A stretch of 37,957 bases of DNA from Acidimicrobiaceae bacterium. Its GTDB lineage: Bacteria; Actinomycetota; Acidimicrobiia; Acidimicrobiales; Ilumatobacteraceae. The stretch lies in the NCBI GenBank assembly GCA_003154135.1, contig PMCN01000131.1:800-38756 (forward strand), written 5' to 3'. The notes below the pieces were generated by a model. It saw only the letters and a list, made by a program, of their open reading frames with translations, ran no database searches and was not told the origin of the DNA. Shown piece by piece: positions 1-37,957 of this stretch (positions are counted from its first letter, which is position 1; each line of letters starts with the position of its first letter). Position numbers and translations under genes: made by a program.

Positions 1-1902
1 ACCAGCATCCCGCCGCACAACCTGGGCGAGGTGATCGACGCCGCCATCCACCTCATCGACCATCCGGAGGCGACGGCCGACGACCTCATGCAGTTCGTCA
101 AGGGGCCCGACTTCCCCACCGGCGGCAGCATCCTCGGCCGCGCCGGCATCATCGACGCCTACCGCACGGGCCGCGGCAGCATCAAGATGCGGGCCACGGC
201 CACCATCGAGGAGGGCAAGCGCGGCCAGATGCAGGTCGTCGTCACCGAGCTCCCCTACCAGGCCAGCTGCTCGGCCATCGCCGGCCGCATCCAAGAGCTC
301 GTCGACGGTGGCGACCTCGACGGCATCGCCGACGTCAACGACGGGTCGGCGGGTGGCAAGACGCACCTCGTCATCACGCTCAAGCGCGACGCCAATGCCA
401 ACGTGGTGCTCAACAACCTCTACAAGCTCACGCAGTTGCAGACCAGCTTCCCGGTCAACATGGTGGCGCTCGTGCACGGCGTGCCGCGCACGCTCAACCT
501 CGTGCAGGCATTGCAGGGCTACGTCGAGCACCAGGTCGACGTCATCACCCGCCGCACCGAGTTCCGACTCGACAAGGCGAAGCGCCGTGCGCACATCCTC
601 GAGGGCCGCATCAAGGCGCTCAACGTCATCGACGCCATCATCGCCCTCATCCGGGCCAGTGACGACGCAGCGGCCGCCAAGGCCGGCCTCATGGCTGCAC
701 CGTACGAGTTCAGCGAGATCCAGGCCACCGACATCCTCGAGATGCGCCTGTCGCAGCTCACCCGCCTCAGCCGCATCGACCTCGAGACCGAGCTGGGCGA
801 TGTGCAGGCGCGCATCCTCGAACTGCAGAGCATCCTCGATTCGCCCGAGAAGCTGCGCGGCGTCATCAAGAGCGAGATGACCGCGATCAAGGACGAGTTC
901 GCCACCGCGCGCAAGTGCAAGATCACCTACGACAGCGGCGACATGAGCATCGAGGATCTCGTCGACGACAAGGAACTCGTCATCGTGATGACCGAGGCGC
1001 AGTACGTGAAGGCCGTGCCGGCCGTGTCGTTCAAGACGCAGGGCCGCGGCGGCCGCGGTGTCAGCGGCGCCAAGCTGAAGAGCGACGACATCGTGCGGCA
1101 CGTCATCTTCACGACGGCTCACGCGTTCCTGCTGTTCTTCAGCAACCGGGGCCGCGTCTACCGCCTGCGAGCGATGGACGTGCCCGAGCGCGAACGGCAG
1201 GCGAAGGGCATGCCCATCGTCAACCTGCTGCCGCTGCAGCCGGGTGAGACCATCCAGGCGATCATCGACACCCGCGACTTCGCGGCCGAGCGCTACCTGT
1301 TCTTCGCCACCCGTCACGGGGTGGTGAAGAAGACCTCGTTCGACGAGTACGACAACGGTCGACGCGACGGCCTCATCGCGCTCAACCTGCGCGAGCACGA
1401 CGAGTTGGTGCGCGTCATCGAGACCAGCGGCTCCGACGACATCTTCATGGTGGCCCGCAGCGGCATGACCATCCGCTTCAACGAGAGCGAGGTGCGCCCG
1501 ATGGGTCGCGCTGCTTCCGGTGTGCGGGGCATGAAGATGAAGCCCAACGACACCGTCGTCAGCGTCGACCTTGCCAAGGACGACACATCGATCCTCATGA
1601 TCACCGAGGCCGGCTTCGGCAAGCGCGTGCAGCTCGACAAGTTCAACGTGCAGGGCCGCGGCGGGCAGGGCGTGAAGGGGATGAAGTTCGTGCGCAACAA
1701 GGGCACTGCCGTGGTGGCCGCCTTCATGGTCGGCGACGACGACGAGATCGTGGCCATCGCATCCGGTGGCACCACCATCCGCACGCCGGTGCGGGGCATC
1801 CGCCACATCGGGCGCGACGCCACCGGCGTCACCATCATGGACGTCCCCGAGGGCGACATCGTTGCCTCCGTCGCACTCATCCTCGCCAGCGAGGACGAGT
1901 AG
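1..1902 (+). CDS. gyrA: DNA gyrase subunit A, C-terminal ~630 aa (5' end lies upstream of the window)
   Basis: Frame +1 is open from base 1 ([22 protein letters not shown]...); track ORF 31..1902. Repeated beta-pinwheel blade motifs ([38 protein letters not shown]) and an acidic tail SEDE; TAG at 1900-1902. Followed by DUF3566 and tRNA-Ile, as in actinobacterial origin regions. Confidence 0.97.
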
Positions 1903-1947
1903 CACCTCGCGCCACCGGGCGCCTGCATCGCGGCCCCGCCGCCACAC

Positions 1948-2286
1948 ATGCACGAGACGACGCAGGAGGTGGTGCCGGTGCGCGCACGAAGTCGGGTCGA
2001 TGCCGGGCAGGCCGTGATGCTGGTGCTCGCGGTCGCGGTGGTCATCGTGGTGGTGGCGATGGCGGCCGCGAGGTTCGGCGCGAGGGTGGTCCATCGTGAG
2101 CAGGCGCAGGCCGCGGCCGACGCGGCGGCACTCGCCGGGGTCGATGGCGGCCGTCCTGCCGCAGCCCGCGTGGCGTCTGCCAACCACGGCACCATGGTGT
2201 CGTTCGAGGTGCAGGGCGACGACGTGGTCGTGGTCGTGACCGTGGCCGGCGAACGTGCCACGGCCCGGGCGACGCGCGCTCCTTGA
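1948..2286 (+). CDS. TadE-like / Rv3654c-family pseudopilin-like small membrane protein (true start may be internal)
   Basis: Track ORF 1948..2286 with strong G/C at codon position 3. One N-terminal TM helix (AVMLVLAVAVVIVVVAMAAA), then HREQAQAAADAAALAG...ASANHGTMVSFEVQGDDVVVVVTV...ARATRAP. This matches my recollection of the TadE-like family found next to Tad-like secretion/helicase loci. Confidence 0.5.
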   Translation: MHETTQEVVPVRARSRVDAGQAVMLVLAVAVVIVVVAMAAARFGARVVHREQAQAAADAAALAGVDGGRPAAARVASANHGTMVSFEVQGDDVVVVVTVAGERATARATRAP

Positions 2287-2313
2287 GCATCCCCTGTTGC
2301 CTACACTCGCTGT

Positions 2314-3396
2314 GTGGACGACGGCTCCCCCCTGCCCGACAAGCGGGTGGGCACGCGCCCTGCGAAGCGAGGCGGCGCCGCAGCCCGCGGCGGGCAACCG
2401 GTCGACCCGCGCACCGAGGGACAGGTGGTCGACGGCACCGGCGGCACGCGACGCCCGCCCCGTCCGGGTGCTGTCCGCAGCACCGGAGTCCCCCGACTGG
2501 CGTCTCCCTTCGGCGAACGTGCCACTCCCATCCCGCCTCCGCTGGAGGGATCGACCACCGGCATCGTCGATGCCGCGCCGCTCGACACGACCGACTCGTA
2601 CGTCGACCTGCACGAGTCGCTGCCCACCGCGCTGCCGGTCATCGTGCCGGCCACGGTCGACGACGAACCTGACGACCAGGCCGACGACCAGTCCGGCGAC
2701 CAGTCCGGTCGGACGTCATCACCCGAAGCCTTCGTGCCCGCCGTGCCCGCGGGTCCCCCCACCGTCGCGCTGCCGACGGTGATGCCTCCGCCGTCGCCCG
2801 AGTACACCGACACCGACGGTACCGGTGGACTGCCCTCGCTCACCAAGCCCAAGCGGCCCAGTCGGGCACTCAAACCGGTGGTGATGCCGAAGCGGCGGCC
2901 TCGGGTGCGCCGTGTCACCCGTGTGGTGCGCCACGTCGACAGTTGGAGCGTCTTCAAGGTGGCGCTGGTGTTCAACCTGTTCATGTACTTCACCTGCCTG
3001 ACTGCAGGGGTGTTGCTCTGGCAGGTTGCGCAGAACACCGGCACGGTCGACAACGTGCAACGCTTCTTCGAGAGCTTCGGGTGGAAGACCTTCGAGCTCA
3101 AGGGCGGGCAGATCTACCACAACTCGTGGGTTGCCGGCCTCTTCCTCGTCGTCGGTGTCACCGGCCTGATGGTGCTCATGGCCACGTTGTTCAACCTCAT
3201 CACCGACCTCGTGGGCGGCATCAGGGTGAGCGTCCTCGAGGAGGAAGTGGTCGCACGTGACGACCGTGGCCTCGGTTGGCGGCGCGCCCGCCGTGCCCAG
3301 GCAGCCGCGGCGGCTGCAGCCGAACGACCGAGCTCGGTGGCCGATCAGCCGGCCGTGCTGTGGTCTGCGCCCGACGAAGCAGTGCAACCCGATTGA
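2314..3396 (+). CDS. DUF3566 (Rv0007-like) membrane protein with Pro/Asp-rich N-terminal region
   Basis: Track ORF 2314..3396. C-terminal VRHVDSWSVFKVALVFNLFMYFTCLTAGVLLWQVA...GLFLVVGVTGLMVLMATLFNLITDLVGGIRVSVLEEE is the two-TM DUF3566 signature. Conserved position directly after gyrA. Confidence 0.85.
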   Translation: MDDGSPLPDKRVGTRPAKRGGAAARGGQPVDPRTEGQVVDGTGGTRRPPRPGAVRSTGVPRLASPFGERATPIPPPLEGSTTGIVDAAPLDTTDSYVDLHESLPTALPVIVPATVDDEPDDQADDQSGDQSGRTSSPEAFVPAVPAGPPTVALPTVMPPPSPEYTDTDGTGGLPSLTKPKRPSRALKPVVMPKRRPRVRRVTRVVRHVDSWSVFKVALVFNLFMYFTCLTAGVLLWQVAQNTGTVDNVQRFFESFGWKTFELKGGQIYHNSWVAGLFLVVGVTGLMVLMATLFNLITDLVGGIRVSVLEEEVVARDDRGLGWRRARRAQAAAAAAAERPSSVADQPAVLWSAPDEAVQPD

Positions 3397-3436
3397 TGGT
3401 TTTCCGGCGCGCCCGCTAGCCTTGCAATCCGCCGCT

Positions 3437-3510
3437 GGGGCTATAGCTCAGTCGGTTAGAGCGCATCCCTGATAAGGATGAGGTCACAAGTTCGATTCTT
3501 GTTAGCCCCA
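3437..3510 (+). tRNA. tRNA-Ile (anticodon GAU)
   Basis: GGGGCTA/TAGCCCC acceptor stem, D arm GCTC-AGTCGGTTA-GAGC, anticodon arm CATCC-CTGATAA-GGATG, T arm ACAAG-TTCGATT-CTTGT, discriminator A. CCA is not encoded. Confidence 0.95.
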
Positions 3511-3537
3511 CTACGAAGTACCTGCTCGACGAGTTGC

Positions 3538-3559
3538 AAGGCCCCCGCAAGGGGGCCTT
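3538..3559 (+). terminator. Perfect 9-bp stem / GCAA tetraloop hairpin 28 nt after tRNA-Ile (intrinsic-terminator-like, no U tract)
   Basis: aaggccccc-gcaa-gggggcctt read directly from the sequence. GC-rich stem with a GNRA loop; followed by cgtcgttcc rather than a T run. Confidence 0.5.
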
Positions 3560-3714
3560 CGTCGTTCCCTCGGCTTCCGGGCAGGATTCGCGCCAAACAC
3601 CCTTCCGGGCAGAGAACGTGCCGGATTCCGGCAGCAGACGTGCCCAGAACGCTGCACTCGCAGCCTCCGTTCACGCCGGCCCGCAGTTGGCTGTCGCCGG
3701 GGAACGGGTGCACT

Positions 3715-4044
3715 ATGGCGAGCATGCACCTCGCCGTCCACTACGTCGGATCAGACCACTCGTTGACCCTGATCGTCGAGGAGTCACCGGACGACTTCGT
3801 CGGCCGCTGCACCCTCACCCACTACAGCGACGACCGCGGCTGGCGGGTGTTCACCGACGACGCGGGCACGGTGCTGCGCATGCGCTACGACCTCGTGAGC
3901 CCGGGGATCGACTGCACGCCGGTCGGCGAGCACCTCGGCCTGGGCGCCCAGGCGCTGGCCCGGGAGACCATCGACGGCACTCGCCACCAGCCGGGAGTCG
4001 ATCACACCGGTCACCGCATCGTCGAGCCGCCGCACCATCAGTGA
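3715..4044 (+). CDS. Hypothetical protein (109 aa)
   Basis: In-frame ATG at 3715 inside track ORF 3478..4044 (the upstream part overlaps the tRNA and hairpin). MASMHLAVHYVGSDHSLTLIVEESPDDFVGRCTLTHYSDDRGWRVF...; strong GC3 bias; hairpin right after the stop. No family recognised. Confidence 0.55.
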   Translation: MASMHLAVHYVGSDHSLTLIVEESPDDFVGRCTLTHYSDDRGWRVFTDDAGTVLRMRYDLVSPGIDCTPVGEHLGLGAQALARETIDGTRHQPGVDHTGHRIVEPPHHQ

Positions 4045-4050
4045 GAACTG

Positions 4051-4068
4051 CGCGGCGCCAGCGCCGCG
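4051..4068. terminator. Hairpin between convergent stops (7-bp GC stem, 4-nt loop)
   Basis: cgcggcg-ccag-cgccgcg lies between the TGA at 4042-4044 (+) and the stop at 4072-4074 (-). Confidence 0.4.
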
Positions 4069-4071
4069 GAG

Positions 4072-4440
4072 TCAGTCGTGCGCGGCGATCACCTGGAACA
4101 GCACCAGCTCGATGCCGGACGGGTCGACGACGGCGAGGTTGCGATGACCCCACGGCTGGTCGGCCAGATCGCGCAGCAGCGTGAACCCCGCAGCCACGAT
4201 GTGCTCGCGCACCGCGGCGACGTCGTCGACCTCGGCGCCCAGGAACACGCCGCCGACCGGAGTTGCGTCGGCCACCTCGATGAGCTCGACCCGGGCGGTG
4301 TCGCCGTAGCCGAAGATCCGGCCCCGGCCCTGACCGTCGCCGGCGGGCCATTGGCGGGTGACCGGCCAACCGAGGGTGTCGCCCCAGAACCGGCAGGCCT
4401 CGTCGAAGCGGTCGGTGTGTCGCACCACGCGGAGTTCCAT
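4072..4440 (-). CDS. VOC-family (glyoxalase/bleomycin-resistance/dioxygenase fold) protein
   Basis: Track ORF 4072..4470; I prefer the ATG at 4440 (MELRVVRHTDRFDEACRFWGDTLGWPV...GAEVDDVAAVREHIVAAGFTLLRDLADQPWGHRNLAVVDPSGIELVLFQ). A GTG at 4470 is the alternative start. Confidence 0.8.
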   Translation of the reverse strand: MELRVVRHTDRFDEACRFWGDTLGWPVTRQWPAGDGQGRGRIFGYGDTARVELIEVADATPVGGVFLGAEVDDVAAVREHIVAAGFTLLRDLADQPWGHRNLAVVDPSGIELVLFQVIAAHD

Positions 4441-4503
4441 GGGCGCACGGTACCGCGGCACGTCGCCCACGTCGCCGGCCGGGCGCCTTGGTACGCTCCC
4501 GCC

Positions 4504-4638
4504 ATGAAGATGCTGCGACGAGCCCTGGTCGCCCTGTCGTTGGCCGGCACCATCGCCGGGCTGCTGCGGGTGAAGGGCAAGGGTGGCGTCCCGCCCCAGG
4601 AGGGTGGCTGGCGGGAAGTGAGCGTGCCGCCGCGATGA
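4504..4638 (+). CDS. Small single-TM protein (44 aa), translationally coupled to the next gene
   Basis: ATG at 4504 within track ORF 4078..4638: MKMLRRALVALSLAGTIAGLLRVKGKGGVPPQEGGWREVSVPPR. Good GC3. The stop TGA 4636-4638 overlaps the next ATG 4635-4637 (ATGA). Confidence 0.5.
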   Translation: MKMLRRALVALSLAGTIAGLLRVKGKGGVPPQEGGWREVSVPPR

Positions 4639-5645
4639 TCGCGGAGCCCGGGCCGACGCCCATCGTGGGTGTGGTGGGCTGCGGGGTCACGGGCAGTCGC
4701 GTGATGGCGTTGCTCACCCAGCAACACGTGCGGGTCGCGGCATTCGACGCGGTGCGCAGCGTGGCCGTCGCCTGCGCGCGACCGGTCGGTGCGGTGGTGG
4801 TCGACGACGTCGACGACCTCACGGTGTGCGACGCGGTGGTGCTCTGCCATCCGGCACCGCACCTCGACCTGGTGGCCCTGCTGTTCGAGCGTGGCACCCC
4901 GGTGGTGAGCGTGGGTGACGACCTCGGCGACCTGAGCCGCCTCATCGGCCTCCACGACCAAGCGGCACGCAGTGGGGTGCCGGTGGTCATCGGTGCCGGC
5001 ATGGCACCGGGCCTGTCGGGCCTGCTGGCCCGCTACCTCGCCAACCAACTGGACCAACTCGACGAGCTGCACGTGGCCATCCACGGCACCGCCGGCCCTG
5101 CCTGCGCACGCCAGCACCACGACGCGCTCGGCGACACGGCGCTCGGCTGGCACGACGGTGGCTGGACCGAACCGCCCGGCGGCAGTGGTCGCGATCTGGT
5201 GTGGTTCCCCGAACCCGTGGGCGCGCACGACTGCTACCGCGCCGCCCTGGGCGATCCGCTGCTGCTGCAGCGCTCGTTCCCGTCGGTCGGCCGCGTGTCG
5301 GCTCGCGTGTCGGCCACCCGCCGCGACCGCCTCACCGCCCGCCTGCCCATGCTCACCCCGCCACACGCCAGCGGTGGCCTCGGCTCGGTGCGAGTGGAGG
5401 CCCGCGGCGCCGGGCCGGGCGGCGAGCGCATCACGCTGATCACGGGGGCCGCCGGCACCACGGCCGAACTGACTGCGTTCGCCAGCGTCGCCACCACCTT
5501 GCAGTTGCTGCGCGTGGGCGCTGCGGGTGGGGTGCACTCGCTGGGCGATGTGGCCCTCGAACCGCTCGATCTGCTGCATCAGGCCACGTCATTGGGGTTG
5601 AAGCTGCAGGAGTTCACCGGGGTGGGCAGAGCTACCAGCTGGTAA
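4635..5645 (+). CDS. Saccharopine-dehydrogenase-like NAD(P)-binding (Rossmann) protein
   Basis: ATG at 4635 within track ORF 4488..5645. N-terminal IVGVVGCGVTGSRV dinucleotide-binding motif; ~336 aa. The family call is tentative. Confidence 0.65.
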   Translation: MIAEPGPTPIVGVVGCGVTGSRVMALLTQQHVRVAAFDAVRSVAVACARPVGAVVVDDVDDLTVCDAVVLCHPAPHLDLVALLFERGTPVVSVGDDLGDLSRLIGLHDQAARSGVPVVIGAGMAPGLSGLLARYLANQLDQLDELHVAIHGTAGPACARQHHDALGDTALGWHDGGWTEPPGGSGRDLVWFPEPVGAHDCYRAALGDPLLLQRSFPSVGRVSARVSATRRDRLTARLPMLTPPHASGGLGSVRVEARGAGPGGERITLITGAAGTTAELTAFASVATTLQLLRVGAAGGVHSLGDVALEPLDLLHQATSLGLKLQEFTGVGRATSW

Positions 5646-5654
5646 CTTGGGGGC

Positions 5655-6521
5655 ATGGCCCGCTCGCACATCCCGACGGTGATGGCGCTGCCCTGGCTGC
5701 CGCCCGGTCGCACCATGGTGCTGCCCGGTCGTGGCGAAGTGTTCTACCGACACCACCAGCACTCCGATCCCCAGGCGCCCACGCTGCTGTTGCTGCATGG
5801 CTGGACCGCTAGTGCCGACCTGCAGTTCTTCACCGTCTACGAGGCGCTCGCCGCCGATTTCTCGTTCATCGCCATCGACCATCGCGGGCACGGCCGCGGA
5901 CTGCGCAGCTGTGATCCGTTCACCCTCGACGACGCGGCCGACGACGCGGCGGCCTTGGTGCGGGCGCTCGGGGTGGGCCCGGTCATCACGCTCGGCTACT
6001 CGATGGGCGGGCCGATCAGCATGCTGCTCGCCCGCCGTCACCGCGACCTCGTACGCGGCATCGTCGTGGAGGCCACGGCGCTCGAGTGGCGCGCCAACCG
6101 GTGGGAGCGGTGGCGCTGGCAGCTCGTGCGTCTGTTGGGCCCGATGATGCGCTCGTGGGCTTACCCGCGGCTGATGCGCTGGGCGCTGGAGCACGTCGTG
6201 AAAACCCAGGAGCCCGTGCAACGGTACGCCGCGTGGGCCATTGCCGAAACGCGTCGTGGCGACGCGTTCAACATCGCTCAGGCCGGCCACCAGCTGGCGG
6301 TGCACGATGCGCGCCCGTGGGCCGACTCGCTGCAGCTCCCCGCAGGGTCGCTCATCACCACACGCGACCGACTGGTGCCCCCATACAAGCAGTACGAGCT
6401 GGCCAAGGCGCTCGACAGCTTCATCATCGAGCTCTCTGACGACCACCTCTGCACGATCACCTCACCCGACGAGTACGCGAAGGCGACCTTGCGGCTGGTG
6501 CAGCACGTCGCAGCCGGCTGA
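5655..6521 (+). CDS. Alpha/beta-fold hydrolase
   Basis: Track ORF 5655..6521. LLLLHGWTASAD, IAIDHRGHGRG, and nucleophile elbow GYSMGG. G-rich Shine-Dalgarno (ttggggg) before the ATG. Confidence 0.85.
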   Translation: MARSHIPTVMALPWLPPGRTMVLPGRGEVFYRHHQHSDPQAPTLLLLHGWTASADLQFFTVYEALAADFSFIAIDHRGHGRGLRSCDPFTLDDAADDAAALVRALGVGPVITLGYSMGGPISMLLARRHRDLVRGIVVEATALEWRANRWERWRWQLVRLLGPMMRSWAYPRLMRWALEHVVKTQEPVQRYAAWAIAETRRGDAFNIAQAGHQLAVHDARPWADSLQLPAGSLITTRDRLVPPYKQYELAKALDSFIIELSDDHLCTITSPDEYAKATLRLVQHVAAG

Positions 6522-6539
6522 CGCTCTCAGCCGCCACCA

Positions 6540-7046
6540 TCAGCTGTCAGCGGGTCGACTCGCGTCGAGATCGTCGAGCCGCGCACTCAGGCGGTCGATC
6601 GCTGCGGTGAGGCGATCGAACTGGTCCTCGATCTCGCCGCTCGTGGACACGTCGGCGAGCGACAGCCGCACGCTCGCGATCTCGCGGGCGAGGAACTCGG
6701 TGTCGGCCTGGGTGCGTTCGGCCACCTTGCGGTCGTTGTCGGTGGTCATCCGGTCGCGCTCCTCCTGCCGGTTCTGCGCGAGGAGGATGAGCGGCGCCGC
6801 GTACGCGGCCTGTGTGGAGAACGCCAGGTTCAACAGGATGAACGGGTAAGGGTCCCAGCGCAGCACGGCCGATACGACGTTGATGCCGATCCACACCACC
6901 ACGATGGCGCTCTGGATGACCAGGAACCGCGCAGTGCCGAAGGTGCGCGCGATGCTCTCGCTGAACTGCCCGAACGCATCGGGGTCGTAGTGCACGCTGA
7001 GACGGCGGCTCTGGCGTGGTGTGGTCAGGTCTTCGCGACGCTTCAT
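6540..7046 (-). CDS. DUF1003 membrane protein (two TM helices plus C-terminal coiled coil)
   Basis: ATG at 7046 inside track ORF 6540..7925; the upstream 293 aa are Arg/Ala/Pro-rich junk. MKRREDLTTPRQ...FGQFSESIARTFGTARFLVIQSAIVVVWIGINV...WDPYPFILLNLAFSTQAAYAAPLILLAQNRQEERDR. The start overlaps the upstream stop (ATGA, 7043-7046). Confidence 0.85.
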   Translation of the reverse strand: MKRREDLTTPRQSRRLSVHYDPDAFGQFSESIARTFGTARFLVIQSAIVVVWIGINVVSAVLRWDPYPFILLNLAFSTQAAYAAPLILLAQNRQEERDRMTTDNDRKVAERTQADTEFLAREIASVRLSLADVSTSGEIEDQFDRLTAAIDRLSARLDDLDASRPADS

Positions 7047-8305
7047 CGTGGCGTGGTCCCGGCGTTCACCCGCCTGCGCTGACGCCAGCCGGTGGGCAGC
7101 GTGCGGTCGAGCACGTCGTCGACCGTGATGGCGCCGAGGAGCCGACCGGAGTCGTCGCACACCCCGACCGACAACAGGTTGTAGCTCGCCAGGCGCTCGG
7201 CGACTTCGCGCTCGGGCATGTCGGGCGTGATGGTGGGCTCCTGCTCGACGCACCGTCCGAGCTCCATCGAGGGCGGCTCGCGCAGCAGGCGCTGGAAGTG
7301 CACCACTCCCAGGTACTGCCCGGTGGGTGGCTTGTACGGCGGCTGCACCACGAAGACCTGCGCGGCGATGCTCACCAGCCACTCTGGATCGCGAATCTCG
7401 GCCAGCGCCTCGGCGACGGTGGCCGTGTGCCCGAAGATGACGATGTCGGGCGTCATCAGCGATCCGGCGGTGCCCTCGTCGTACGACAGCAGCCGGCGCA
7501 TGACGTCGGCGTCCTCTTCGTCCATCGCGTCGAGCACCCGCGTGCGCTGCTCGCCTGGCATCTCGGCGAGCAGGTCGGCGAGGTCGTCGTACTCCATCTC
7601 CTCGAGCACGTTGACGAGTCGATCGATGTCGAGGCCCTCGATGATGCGCAGCTGTTCGGCCTCGGGCAGCTCCTCGAGCAGGTCGGCGAGGCGCTCGTCG
7701 TCCATCGCGTCGGCCAACTGCTTGCGCTGCGTGAGCGGCAGGTTGCGCACCACACTGGCGACGTCGCTGGGGTGCATGTCGCGCAGGCGTGCGGCCTCGG
7801 CGGCCATCTCGGCGCCGGCCGCGGTGCTGAACAGCGCCGGCACCTCGCTGATGTCGACCAGGCGGTAGCTGGGGCGGTGGCGCAGCGCGCTGCGACGAGC
7901 GAGGCGCACCTTGGTGGGTTCCCAATAGGTCTGCTTGCCGTCGTTGGCGGCGCGCAGGGCGACGTCGCTCACCGTCTCGTCGCCCACCTTCTTGTCGATG
8001 AGGTCGCGGCCGATGAGCAGCTCGCCCGGCTTGGGCTTGAACGGGTTGAGGTCGACGTCCCAGCTGCGCAGGCGCGCGCCGTCGCTGTCGAGCGAGCCGA
8101 GGCGACCGGCGTTGACGAAGATGCGTCGGCGCTGACTGGTGGCCACGAAACCGAGGACTCGCGGGCTGCCCCCGTGGGCGCCGGGGATGATGACGATGTC
8201 GTCGAGGCGTCCGATGGCGGCACCGCCCGCGTCGAGGAGCGGCAGGCGCATGATGCGAAACGCGTAGATCAGCTCCCCTGCCATGCGCGCCAGGCTACCC
8301 CTCAC
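7043..8305 (-). CDS. Soluble MgtE-N-domain + CBS-pair protein (N-terminal PRC-barrel-like region), lacking the MgtE membrane pore
   Basis: Track ORF 7043..8305 (GTG 8305; alternative ATG 8284). Acidic helical MgtE_N-like repeat (LADLLEELPEAEQLRIIEGLDIDRLVNVLEEMEYDDLADLLAEMPGEQRTRVLDAM), then CBS-like SLMTPDIVIF...LGVVHFQRLL / LLSVGVCDDSGRLLGAITVDDVLD. No TM segments. Confidence 0.85.
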   Translation of the reverse strand: MRGSLARMAGELIYAFRIMRLPLLDAGGAAIGRLDDIVIIPGAHGGSPRVLGFVATSQRRRIFVNAGRLGSLDSDGARLRSWDVDLNPFKPKPGELLIGRDLIDKKVGDETVSDVALRAANDGKQTYWEPTKVRLARRSALRHRPSYRLVDISEVPALFSTAAGAEMAAEAARLRDMHPSDVASVVRNLPLTQRKQLADAMDDERLADLLEELPEAEQLRIIEGLDIDRLVNVLEEMEYDDLADLLAEMPGEQRTRVLDAMDEEDADVMRRLLSYDEGTAGSLMTPDIVIFGHTATVAEALAEIRDPEWLVSIAAQVFVVQPPYKPPTGQYLGVVHFQRLLREPPSMELGRCVEQEPTITPDMPEREVAERLASYNLLSVGVCDDSGRLLGAITVDDVLDRTLPTGWRQRRRVNAGTTPR

Positions 8306-8323
8306 CTGCAGCGGGAGGGTGGC

Positions 8324-10372
8324 CTACTGCGCGGGGGCGATGCCGACGGCTGTGTCGTAGTAGGCGACGCCTCCGCCCCAGTCGGTGAGCGTGTCGTTGG
8401 TGAGCGAGTTGGCCACCATCCCGTCGGGGTGCTGATGGCTCCACCAACCCCATGGCACGGCCACCACGCCCGGACGCACGCGCGTGCTGAGGCGCACCGG
8501 TAGTCGCAGCTCGCCACGATGGTTCCACACGCGCACGCAGTCGCCCTCGGCCACACCGAGGTGAGCGGCGTCGGCGGCCACCATCTCCACGAACGGCGCG
8601 CCCTCCAGGGGACCGTGCTTGGGGAGGTGCGAGTAGCTGCTGTTGAGGAAGCGGGTGTGCTGCTTGGGGGTGAGCAGCGCGAACGGCAGGTCGTCGCCTG
8701 GTCGGTCGACCGGCTCGTCGTAGGTGGGCAGGGCCGGGAAGCCCATCGCCGCCAGCGAGTCGCAGCGCAGCTCCACGCGGCCCGACGGAGTGGGGAACAC
8801 GCCGTCGCCGAAGGGGCGGCCGTCGGCGGGGTAGGGCACGCGCACGAAGCCGTCGCGGCGCAGTGCGTCGAGGTCGACCTGCGGCAGGCAGTCGCGCAGC
8901 ACGGTGAGGTCGTCGTGGAACAGTGCAGGCTCGGTGCACCCCATCGCGGCGGCGATGCGGCGGTGCAACTCGCTGTTGCTCACGGCCTCACCCTGCGGTG
9001 CGATGGCGGCTTCGTTCCAGCCGAGGTACAGATGGCCCCACGACGCCACGACGTCGATCGACTCGATCTGTGTGGTGGCCGGCAGCAGCAGGTCGGCGAA
9101 GCGGGCGGTGTCGGTGACGAACTGGTCGTGCACCACGGTGAACAGGTCGTCGCGCAGCAACCCGCGGCGCAGCAACTCGGTGTTGGGCACCGACACCATC
9201 GCGTTCACGCTCAGCATGACCACCGCGTGCACTGCAGGTGTGATGCCCTCGTCGGTGAGCACCTTGGCGAGGTGACCCATCTGCACCGCTCGCGGGCGAC
9301 GACCGGCCAGCAGGTCGGGTCGGGTCAGTGACGCGCTGTCGACCACCGCGTTGCTCCACACGCCCACGCTGCGGGCGAAGCCACCACCGCGGTCGCGCCA
9401 CGCACCCACCAGCGCAGGTAGGCAGGTGAGCGTGCGGAAGAACATCGCGCCGTGCTCGTGGTGCTCGGCTCCGATCAGCGTGCGGATGGCCGCAGGTCGG
9501 ATGGTGCCGTACATGCGGGCGAGCGTCTCGATGTCGTGCTCGTCGATGCCGCACACAGCGGCGGCACGCGCGGGCGGCCATTCGGCAACGTGCGTCGCCA
9601 GCTCGTCGAAGCCCAGGGTGTGCTCGTGCACCCAGGCGCGGTCGACCATGTCGTCGCGCACCAGCACGTGCATCATCGCCAGCATGAGCGCCACGTCGGT
9701 GCCGGGCAGCGGCTGCAGGAACCAGTCGGCCGAGTCGGCGGTGATGGTGCGCAGCGGGTCGATCACCACCACCTGCGCACCCTGCGCACGCGCGCGGTCG
9801 ATGACCGGCCACAGGTGCCGGTTGGTGAGGCGCGTGTTGGTGCCCCACAGGATGATGAGCCGGCTGTGCTCGAGCTCGCTCGGGTCGAGGCCCTTGCCCG
9901 TGCCGTGGGTGGCGGCGGCGCCCGCGCCGGCGGCGGCACCGCACAACGCACCCTCGACGCTGGTGACGCCGAGGTGATGCCACAGGCGCTCGCCGAACAT
10001 CAGCGCGAGGAGGCTCTGGTTGCCGGCGCTCGTGTAGGGGAGGATGGCCTCGGGACCGTGCTGGGCGACGATGTGGTGGAAGCGCTCGGCGATCTCGGCG
10101 AGCGCGTCGTCCCACGAGATGCGTTCGAAGCGACCCTCGCCCTTGGCACCCACGCGGCGCATGGGGTGCAGCACCCTGTCGGGGCTGTACACACGGTCGA
10201 GGTAGCGGTTCACCTTCGGGCACAGCTCGCCGTTGCTGTACGGGTGCGCAGGGTTGCCACGGAGCTGCACGGCCTGTGCACCGTCGACCGTGACCTGCCA
10301 GCCACAGCTGTCGGGGCAGTCGTGGTGACACGTGCCGTGCACCGTCTGGGCGTCGATTCGGGCGTCGCTCAT
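8324..10372 (-). CDS. Molybdopterin (bis-MGD) oxidoreductase, MopB superfamily; substrate not assignable
   Basis: Track ORF 8324..10417; start preferred at ATG 10372 (MSDARIDAQTVHGTCHHDCPDSCGW...). N-terminal Cys cluster for a 4Fe-4S centre, ~680 aa, C-terminal molydopterin_dinuc-binding-like RVWNHRGELRLPVRLSTRVRPGVVAVP. Confidence 0.9.
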   Translation of the reverse strand: MSDARIDAQTVHGTCHHDCPDSCGWQVTVDGAQAVQLRGNPAHPYSNGELCPKVNRYLDRVYSPDRVLHPMRRVGAKGEGRFERISWDDALAEIAERFHHIVAQHGPEAILPYTSAGNQSLLALMFGERLWHHLGVTSVEGALCGAAAGAGAAATHGTGKGLDPSELEHSRLIILWGTNTRLTNRHLWPVIDRARAQGAQVVVIDPLRTITADSADWFLQPLPGTDVALMLAMMHVLVRDDMVDRAWVHEHTLGFDELATHVAEWPPARAAAVCGIDEHDIETLARMYGTIRPAAIRTLIGAEHHEHGAMFFRTLTCLPALVGAWRDRGGGFARSVGVWSNAVVDSASLTRPDLLAGRRPRAVQMGHLAKVLTDEGITPAVHAVVMLSVNAMVSVPNTELLRRGLLRDDLFTVVHDQFVTDTARFADLLLPATTQIESIDVVASWGHLYLGWNEAAIAPQGEAVSNSELHRRIAAAMGCTEPALFHDDLTVLRDCLPQVDLDALRRDGFVRVPYPADGRPFGDGVFPTPSGRVELRCDSLAAMGFPALPTYDEPVDRPGDDLPFALLTPKQHTRFLNSSYSHLPKHGPLEGAPFVEMVAADAAHLGVAEGDCVRVWNHRGELRLPVRLSTRVRPGVVAVPWGWWSHQHPDGMVANSLTNDTLTDWGGGVAYYDTAVGIAPAQ

Positions 10373-10443
10373 CCCACCAGGGTAGGCGGTCGTGCGGGCT
10401 ACAGTCGCTCGACGCACCGCCCCGGTGTCGCCGAGGAGGACCC

Positions 10444-11004
10444 ATGTTCGGCAAGCCCCGCAAGGGAGTGCGCAAGGAGCTCGAGAAGGAGGGCGTCCGC
10501 GCCAGCGCCGTGGTGGTCGACATCGCCCACCGTGGCATCTCCATCCAGACCGACGGCAACGTCGCCGGTGCAGAGGCGTCGCTGAAGACGACGTTGCGCG
10601 TGCAGCCGCCCGACGGGATGCCCGCGTTCGACGTGCACCAGGCGTTTCGCTACTCCCAGTTCGCGGTGCCGAACGCGGGCGATCACGTCCGCGTGATCTA
10701 CGACCCCGACGACCACGAGCACATCATGATCGACACGTCGTCACCGGTGTCGTCGGTGCGCAACATCGTCATCGACAACGGCGTGGTGGTGCAGGGCGAC
10801 ACCGGCGGCCTCGACGTCAACGCGCTGCTCGCCAACCTTGCCAGCGCCGTGCCCGGCCTCGACCTCACCGGCACCACCGCCACGGCCGCGCCCGCGCCGG
10901 ATCCGCTCGATCAGTTGGCGAAGCTGGGCGCGCTGAAGCAGCAGGGACTGCTCACCGACGCCGAGTTCGAGGAGCAGAAGGCGCGCATCCTGCACCCCCA
11001 CTGA
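10444..11004 (+). CDS. SHOCT-domain protein (uncharacterised N-terminal beta-rich domain)
   Basis: Track ORF 10444..11004. GAGGAGGA Shine-Dalgarno before the ATG. C-terminal LDQLAKLGALKQQGLLTDAEFEEQKARIL is a SHOCT motif. Confidence 0.75.
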   Translation: MFGKPRKGVRKELEKEGVRASAVVVDIAHRGISIQTDGNVAGAEASLKTTLRVQPPDGMPAFDVHQAFRYSQFAVPNAGDHVRVIYDPDDHEHIMIDTSSPVSSVRNIVIDNGVVVQGDTGGLDVNALLANLASAVPGLDLTGTTATAAPAPDPLDQLAKLGALKQQGLLTDAEFEEQKARILHPH

Positions 11005-11029
11005 CGCGGGAGTGCAGGCGTCGCGTCAG
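11001..11029. terminator. Hairpin whose 8-bp arms contain both convergent stop codons
   Basis: ctgacgcg-(13 nt)-cgcgtcag. The left arm holds the TGA of the SHOCT gene and the right arm holds the TCA (TGA on the minus strand) of the LLM gene. Confidence 0.35.
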
Positions 11030-12012
11030 GCGAAGATGCGGCCGAGCACCTGGCCCGCATGGGCGACGGCCTCGAGGTCGTAGGCATCGGCCATGTTGAA
11101 GATGAGGCCGTCGAGACCGGCGTCGCGCAGCCCGCGGATGTTCTCGCCCACCGCGTCGGGATCGCCCACGATGAACTGCGCCTTCACCCGCGTCTGCAGG
11201 TCGGCGGGCAGGTCGTCGACCTTGGCGCCACCGAGGCGGGCGGTGAGCTTGGCCTGCGCCTCCTCCATCGTGCGTCCGAGCAGCAACGTGCCCAGCCGCG
11301 TGCGGCAGATGTCCTTCGGGTTGCGCCCCAGGCGCGAGCAGTGCTCGTCGAGCACACCGAGCAGGCGGCGCACGCCGGCAGCGTCACCGAACACGTTGCA
11401 GGCGTCGCCGTACTGGGCCACCATGCGCAGGGTCTTCTTCTCGCCGCTGCCGCCGATGAGCACGGGCGGGCCACCCATCTGCACGGGCTTGGGCACGTTG
11501 AGCGCGTTGGTCACCGTGAACCACTTGCCGTTGAACGTGGTGGTGTCGTTGACGAACATGCTCTTCGCGATCTGAAGCCCTTCTTCGAGCTTCTCGAAGC
11601 GATCGGTGAAGGTGCCGAACTCGAAGCCGTAGTCGTTGTGCTCCTGCTCGAACCAGCCGGCGCCGATGCCCCAGATGGCGCGGCCGCGGGAGATGACGTC
11701 GAGGCAGGTGACCGTCTTGGCCAGCAGGGCCGGGTTGCGGTAGGTCATGCCACCGACCATGCAACCCAGGCGCACCGACGACGTGCACGCGGCGAGCGCC
11801 GACAGCAGCGTGTACGCCTCGAACATGTTCTCGTCGGGCCGGCCGATGAGCGGCAGCTGGTAGAAGTGGTCCATCACGAACACGCTGTCGAAGCCGCTCT
11901 CCTCGGCGGTGACGGCGATGTCGGAGATGCGTTCGAACAGGTCGTGCGTGCCGACGCCGGGGTAGGTGAACGAGGGGATCTGCAGCCCCATGCGGATGTT
12001 GGGATTCGTCAT
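11026..12012 (-). CDS. Luciferase-like (LLM class) F420-dependent oxidoreductase, Rv1855c-like
   Basis: ATG at 12012 inside track ORF 11026..12486. MTNPNIRMGLQIPSFTYPGV...FDSVFVMDHFYQLP...RLGCMVGGMTYRNPALLAK...GRAIWGIGAGWFEQEH; 328 aa. Confidence 0.9.
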   Translation of the reverse strand: MTNPNIRMGLQIPSFTYPGVGTHDLFERISDIAVTAEESGFDSVFVMDHFYQLPLIGRPDENMFEAYTLLSALAACTSSVRLGCMVGGMTYRNPALLAKTVTCLDVISRGRAIWGIGAGWFEQEHNDYGFEFGTFTDRFEKLEEGLQIAKSMFVNDTTTFNGKWFTVTNALNVPKPVQMGGPPVLIGGSGEKKTLRMVAQYGDACNVFGDAAGVRRLLGVLDEHCSRLGRNPKDICRTRLGTLLLGRTMEEAQAKLTARLGGAKVDDLPADLQTRVKAQFIVGDPDAVGENIRGLRDAGLDGLIFNMADAYDLEAVAHAGQVLGRIFA

Positions 12013-12073
12013 GCAACGGACGATACGCCCGTGCGGCGCCACTTGCCCCGCCACCTGCCCTGCGCAGGCCCGG

Positions 12074-13393
12074 TCAGCTCGTGCGCACGACTTCGACGAG
12101 GCCCATGCCCACTCGGAGGTCGAGCGTGACCGAGCCGGCCGGCGTCGAAGGGGTGATCGGCGCGGTGGCCTGACCGGTGGGGTCGCTGGCCGCGGGGCCG
12201 GTGAGGTCGCGCGTGTCGGATTGGCGCATGCCGCTCGCGACCTCGCGGTCGTCGATGCGAATGGAGCCCATGCCCACCGCCGAGTGGACGTGCACGGTGA
12301 CACCGCTCGGCACTGTGACCAGCAGCCGCCCCGTGCCCACTTCGGCAGTGATGTGCAGATCTCCGGTGAACGCATCGGCCGGCAACACGCCCAGGTCGAT
12401 GCTGAGGTCTCCGGCCGCGAGGTACTGGGTCTGCTGGGCCGCTGCGGCGGTGGCCGGTTGCACGCTGCGCGTTCCGGTGCCGCCATCGAGGCGCGGCTGC
12501 GCCACGCACAGCCCGATCAACGCCATGGCGAGCAGGGTGAACGGCACGGGCAGGAACCAACTGCGGTTGACGACGGTGCTCACCGCGAGCGCCGCCATCA
12601 CGATCGCGATCGCCGTGACCACCACCCACAGGGTGGGGATGGTCCACACCCCCATCGCACCGAAGAGGGCGACGACCCCGACGAACAGGGTGGCCACGCC
12701 CACCCCGACGAGACCGATGTAGCGCCGCGGCCGCCGGGGGGCGACGGTCGTGCTCGTGCCAGTCGTGGCGACGGGGGTGCTCGTGCCGATCGTGGTGAGC
12801 CGCTCCGTGATGTCTGCGTACCCGGTGCCCGCAGCCGAACCCATCGTCGGCGGCGGCAGCGGCGACCCGGCCGGCATCGGCGTCGCGGGAGGTGACGCGA
12901 CGCCGTCGTGACGGTGCCCGAGCGACGTGCTGGCCCACACGAGCACACCGAGGGCGATGAGGGCAACGCCCCACGGCGCGCCGCGGAACAAGAACCAGCT
13001 GCCCAACGTGCCCAGGCCGCCGGCGAGCAGCACGAGACAGATGGCGGCCAGCACGGGCAGGCGGCGGCGATCGCGCACGATGACGCTCAACGGCTGGGCC
13101 TGCGACGGGTCGGCGGGCAGCAGCGCCCAGGCGGCGATGTAGACGAGGATGAACACGGGCAGCACGAAGGCTGCGACCACCGAGGCGATGCGCGTGGTCT
13201 TCAGTTCGAAGCCGTAGGCACGGCTCACGCCGGCCACCACGCCGCCGAGCTTGCCGCCGTCGGGGCCGCCCTTGGGGACGCGCGACAGCGGCACGTTGCG
13301 CCAGCCATGGGGGCCGTGGTGCTGCCGGCCGTGTTCCTGGTCGTGTTCCTGGCCGTGTTCCTGTGCGGGGGGATCGATCATCTGGGTGCTCAT
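12074..13393 (-). CDS. PspC-domain membrane protein with LiaF-like (toastrack) C-terminal domain and His-rich N-terminus
   Basis: Track ORF 12074..13393. PspC motif LSRVPKGGPDGGKLGGVVAGVSRAYGFELKTTRIASVVAAFVLPVFILVYIAAWALLP, several TM helices, C-terminal GDLSIDLG...GDLHITAEVGTGRLLVTVPSGVTVHVHSAVGMGSIRID...VTLDLRVGMGLVEVV. Confidence 0.85.
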   Translation of the reverse strand: MSTQMIDPPAQEHGQEHDQEHGRQHHGPHGWRNVPLSRVPKGGPDGGKLGGVVAGVSRAYGFELKTTRIASVVAAFVLPVFILVYIAAWALLPADPSQAQPLSVIVRDRRRLPVLAAICLVLLAGGLGTLGSWFLFRGAPWGVALIALGVLVWASTSLGHRHDGVASPPATPMPAGSPLPPPTMGSAAGTGYADITERLTTIGTSTPVATTGTSTTVAPRRPRRYIGLVGVGVATLFVGVVALFGAMGVWTIPTLWVVVTAIAIVMAALAVSTVVNRSWFLPVPFTLLAMALIGLCVAQPRLDGGTGTRSVQPATAAAAQQTQYLAAGDLSIDLGVLPADAFTGDLHITAEVGTGRLLVTVPSGVTVHVHSAVGMGSIRIDDREVASGMRQSDTRDLTGPAASDPTGQATAPITPSTPAGSVTLDLRVGMGLVEVVRTS

Positions 13394-13457
13394 GTTCGCA
13401 GTGCTCCTTGCTCGTCCTCATCATCCGCCGTCGCCGCACCCCTGCCATCGGGGCCGC

Positions 13458-13487
13458 ACCCTGAACCGACCCTGAACCGCCCCTGAG
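13458..13487. promoter_or_regulatory. Tandem 11-nt direct repeat (ACCCTGAACCG x2 plus a partial third) in the divergent PspC / PspC-kinase promoter region
   Basis: accctgaaccg accctgaaccg cccctgag read directly. Lies between the divergent starts at 13393 (-) and 13556 (+). GACAAT at 13543-13548 sits 7 nt before the ATG at 13556, which is leaderless-like geometry. Confidence 0.35.
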
Positions 13488-13555
13488 ATGCAGGCGGCGA
13501 CTGCCCGGGTCGGGCCCCGATGCCATCGCGGCCGCATCGTGCGACAATCGAGTCG

Positions 13556-14764
13556 ATGCACGACTCACCGCTGGCCTTCCCTCGTCAGGACGACGGGCGC
13601 GCGATCGCGGGCGTGGCCGGCGGGTTCGCGCGTCGGCACGGCCTCGACCCGTTGGTGGTGCGCGGCGCGCTGGTGGTGCTCTCCTTCGCTGCCGGGCTGG
13701 GCCTCGTGCTGTACGTGGCCGGTGCCGCGCTGTCGACCGAGCCCGACCCGAACGCCGCGACGCAGCCGCCCGATGCGAGGCGCAACGTGTCGGTGGCGCT
13801 CATCGCGGCAGGGCTGCTGCTGGTGGTGCGGTCGACCGGAGTCTGGTTGGGTGACGCGGTGATGGTGCCGTTGGCCGTGCTGGCGGCCGGCGTGGTGGTG
13901 CTCGGGGTGGTGCGCTCCGGCGGCGACGACGCAACGGAGACGCAGCTGGCCGGCCTGGTCGCCGGGCGGCACGCGCGGCTGCGCGTGATGCTCGGTGCAC
14001 TGCTGCTCGCCGTCGGCCTCGTATCGGTGGGCGCCGGGCGTCAGGTGTCGACCTCGGTGCGCGTGGGGGTGTTCGCCGCCGCGCTCAGCATCGTGGGTGT
14101 TGCGCTGCTGTTGGGTCCGTGGGTCGCCGGGTTCGCGCAGTCGGCGGCGGAGGAGCGGCGCGAGCGAATCCGTGCGCAGGAGCGCGAAGCGATGGCCGCA
14201 CACCTTCACGACTCGGTGCTGCAGACGCTCGCGCTCATCCAGCGCACCGCCGACGACCCGCGGCGCACCGCCAGCCTGGCGCGCCAGCAGGAGCACGAGC
14301 TGCGGGCATGGTTGTTCGGCGGCGGCGATGCCGTCGGCGCCACGTTCGCGAGTGCGCTGCGTGCGATGGCGTTCGAGGTGGAGCAGCGCCACGACGTGCG
14401 CGTCGAGGTGGTCACCGTGGGCGACACCCCGCTCGACGAGGTGTCGAGTGCGTTGCTCGCGGCCACCCGCGAAGCGTGCGTGAACGCCGCGAAGCACAGC
14501 GGGGTGCAGGATGTGTCGGTCTACGCCGAAGTCGCAGTGGGCACGCCCGGCGCGGGCACGCTGGAGTGCTTCGTGCGCGACCGTGGCCGTGGCTTCGATC
14601 CGACGCTGGCTGCACCCGACCGGCACGGCATCACGCAGTCGATCGAGGCCAGGCTCGAGCGTGTCGGTGGTGGCGCGGTCATCGACTCGGCCCCGGACCA
14701 GGGCACAGAGGTGCACCTCAGCGTGCCGTTGCGGGTCGACGCCGGTTCCGGGGTGGTCTCGTGA
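13556..14764 (+). CDS. PspC-domain sensor histidine kinase (HisKA_3 / LiaS-NarX type)
   Basis: ATG at 13556 in track ORF 13520..14764. N-terminal PspC motif (GRAIAGVAGGFARRHGLDPLVVRGALVVLSFAAGLGLVLYV), multiple TM helices, H-box AAHLHDSVLQTLALIQ, HATPase region (NAAKHSG..., RDRGRGFD, GGGAVIDSAPDQGTEV). Confidence 0.87.
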   Translation: MHDSPLAFPRQDDGRAIAGVAGGFARRHGLDPLVVRGALVVLSFAAGLGLVLYVAGAALSTEPDPNAATQPPDARRNVSVALIAAGLLLVVRSTGVWLGDAVMVPLAVLAAGVVVLGVVRSGGDDATETQLAGLVAGRHARLRVMLGALLLAVGLVSVGAGRQVSTSVRVGVFAAALSIVGVALLLGPWVAGFAQSAAEERRERIRAQEREAMAAHLHDSVLQTLALIQRTADDPRRTASLARQQEHELRAWLFGGGDAVGATFASALRAMAFEVEQRHDVRVEVVTVGDTPLDEVSSALLAATREACVNAAKHSGVQDVSVYAEVAVGTPGAGTLECFVRDRGRGFDPTLAAPDRHGITQSIEARLERVGGGAVIDSAPDQGTEVHLSVPLRVDAGSGVVS

Positions 14765-15399
14765 GCGACGTCACGGTGTTCCTGGTCGACGACCACGCGC
14801 TGTTCCGTGCCGGCGTGAAGGCCGAGCTGGGCGACGGCGTGCGGGTGCTGGGCGAGGCCGGCACCGTGGTCGAGGCGATCGCCGGAGTGCTGGCCCTGCG
14901 ACCCGACGTGGTGCTGCTCGACGTGCACCTGCCCGACGGTGGAGGGAGGGCGGTCATCGAGGGCGTCGTGCGCGAGTGGCCCGAGGCCGTGTTCCTCGCG
15001 CTGTCGGTGTCGGATGCGGCCGACGACGTGGTCGCGGTCATCCGCGCCGGTGCCCGTGGCTACGTCACCAAGACCATCGACCCACCCGCGCTGATCGACG
15101 CGGTCCGTCGTGTGCACGACGGCGACGCCGTGTTCTCGCCCCGTCTCGCCGGCTTCGTGCTCGACGCGTTCTCCGGCCAGGTACCGCCGTCGAGCGACCC
15201 CGAGCTCGACCTGCTCACCGTTCGCGAACAGGAGGTGATGCGGCTCATCGCACGCGGCTACACCTATCGCGAGGTGGCCACCCGCCTGCACCTGTCGGTG
15301 AAGACCGTCGAGACGCACGTGTCGGCCGTGCTGCGCAAGCTGCAACTCTCGAACCGTCGCGAGTTGTCGGCCTGGGCCTCCACGCGTCGACTGCTCTAG
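14761..15399 (+). CDS. LuxR/NarL-family response regulator
   Basis: GTG at 14761 overlaps the kinase stop (GTGA); frame of track ORF 14119..15399. Receiver VFLVDDHALFRAG...DVVLLDVHLPDGGG...YVTK; GerE HTH LTVREQEVMRLIARGYTYREVATRLHLSVKTVETHVSAVLRKL. Confidence 0.92.
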   Translation: MSDVTVFLVDDHALFRAGVKAELGDGVRVLGEAGTVVEAIAGVLALRPDVVLLDVHLPDGGGRAVIEGVVREWPEAVFLALSVSDAADDVVAVIRAGARGYVTKTIDPPALIDAVRRVHDGDAVFSPRLAGFVLDAFSGQVPPSSDPELDLLTVREQEVMRLIARGYTYREVATRLHLSVKTVETHVSAVLRKLQLSNRRELSAWASTRRLL

Positions 15400-15408
15400 C
15401 GCGACCGA

Positions 15409-15972
15409 CTACTTCGCGGCCCAGTCGGTGAAGGTGATGGTGGCGTCGGGTGCCTGGCTGACGAAGCGCACGCGGTCGATCTTCTTGCCTTTGGGCACGA
15501 GGAACAGCGAGCAGCTCTGGTAGCTCTCGCCCGGGTTCAACAGGCCGCTGTCGTTGCCCGGGCACTTGGCGAACCCGGAGCCGCTGAGGTCGAGGATGAT
15601 GGTGGACGACACGGACTCGCCCTTGGTGTCCTCCACGTCGAGCGGCAGGTTGCGCGCGACGGCGTTGCTGCCCTTGTTGGTGAACTTGGCGTCGACGTAG
15701 TACGGCGTGCTGTTCTTGGCCGTGTCGTCGAGCTGCAGACCGGCGGCGGCCAACTCGTCCTGCGTGCCGACCCGTACGGCCACGACGGTGACTGCGATGG
15801 TGGTGTTGGCGGCGGGGATCGTGCCGTCGGCCGACGCGGCGTACGACACGGTCGCCTCGGTGCCGAGGGCAAGCTTGGTTCCACCGCTGCTGGAGCTGCC
15901 ACAGGCCGCCATGGTGAGTGCTGCGATGGTGACGGCGGCGGTCGCGAGCATGAGTGATCGGGTTCTCATGCG
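15409..15972 (-). CDS. Secreted lipoprotein, Ig-like (DUF4352-like) fold
   Basis: ATG at 15972 in track ORF 15409..16050. MRTRSLMLATAAVTIAALTMAAC lipobox, then beta-rich YYVDAKFTNKGSNAVARNLPLDVEDTKGESV. Confidence 0.7.
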   Translation of the reverse strand, partial: RMRTRSLMLATAAVTIAALTMAACGSSSSGGTKLALGTEATVSYAASADGTIPAANTTIAVTVVAVRVGTQDELAAAGLQLDDTAKNSTPYYVDAKFTNKGSNAVARNLPLDVEDTKGESVSSTIILDLSGSGFAKCPGNDSGLLNPGESYQSCSLFLVPKGKKIDRVRFVSQAPDATITFTDWAAK

Positions 15973-16012
15973 GTGTGATCGTAGGTGCTGTGCGAACACC
16001 GACGGGGAATGG

Positions 16013-17038
16013 TCAGGCGGTGAGGAAGCGGATCTCGCGGGCCACTTCACCGAAGCGCTCGAGGCGGTCGGGATGGCTCATCAGTGCGTTGTAGAACACG
16101 AGCCGCGAGGCGACGCCCTGGTACTTGTCGACGAGACGCGGCGCGAGTTCGCCCCAGGTGGCCTCGGTGCAGAACGTGTCGATGTGATCGTCGGTGATCT
16201 CAGCGGCCATCGCCGCTGCGTCGCCGGCCTTCTGGTGACGGCGGATGCGCTCGGTGGTGCCTTCGAAGCCGGCCTCGTCCCAGATGAACGCGTAGTTGGG
16301 CGTGCTGCCGTAGAAGCTGAGCATGCCGCGCAGCAACTCGCGATCGTGGGCGCGCTCCTCGTCGGTGTCGCCGACGATGATGTTGACCGGCACGATGATC
16401 GCGACATCGGCGGGGTCGCGTCCCTCCTCGGCCGCACCCTGGGCGACGTTGGGCACCACGTGCCGTTGCAGGTAGCCGGGCTCGCCGATCGGATGCACGT
16501 GCACACCGTCGGCCACCTGCCCGGCCATGCGCAGCATCCACGGGTTGACGGCGGCGACGTCGACCTTCGGGTCGGGCGCATCGATGGGGCCAGGACTCCA
16601 CTGCCGGTTGAGCCAGGTGAGCTCGTAGTAGTCGCCGCGATGGTCGAGGGGTGCCCCGCGGAAGCCGGCGAAGCACGCCTTCACCGCGAGCACGTAGTCG
16701 CGCAGGCGAGGACCCGGAGGGTCGAAGGGCACGCCGTAGCGGCGCACGACGTGCGTGCGCACCTGCGTGCCGAGTCCGAGCCGGAACCTGCCGCCAGTGG
16801 CCTCCTGCAACTCCCACGCGGTCTGCGCGGTGACCATCGGGCTGCGCGGGAAGGCGACGGCGACGCCGGTGCTCAACGCGAGCGACGGTGCGGCCACCGC
16901 GGCGGCGGCGGCCGACAGGTATGCGGTGCGCCCACCCTCGGTGAACAGGATGCCGTCGACACCGGAAGCCGCGACGGCCTTGGCCACCGGCGCCATCTGC
17001 TGCAGCGGTCGAGGGGTGAGCATCACGTCGACGTCCAT
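16013..17038 (-). CDS. Luciferase-like (LLM class) F420-dependent oxidoreductase
   Basis: Track ORF 16013..17038. ...GVDGILFTEGGRTAY...RFRLGLGTQVRTHVVRRYGVPFDPPGPRLRDYV... Only 28 nt downstream of the adaptor-2 stop on the same strand. Confidence 0.88.
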   Translation of the reverse strand: MDVDVMLTPRPLQQMAPVAKAVAASGVDGILFTEGGRTAYLSAAAAAVAAPSLALSTGVAVAFPRSPMVTAQTAWELQEATGGRFRLGLGTQVRTHVVRRYGVPFDPPGPRLRDYVLAVKACFAGFRGAPLDHRGDYYELTWLNRQWSPGPIDAPDPKVDVAAVNPWMLRMAGQVADGVHVHPIGEPGYLQRHVVPNVAQGAAEEGRDPADVAIIVPVNIIVGDTDEERAHDRELLRGMLSFYGSTPNYAFIWDEAGFEGTTERIRRHQKAGDAAAMAAEITDDHIDTFCTEATWGELAPRLVDKYQGVASRLVFYNALMSHPDRLERFGEVAREIRFLTA

Positions 17039-17066
17039 GAGCGGAGCGTACGACGACGGCGTCTCG

Positions 17067-18632
17067 CTACCCGGCCTGGAGCACCTTGGTCGCCGTGGTG
17101 ATGCCGTCGCCCTTGATGGCGGTCTCGCCGTTGGCGTTGCCGGCCACCGTGACGGTGACCCACGTGGCCGAACCGTCGGCGCCCACCACCTGCACGGCGT
17201 AGGTGCCGTCGAGGCGTGAGGCCAGTGCGGCGCTCGGCACGAGGAGCACCGAGGTGGTCTGGCTGCGGGTGACGGTGACCTTCACGGTTGCACCGTTGCT
17301 GGTGCCCTGCAGCGGTGCCGCCGGCGTGATGACAGCCTCGACCGTCGCCGTGCCGTTCTGCACCACGCTGCGCAGCTCCGTCACCGTGCCTTCGACCGTG
17401 CCCACCTTCAGCGTGAGACCGGGCACGACGAACGACTCGTCACCGGTGGGAACCGCGATGACCACCTGCTGGCTGCTCCCGGTGAGCGACAGCACGGTGG
17501 TGCCGTCGCCGATCGCCTGGCCGACGGTCACCGACACCGCCGAGACGGTGGCGATGGCGGGCAGGAACACGACCGAACCCAACGTGACCGAACCGGTGAC
17601 GTCGAGGCCGTAGCCGGTCTGCCACCGCTCGACGGCAGCCTTGGTGTTCGAGTCGAAGTGCTCGTCGACCGTCATCTTGTTGTCGCGGTCGTAGCCGAGT
17701 GCAACCAGGCTGAGCTCGAGCTGGCGCACGTCGGGCCCGTCGGTGATGCCCGTCTTCAAGGTGCGCCAGGCCGGGAGGCTGCCGGCCATGGCCACCACGG
17801 GGCGGCTCTCGACCGAGTAGAGGATGGTGCCCAGCCGCACATCGCTGCCGACCGTGATGACCGAGGTGACCACCTGGGTGACCGTGGTGGAGCCCGTGGA
17901 ACCGGTGCCACCGGTGCCCGCGCTGCCGGTGCCGCCGGTGCGCGAGCCGCCGGTGCCACCGCGGGGGGAGGTCGTGGTGGTGGAGCCGCTGTCGACGCAT
18001 GGCTGCGTCGTGGTGGTGCCCGCCGCCGACGTGGTCGACGTGGTCGGGCCGCCGGTGCTGGACGAGGTGACGCTCGGGTCGACGGTCGTGGTCGTTGATG
18101 TCGACGACGTTGACGATGTCGTTGGTGTCGATGTCGTTGGTGTGGTCGTCGGGCCTGAGCCGGTGTTGACCGGGTTGGTGTCGGGCACGCTGTTGCACGT
18201 TCCCGAGCCGGCACCGGATCCGCCGCGACCGGGTGGCAGCGCATTCACGACACCGTTCACGGCAGCGTTCACGGCAGCAAGGCCGGCGGCACCTGTGGCT
18301 GCGCTCGTGCCGGTGCGGCCGTTGCCCGATGTCGTGCCGGTCGACGGGGCCTTCACGGTGACTGCGTTCTGGCCCTCGATGCGGTGCAGCACGTTGGTGA
18401 CGTCGTCGAGCACCACCGAGCCGTTGACCGATTCGGTGGTGGCGAGCGAGCCGGATGTGACCTGCACGGGTCGCAGCACGCTGGGCGCTGCTTTCGATGC
18501 GTTCGAGGTGTGCCTGCGGGAGGCGATCACCGCCACCGCGCCAGTGGCGAGCACGACGACCAGCGCCGCGGCGATGGCGGCGTTGCGTCGGGTGTTGGGG
18601 TTCCGGGTTGCCGGTTGACGAGTCGTGGCCAT
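17067..18632 (-). CDS. HlyD/MFP-like periplasmic adaptor 2 with one peptidoglycan-binding (PG_binding_1) domain and a Thr/Ser/Gly-rich insertion
   Basis: ATG at 18632 inside track ORF 17067..19289; the upstream part is Arg/His/Pro junk overlapping the permease gene. N-terminal TM anchor AAIAAALVVVLATGAVAVIA; PGB motif DVRQLELSLVALGYDRDNKMTVDEHFDSNTKAAVERWQTGYGLDVTGSV; MFP-like C-terminus LLVPSAALASRLDGTYAVQVV...WVTVTVAGNANGETAIKGDGI. Confidence 0.82.
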   Translation of the reverse strand: MATTRQPATRNPNTRRNAAIAAALVVVLATGAVAVIASRRHTSNASKAAPSVLRPVQVTSGSLATTESVNGSVVLDDVTNVLHRIEGQNAVTVKAPSTGTTSGNGRTGTSAATGAAGLAAVNAAVNGVVNALPPGRGGSGAGSGTCNSVPDTNPVNTGSGPTTTPTTSTPTTSSTSSTSTTTTVDPSVTSSSTGGPTTSTTSAAGTTTTQPCVDSGSTTTTSPRGGTGGSRTGGTGSAGTGGTGSTGSTTVTQVVTSVITVGSDVRLGTILYSVESRPVVAMAGSLPAWRTLKTGITDGPDVRQLELSLVALGYDRDNKMTVDEHFDSNTKAAVERWQTGYGLDVTGSVTLGSVVFLPAIATVSAVSVTVGQAIGDGTTVLSLTGSSQQVVIAVPTGDESFVVPGLTLKVGTVEGTVTELRSVVQNGTATVEAVITPAAPLQGTSNGATVKVTVTRSQTTSVLLVPSAALASRLDGTYAVQVVGADGSATWVTVTVAGNANGETAIKGDGITTATKVLQAG

Positions 18633-18640
18633 GTGCGTGC

Positions 18641-19861
18641 TCAGTTCGACCGCAGTGCTTCGGTGGGTGGCAGGCGGGCTGCTCGCGCGGCCGGGTACAG
18701 GCCGGCGATGCCGCCGATGATGACCGCGGCGACGAGGCCGCCGAGGATGGCCACCGGTGGTATCACCACCTGCCAGTGCTGGGTGTTGGCGTAGATCGCG
18801 GTGACGATGGCGCCGAGCACCACGCCCACCAGACCGCCGGCGCCGGCGAGGAGCACGGCCTCGGTGAGGAACTGGCGGCGGATGTGCGCCTTGGTCGCGC
18901 CGAGCGCGCGGCGCAGGCCGATCTCGGTGCGGCGTTCGATGACCGCGATGACCATCACGTTGGCGATGCCGATGCCGCCGACGAGCAGCGCGACTGCGCC
19001 GAGGCCGAGGAACAGCGACGTGAACGCAGTGCTCGCCGCCTGCTGCGCAGCCAGCGCGTCGGACGGGCGTGACACCTGTACCTCTTCGGGGGTGGCGGGG
19101 TTGATGGTGCTGGCGAGCACGCCGCTCACCGCGTCGGTGGCGCCGTCGGCGGTGCGCACGTAGATGGTGGCCGGTGCGATCGCAGCGCCGACGATGTAGG
19201 TCTCGGCCGTGACGAGGCCCACCACCGCCGCACGGTCGAGGCCCGGTGCCGCGGCCACCGGTTGCATGATGCCGATGACGTCGAACCACTTGTCGGCGAT
19301 GTACACGCGCAGCCCGTCGCCGACGCTGGTGATGCCCAGCTTCTGGGCTGCCGTGGCGCCGAGCACGACGGCCGGGTACTGCGCGGTCGCCGCGTCGAGG
19401 AACTTCCCGTCGGCGAGCTTGGCGTGCAGCGTGTCGAGCAGGCCGGGGTCGGCGGCGAAGACACCGATGCCGTTGGTGATGCCCACGTCGATCTGGTCGG
19501 TGCGGCGCACGGTGGCCGTGACAGTGGTGAGCGAGCTGACTGCGGTGACGGGTCCGATGCGGCCGGTCATCGCGACCGCGGTGTCGGGCAGCGTGCCGGT
19601 GCCGCGACCGAAACCCTGGCCCGGGGCCACCTCGAGCAGGTTGGTGCCGAGTGCCTTGATCTTGGAGTTGAGATCGGCCTGCGAGGAGGCCGAGAGGCCC
19701 AGCACGCCCACCATCGCGGCGATGCCGATGGCCACGCCCAGCGTGGAGAGGCTGGTGCGCAGCCGTCGTGAGCGCAGGCCGAGCGAGCCCACGCGCAGCA
19801 CGTCGCCGGGGCGTAGGCGCGACCGCGTGGGGGCCAGGGTGGGGGCGACGGCGACCGTCAC
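18641..19861 (-). CDS. MacB-type ABC permease (FtsX fold with large extracytoplasmic domain)
   Basis: Track ORF 18641..19861. TM1 LSTLGVAIGIAAMVGVLGL, a ~200-aa extracytoplasmic domain, then FtsX region FLGLGAVALLVGGIGIANVMVIAVIERRTEIGLRRALGATKAHIRRQF...GLYPAARAARLPPTEALR. The GTG start overlaps the ATPase stop (GTGA). Confidence 0.92.
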   Translation of the reverse strand: MTVAVAPTLAPTRSRLRPGDVLRVGSLGLRSRRLRTSLSTLGVAIGIAAMVGVLGLSASSQADLNSKIKALGTNLLEVAPGQGFGRGTGTLPDTAVAMTGRIGPVTAVSSLTTVTATVRRTDQIDVGITNGIGVFAADPGLLDTLHAKLADGKFLDAATAQYPAVVLGATAAQKLGITSVGDGLRVYIADKWFDVIGIMQPVAAAPGLDRAAVVGLVTAETYIVGAAIAPATIYVRTADGATDAVSGVLASTINPATPEEVQVSRPSDALAAQQAASTAFTSLFLGLGAVALLVGGIGIANVMVIAVIERRTEIGLRRALGATKAHIRRQFLTEAVLLAGAGGLVGVVLGAIVTAIYANTQHWQVVIPPVAILGGLVAAVIIGGIAGLYPAARAARLPPTEALRSN

Positions 19862-20568
19862 GATGCGGCCATCTCCGTCTCGACCTGCACGTCGCGCTCG
19901 TCGCTCTCGACGCGGCCGTCTCGCATGCTGATGCGGCGCGGCAACGACGATGCGAGCTCGCGATCGTGGGTGATGATGATGACCGTGTTGCCCTCGGAGT
20001 GCAGGTCGCGCACGAGGTCCATCACGGCCACGCCCGACTTCGTGTCGAGGTTGCCGGTGGGCTCATCGGCGAGCACGATGGCCGGCCGATTGACGATGGC
20101 GCGGGCGATGGCGACGCGCTGACGCTCGCCACCGCTCAGCTTGCTCGGCACGTGGTGCATGCGGTTGCCGAGCCCGACGCGTTCGAGTGCCTCGGCGGCC
20201 TCCTTGCGACGTTGCGACGGCGCGACGCCGCGGTACAGCAGGCCGTTGGCCACGTTGTCGAGTGCGGTCATGCCGTCGAGCAGGAAGAACTGCTGGAACA
20301 CGAAACCGAGCAACTGCGACCGCACCGCGGAGAGCTGGCGGTCGGACATGTTGGCGGTGGCCACGCCGGCCAGCAGCACCTCGCCCGACGTGGGCCGGTC
20401 GAGCGTGCCGATGATGTGCAGCAGCGTGGTCTTGCCGGAACCTGAGGGGCCGACGATGCCCACCATCTCACCCTGGTCGACGCGCAGCGACACGGTGTCG
20501 AGCGCGACGACGGGCGGTTCGCCGGGGTACGTCTTCACGACGTCGACGATCTCGAGCGCCGCAGTCAC
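19858..20568 (-). CDS. MacB/LolD-type ABC ATP-binding protein
   Basis: Track ORF 19858..20568. Walker A GPSGSGKTT, Q-loop, signature LSGGERQRVAIARAI, Walker B IVLADEPTGNLD, H-loop ITHD. Confidence 0.95.
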   Translation of the reverse strand: MTAALEIVDVVKTYPGEPPVVALDTVSLRVDQGEMVGIVGPSGSGKTTLLHIIGTLDRPTSGEVLLAGVATANMSDRQLSAVRSQLLGFVFQQFFLLDGMTALDNVANGLLYRGVAPSQRRKEAAEALERVGLGNRMHHVPSKLSGGERQRVAIARAIVNRPAIVLADEPTGNLDTKSGVAVMDLVRDLHSEGNTVIIITHDRELASSLPRRISMRDGRVESDERDVQVETEMAAS

Positions 20569-20617
20569 GACTGCACCGTGACGTTCACGACGGCACCGTG
20601 ACGTTCACGACGGCACC
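20565..20617. repeat. 20-nt tandem repeat, 2 full copies plus a 13-nt partial third, spanning adaptor-1 stop and ATPase start
   Basis: tcacgacTgcaccgtgacgt (20565-84) / tcacgacGgcaccgtgacgt (20585-604) / tcacgacggcacc (20605-17), read directly. On the coding (minus) strand each copy ends in GTCGTGA. Confidence 0.85.
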
Positions 20618-22149
20618 ACGACTTTCGACCCGGCGGTGACGCCGGTGCCCGTGATCGACACGAAGCCGTCGGCGTACATGCCGGGCTTCACGCCGACGAG
20701 CTTGGTGGCGTTGGTGCCGTCGGTGTTCTGACCGGTGACCACCTCGACGGCGAACCCGCCCTCGGCGAGTGCCACGAGTGCGCTCACGGGCACCACGAAC
20801 GCCTGCTTCTCCTCCTGCGCCACCACTTGCAAGGTGACGGGGATCTGCACGAACGCGTCGACGGTCGCAGGCACGCCGGCGACGTCGATGGTGATGGGCA
20901 CCGAGGGCGTGGCACCGGGTGTGTTCGAGGCGTTGGTGGCGACGTTGCCGACCTTCACCACCGTGCCGGGCGACACGGTGCCGTCGGGGAACATCACGTC
21001 GATGGTGGCGCCGACGACGAAGGTGGTGCCGCCCACCGGCGCCGTGGTGGTGATCTCGCGGGCGGCAGTGGTGAGGCTGGTGACCACCGTGTCACCCGTG
21101 GGGATGGCGCCCTCGGCCACGGTCGGTGTGCCGGTGAACAGGCCACCGGGCACCACGATGAAGCTGCCCACCGGCACCGTGACGCTGGCAGGATCGGCAG
21201 GGATGCCGAGCGAACCCAACCACTGCACCACCGCTGCCGATGTGGCGAGATCCCAGTGGTCGTCGATGGTGAGCACCTTGCCCGGGTCGAAGCCGGCCGT
21301 CGACAGGAACGTCTCGAGCAACTTCACGTCGACACCGTCCGACGACTTCGCGTTCAGGGCCCGGGCCAGTGACGGGGTGGTGCTGGCGTCGCCCTCGATG
21401 GCGACGACGGGGAAGCCGTTCTGCCAGAAGAGCACCGTGCCGGTGGTGACGGCGGTGCCCGCAGGTGCGATGTGTGTGATGGCGCCGTGTGCCGGGTTGG
21501 TGGCCGGCAGCAGGAACGAGCGGGCCGTCTGACGGCCCTGCAGCAGCGACGTGCCGGCGCCGACACCCGAGCCCACCGAGGCCGACAGCGTGTCGACCAG
21601 CAGTTCACCGGGGACGAACACGATCTCGCCCTTGGTGACCTTGCCGTCGCCGGTGAGGCCGAGGCTGTCCTCCCACGCGGTGACCGCGGTGGCGGTGGCC
21701 GTGTCGTAGGTCTCGTCGATGGCCATGGTGCCGTTCGGGTCGAAGCCGAGCATCACCAGGTTCGCCTTCAACTGACGCACGTCGATGCCGGTGGTGACAC
21801 CCTTGGAGAGGTCGCGGTACGAGGGCACGTCACCGATCATGGCGACGACGGGCGTGCCGTCGATGGAGGCGACCACCGTGCCGGCGGCGATCTTGGTGCC
21901 GGTGGGCACGATGCTCGTCACCGTGCCGGCCACCGGTGACGAGACGGTGACCGAGGTGGTGAAGCCCAGCGTCGCGGTGGTCTGGTTGTAGGCGACGAGG
22001 TCGCGCTGGGTGATCTCGGCAGTGGTGGTCGTGGCCGTGTGGGTGGACGTGTCGCTCGATGCGGTGGAGGGCCGGGTGGTGAGCCACACCACGACTCCGG
22101 CCGCGGCAAGGACTGCGAGGATCGCGACCGACGTCGCAAGCTTCTTCAC
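20605..22149 (-). CDS. HlyD/MFP-like periplasmic adaptor 1 carrying two peptidoglycan-binding domains
   Basis: Track ORF 20605..22149 (GTG start). TM anchor VAILAVLAAAGVVVWL; lipoyl-like SSPVAGTVTSIVPTGTKIAAGTVVASIDG. PGB1 DVRQLKANLVMLGFDPNGTMAIDETYDTATATAVTAWEDSLGLTGDGKV; PGB2 DVKLLETFLSTAGFDPGKVLTIDDHWDLATSAAVVQWLGSLGIP. C-terminus AFVVPVSALVALAEGGFAVEVV...GFVSITGTGVTAGSKVVVPS. Confidence 0.87.
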   Translation of the reverse strand: MKKLATSVAILAVLAAAGVVVWLTTRPSTASSDTSTHTATTTTAEITQRDLVAYNQTTATLGFTTSVTVSSPVAGTVTSIVPTGTKIAAGTVVASIDGTPVVAMIGDVPSYRDLSKGVTTGIDVRQLKANLVMLGFDPNGTMAIDETYDTATATAVTAWEDSLGLTGDGKVTKGEIVFVPGELLVDTLSASVGSGVGAGTSLLQGRQTARSFLLPATNPAHGAITHIAPAGTAVTTGTVLFWQNGFPVVAIEGDASTTPSLARALNAKSSDGVDVKLLETFLSTAGFDPGKVLTIDDHWDLATSAAVVQWLGSLGIPADPASVTVPVGSFIVVPGGLFTGTPTVAEGAIPTGDTVVTSLTTAAREITTTAPVGGTTFVVGATIDVMFPDGTVSPGTVVKVGNVATNASNTPGATPSVPITIDVAGVPATVDAFVQIPVTLQVVAQEEKQAFVVPVSALVALAEGGFAVEVVTGQNTDGTNATKLVGVKPGMYADGFVSITGTGVTAGSKVVVPS

Positions 22150-22153
22150 CGGG

Positions 22154-22921
22154 TCACCCCGCCGTCGTGGTGGTGCTGCCGTTGTTGGCGGCGAACGCCT
22201 TGGTGATGATGGCCGAGCAGGCGTCGACCGCCTTCTTCACGGTGGGGTCGGTGGCATCGAGGCCGAGCTGGTCGATGAGCCGGGTGGTGGGGTCGAAGCC
22301 TGCTCCGCCGGGCGCGTTCTGGCCGTTGCCGCCGGGCTGGAACGACCCGGGAGGGCCACCGAAGCCACCGTTGGGCACACTGCCGTCCGGGCCGCCGTTG
22401 CCGCCGGTCTGGAACGACCCGGGCGGGCCACCGTTGCCGCCGGCGCCACGTCCGAAGGTGATGTCCTTCACGTTGGGCAAACCGTTGGTGCGCAGGCAGG
22501 CGGTGAAGTCGTTGAACGCAGCCTGGAGGACGGTGGGGTCGAAGTTGCCACGACGGTTGCCGAACAGGTTGACACCCTGGATGAGCGAGCCGCAGGCCTT
22601 CTGGGCGGTCTGGAAGGCGGTGGACCGACGATCCACGCCGGAGTCGCGGCCGAGGCCTCCCCCGGTCATGTTGCCGTTGGCGTCGAAGGTGGGGTCGGCC
22701 ATGTTGACGCCGTTGGTGCGCATGCAGGCGGCGTAGGCGAGGATCTTGTCCTGCGCGTCCTTGGCGCTGATCGTGGTGGTGGTGGCGCCGCCGGTGGGGT
22801 CGCCGCTCGACAGCGTGGCCACCTTGCTGGCGGCGCTGCTGCTACCGCCACAGGCGGCGAGCAGCAGGAGCAGGGACACACCGAGCAGCGCTGCGCGCCG
22901 GGGGGACAGGGCAGATGTCAT
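22154..22921 (-). CDS. Secreted lipoprotein with two-fold internal repeat (4 Cys) and Gly/Pro-rich linker
   Basis: Track ORF 22154..22921. Lipobox LLLLAAC. Repeated module AYAACMRTNGV...AQKACGS / DFTACLRTNGL...AVDACSA. Duplicated GGPPGSFQ(T/P)GGNG. The stop lies 4 nt before the adaptor-1 start. Confidence 0.78.
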   Translation of the reverse strand: MTSALSPRRAALLGVSLLLLLAACGGSSSAASKVATLSSGDPTGGATTTTISAKDAQDKILAYAACMRTNGVNMADPTFDANGNMTGGGLGRDSGVDRRSTAFQTAQKACGSLIQGVNLFGNRRGNFDPTVLQAAFNDFTACLRTNGLPNVKDITFGRGAGGNGGPPGSFQTGGNGGPDGSVPNGGFGGPPGSFQPGGNGQNAPGGAGFDPTTRLIDQLGLDATDPTVKKAVDACSAIITKAFAANNGSTTTTAG

Positions 22922-22952
22922 GGCGTCACCGTGCGCCGGGGTGCTGTGAGTT

Positions 22953-22983
22953 TCCTGAGAGTCCGGTGAGAGTTCGGTGAGAG
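22953..22983. promoter_or_regulatory. Three TGAGAG hexamers phased at 11 nt, upstream of the lipoprotein/ABC operon
   Basis: TGAGAG at 22956-61, 22967-72 and 22978-83, each preceded by TYCGG. On the operon sense strand they read CTCTCA, 35-62 nt upstream of the ATG at 22921. They lie in the intergenic region shared with the divergent D-aminoacylase gene. Confidence 0.3.
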
Positions 22984-23098
22984 CGGTTCAGCAGGGCTTC
23001 AGTTACGGTTCGGTTGCGACCATGGACGGGCCCGGACCAGGCCGCTACGGTCACGACGCCGGTGCCGGGGGGCGCCCGGCGCCCGGGGGGTGAACACG

Positions 23099-24817
23099 AT
23101 GGCGGAGTTCGATGTTCTCGTTCGCAACGGCACAGTGGTCGACGGCACCGGCGCGCCCGCCCGCATCGCCGACGTCGGCATCGCCGGCGACCGGATCGTC
23201 GCTGTCGAACCGCACCTCGACGGCAGCGCCACACGCGTCATCGACGCCGAGGGCCGCCTCGTCACGCCCGGCTTCGTCGACATCCACACCCACCTCGACG
23301 CCCAGCTCGCCTGGGATCCCATCGCCAGCAGCAGCTGCTTCCACGGCATCACCAGCGTGGTGATGGGCAACTGCGGCGTCACGTTCGCCCCCTGCCGCCC
23401 CGGCGACCGCGGGTACCTCGCCGAGCTGATGGAGAGCGTGGAGGACATCCCGCGCGACGCCATCCTGCACGGTCTGCCATGGGACTGGGTGACCTACGGC
23501 GAGTACCTCGCCTCCGTCGGCCGCATGCGCAAGGGCGTCAACGTCGGCGGCATGGTGGGGCACTGTGCGCTGCGCCAGTATGCGATGGGCGAGCGCGGCA
23601 TGGACAAGGAAGTTCCCACCGCCGACGACATGGCCATCATGTGCGACCTGCTCGACGAGGCGATGAAGGCCGGCGCCCTGGGCGTGAGCACCAGCCGCAC
23701 CTATCTGCACAAGGTGCCCGACGGCCGGCCGGTGCCTGGCACCTACGCGCAGCCCGACGAACTGTTCGCCTTCGCCGACGTACTGGCACGTCACGGTGCC
23801 GGCGTGTTCGAGAGCGCGAGCCGCATCGGTGAGGGCGAGCGCGACGACGCCGACGTGCCGCTCACCCGTGCCGAACTGGCGTGGATGGGTGAGGTGAGCC
23901 GGCGCAGCGGTCGCCCGGTGAGCTTCGGCCTCACGCAGCACGACAGCCGGCCCGATCTCTACGCACGTGTCATCGAGTTCGCCAAGCACGAGAACCGCAG
24001 CGGGGCGGTCGTGCGCCCGCAGACCACTGCCCGCAGCGTCGGTGTGCTGTTCAGCCTCGACACGCGCAGCCCGTTCGACCGCGCACCGTCGTGGCGCGAG
24101 CTGCACGGGCTCTACAACGGCAAGAAGCTCACTGCCATCCGCGACGCAGTGTTCCGGTCACGACTCATCGAGGAGGCCGACGCCAACCCGCCGGGGATCG
24201 ACCCCGCGCAGCTGTTCGTGGTCACCCAGCCCGAGGGCGCGCGGTACGACCTCCACCCCGACACGTCGCTCGCCGCCGAGGCCTCTCACCGAGGCATCAG
24301 TGCGGCGGCCGCATACATCGAGCTCATCCTCGAGACCGGTGGCGAGGTGGTGCTCAGCTACCCCTTCCTCAACCAGCGGCTCGAGGCGGTGGAGGCGATG
24401 CTCGACGACCCGCTGGTCACCCTCGGCCTCGCCGACGCCGGTGCTCACGTCGGCCAGATCCTCGACGCCAGCCAACCGACGTTCTTCCTCACCTACTGGA
24501 TCCGCCAGCGCGAGCGGTGGAGCGTGGAAGACGCGGTGCGCCGCCTCACCAGCGACACCGCCGACCTGTTCGGCATCGACGGCCGAGGTCGCCTGCGGCC
24601 GGGAGCATTTGCCGACCTCAACGTCATCGACTGGGACGGGCTGCACCTCCCCGCGCCGACGTATGCGTACGACTTGCCCGGCGGCGCCGGCCGCTACGTG
24701 CAGGGTGCCCGCGGGTACGACGCGACGTTGGTGAACGGTCAGGTGTTCATGGAGCACGGCGAACACACCGGCGCGTTCGCCGGCACGGTGCTGAAGAACG
24801 GTGCCGCCGTCGGTTGA
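23099..24817 (+). CDS. N-acyl-D-amino-acid deacylase (D-aminoacylase) family amidohydrolase
   Basis: Track ORF 23090..24817 (GTG 23090; ATG 23099 preferred). MAEFDVLVRNGTVVDGTGAP...DVGIAGDRIVAV...GRLVTPGFVDIHTHLD; ~570 aa. Confidence 0.88.
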   Translation: MAEFDVLVRNGTVVDGTGAPARIADVGIAGDRIVAVEPHLDGSATRVIDAEGRLVTPGFVDIHTHLDAQLAWDPIASSSCFHGITSVVMGNCGVTFAPCRPGDRGYLAELMESVEDIPRDAILHGLPWDWVTYGEYLASVGRMRKGVNVGGMVGHCALRQYAMGERGMDKEVPTADDMAIMCDLLDEAMKAGALGVSTSRTYLHKVPDGRPVPGTYAQPDELFAFADVLARHGAGVFESASRIGEGERDDADVPLTRAELAWMGEVSRRSGRPVSFGLTQHDSRPDLYARVIEFAKHENRSGAVVRPQTTARSVGVLFSLDTRSPFDRAPSWRELHGLYNGKKLTAIRDAVFRSRLIEEADANPPGIDPAQLFVVTQPEGARYDLHPDTSLAAEASHRGISAAAAYIELILETGGEVVLSYPFLNQRLEAVEAMLDDPLVTLGLADAGAHVGQILDASQPTFFLTYWIRQRERWSVEDAVRRLTSDTADLFGIDGRGRLRPGAFADLNVIDWDGLHLPAPTYAYDLPGGAGRYVQGARGYDATLVNGQVFMEHGEHTGAFAGTVLKNGAAVG

Positions 24818-24843
24818 CGCCGACGTCATCTAGCCTCACCGGC

Positions 24844-25599
24844 ATGACCGTCGTCCTCTTGCACGGAAACCCCGAGACTCCCGCCATCTGGGCGCCGCTG
24901 CTGGCCGAGCTCGGCCGGAGCGACGTGACCACGCCGCAGCTGCCGGGCTTCGGCTGCGAGGTGCCGCAGGGTTTCGGTGCGACCAAGGAGGAGTACGCCG
25001 ACTGGCTGGCCGGGGTGCTCGCCGGCATCGTGGCCGAGCACGGGCCCATCGACTTCGTCGGTCACGACTGGGGTGGCGGCATCGGCATGCGCGTGGTGTC
25101 GCAGCGGCCCGAGCTCTTCCGCACCTGGGCATGTGATGTGCTCGGCCTGTTCCATCCCGACTACGTGTGGCACGACTTCGCCCAGATCTGGCAGACCCCG
25201 GGTGCGGGTGAGGAGTACTTCGCCAACACGCTCGCTACCCCCGTGGCCGACCGTGCCGCGCTGCTCGCCGCGATCGGCATTCCCGAGCCCACCGCCACCG
25301 TGCTCGCCGAGGCGGGCGACGAACTGATGGGCCGGTGCGTGCTCGCCCTGTACCGCTCGGCTGCCCAGCCGGCGATGAACGACTGGGGTGCACACCTCGG
25401 CCCGGCGGCCACCGTGCCCGGTCTCGCGATCATCGCTCCCAACGACCCGTTCGTCAGCGGCGAAGACCTGGGGGCGAAGGTGGCCGACCACATGGGCGCC
25501 TCCCGGCACGTGCTCGAGGGTCAGGGCCACTGGTGGATGCTGGGCGACCCTGTCGCCGGCGCGGCCATGCTGCACCAGTTCTGGAACGAGGCGTACTGA
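24844..25599 (+). CDS. Alpha/beta-fold hydrolase
   Basis: ATG at 24844 inside track ORF 24091..25599. MTVVLLHGNPETPAIW..., nucleophile elbow GHDWGGG, ...GQGHWWM. Confidence 0.8.
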   Translation: MTVVLLHGNPETPAIWAPLLAELGRSDVTTPQLPGFGCEVPQGFGATKEEYADWLAGVLAGIVAEHGPIDFVGHDWGGGIGMRVVSQRPELFRTWACDVLGLFHPDYVWHDFAQIWQTPGAGEEYFANTLATPVADRAALLAAIGIPEPTATVLAEAGDELMGRCVLALYRSAAQPAMNDWGAHLGPAATVPGLAIIAPNDPFVSGEDLGAKVADHMGASRHVLEGQGHWWMLGDPVAGAAMLHQFWNEAY

Positions 25600-25787
25600 T
25601 GCACCTGGTCACCGTCACCTGCCCCCGCTGCGGCGCCGAGGGTGAGGAGCGCTTCTACGGCCCGTGCACGTCGTGTCGCGACGAGTTGCGGGCCAAGTAC
25701 CTCGGCGAAGGACGTGTCGTGGAGCTGGCCGAGTACGTGCCCAAGATGAACGTCACGCCGAACGCGGTGGCCCTCAAGGACGACTGA
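25599..25787 (+). CDS. Zn-ribbon microprotein (62 aa), coupled to the hydrolase gene
   Basis: ATG at 25599 shares one base with the hydrolase TGA (TGATG); frame of track ORF 25335..25787. MHLVTVTCPRCGAEGEERFYGPCTSCRDEL... (CxxC...CxxC); strong GC3. Confidence 0.6.
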   Translation: MHLVTVTCPRCGAEGEERFYGPCTSCRDELRAKYLGEGRVVELAEYVPKMNVTPNAVALKDD

Positions 25788-25844
25788 TCGCGCCCGATCG
25801 TGCCCGCCTCGCCCGGCCGGCGCGACCGCTCTGCGAGCGGCGAG

Positions 25845-25872
25845 TTCACCTCCTGTTCACCTTGTGTAGTGT
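25845..25872 (+). promoter_or_regulatory. Candidate promoter for the ABC importer operon (TTCACC-16 nt-TAGTGT) with GTTCACC direct repeat
   Basis: ttcacc (25845-50) and tagtgt (25867-72) read directly. GTTCACC recurs 11 nt apart. GGGGAG Shine-Dalgarno before the ATG at 25949. Confidence 0.3.
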
Positions 25873-25948
25873 GCGGCGCAACGATCCGTTCGTCGTGGGG
25901 GCTTAACGTCCTGCGGCGACGCTTCACACAACAAGGGGAGATCCACCA

Positions 25949-27163
25949 ATGAAGATGCGTTCCAAGGCGAGCGTGAAATTCGCCGCGTCGCTCATGGCCG
26001 GCACCATGGTGCTGGCAGCATGCGGCAGCGACTCGACCACCAAGACCACCACGGCATCCACCACGGCGACCACGACGGCGGCCACCACGGGAGCGACCAC
26101 CGGGGCCACCACTGGCAACACGACGGCGCCCACCACTGGTGGCAGCGCAGCACTCGACGCGTTGGCAGCCGCCTGCAAGACCGAGGGCAAGGTGAACCTC
26201 ATCGCCCTGCCCGACGAGTGGGCCAACTACAAGGGCATCCTGCAGTCGTTCCGCGACAAGTACCCGGGCGTCGACAACCCTGTCGACAACCCTGAGGGCT
26301 CGTCCAAGGACGAAGAGAACGCCGTGCAGACGCTGAAGGGTCAGGCCGGCCAGCCCGACTCGGTCGACGTCAGCCCCGCCATCGCGCAGGACATGACCGA
26401 CAAGGGTCTGTTCGCCCCGTACACGCCCACGCTGGCCGATCAGATCCCCGCAGGTCTGAAGGATCCCGCCGGCAACTGGGTGGCTGCCTACTACGGCATC
26501 ATGGCCATCACCACCAACACGACGATCGTGAAGAACGCCCCCAAGACGTTCGCCGATCTGAAGAAGCCCGAGTACAAGGGCCTGGTGGCACTGAACGGCG
26601 ACCCGCGTGAAGCCGGAGCGGCCTTCGCAGCCGTCATGGCCGCGTCGCTCGCCAACGGTGGCAGCGCCGACGACATCATGCCCGGCATCCAGTTCTTCGC
26701 CGACCTCAAGAAGAGCGGCAACCTCGGCGCCACCGACGTGACCAAGGAGACAGTGCTCTCCGGCGACACGCCGATCGCCATCGACTGGAGCTACAACGTT
26801 CCCGGTCTGGCCAAGCAGCTCGCCGACGCCGGCCTGACGGTGGAGACCAACTTCCCGTCCGACGGCATCTACGGTGGCTTCTACGCCCAGGGCGTCGTGG
26901 CCGGCTCGCCGCACCAGAACTGCGCCAAGCTGTGGATCGAGCACATCCTGTCCGACGAGGGTGCCATCGGCTACCTCGAGGGCGGCGCGGTGCCGGCTCG
27001 CATCGACACGTTGGTGAAGGAAGGCAAGGTCACCGCCGACATGAAGAAGAACCTGCCCCCGGCCGACCTCATCAGCCAGGTGAAGTTCCTCACCCCCGCC
27101 CAGATCGCGAAGGCCAAGGACGTCCTTGCAGCGAACTGGGGCCCGATGGTTGCTGACGCCTGA
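25949..27163 (+). CDS. ABC importer substrate-binding lipoprotein (PotD/AfuA-like family) with Thr-rich linker
   Basis: Track ORF 25949..27163. Lipobox MVLAAC, linker TTKTTTASTTATTTAATTGATTGATTGNTTAPTTGG, then a type-II SBP-like body. Confidence 0.88.
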   Translation: MKMRSKASVKFAASLMAGTMVLAACGSDSTTKTTTASTTATTTAATTGATTGATTGNTTAPTTGGSAALDALAAACKTEGKVNLIALPDEWANYKGILQSFRDKYPGVDNPVDNPEGSSKDEENAVQTLKGQAGQPDSVDVSPAIAQDMTDKGLFAPYTPTLADQIPAGLKDPAGNWVAAYYGIMAITTNTTIVKNAPKTFADLKKPEYKGLVALNGDPREAGAAFAAVMAASLANGGSADDIMPGIQFFADLKKSGNLGATDVTKETVLSGDTPIAIDWSYNVPGLAKQLADAGLTVETNFPSDGIYGGFYAQGVVAGSPHQNCAKLWIEHILSDEGAIGYLEGGAVPARIDTLVKEGKVTADMKKNLPPADLISQVKFLTPAQIAKAKDVLAANWGPMVADA

Positions 27164-27173
27164 TCGCGTTGGG

Positions 27174-28085
27174 ATGACCGACACCATCATCACCGATGGC
27201 GTTGCAGTGAGGGGGCGCACCGAAGGTGCGCCCCCTCGGGCAACTCGTCGCAGCTGGGCCTGGGTGGGCCTGGTGCCCTTCTTCGGGTTCCTCGTCCTGT
27301 TCCTCATCCTCCCGGCGATCAGCGTCTTCCAGGAGGCACTGCACAACACCGCCGGCCGCCTCAGCCTTGCGTCGATGAAGGACGCCTTCACGGGTCAGAA
27401 CTTCGACGCCTTCAAGTTCTCGGTGGTCTTCTCCGCCGCCGCCGCGTTCGTGGGCGTGGTCTTCGGCACGCTGCTGGCCTACGCGGCCGCCACGGCCACC
27501 CGCCCGCGCTGGTTGCGCAACCTGGTCTCGTCGTTCAGCGGCGTCGCGGCCAACATGGGCGGCATCGTGCTGGCGTTCGCGTTCATCGCGCTCATCGGTC
27601 CGCAAGGCATCGCCACCAAAGCACTCAAGTACTTCGGCTGGAACCTCTACGGAGGTTCGTGGACGTTGGGCTCGATCTCCGGCGTCACGATGGTCTACTC
27701 GTACTTCAACATCCCGCTCATGGTGCTCATCACGCTGCCGGCCATCGACGGCCTGAAGGCCTCGTGGCGCGAAGCATGCACCAACCTCGGTGGCACCACC
27801 TTCACCTACTGGCGCCGAGTGGGCTTCCCGGTCCTGCTGCCGTCGCTGCTCGGTGGATTCATGCTGCTGTTCGCCAACTCGTTCAGCGCGTACGCCACCG
27901 CGAAGATCCTCACCAACAACACCAAGATCGTGTCGTTGCGCCTGTCGTTCTACCTCGGCGGCGACGTCAACGTCGGCCAGGACGCCATCGGCTTCGCGCT
28001 GGCCGCATGGATGATCCTCATCACCGCCTTCGCGATGATCGTCTACTGGCGGTTGCGGAAGAAGGCCGAGCGATGGCAGCAGTGA
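27174..28085 (+). CDS. ABC importer permease 1
   Basis: ATG at 27174 in track ORF 27126..28085. Six predicted TM helices; EAA-like loop IDGLKASWREACTNLGGTTFTYWRRVGFPVLLP. Confidence 0.88.
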   Translation: MTDTIITDGVAVRGRTEGAPPRATRRSWAWVGLVPFFGFLVLFLILPAISVFQEALHNTAGRLSLASMKDAFTGQNFDAFKFSVVFSAAAAFVGVVFGTLLAYAAATATRPRWLRNLVSSFSGVAANMGGIVLAFAFIALIGPQGIATKALKYFGWNLYGGSWTLGSISGVTMVYSYFNIPLMVLITLPAIDGLKASWREACTNLGGTTFTYWRRVGFPVLLPSLLGGFMLLFANSFSAYATAKILTNNTKIVSLRLSFYLGGDVNVGQDAIGFALAAWMILITAFAMIVYWRLRKKAERWQQ

Positions 28086-28948
28086 ACTCGCGCCGCGGCA
28101 GCCGCTTGTTGCCAACCGTCGTCCTCATCGCGGCAGCGGTCTTCTTCATCATGCCGCTCGTGGCCATCGCGCGGTTCGGGTTCCAGAACGTGCCCACCGT
28201 GCTGCTCGGCTGGTCGTCGCTGTTCAAGAAGTGGACCCTCGACGGCATCACCGGTGCCTTCCGGGACCGCAACTTCGGCCCGGCGCTCGGCCTCAGCGTC
28301 AAACTGGCGATCGGCACCGTGTTCGGCACCATCGGCCTGTTGCTCCCCACCGCCGTGTGGGTGCACCTCAAGCTTCCCAAGGCTCGCGGTCTCGTCGAGT
28401 TCATGACCGTGCTGCCCTACATGGTGCCGGGCATCGCACTGGTCGCCGGCATCAAGGTCATCCAGCCCCACGCACGCTGGTTCCTCAACTCTCCGTACTC
28501 GCTCATCCCGTACTACGTGGTGCTCGCCCTGCCGTTCACGTACCGCTCCATCGATGCCGGCCTGCGCAGCATCGACCTGCGCACGTTGGTCGACGCGTCG
28601 CGCAGCCTCGGTGCCGGGTGGGGCACCACGTTGCGCCGCGTGCTCATGCCCAACCTGCGCACCTCGCTCGTGTCGGCCACGTTCCTCACCGTGGCTGTCG
28701 TGCTCGGCGAGTTCACCATTTCCAGCATCCTGCTGCGCAAGACCCTCCCGGTCTTCCAAGCCACGTATCGGTCCTCCAGCCCGCGTGGCGCCTATGCGCT
28801 CTCGGTGCTGTTCCTGCTGGGCACCACGGCTGTCTTCGCGGTGCTCAGCCTGCTCACGCGGCCCAAGTCGGCGCGTGTGAAGAAGATCGATCCGGTGGTA
28901 GCAGCAGTCACCGATGAAGCACTCGCGACCCAAGGATTGGCGACATGA
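28073..28948 (+). CDS. ABC importer permease 2
   Basis: ATG at 28073 in track ORF 27659..28948, overlapping permease 1 by 13 nt. EAA-like loop DASRSLGAGWGTTLRRVLMPNL. Confidence 0.88.
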   Translation: MAAVNSRRGSRLLPTVVLIAAAVFFIMPLVAIARFGFQNVPTVLLGWSSLFKKWTLDGITGAFRDRNFGPALGLSVKLAIGTVFGTIGLLLPTAVWVHLKLPKARGLVEFMTVLPYMVPGIALVAGIKVIQPHARWFLNSPYSLIPYYVVLALPFTYRSIDAGLRSIDLRTLVDASRSLGAGWGTTLRRVLMPNLRTSLVSATFLTVAVVLGEFTISSILLRKTLPVFQATYRSSSPRGAYALSVLFLLGTTAVFAVLSLLTRPKSARVKKIDPVVAAVTDEALATQGLAT

Positions 28949-29982
28949 CCGCGCTCGAGTTCAAGTCCGTGAGAAAGACGTTCGGCACCAACGTGGCGCT
29001 CGAGGGGCTCGACCTCGGCGTGATGCCTGGCGAGCTCATCACGTTGCTGGGTCCGTCCGGCTGCGGGAAGACCACGGCGCTGCGCATTGCGGCCGGCTTC
29101 GAGTTCGCCGACTCCGGCACCGTCTCGGTGTCCGATGTCGACATCAGCAGCACGGCGGCGCACAAGCGCAACATGGGCATGGTGTTCCAGAGCTACAGCC
29201 TGTTCCCCAACCTCACCGTCGCGCTCAACATCGACTTCGGGCTGCGCACGCGCAAGGTGGCGTCGGCCGACCGTGCGCGACGTGTCGACGAGATGCTCGA
29301 ACTGGTCGAGCTGGGCCGCTTCCGCGACCGCTACCCGCACCAGCTGTCGGGCGGTCAGCAGCAGCGTGTCGCGCTGGCGCGAGCGTTGGCGGTGCAGCCG
29401 CAGGTGTTGCTGCTCGACGAGCCGTTGAGCGCGCTCGACGCGAAGGTGCGCACCACCCTTCGCGACGAGATCCGCCGCATCCAGACCGAGGTCGGCATCA
29501 CCACCCTCTTCGTCACCCACGACCAGGAAGAAGCGCTGGCGATCAGCGACCGTGTGTGCGTGATGTCCCAGGGCCGCATCGAGCAGCTGGGAACGCCCAC
29601 CGAGGTCTACCGCCGGCCCAGCACTGCGTTCGTCGCCCGCTTCGTCGGCTCGATGAACGAGCTGGAGGGCACTGTGGTCGACTTCCGCAACGTCTCGATC
29701 TCCGGGCGTACCGTGGCCGTTCCCGCACACGGGCAGGCCGACGGCACCGACGTGAAGGTGCTCGTCCGCCCCGAAGACCTCACGCTCGTCGACGACGGCT
29801 TCCCCGGCACCGTCACCTCCGTCACGTTCCAGGGGGCGACGACGCTGGTGGGCGTGCGCCTCGACGTGATCGACCGGCTGGTCAGCATCGACGTCGGACA
29901 GGGCGATGCCGATCACCTCGGCATCGGCGACCGTGTGCAGGTGGCGCTCAACGGCGGCAACGCCGTGTGCGAAGCCGCCTGA
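28945..29982 (+). CDS. ABC importer ATP-binding protein (PotA/FbpC-like with C-terminal TOBE-like domain)
   Basis: Track ORF 28945..29982; ATGA overlap with permease 2. Walker A GPSGCGKTT, signature LSGGQQQRVALARAL, Walker B LLLDEPLSALD. Confidence 0.94.
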   Translation: MTALEFKSVRKTFGTNVALEGLDLGVMPGELITLLGPSGCGKTTALRIAAGFEFADSGTVSVSDVDISSTAAHKRNMGMVFQSYSLFPNLTVALNIDFGLRTRKVASADRARRVDEMLELVELGRFRDRYPHQLSGGQQQRVALARALAVQPQVLLLDEPLSALDAKVRTTLRDEIRRIQTEVGITTLFVTHDQEEALAISDRVCVMSQGRIEQLGTPTEVYRRPSTAFVARFVGSMNELEGTVVDFRNVSISGRTVAVPAHGQADGTDVKVLVRPEDLTLVDDGFPGTVTSVTFQGATTLVGVRLDVIDRLVSIDVGQGDADHLGIGDRVQVALNGGNAVCEAA

Positions 29983-29988
29983 CCGGCG

Positions 29989-31254
29989 TCACCCGGCGGT
30001 GGGCAACCCGCCACCGGGGCGGAACACCGGGTCGTTCTCCTGGTTGGCCATGCGCGCGGCCATCTGCTGCATCGTGGTAGCCATCGCGGCTGCGGCGCTC
30101 TCGTCGCCCATGATCTTGCTCATCACGGCAGCAGTGGCACCTGCCATCAGCTCGGTCTTGTTGGCTGCCACGTAGTCGGCGGACGCGATCTGCGCGCGCA
30201 GCTGGCCGTTGACCGCGGGCACGACGTAGCGGGCCACGAGATCCCACGAGCGGCGCGTGGCTTCTACGTTGGCCCAGTCGTGCGAGAAGCCGAGCACCAC
30301 ACCGAAGCCACCGGTGAGCTCCTGCAGGTTGAGGATCGCCTCGACGAGGTCGTCGGGCGTACCGATCACAGCAGCACCGCCACCTTCGGCGCCGCCCTGG
30401 GCCACCTGCGCGTACAGCTCCTCGGGATCGTCGACCCACTGTGCGCCGGGCCGGCCGAGCACCTTCACGTTGTACTCGTTGTGCCACTTCTGCAGGCCCA
30501 GCATCGCTTCCGCCTTGGCCTGCTCGCGCGTCTCGGCGATGTGCCAGGCCATCATCACGCGCCAGTTCTTGCGGTCGACGACCTGGCCGTGCTTGGCTGC
30601 CGCGGTCTCGGCGAACGCCCATTGCGTGGGCAGCGCCTGGATGCCTTCGGAGCTGGTGCTGGCGATGCTGAGCGCACCGATGCCGTACTTGCCGGCGAGG
30701 GTCATGCCCGACGGCGAGATGCTGCTGGCGGTGGTCATCGCCATGTCGTCCTGCAGCGGCAGGATCTGCAGCGCGGCCTCGCGCAACGTGAACCACTCGC
30801 TGTCGTGGGAGAAGCGCTCGTCACCGCGCAGGAGGCGGATGATGACACCGAGCGCCTCGTCCTGGCGGTCGCGCTGGGTCATCGGGTCGATGCTCAACGT
30901 GCGGGCGTCGCTGGGGAGCGCGCCTGGACCGCTGCCGAACATCGCCCGTCCACCGCTGATGTGGTCGAGCTGCACCATCCGCTGGGCCACGTTGAACGGG
31001 TGGTGGTAGGGCAGCGACACCACGCCCGTGCCGAGCTTGATGCGGTGCGTCACCATCGCCGCCGAGGCGAGGAACATCTCCGGACTGGCGATCATCTCCC
31101 AACCGGTGGAGTGGTGCTCGCCCACCCAGAACTCCTCGTAGCCAAGCCGGTCGAGGTGCGTCGCCAGTTCGAGGTCGCGCCGGAACTGCTGCGTCGGGCT
31201 CTCGCCGATGGGATGGTGAGGTGCCAGGAACGTGCCGAACTTGATGCGAGCCAT
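29989..31254 (-). CDS. Luciferase-like flavin-dependent monooxygenase (LimB-like LLM)
   Basis: Track ORF 29989..31254. MARIKFGTFLAPHHPIGESPTQ...GYEEFWVGEHHSTGWEMIASPEMFLA...; 421 aa. Confidence 0.9.
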   Translation of the reverse strand: MARIKFGTFLAPHHPIGESPTQQFRRDLELATHLDRLGYEEFWVGEHHSTGWEMIASPEMFLASAAMVTHRIKLGTGVVSLPYHHPFNVAQRMVQLDHISGGRAMFGSGPGALPSDARTLSIDPMTQRDRQDEALGVIIRLLRGDERFSHDSEWFTLREAALQILPLQDDMAMTTASSISPSGMTLAGKYGIGALSIASTSSEGIQALPTQWAFAETAAAKHGQVVDRKNWRVMMAWHIAETREQAKAEAMLGLQKWHNEYNVKVLGRPGAQWVDDPEELYAQVAQGGAEGGGAAVIGTPDDLVEAILNLQELTGGFGVVLGFSHDWANVEATRRSWDLVARYVVPAVNGQLRAQIASADYVAANKTELMAGATAAVMSKIMGDESAAAAMATTMQQMAARMANQENDPVFRPGGGLPTAG

Positions 31255-31313
31255 CCGAGGAGACTACGGATCGGCACTCACCCGATCGGAGTCGAACGCC
31301 CCACCCCCATCCC

Positions 31314-31360
31314 AACTTTGGCGCTGGGGCGGCCTCCTGGCCCGTTTCAACGCCAAAGTT
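31314..31360. promoter_or_regulatory. 10-bp perfect inverted repeat (AACTTTGGCG-27 nt-CGCCAAAGTT) upstream of tRNA-Ala
   Basis: Arms at 31314-23 and 31351-60 read directly. It sits in the divergent region between the LLM start (31254) and tRNA-Ala (31408). Confidence 0.3.
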
Positions 31361-31407
31361 CGGGGGGTCGGTGGTGGCGCCCGAGCCGATATCCTGAGCG
31401 CCGCCAC

Positions 31408-31481
31408 GGGGACGTAGCTCAGTTGGCTAGAGCACTTGCTTTGCATGCAAGAAGTCGTGGGTTCGAGTCCCATCGTCTCCA
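31408..31481 (+). tRNA. tRNA-Ala (anticodon UGC)
   Basis: Acceptor GGGGACG/CGTCTCC with the G3:U70 alanine identity pair, anticodon arm CTTGC-TTTGCAT-GCAAG, T loop TTCGAGT, discriminator A. Confidence 0.95.
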
Positions 31482-31514
31482 CCGAGCCGCGCGGCGGCCT
31501 GCAAGGATCGGTGC

Positions 31515-32867
31515 ATGCACGATCAGGATCCAGTACTCGTCGGGCTGACGCTGGAAGTGGTGCAGCACGAGCTGACGACGGTGAAGCCGTTGTCGTCGCC
31601 GGCTCCCGCCGCCGACCTCTACGCCGCACTGGCGGGCAGCATCACCGACGAGGGCATCGGGCCCGCCGGGGCGGTGTCACTGCTGCGCGACGTGGTGGGT
31701 GCCAACTCGATGAACGTGTCGAGCCCCAACGTGCTGGCCTTCATCCCGTCGGCCGCCACCCCCGCCTCGCTCGCGGCCGACGTGATGCTGTCGAGCATGA
31801 ACGTCATCGCCGACTGGTGGCTCGAAGGCGCGGGCGGCATCGCGGCCGAGAACCACACCTTGCACTGGCTGTGCGCGCAGGTGGGCCTCGGCCCGCACGC
31901 GGGTGGTGTCTTCGTCAGCGGCGCCACGCCCGGCAACCTCGCCGGCCTGGCAGCGGCGCGTCGCTGGTGGCGTTCGCAGCACCCCGGACACGGCCGCGAG
32001 CGCCTGGCGCTGGTGTGTGCGCAGCAGGCCCATTCGTCGATCCGCATGGTCGCCGGCGTGCTCGACGTCGACGTCGTGCTCGCCGACGGTGACGAGTTCG
32101 GGCGGCTGCGCGCCCCCGACCTGGAGGTCGCACTCGCCGAGCACCGTGCCGTGGGCGGGGCGCCCGTGTTCGCCGTCGCCGCCACTGCAGGCACCACCAA
32201 CCTCGGCATGGTCGACGACCTCGTCGGACTCGCCGACGTCGCCGACCGGGAGAGCATCTGGTTGCACGTCGACGGCGCGTACGGCGGCGCCGCAGTGCTG
32301 TCGGCGCAGGGACGCACCCTGCTCGCCGGCCTCGACCGGGTGCGCTCGATGGTGGTCGACCCGCACAAGTGGTTGTTCGCCGGGTACGACTGCTGTGCGC
32401 TGCTCTATCGCGACGTGCGCATCGCCCGTGCCGCGTTCACGCAGACCGCCGAGTACCTCGAAGCGGTGGAGGTGAGCCCTGAGGAGTGGAACCCCGCCGA
32501 CTATGCGGTGCACCTCACGCGTCGCGCTCGCGGGGTGCCGTTCTGGTTCAGTCTTGCCACCAACGGCGTGCAGGCCTACCGCGATGCAGTCGACACCTGC
32601 TTGCGCACTGCGCACGAGTTCACCGCCGAGGTGGAGGGGGCACCGCACCTTCGCCTGTTCGCGCCCACCACCTTGTCGATCGTCACGTTCACACGCGACG
32701 GATGGGAGCGGGCCGACTACGAGCGGTGGAGCCGCGAGCAGCTCGCCGCGGGTCGTTTCTTCATCGCGGTGAGCGAGTTCCGCGGTCGCCCGCTGCTGCG
32801 CGTGTGCATCGTGCACCCCAAGGTCACCATCGAGGCGCTGCGCGAGGTGATCGACTCGTTGCAGTGA
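31515..32867 (+). CDS. Pyridoxal-phosphate-dependent (group II) amino-acid decarboxylase
   Basis: Track ORF 31515..32867. AAGGA Shine-Dalgarno 7 nt before the ATG. HVDGAYGGAAVL and the PLP-lysine motif VVDPHKWLFAGYDC. Confidence 0.88.
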   Translation: MHDQDPVLVGLTLEVVQHELTTVKPLSSPAPAADLYAALAGSITDEGIGPAGAVSLLRDVVGANSMNVSSPNVLAFIPSAATPASLAADVMLSSMNVIADWWLEGAGGIAAENHTLHWLCAQVGLGPHAGGVFVSGATPGNLAGLAAARRWWRSQHPGHGRERLALVCAQQAHSSIRMVAGVLDVDVVLADGDEFGRLRAPDLEVALAEHRAVGGAPVFAVAATAGTTNLGMVDDLVGLADVADRESIWLHVDGAYGGAAVLSAQGRTLLAGLDRVRSMVVDPHKWLFAGYDCCALLYRDVRIARAAFTQTAEYLEAVEVSPEEWNPADYAVHLTRRARGVPFWFSLATNGVQAYRDAVDTCLRTAHEFTAEVEGAPHLRLFAPTTLSIVTFTRDGWERADYERWSREQLAAGRFFIAVSEFRGRPLLRVCIVHPKVTIEALREVIDSLQ

Positions 32868-32908
32868 CCGCCTCCGCCGCCCGCTACGGTGCGCCGGGGG
32901 ACGATCAC

Positions 32909-33247
32909 ATGAAGCATCCGCACCTGCACCTGCACGCCCACGAACGGCTGGTCTGCCCCGTGTGTCGCGTGCGGGCGCTCCAGTACCGGCCGTACGACAC
33001 GTGGCCGCCCACCACCGACCTCGACAGCGTGTCGCCCCCGTACCGCGACACGTTCGGCTACCCGTCGTACGAGTCGTGCGTGCGGTGCGGGTACGCGTTC
33101 GGCTTCACCGACGACCCCGGCGCAGATGTCGAGCCGCTCACCTTTGCCGAGTACTACGAGTGGTGGCAGTCGCAGGGCGAGCCGTGGCCCGACGACGACG
33201 ACCGCGAACGGTTCCTGGCGCACGGAGGCTCACCCGATCCCGAGTGA
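32909..33247 (+). CDS. Hypothetical Cys4 (CPVC...CVRC) zinc-ribbon-like protein, acidic/Trp-rich C-terminus
   Basis: ATG at 32909 in track ORF 32486..33247. MKHPHLHLHAHERLVCPVCRV...YESCVRCGYAFGF...EYYEWWQSQGEPWPDDDDRE; strong GC3. Confidence 0.55.
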   Translation: MKHPHLHLHAHERLVCPVCRVRALQYRPYDTWPPTTDLDSVSPPYRDTFGYPSYESCVRCGYAFGFTDDPGADVEPLTFAEYYEWWQSQGEPWPDDDDRERFLAHGGSPDPE

Positions 33248-33270
33248 GCGATGTCGTCACGAGGTCACCT

Positions 33271-33313
33271 TCACGACTCACGACTCACGACTCACGACTC
33301 ACGACGTCACGAC
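33271..33313. repeat. Heptanucleotide microsatellite (TCACGAC)x5 plus a sixth copy offset by 1 nt
   Basis: Perfect copies at 33271-77, -84, -91, -98 and -305, then g, then tcacgac at 33307-13, whose tca is the GH15 stop codon. Degenerate copies flank it (33257-63, 33318-24). Confidence 0.9.
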
Positions 33314-35655
33314 ACGTGCACGACGTGGTCGCTGTCGTCCCACTCGCCGGTGGCGAGGTCGCGGCGGGTCCAGCGGACGGTGGCACCCGCGGCGACGAGC
33401 GCGGCGGGCACCACGGCCCCGTGCATGCCCAGCCCCACCGGTGTCGACGGCACGTCACTCACCTGTTGCCAGTCGGCCGCCCCCGCGTGCAGCACGAACG
33501 GGGCCGGAGCATCGACGCGCAACGTGCATGCGGGGAGGTCGATCTCGATCTCGTTCCGCAGGTGTGCCACGGTGAGCGCAGGCGGGGTGCGGTAGCGCTG
33601 GGCCACCGCGTCGAGGCGGTCGGCATGCGCGCCCGTGCGGTGCGCGGCGTGCAGCTTGATGAACTCGGAGTGCGCCCACACCAGTGGGCACGCGCTGCCG
33701 GTGGGGCGACCGGTGGCCAGTCGGCGAGGGCCGATGGGTTCCGCATCCCACACCTGTTCGGGGATGAGCCCACCGAGCGAGCGCGACGCCACCATGGCGT
33801 CGAGGTAGGGCCCGGCGTCGTCGCCGGCGTCGACGGCGTAGTGCCCCCGTTCACCTGCCAGCAGCGGCCACAACCGGCCGCTGCCCGTGCCGTCGAAGGG
33901 GGCGCCGTCGTCGTGCTCGCCGTAGCCGTCCTCCTGGTAGCGGTAGTAGTACGGGCCATCGGCCAGCTCGCGGCGCAGCACGTGGTCGACCACGGTCACC
34001 GTGTCGACGATGCGCGGGTCGTCGGCCGCTCGCAGACCGTGACGCACGAGCGCGAGGAACTCGAGGCCGACCATTTCGCCCACATCGACTTCCTCGCCGC
34101 CGCGATTGGCCACCACGATGCGGCGCTGCGGATCGTCGCCACCGGCCGGTGCGATGCGCACGTAGTGGCCGGCGGTGCCGAGTCGCGTGTCGAGCGGTGT
34201 GCGGCTGACGTAGACGAGCGACTCGAGGCGGGCGTGCCACCAGTCGGCGAGTGACGCGGCGTACTCGGCGTCGTCGCCGATGAGGCAGCCGAGGGTGCTT
34301 GCCCCGGCGAGCGCCGCCACGGTGACGGCGAGTGTGAACGGGCTCGCGCCTGCCGACTCCTCCCAGCGGTCCTCCATCGTGAACGGGGCGTTGGCTGCGA
34401 GGTAGGTGCACGCGCGGCGGATCATCGCGACGAGGAGCGGCTCGTCGATGAGCTGCAACTGGCCCAGTTCGTGCAGCTTCAACGCCAGCACCACGGGCAG
34501 GGCGGTCTCGTCGAGCTGCAACCCGCGCCAGTAGACGGCACCCTCGGGAGTGAAGTTCTGCGGCCAGTGCCCGTCGGTGCTCTGCGTCGCGGCGAGGAAG
34601 CGGATGACGCGGCGGGCGTCGTCGAACAACCCGAGTGCTGCCAGCGCGAGGCCGGTCTCGGCGCAATCGCGGGGCCAGACGAGGTGGTAGCCGCCCGGAT
34701 CGTCGTGGGCGAATCCCCACGGAGTGGCGAGGCTGGCCACGATCGCTCCAGGGAAGGTGAGGTCTTCGTGCACCTTCAGCACCATCGCGCTGGTTCGCGC
34801 GACCGCGTCGATCAGGTCGGTGCCGGCGGGCAGCGAGGCCGACTGCGCCCATTGTCGCCAGCCCTCGGTGAACGAGGCGGCCACTGCCTCGAAACCCTCC
34901 ACCAGCGATCCCTTGGCGAGGGTGACCGCGCCGCCGATGGTGGTGGCGAAACCGATGGCCAGTTCGCCCGCGGGTGCGGCGAGCGTGCCGGTGAGGGCGA
35001 CGTTGCCGTGCTCGGCGCGTGCGAACTCCCACGTCGGGGCGCCGTGCCGCTCGCAGTCCTGCCAACCGTCGGACGCGCCGACGTAGCCGGCGCTCGTGCG
35101 CGTGAAACCGTTGGCCGCGACCACCGCGAGTGCCTCCTCGCCGTGCACCGCCTGCAGCATGCCGTCGACGGCGAACGCGCTGTTGTCGTGTCCGCTGCCA
35201 CCGAGGTGCGGGGCGACCAGCACGTGCAGTTGCAGTGGGCCGAGCTCGGGGTGCGGGTTGCGCAGCGAGTGGCGAACGAGCACCGCGTCGCGGCAGGGGT
35301 CGCACACGAACTCGAGCGTGAGCTTGTAGCGCTCGTGACGATGCACCACCGTGACCAGCGGCACGGCGTCGTCCACCGTGCGCACGGTGTAGTCGGCCAC
35401 CCGCTTCACCTCGGTCCAGAACCCGTCGCCGCTCACCAGGAAGCCCAGGTCGCGCAGCTGCGGACGACCGGTGGTGGGCCAGAACACCTCGTTGAGCACG
35501 CCGCCGCCGATGGTGGCCCACACCCGGCTCGAACCCAGCGCGGTTGTCACCGCGTCCTTGTCGCCGGCCGCGAAGGTGGGGTCGATGCCGGGCTCGCCGA
35601 ACGCAACGCCGTCCGGCGGTGCGGTGTGGTCGGATGCATCGTCGGGGGCACTCAT
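33307..35655 (-). CDS. Glycoside hydrolase family 15 glucoamylase/glucodextranase-like enzyme
   Basis: ATG at 35655 inside track ORF 33307..36384; the upstream part is Arg/Ser-rich junk. N-terminal beta-sandwich region (...SSRVWATIGGGVLNEVFWPTTGRPQLRDLGFLV...), then (alpha/alpha)6 region with WPRDCAETGLAL, MEDRWEE, LIPEQVWD; 782 aa. Confidence 0.9.
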   Translation of the reverse strand: MSAPDDASDHTAPPDGVAFGEPGIDPTFAAGDKDAVTTALGSSRVWATIGGGVLNEVFWPTTGRPQLRDLGFLVSGDGFWTEVKRVADYTVRTVDDAVPLVTVVHRHERYKLTLEFVCDPCRDAVLVRHSLRNPHPELGPLQLHVLVAPHLGGSGHDNSAFAVDGMLQAVHGEEALAVVAANGFTRTSAGYVGASDGWQDCERHGAPTWEFARAEHGNVALTGTLAAPAGELAIGFATTIGGAVTLAKGSLVEGFEAVAASFTEGWRQWAQSASLPAGTDLIDAVARTSAMVLKVHEDLTFPGAIVASLATPWGFAHDDPGGYHLVWPRDCAETGLALAALGLFDDARRVIRFLAATQSTDGHWPQNFTPEGAVYWRGLQLDETALPVVLALKLHELGQLQLIDEPLLVAMIRRACTYLAANAPFTMEDRWEESAGASPFTLAVTVAALAGASTLGCLIGDDAEYAASLADWWHARLESLVYVSRTPLDTRLGTAGHYVRIAPAGGDDPQRRIVVANRGGEEVDVGEMVGLEFLALVRHGLRAADDPRIVDTVTVVDHVLRRELADGPYYYRYQEDGYGEHDDGAPFDGTGSGRLWPLLAGERGHYAVDAGDDAGPYLDAMVASRSLGGLIPEQVWDAEPIGPRRLATGRPTGSACPLVWAHSEFIKLHAAHRTGAHADRLDAVAQRYRTPPALTVAHLRNEIEIDLPACTLRVDAPAPFVLHAGAADWQQVSDVPSTPVGLGMHGAVVPAALVAAGATVRWTRRDLATGEWDDSDHVVHVS

Positions 35656-35821
35656 CGTCGCGGACCCTAGACCCACGCGACTCGGCTCGTCGCTCAGCCC
35701 ACGGCCGGTACCGGCTGTGGCGGCGGAGGTCGCTTCCACCCCCCAACGTCGACCTCGCGCATCGTCGGCCGGCTCGCCCGTCGATGAAGGAGTACCGCGA
35801 GCGCCCGCTGCGCTTCCGGCG

Positions 35822-35845
35822 GGCGTGCGGTGTACATCGCACGCC
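35822..35845. promoter_or_regulatory. Near-perfect 24-nt palindrome GGCGTGCGG-TGTACA-TCGCACGCC, 13 nt upstream of the glucokinase start
   Basis: Read directly. The 8-bp arms ggcgtgcg/cgcacgcc flank a central TGTACA, in the 202-nt divergent GH15/glucokinase intergenic region. Confidence 0.4.
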
Positions 35846-35857
35846 CTTCGCTCTAGC

Positions 35858-36643
35858 GTGCTGCGCGTGACGACGCGCCCTCCCCTCTCGCCCACCACGC
35901 TCGCCTTCGACATCGGCGGCACCGGCCTCAAGGCTTCGGTGCTCGACGGCAAGGGCCGGATGGTGCACGACCGTGTGCGCGTGCCCACCCCGTACCCCTG
36001 CCCGCCGAAGGTGCTGCTGGCCAACCTGCGCACGATGGCCAAGGGACTGCCCGAGTTCGACCGTGTCTCGGTGGCCTTCCCCGGAGTGGTGCGCCACGGC
36101 AAGGTGCTCAGCGCGCCCAACCTGGTGCGCGCCGCCGGGCCCGACAGCGACATCGATCCCGCGCTGGTGGCGTTGTGGCACGGGTTCGACCTCGGCCGCG
36201 CGGTCGAACGATCGTTCCGCACACCCACACGCGTGCTCAACGACGCCGACATGCAGGGTCTCGACACCGTGAAGGGCAAGGGCCTCGAGGTGGTCATCAC
36301 GCTCGGCACCGGTTTCGGCTCGTCGGTGTTCGAGGACGGCGTGCTCGGCCCGCACCTCGAGCTGTCGCACCACCCGTTCCGCAAGGGCGAGACCTACGAC
36401 GAGCAACTGGGCGACGTGGCCCGCAAGCGCATCGGCAGGAAGAAGTGGAACAAGCGAGTCGCCGACGCCATCGAGGCACTCGACGCGCTGCTGCTCTTCG
36501 ACCACCTCTACATCGGCGGCGGCAACACCAAGCACCTCACCATCGACCTGCCCGCGCGCGTCACGGTCATCGACCCCAACGCGGGTCTGCTGGGCGCGTT
36601 CGAGCTCTGGAAGGAACGCCCGCGCATCTCGTCGGGACGGTGA
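35858..36643 (+). CDS. ppgK: ROK-family polyphosphate/ATP glucokinase
   Basis: GTG at 35858 (alternative 35867) in track ORF 35471..36643. LAFDIGGTGLKASVLD, VLNDADMQG, ITLGTGFGSSVFEDG...LELSHHPF...LYIGGGNTKHL. Length and motifs resemble mycobacterial PpgK. Confidence 0.83.
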   Translation: MLRVTTRPPLSPTTLAFDIGGTGLKASVLDGKGRMVHDRVRVPTPYPCPPKVLLANLRTMAKGLPEFDRVSVAFPGVVRHGKVLSAPNLVRAAGPDSDIDPALVALWHGFDLGRAVERSFRTPTRVLNDADMQGLDTVKGKGLEVVITLGTGFGSSVFEDGVLGPHLELSHHPFRKGETYDEQLGDVARKRIGRKKWNKRVADAIEALDALLLFDHLYIGGGNTKHLTIDLPARVTVIDPNAGLLGAFELWKERPRISSGR

Positions 36644-36644
36644 T

Positions 36645-37436
36645 TCAGTCGGGTGCCGGCAACGGCGGCGAGACGGCAGCCATCGCGATGGCGAGGGCGT
36701 GACTGAGGTTGAGCGAGTCGACGCCGTGGTGCATGGGGATGCGCACGTCGTAGTGCGCGCGGTTGCGCGCCCCGTCGGTGAGCCCGGGTCCCTCTGCGCC
36801 GGCGAGCAACGCGACCTTCTCCGGCATGCTCATCGTGAACAGGCTCTGCGCGTCGGCCGTTGGTGTGAGCGCCCACAGCTGGAAGCCCGATCGGGCGAGG
36901 GTGTCGAGACCTTCTGGCCACAGCCCGCTGCGTGCGATGGGGAGGTGCAGGATCTCGCCCATCGAGACACGCACGCATCGCCGGTAGTACGGGTCGGCGC
37001 ACGTGGGATCGAGCACCATGCCGTCGAAGCCGAGGGCCCGGGCGCAGCGAGCGATGGCGCCGATGTTCTCGTGGTCGTTGCTCCCCTCGAGCACCACCAG
37101 TCGTCTCGAGCTCACTGCTACGTCGAGCAGGCTCGGCCATCGTGGCCGGTCGGCCGAGGCCAGCACCCCCCGGTGCACGTCGTAGCCGGTGATGCCTTCG
37201 AGCACGTCTCGCTCGGCCACGTAGACGGGTGCATCGTGGCCGGCCACGGTGGGCTCCATGCGCTCGTAGGCCTTGGGTGTGAACAGGAACGAGCGCACCG
37301 TGAGCGGTGAGGTGACCAGGCGCTCGACCACGACGGGGGTCTCGGCGATCAGGAACTCGTCGCTCTCCTTGCGGTCGCGCAGGCCCACGTAGTCGGCGAT
37401 GCGCGGGTCGTCGGCGGCGTCGATCCGGATGGGCAC
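36645..37436 (-). CDS. TrmH/SpoU-family RNA 2'-O-methyltransferase
   Basis: Track ORF 36645..37436 (GTG start). LVVLEGSNDHENIGAIARCARALGFDGMVL, ALLAGAEGPGLTD, IPMHHGVDSLNLSHALAIAM. Confidence 0.9.
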   Translation of the reverse strand: MPIRIDAADDPRIADYVGLRDRKESDEFLIAETPVVVERLVTSPLTVRSFLFTPKAYERMEPTVAGHDAPVYVAERDVLEGITGYDVHRGVLASADRPRWPSLLDVAVSSRRLVVLEGSNDHENIGAIARCARALGFDGMVLDPTCADPYYRRCVRVSMGEILHLPIARSGLWPEGLDTLARSGFQLWALTPTADAQSLFTMSMPEKVALLAGAEGPGLTDGARNRAHYDVRIPMHHGVDSLNLSHALAIAMAAVSPPLPAPD

Positions 37437-37508
37437 GCAGCGACTCTACGGGTCGGGGCGGGCTGCAAGTGTTGCGAACGTGTGTTCGCCGCGCGATGAT
37501 GGCTCGCC

Positions 37509-37957
37509 ATGACCTCAATCACCGAAGCCGACCTCATCTGGCAGCAGTGCCTGTTCGCGTTCGACGAGCCGCGGGTCGATCCATCCTTCGACGGCATCAC
37601 CCGCACCTGGCTCGATGCCGAGTCGTGGGTCGACCACCTGCCGCGCTGGCTGGCCGGAGCCGACCTCGTGTTCGCCGAACTGGTGGCCAAGCTGCCGTGG
37701 AGCCAGCGCGAGGTGGTGATGTTCGACCGCCTGCTGCCCGAGCCGCGCCTCACCGCGTGGTGGAGCACTGCCGGCGACGAGCCCGAGCCACTCCCCGTGC
37801 TCACCGAGGCGCGCGATGCGCTGCGCGTGCGCTACGACCGTCCGTTCGACTCGATCGGCTTCAACCTCTACCGCGACGGCCGCGACTCGGTGGCCTGGCA
37901 CTCCGACCGCGAGCGCTTCCACCTCGAGAACCCGGTGGTGGTCATCGTCAGCACCGG
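37509..37957 (+). CDS. AlkB-like Fe(II)/2-oxoglutarate dioxygenase, 3'-truncated by the window edge (absent from the ORF track)
   Basis: My own translation from ATG 37509: MTSITEADLIWQQCLFAFDEPRVDPSFDGITRTWLDAESWVDHLPRWL...QREVVMFDRLLPEPRLTAWW...FNLYRDGRDSVAWHSDRERFHLENPVVVIVSTG. NLYRDGxDSVxWHSD is the AlkB HxD region. The frame is open to base 37957. Confidence 0.8.
   Translation, partial: MTSITEADLIWQQCLFAFDEPRVDPSFDGITRTWLDAESWVDHLPRWLAGADLVFAELVAKLPWSQREVVMFDRLLPEPRLTAWWSTAGDEPEPLPVLTEARDALRVRYDRPFDSIGFNLYRDGRDSVAWHSDRERFHLENPVVVIVST

Follow-up and report, generated by a model that had tools for sequence, protein, structure and literature searches.

The five-gene operon described here, which lies on the minus strand at 17067-22921 of the window (the whole stretch of 37,957 nucleotides that was analysed), may encode an inducible, wall-docked, MacAB-like (type VII ABC) pump for extracytoplasmic expulsion, a reading to which we give about an even chance of being correct. 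The host, an actinobacterium, is presumed to be monoderm, an assumption made from its affiliation with the Ilumatobacteraceae. In 5' to 3' gene order the operon consists of a small lipoprotein of 255 aa (22154-22921), an adaptor of 514 aa (adaptor 1, 20605-22149), a MacB/LolD/FtsE-like ABC ATPase of 236 aa (19858-20568), a MacB-type permease of 406 aa (18641-19861) and a second adaptor of 521 aa (adaptor 2, 17067-18632). All five ORFs stand where an earlier note on this DNA had placed them, and they are as tightly packed as it described, with gaps of 4, 36, -4 (a GTGA overlap) and 8 nt. GC3 is 0.85-0.90 across the five genes, and gene prediction carried out independently on an identical contig from a metagenome gives the same starts for the lipoprotein and adaptor 1. 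No channel gene belongs to the cassette, as that note had also observed.

The proposal of a MacB-type engine is borne out by the domains of the permease and by MacB as its best solved relative. The permease has a first TM helix followed by a MacB periplasmic core domain (MacB_PCD, 3.6e-21) and an FtsX-type bundle of three TM helices (FtsX, 1.9e-21), and its nearest relatives in the PDB are MacB 5GKO (1.2e-33), 5LIL, 5NIK and Spr0695 5XU1. The ATPase matches ABC_tran (4e-34) with the Walker A, signature, Walker B and H-loop motifs all intact. MacAB-TolC of E. coli, Acinetobacter and Aggregatibacter has the same permease organization, and MacA shares the lipoyl, beta-barrel and membrane-proximal domains and the N-terminal TM helix with the adaptor here. 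The present system differs from MacAB-TolC in having its ATPase on a polypeptide of its own, in lacking an outer-membrane channel, in using two different adaptors, which have PGB (peptidoglycan-binding) modules in place of the TolC-contacting alpha-hairpin, and in including an obligatory small lipoprotein. A separate ATPase, a MacB-type permease and a membrane-fusion adaptor are also found together in YknWXYZ of Bacillus, Spr0693-0694-0695 of S. pneumoniae and AS-48 EFGH, all from cells without an outer membrane (as is presumed here), but each of these has only one adaptor. YknWXYZ also has an extra small component, although YknW is a polytopic membrane protein and not a lipoprotein.

Both large proteins had been described as adaptors with PGB modules, and this is supported by the fold match of adaptor 1 and by Pfam hits among its relatives. 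The AlphaFold model of adaptor 1 (pLDDT 86.6) matches TMexC, MexA, AcrA, BesA, ZneB, CusB, MacA and Spr0693 in a Foldseek comparison with the PDB, with probability 1.0, and relatives of adaptor 1 match Biotin_lipoyl and HlyD_3. In the model, an N-terminal TM helix precedes a tandem pair of lipoyl-like domains, both of which contain a PGB insert; a beta-barrel and a membrane-proximal domain are also present, while an alpha-hairpin is absent. Two PG_binding_1-like domains had been claimed for this protein. The first (aa 121-172, 21634-21789, minus strand) is clear, with 43.9 bits against a Pfam cut-off of 23, whereas the second (aa 272-319, 21193-21336, minus strand) is below the Pfam threshold as an isolated segment (20.4 bits, E 6e-4) and is backed by the internal duplication and by model helices at 273-284 and 301-313. 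Adaptor 2 combines an N-terminal TM helix with a linker of about 160 aa that is rich in Thr, Gly and Ser, one lipoyl-like domain that bears the single PGB insert ascribed to the protein (aa 299-350, 17583-17738, minus strand; Pfam 41.2 bits), a beta-barrel and a membrane-proximal domain, and it is paralogous to both adaptor 1 repeats (43% and 32% identity).

In the adaptor 1 model each helical insert has four strands before it and four strands after it, and in adaptor 2 a weak match to the TIGR01730 RND_mfp profile (positions 144-300, aa 362-512) begins immediately after the PGB module. This suggests that the PGB modules take the position of the alpha-hairpin in the lipoyl-like domains, as modelled for adaptor 1 and as read from the profile for adaptor 2, a placement that the earlier note had not remarked upon. 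YknX and Spr0693, in contrast, lack a PGB domain and still have a prominent alpha-hairpin (PMC4446572, PMC4338810). The only adaptor described as lacking a hairpin is BesA, the RND adaptor of Borrelia burgdorferi (PMC4446572), which also gives the highest TM-score to the adaptor 1 model (0.64, rmsd 5.5 A). In BesA, however, the hairpin is simply missing: there is one lipoyl domain, without any PGB insert, and the partners of the protein are an RND pump and a channel in the outer membrane. TriABC-OpmH of Pseudomonas aeruginosa is likewise a pump that needs two different adaptors from one operon (PMC4446572), but this pump is of the RND type, belongs to a diderm and has hairpins in both adaptors.

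The lipoprotein that leads the operon has a lipobox, LLAAC, with Cys24, and the four further Cys recorded earlier (Cys66, 110, 142 and 235); all five are invariant across 42 homologues. It contains a helical hairpin of the form Cys-x-Arg-x-x-Gly ... Cys that occurs twice (Cys66/110 and Cys142/235), together with a linker rich in Gly and a tail rich in Thr. Its model has five helices and no fold match in the PDB, and because it places the four Cys as two helix-to-helix pairs the hairpins are probably stapled by disulfides. The protein falls in no Pfam or NCBIfam family and its 328 homologues are all annotated 'hypothetical'; it belongs to no described family and has not been previously described. 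Its gene lies upstream of the adaptor in 75 of 81 loci overall, including Streptomyces clavuligerus, and it is the most constant partner, a point that had been missed.

A first alternative is a Lol-like reading, in which a MacB-type engine pulls acylated molecules (the operon's lipoprotein, other lipoproteins or glycolipids) from the outer leaflet and passes them to the wall-anchored adaptors, to be placed in or beyond the wall. The constancy of the lipoprotein gene, which is always first in the operon, favours this reading, as does the ATPase, whose best NCBIfam match is LolD (234 bits, with the MacB NBD at 226 bits, both under the equivalog cut-offs); the permease also matches LolC/LolE/LolF, and LolCDE is a member of the MacB superfamily (PMC5985334). 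The Lol scores are, however, far under their cut-offs (LolD 234 vs 308 bits, LolCE 60 vs 362 bits), and the permease is much nearer to MacB than to LolC (120 vs 38 bits). Lol systems use no membrane-fusion adaptors, and no LolA/LolB-like carrier is present. We consider Lol-like trafficking unlikely.

The earlier note had left the choice between a wall-spanning expulsion device and an FtsEX-like regulator, and expulsion emerges as the best reading. As an FtsEX-like mechanotransducer, the cassette would move no substrate and would regulate wall remodelling, with ATP-driven motion relayed by its wall-bound adaptors so as to activate or position a peptidoglycan hydrolase or synthase encoded elsewhere. 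FtsEX, like LolCDE, belongs to the same ABC superfamily and has the same mechanotransmission-type architecture, PGB modules are typical of wall enzymes (the nearest PGB matches are SleB and a D-Ala-D-Ala carboxypeptidase), and envelope-type two-component regulation would fit. The FtsX models nevertheless score only 23-30 bits against cut-offs of 225-255, and the external domain is MacB_PCD, different from that of FtsX. FtsEX uses no membrane-fusion adaptors, those found here have the adaptor fold and PGB without a catalytic domain, and no hydrolase, EnvC-like or coiled-coil activator gene is found in the cassette or conserved beside it. We judge this reading improbable, slightly more so than the Lol-like one.

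Gene order is kept across the Acidimicrobiia and is shared by all 37 loci in which adaptor-1 identity is 50% or higher (hereafter close loci), so that the five-gene arrangement is far beyond chance; the lipoprotein was found in 33/33 of these, adaptor 2 in 32/32 and the ABC genes in 37/37. Flanking genes vary from locus to locus. An F420 LLM oxidoreductase 28 nt downstream and a further lipoprotein 40 nt beyond it, both at the distances reported earlier, had been suggested as members of the same transcript, but the former adjoins the cassette in the six closest loci only and the latter was found at no other locus. They thus fall outside the conserved module, although they may still be transcribed by read-through. 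The flanks also bear on a role as exporter or immunity pump for a self-made peptide or bacteriocin, as in AS-48 EFGH or the lactococcin-972 ABC systems. MacB-plus-adaptor immunity systems are known in Gram-positives (PMC5985334), and the ATPase has matches to the models for lactococcin-972 and darobactin export ATPases (~1e-58 to 1e-60). These matches are, however, below cut-off and no better than those to LolD, MacB and FtsE, and the varying flanks share no conserved gene for a precursor peptide or its maturation. We consider such a role quite improbable. Least probable of all is metal handling, with a Cys/Met-containing lipoprotein that binds copper or another metal and a pump that clears the envelope: 22 of 42 lipoprotein homologues match COX17, repeat 1 has a conserved Cys-Met-Arg...Met motif and the adaptor fold matches the metal-pump adaptors CusB and ZneB, but the COX17 matches are weak and not significant (best E 0.04), the paired Cys suggest disulfides, the CusB and ZneB matches reflect the common adaptor fold, and no linked gene encodes a metal-sensor regulator, P-type ATPase or multicopper oxidase.

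The inducibility of the proposed expulsion pump is suggested by a conserved regulator-type repeat array upstream, which had escaped notice and is newly described here from sequence. Four tandem 11-bp direct repeats (22940-22983, minus strand; CTCTCACCGAA, CTCTCACCGGA, CTCTCAGGAAA and CTCACAGCACC) extend from -62 to -19, counted from the ATG of the lipoprotein gene, and are the putative target of a response regulator of the OmpR/PhoB family (PhoP/PrrA-like). The consensus across loci is three to four tandem 11-bp repeats, TTCTCAGSnnn, before the lipoprotein gene. With a position-weight matrix built from the sequences it describes, and cross-validated between close and distant sets, the array reaches 34.6 bits, and no other site in the window attains 15 bits; a matrix trained on distant loci only gives it 27.9 bits, a score that 5 of 14,848 control segments surpass. 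High-scoring arrays precede the lipoprotein gene in 39 of 53 loci, with about 12 other sites in the 14,848 control segments.

No cognate response regulator is encoded in the window. Elsewhere, OmpR-family regulators occur within 8 kb of the cassette in 21 of 78 loci, often divergent from it, a layout also seen on pSCL4 of S. clavuligerus; among solved structures, M. tuberculosis PhoP or PrrA is closest to them. Most of the linked regulator genes examined have the same array 18-33 nt upstream, which points to control by an autoregulated two-component system. PhoP binds direct repeats of TCACAGC with a strict 4-bp spacer, and tri- and tetra-repeats, known PhoP targets, are bound more tightly (PMC4832192). 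The present array shares the 11-bp period, its fourth unit contains the exact half-site TCACAGC, and the linked regulators match PhoP at 266-270 bits and retain most of the residues that contact bases. In contrast to PhoPR promoters, the dominant unit of the putative array is TCTCAG(G/C), and in other lineages the linked regulator is nearer to PrrA. No sigma-70 consensus promoter was found. A -10-like hexamer, CACGGT (22928-22933, minus strand), stands 6 nt upstream of the ATG, and from this geometry we infer a leaderless mRNA; by eye, CACnnT occurs at an equal distance from the start codon in many related loci.

By homology with MacB mechanotransmission, the permease dimer and its separate ATPase would use ATP to move the large external domain. 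The two paralogous adaptors, anchored in the membrane by their N-terminal helices, are expected to ring this domain in the manner of MacA, YknX and Spr0693, possibly in a mixed ring as in TriABC, and the PGB modules at the hairpin position would fix the distal end of the ring to the wall; purified YknX is reported to bind peptidoglycan (PMC5985334). The ring could then guide substrates, for which amphipathic peptides, antibiotics and lipid-like molecules are candidates, outward from the membrane surface or inner-wall zone, with the small lipoprotein and its two hairpins as an obligatory accessory subunit, although so constant a lipoprotein might instead be what the pump carries, as substrate or cargo. 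A PhoP/PrrA/MprA-like two-component system, presumably encoded outside the window in this genome, probably switches expression on by binding the tandem repeats, which would overlap the -35 position of the leaderless promoter. No substrate, resistance, biosynthetic or toxin gene is conserved beside the cassette, and a detoxification role is therefore suggested only by analogy, Gram-positive MacAB-like pumps being known to protect against peptide toxins (PMC5985334).

The earlier description of the architecture as recurrent but not functionally characterised holds, with at least 507 relatives among genomes that represent species, 4445 clusters when grouped at 50% identity, and no functional study found in the literature searched. 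Its two-adaptor form recurs in the close loci but is not the general state, since the second adaptor is lineage-specific (9 of 31 distant loci) and the wider core consists of the lipoprotein, a single PGB-adaptor, the ATPase and the permease. The cassette belongs to a large, uncharacterised family.

The earlier note had read the minus strand between 17067 and 22921 as an operon encoding a lipoprotein, adaptor 1, an ATPase, a permease and adaptor 2 (the cassette). All five ORFs are found at these coordinates, with the spacings of 4, 36, -4 and 8 nt that it had given, and their GC3 of 0.85-0.90 is a codon-position bias typical of real genes (the G+C content of the window is ~70%). Independent gene calls on an identical metagenome contig share the starts of the first two cassette genes, those for the lipoprotein and adaptor 1. 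The closest relatives of the cassette products come from metagenome-assembled genomes of Ilumatobacteraceae/Acidimicrobiia, a group described as Gram-positive. Elsewhere, the window start falls within a gyrA-like gene (31-1902), and isolated tRNA-Ile(GAT) and tRNA-Ala(TGC) genes lie at 3437-3511 and 31408-31483, 28 kb apart and outside any rRNA operon.

Adaptor 1 (20605-22149, minus strand) combines peptidoglycan-binding modules of the PG_binding_1 type (PGB) with the fold of an adaptor protein in its AlphaFold model (pLDDT 86.6, pTM 0.70). A Foldseek comparison of this model with the PDB gave 56 matches at E<=1e-3, the best 50 of which are all adaptor proteins; TMexC, MexA, AcrA, BesA, ZneB, CusB, MacA, Spr0693 and EmrA are among the matches listed, with probabilities of 0.97-1.0 and E-values down to 1e-11. 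The model has the lipoyl, beta-barrel and membrane-proximal domains of the HlyD-family fold. The fold search was needed because sequence alone misses the solved adaptors: compared with PDB sequences, the adaptor-1 family profile recovered only a PGB domain (1LBU, E 0.008) and no solved adaptor. None of the window proteins matched an HlyD family model at the curated threshold, the window adaptors staying below the cut-offs for Biotin_lipoyl (19.7 vs 22.1 bits) and RND_mfp (32.6 vs 94.9 bits). Among 24 relatives, Biotin_lipoyl matches were found in 12 and HlyD_3 matches in three (best 1.5e-8). Adaptor 2 (17067-18632, minus strand) is a paralogue of adaptor 1 with one lipoyl/PGB unit only, and for this protein the evidence for the HlyD fold is limited to homology to adaptor 1 and a sub-threshold TIGR01730 match.

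In Gram-negative adaptors an alpha-helical coiled-coil insert in the lipoyl domain, the hairpin, contacts the outer-membrane channel. The adaptor-1 model has no long helical hairpin; its inserts are the short helices of the PGB modules, each flanked by four strands before and four after. This strand pattern, as modelled, is that of an adaptor's lipoyl domain, into which the PGB module is predicted to be inserted at the hairpin position. In adaptor 2 the NCBIfam RND_mfp profile picks up at position 144 of 322, right after the PGB, which independently puts the module at the usual hairpin site. The best superposition of the adaptor-1 model is with BesA (TM 0.64), the only adaptor so far described that lacks a hairpin and thereby a precedent for hairpin-less members of the family (PMC4446572). 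The PG_binding_1 model (PF01471, gathering cut-off 23) is matched by domain 1 of adaptor 1 with 43.9 bits and by adaptor 2 with 41.2 bits, while domain 2 of adaptor 1 scores 20.4 bits, below the cut-off. This second copy arose by internal duplication of a unit composed of half-lipoyl, PGB and half-lipoyl segments. In place of the first lipoyl/PGB unit of adaptor 1, adaptor 2 has a low-complexity linker of ~160 residues (aa 96-255, window 17868-18347; 29% Thr, 19% Gly, 16% Ser), which may serve as a spacer that spans the wall or is glycosylated. Adaptor relatives of 660-830 aa (e.g. P0244, P0313 and P0338) match the adaptor-1 query in 4-7 separate stretches, so that the number of lipoyl/PGB units in some adaptors is apparently higher than two.

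The ATPase is an ABC_tran match (4e-34) in which the Walker A (GPSGSGKT, aa 40), signature (LSGGE, aa 144), Walker B (LADEPT, aa 166) and H-loop (ITHD, aa 199) motifs are all intact, as in the nucleotide-binding subunit of a type VII (MacB-superfamily) ABC system. The permease, with MacB_PCD at aa 36-244 and FtsX at aa 287-399, likewise has the type VII arrangement of TM1, a large extracytoplasmic core and an FtsX-type C-terminal TM bundle. In the PDB its best matches are MacB proteins and Spr0695, and among solved structures it is clearly nearest to MacB (120 bits vs 38 bits for LolC). The cassette system belongs to both the MacB superfamily and the adaptor-protein fold family, and the domains that the earlier note had expected in the large proteins, the MFP fold (from the adaptor-1 Foldseek search), PG_binding_1 and the MacB periplasmic core, were all found. 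The MacB equivalog itself (NCBIfam NF007826) was not matched, the NBD scoring 226 bits and the permease 113 bits vs a cut-off of 966; that equivalog is a fused NBD-permease polypeptide, whereas the cassette has separate ATPase and permease genes. The ATPase scores alike against the LolD, MacB and FtsE models, each time below the cut-off.

The lipoprotein (22154-22921, minus strand) has a signal peptide and a lipobox (LLAAC) ending in Cys: MTSALSPRRAALLGVSLLLLLAAC. This Cys24 is invariant, and lipoboxes are present in nearly all distant homologues with a placeable start. The four Cys of the mature protein (66, 110, 142 and 235) are, like that of the lipobox, conserved without exception across 42 homologues. 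The protein contains an internal repeat, of which repeat 1 reads A-C-M-R-x-N-G-V-x-M-x-D-P-T-F-D ... A-C and repeat 2 reads A-C-L-R-x-x-G-L ... D-x-C, and its halves are joined by a Gly-rich disordered linker. The AlphaFold model (pLDDT 81-95 per ten-residue block in the core, 67 overall) has five helices, and the expected pairs Cys66-Cys110 and Cys142-Cys235 each span two neighbouring helices; the model suggests two disulfide-stapled helical hairpins. Pfam and NCBIfam searches gave no significant family match, the Foldseek search of the model against the PDB gave no fold match (best E 3.5), and the best 120 of 328 sequence homologues are all unnamed or 'hypothetical'. This previously undescribed family nearly always accompanies the cassette, and we infer that the lipoprotein is an accessory subunit. 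The Cys-Met-Arg...Met motif of repeat 1 is kept even in Streptomyces.

A full-database search with adaptor 1 gave 4445 clusters (50% identity level), 401 of them with E<1e-30, and their size classes track one, two or more PGB units. At least 507 adaptor-1 relatives were found in a one-genome-per-species scan, from which 78 cassette loci were retrieved; the locus scan used the closer alignment (A1), the broader one (A3, 29-53% identity) being too divergent, so that the survey is biased toward Acidimicrobiia. At loci with at least 50% adaptor-1 identity, the lipoprotein gene lies upstream in 33/33, the ATPase and permease are present in 37/37, and a second adaptor follows the permease in 32/32. 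The corresponding counts at distant loci are 29/36 (by tblastn) for the lipoprotein, 39/41 for the ATPase, 38/41 for the permease and 9/31 for the second adaptor. A profile HMM located the lipoprotein gene at 75 of 81 loci; at five of the remaining six, upstream sequence is missing. Because the flanks differ among loci, the conserved unit is the lipoprotein, PGB-adaptor, ATPase and permease, the second adaptor being an addition in Ilumatobacteraceae and some other Acidimicrobiia. Versions of the cassette are also present in culturable Streptomyces and Kitasatospora. On pSCL4 of Streptomyces clavuligerus (locus L081, NZ_CP016560.1) the layout is as in the window, in a four-gene version (BB341_RS33850-RS29860). 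The small 'hypothetical protein' of this locus, BB341_RS33850 (5048-5743), carries both Cys-x-Arg repeats. Annotated as 142 aa, it is a truncated call of the cassette-family lipoprotein, whose lipobox LAVAGC lies, unannotated, ahead of the annotated start. At least three metagenome-assembled genomes have two cassettes (L017/L030, L033/L067 and L012/L042), which suggests paralogous pumps of differing specificities.

Two genes further downstream, which the earlier note had thought might share the transcript, are not part of the conserved unit. The F420-type luciferase-like oxidoreductase (16013-17038) follows the cassette in the six closest loci only, where it is 78-84% identical, and was rejected as a functional partner on conservation; the further lipoprotein (true start 15972) was not found at any other locus. 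A different LLM paralogue lies upstream and divergent in four loci (L009, L012, L016 and L018, 35-38% identical; L016 and L002 are on the same contig). That LLM neighbours recur may be due to chance, these genomes being rich in LLM genes, or may reflect a loose link in function.

The 168-bp divergent intergenic region preceding the lipoprotein gene contains an array of four tandem 11-bp units at 22940-22983. Most related loci have comparable arrays of 3-4 units (consensus TTCTCAGSnnn) equally far from the lipoprotein start, and the array is kept even where the adaptor is only ~31% identical and the neighbour genes differ. It has the form of an OmpR/PhoB (PhoP-type) site, that is, at least two direct repeats of 11-bp period near the -35. 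Scored with a position-weight matrix, 39 of 53 upstream regions reached 15 bits or more, a level seen at ~12 other sites in 14,848 control segments, with no second site of at least 15 bits within the window. Since this matrix was trained on the sequences it scores, it was cross-validated between close and distant loci: trained only on distant loci, it scored 22 of 28 close loci higher than the 99th percentile of the controls (27.9 bits for the window site), and the converse test did so for 15 of 25. Most of the strongest other sites lie 18-33 nt upstream of cassette-linked OmpR/PhoB-family regulator genes, which are followed by histidine kinases, most with a ~130-residue external loop. Such regulators are found within 8 kb of the cassette in 21 of 78 loci, and are divergent and immediately upstream of it in about a dozen, likewise in S. 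clavuligerus; the window encodes none. In Ilumatobacteraceae the nearest relative of the linked regulators is M. tuberculosis PhoP (266-270 bits), with four of the six base-contacting residues identical; in other lineages it is PrrA. PhoP recognizes directly repeated TCACAGC units whose spacing of 4 bp is strict, and its binding is tighter where three or four units follow one another (PMC4832192). Exact TCACAGC occurs within the fourth unit of the window array. The array is a putative OmpR/PhoB-family regulator site, through which envelope signalling of the PhoP/PrrA/MprA-like kind would reach the pump. The box of MprA is probably TCTCAGGG-like and plays no part in this assignment. In S. clavuligerus (L081, 5090-5160) the intergenic stretch separating the two-component genes from the lipoprotein gene holds GGAACGACAG-like tandem repeats. 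These are unlike the Acidimicrobiia array and might be an operator specific to that lineage. At locus L025 an ORF of 527 aa, secreted or lipoprotein-like and with no relation to the cassette, is preceded at 21 nt by a strong array copy (3430-3462, 20.8 bits); this ORF may be a further member of the array regulon.

A CACnnT hexamer lies 6 nt before the lipoprotein ATG of the window, and inspection by eye showed it in many related loci as well; it suggests a leaderless transcript from this ATG. A scan for consensus sigma-70 promoters found none, and a terminator scan returned two terminator-like sites, on the wrong strand and equal to chance expectation. Downstream of the cassette by 1.6 kb, a group of genes (12074-15399) resembles a LiaFSR/Psp-like envelope-stress unit: a PspC-domain protein (12074-13393, minus strand), divergent from a PspC-domain histidine kinase (13520-14764, plus strand), and a LuxR-type response regulator directly after the kinase (14761-15399, plus strand). 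The kinase/LuxR pair was rejected as the cassette regulator, not being conserved beside the cassette in two other loci, and LuxR-type regulators do not match 11-bp direct repeats.

Computation established which parts the cassette has, how they fold, and that both their order and the array are conserved. Their assembly can be proposed from established knowledge of MacB, MacA, YknX and Spr0693 (PMC5985334), by which the permease/ATPase dimer would be encircled by an adaptor ring anchored via its N-terminal helices. The distal end of the ring would be held to peptidoglycan by the predicted wall-binding PGB modules, and the ring may be mixed, as in TriABC (PMC4446572). By homology, such a system would act by mechanotransmission, its substrate being handled on the outer face and not carried through the membrane. 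By analogy with the MacAB-like systems of Gram-positives, the pump would rid the membrane surface or the inner-wall zone of membrane-active compounds; we give this role, which two-component induction fits, about an even chance. A dedicated peptide exporter is an improbable rival. The cassette does not have the features of a BceAB-type peptide-antibiotic detoxification module, in which the permease has ten TMs and the kinase is intramembrane-sensing, whereas the cassette permease is 406 aa with a single FtsX bundle and most cassette-linked kinases have a ~130-aa external loop. Metal handling would accord with the COX17 (CHCH fold) Pfam matches, weak and non-significant, in 22 of the 42 lipoprotein homologues (alignment A2; best E 0.04), on which metal binding by the lipoprotein is remotely possible. 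Against Lol-like extraction, also improbable, the LolCDE equivalog scores fall short of the cut-offs (LolD 234.3 vs 307.75 bits, LolCE 59.7 vs 362.45 bits). The FtsEX-like regulator, which the earlier note had offered as an alternative, finds no backing in the FtsX models (23-30 bits vs cut-offs of 225-255) or FtsE (213.6 vs 264.85 bits), in the external domain of the permease, which is MacB_PCD whereas FtsEX requires the FtsX type, or at the compared cassette loci, where no hydrolase or activator partner gene is conserved.

Beyond the expulsion role, it is conceivable but improbable that the cassette is a distinct monoderm form of the tripartite pump, in which wall-binding modules were swapped in for the hairpin and the lipoprotein supplies the hairpin/exit-duct function in trans, and which, throughout Actinomycetota, is as a whole a conserved output of envelope signalling of the PhoPR/MprAB type. 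The lipoprotein would then be a new third component capping, gating or extending the adaptor ring at the wall, its two helical hairpins probably disulfide-stapled.

The cassette system reaches none of the equivalog cut-offs for MacB, LolCDE and FtsEX, and has no hairpin. In the literature searched, which was of limited coverage, we found no functional study of PGB-bearing adaptors or of the cassette operon, in agreement with the earlier note, which had called the architecture functionally uncharacterised. Reviews of adaptors and MacB systems (e.g. PMC4446572, PMC4338810, PMC5985334) do not mention PGB-domain adaptors; they treat the role of membrane-fusion proteins without an outer membrane as an open question, and as a puzzle that known Gram-positive adaptors keep the hairpin, which one of the reviews calls unexpected. 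The cassette adaptors, in contrast, carry a PGB module instead. This replacement directly suggests that the adaptor ring is docked to the wall at its distal end, and a large actinobacterial family in which the hairpin has given way to a peptidoglycan-binding module is a natural experiment. As some carriers are culturable, binding, assembly, substrate range and regulation are open to standard genetics and biochemistry, and the long-standing question of what adaptors do without an outer membrane becomes directly testable.
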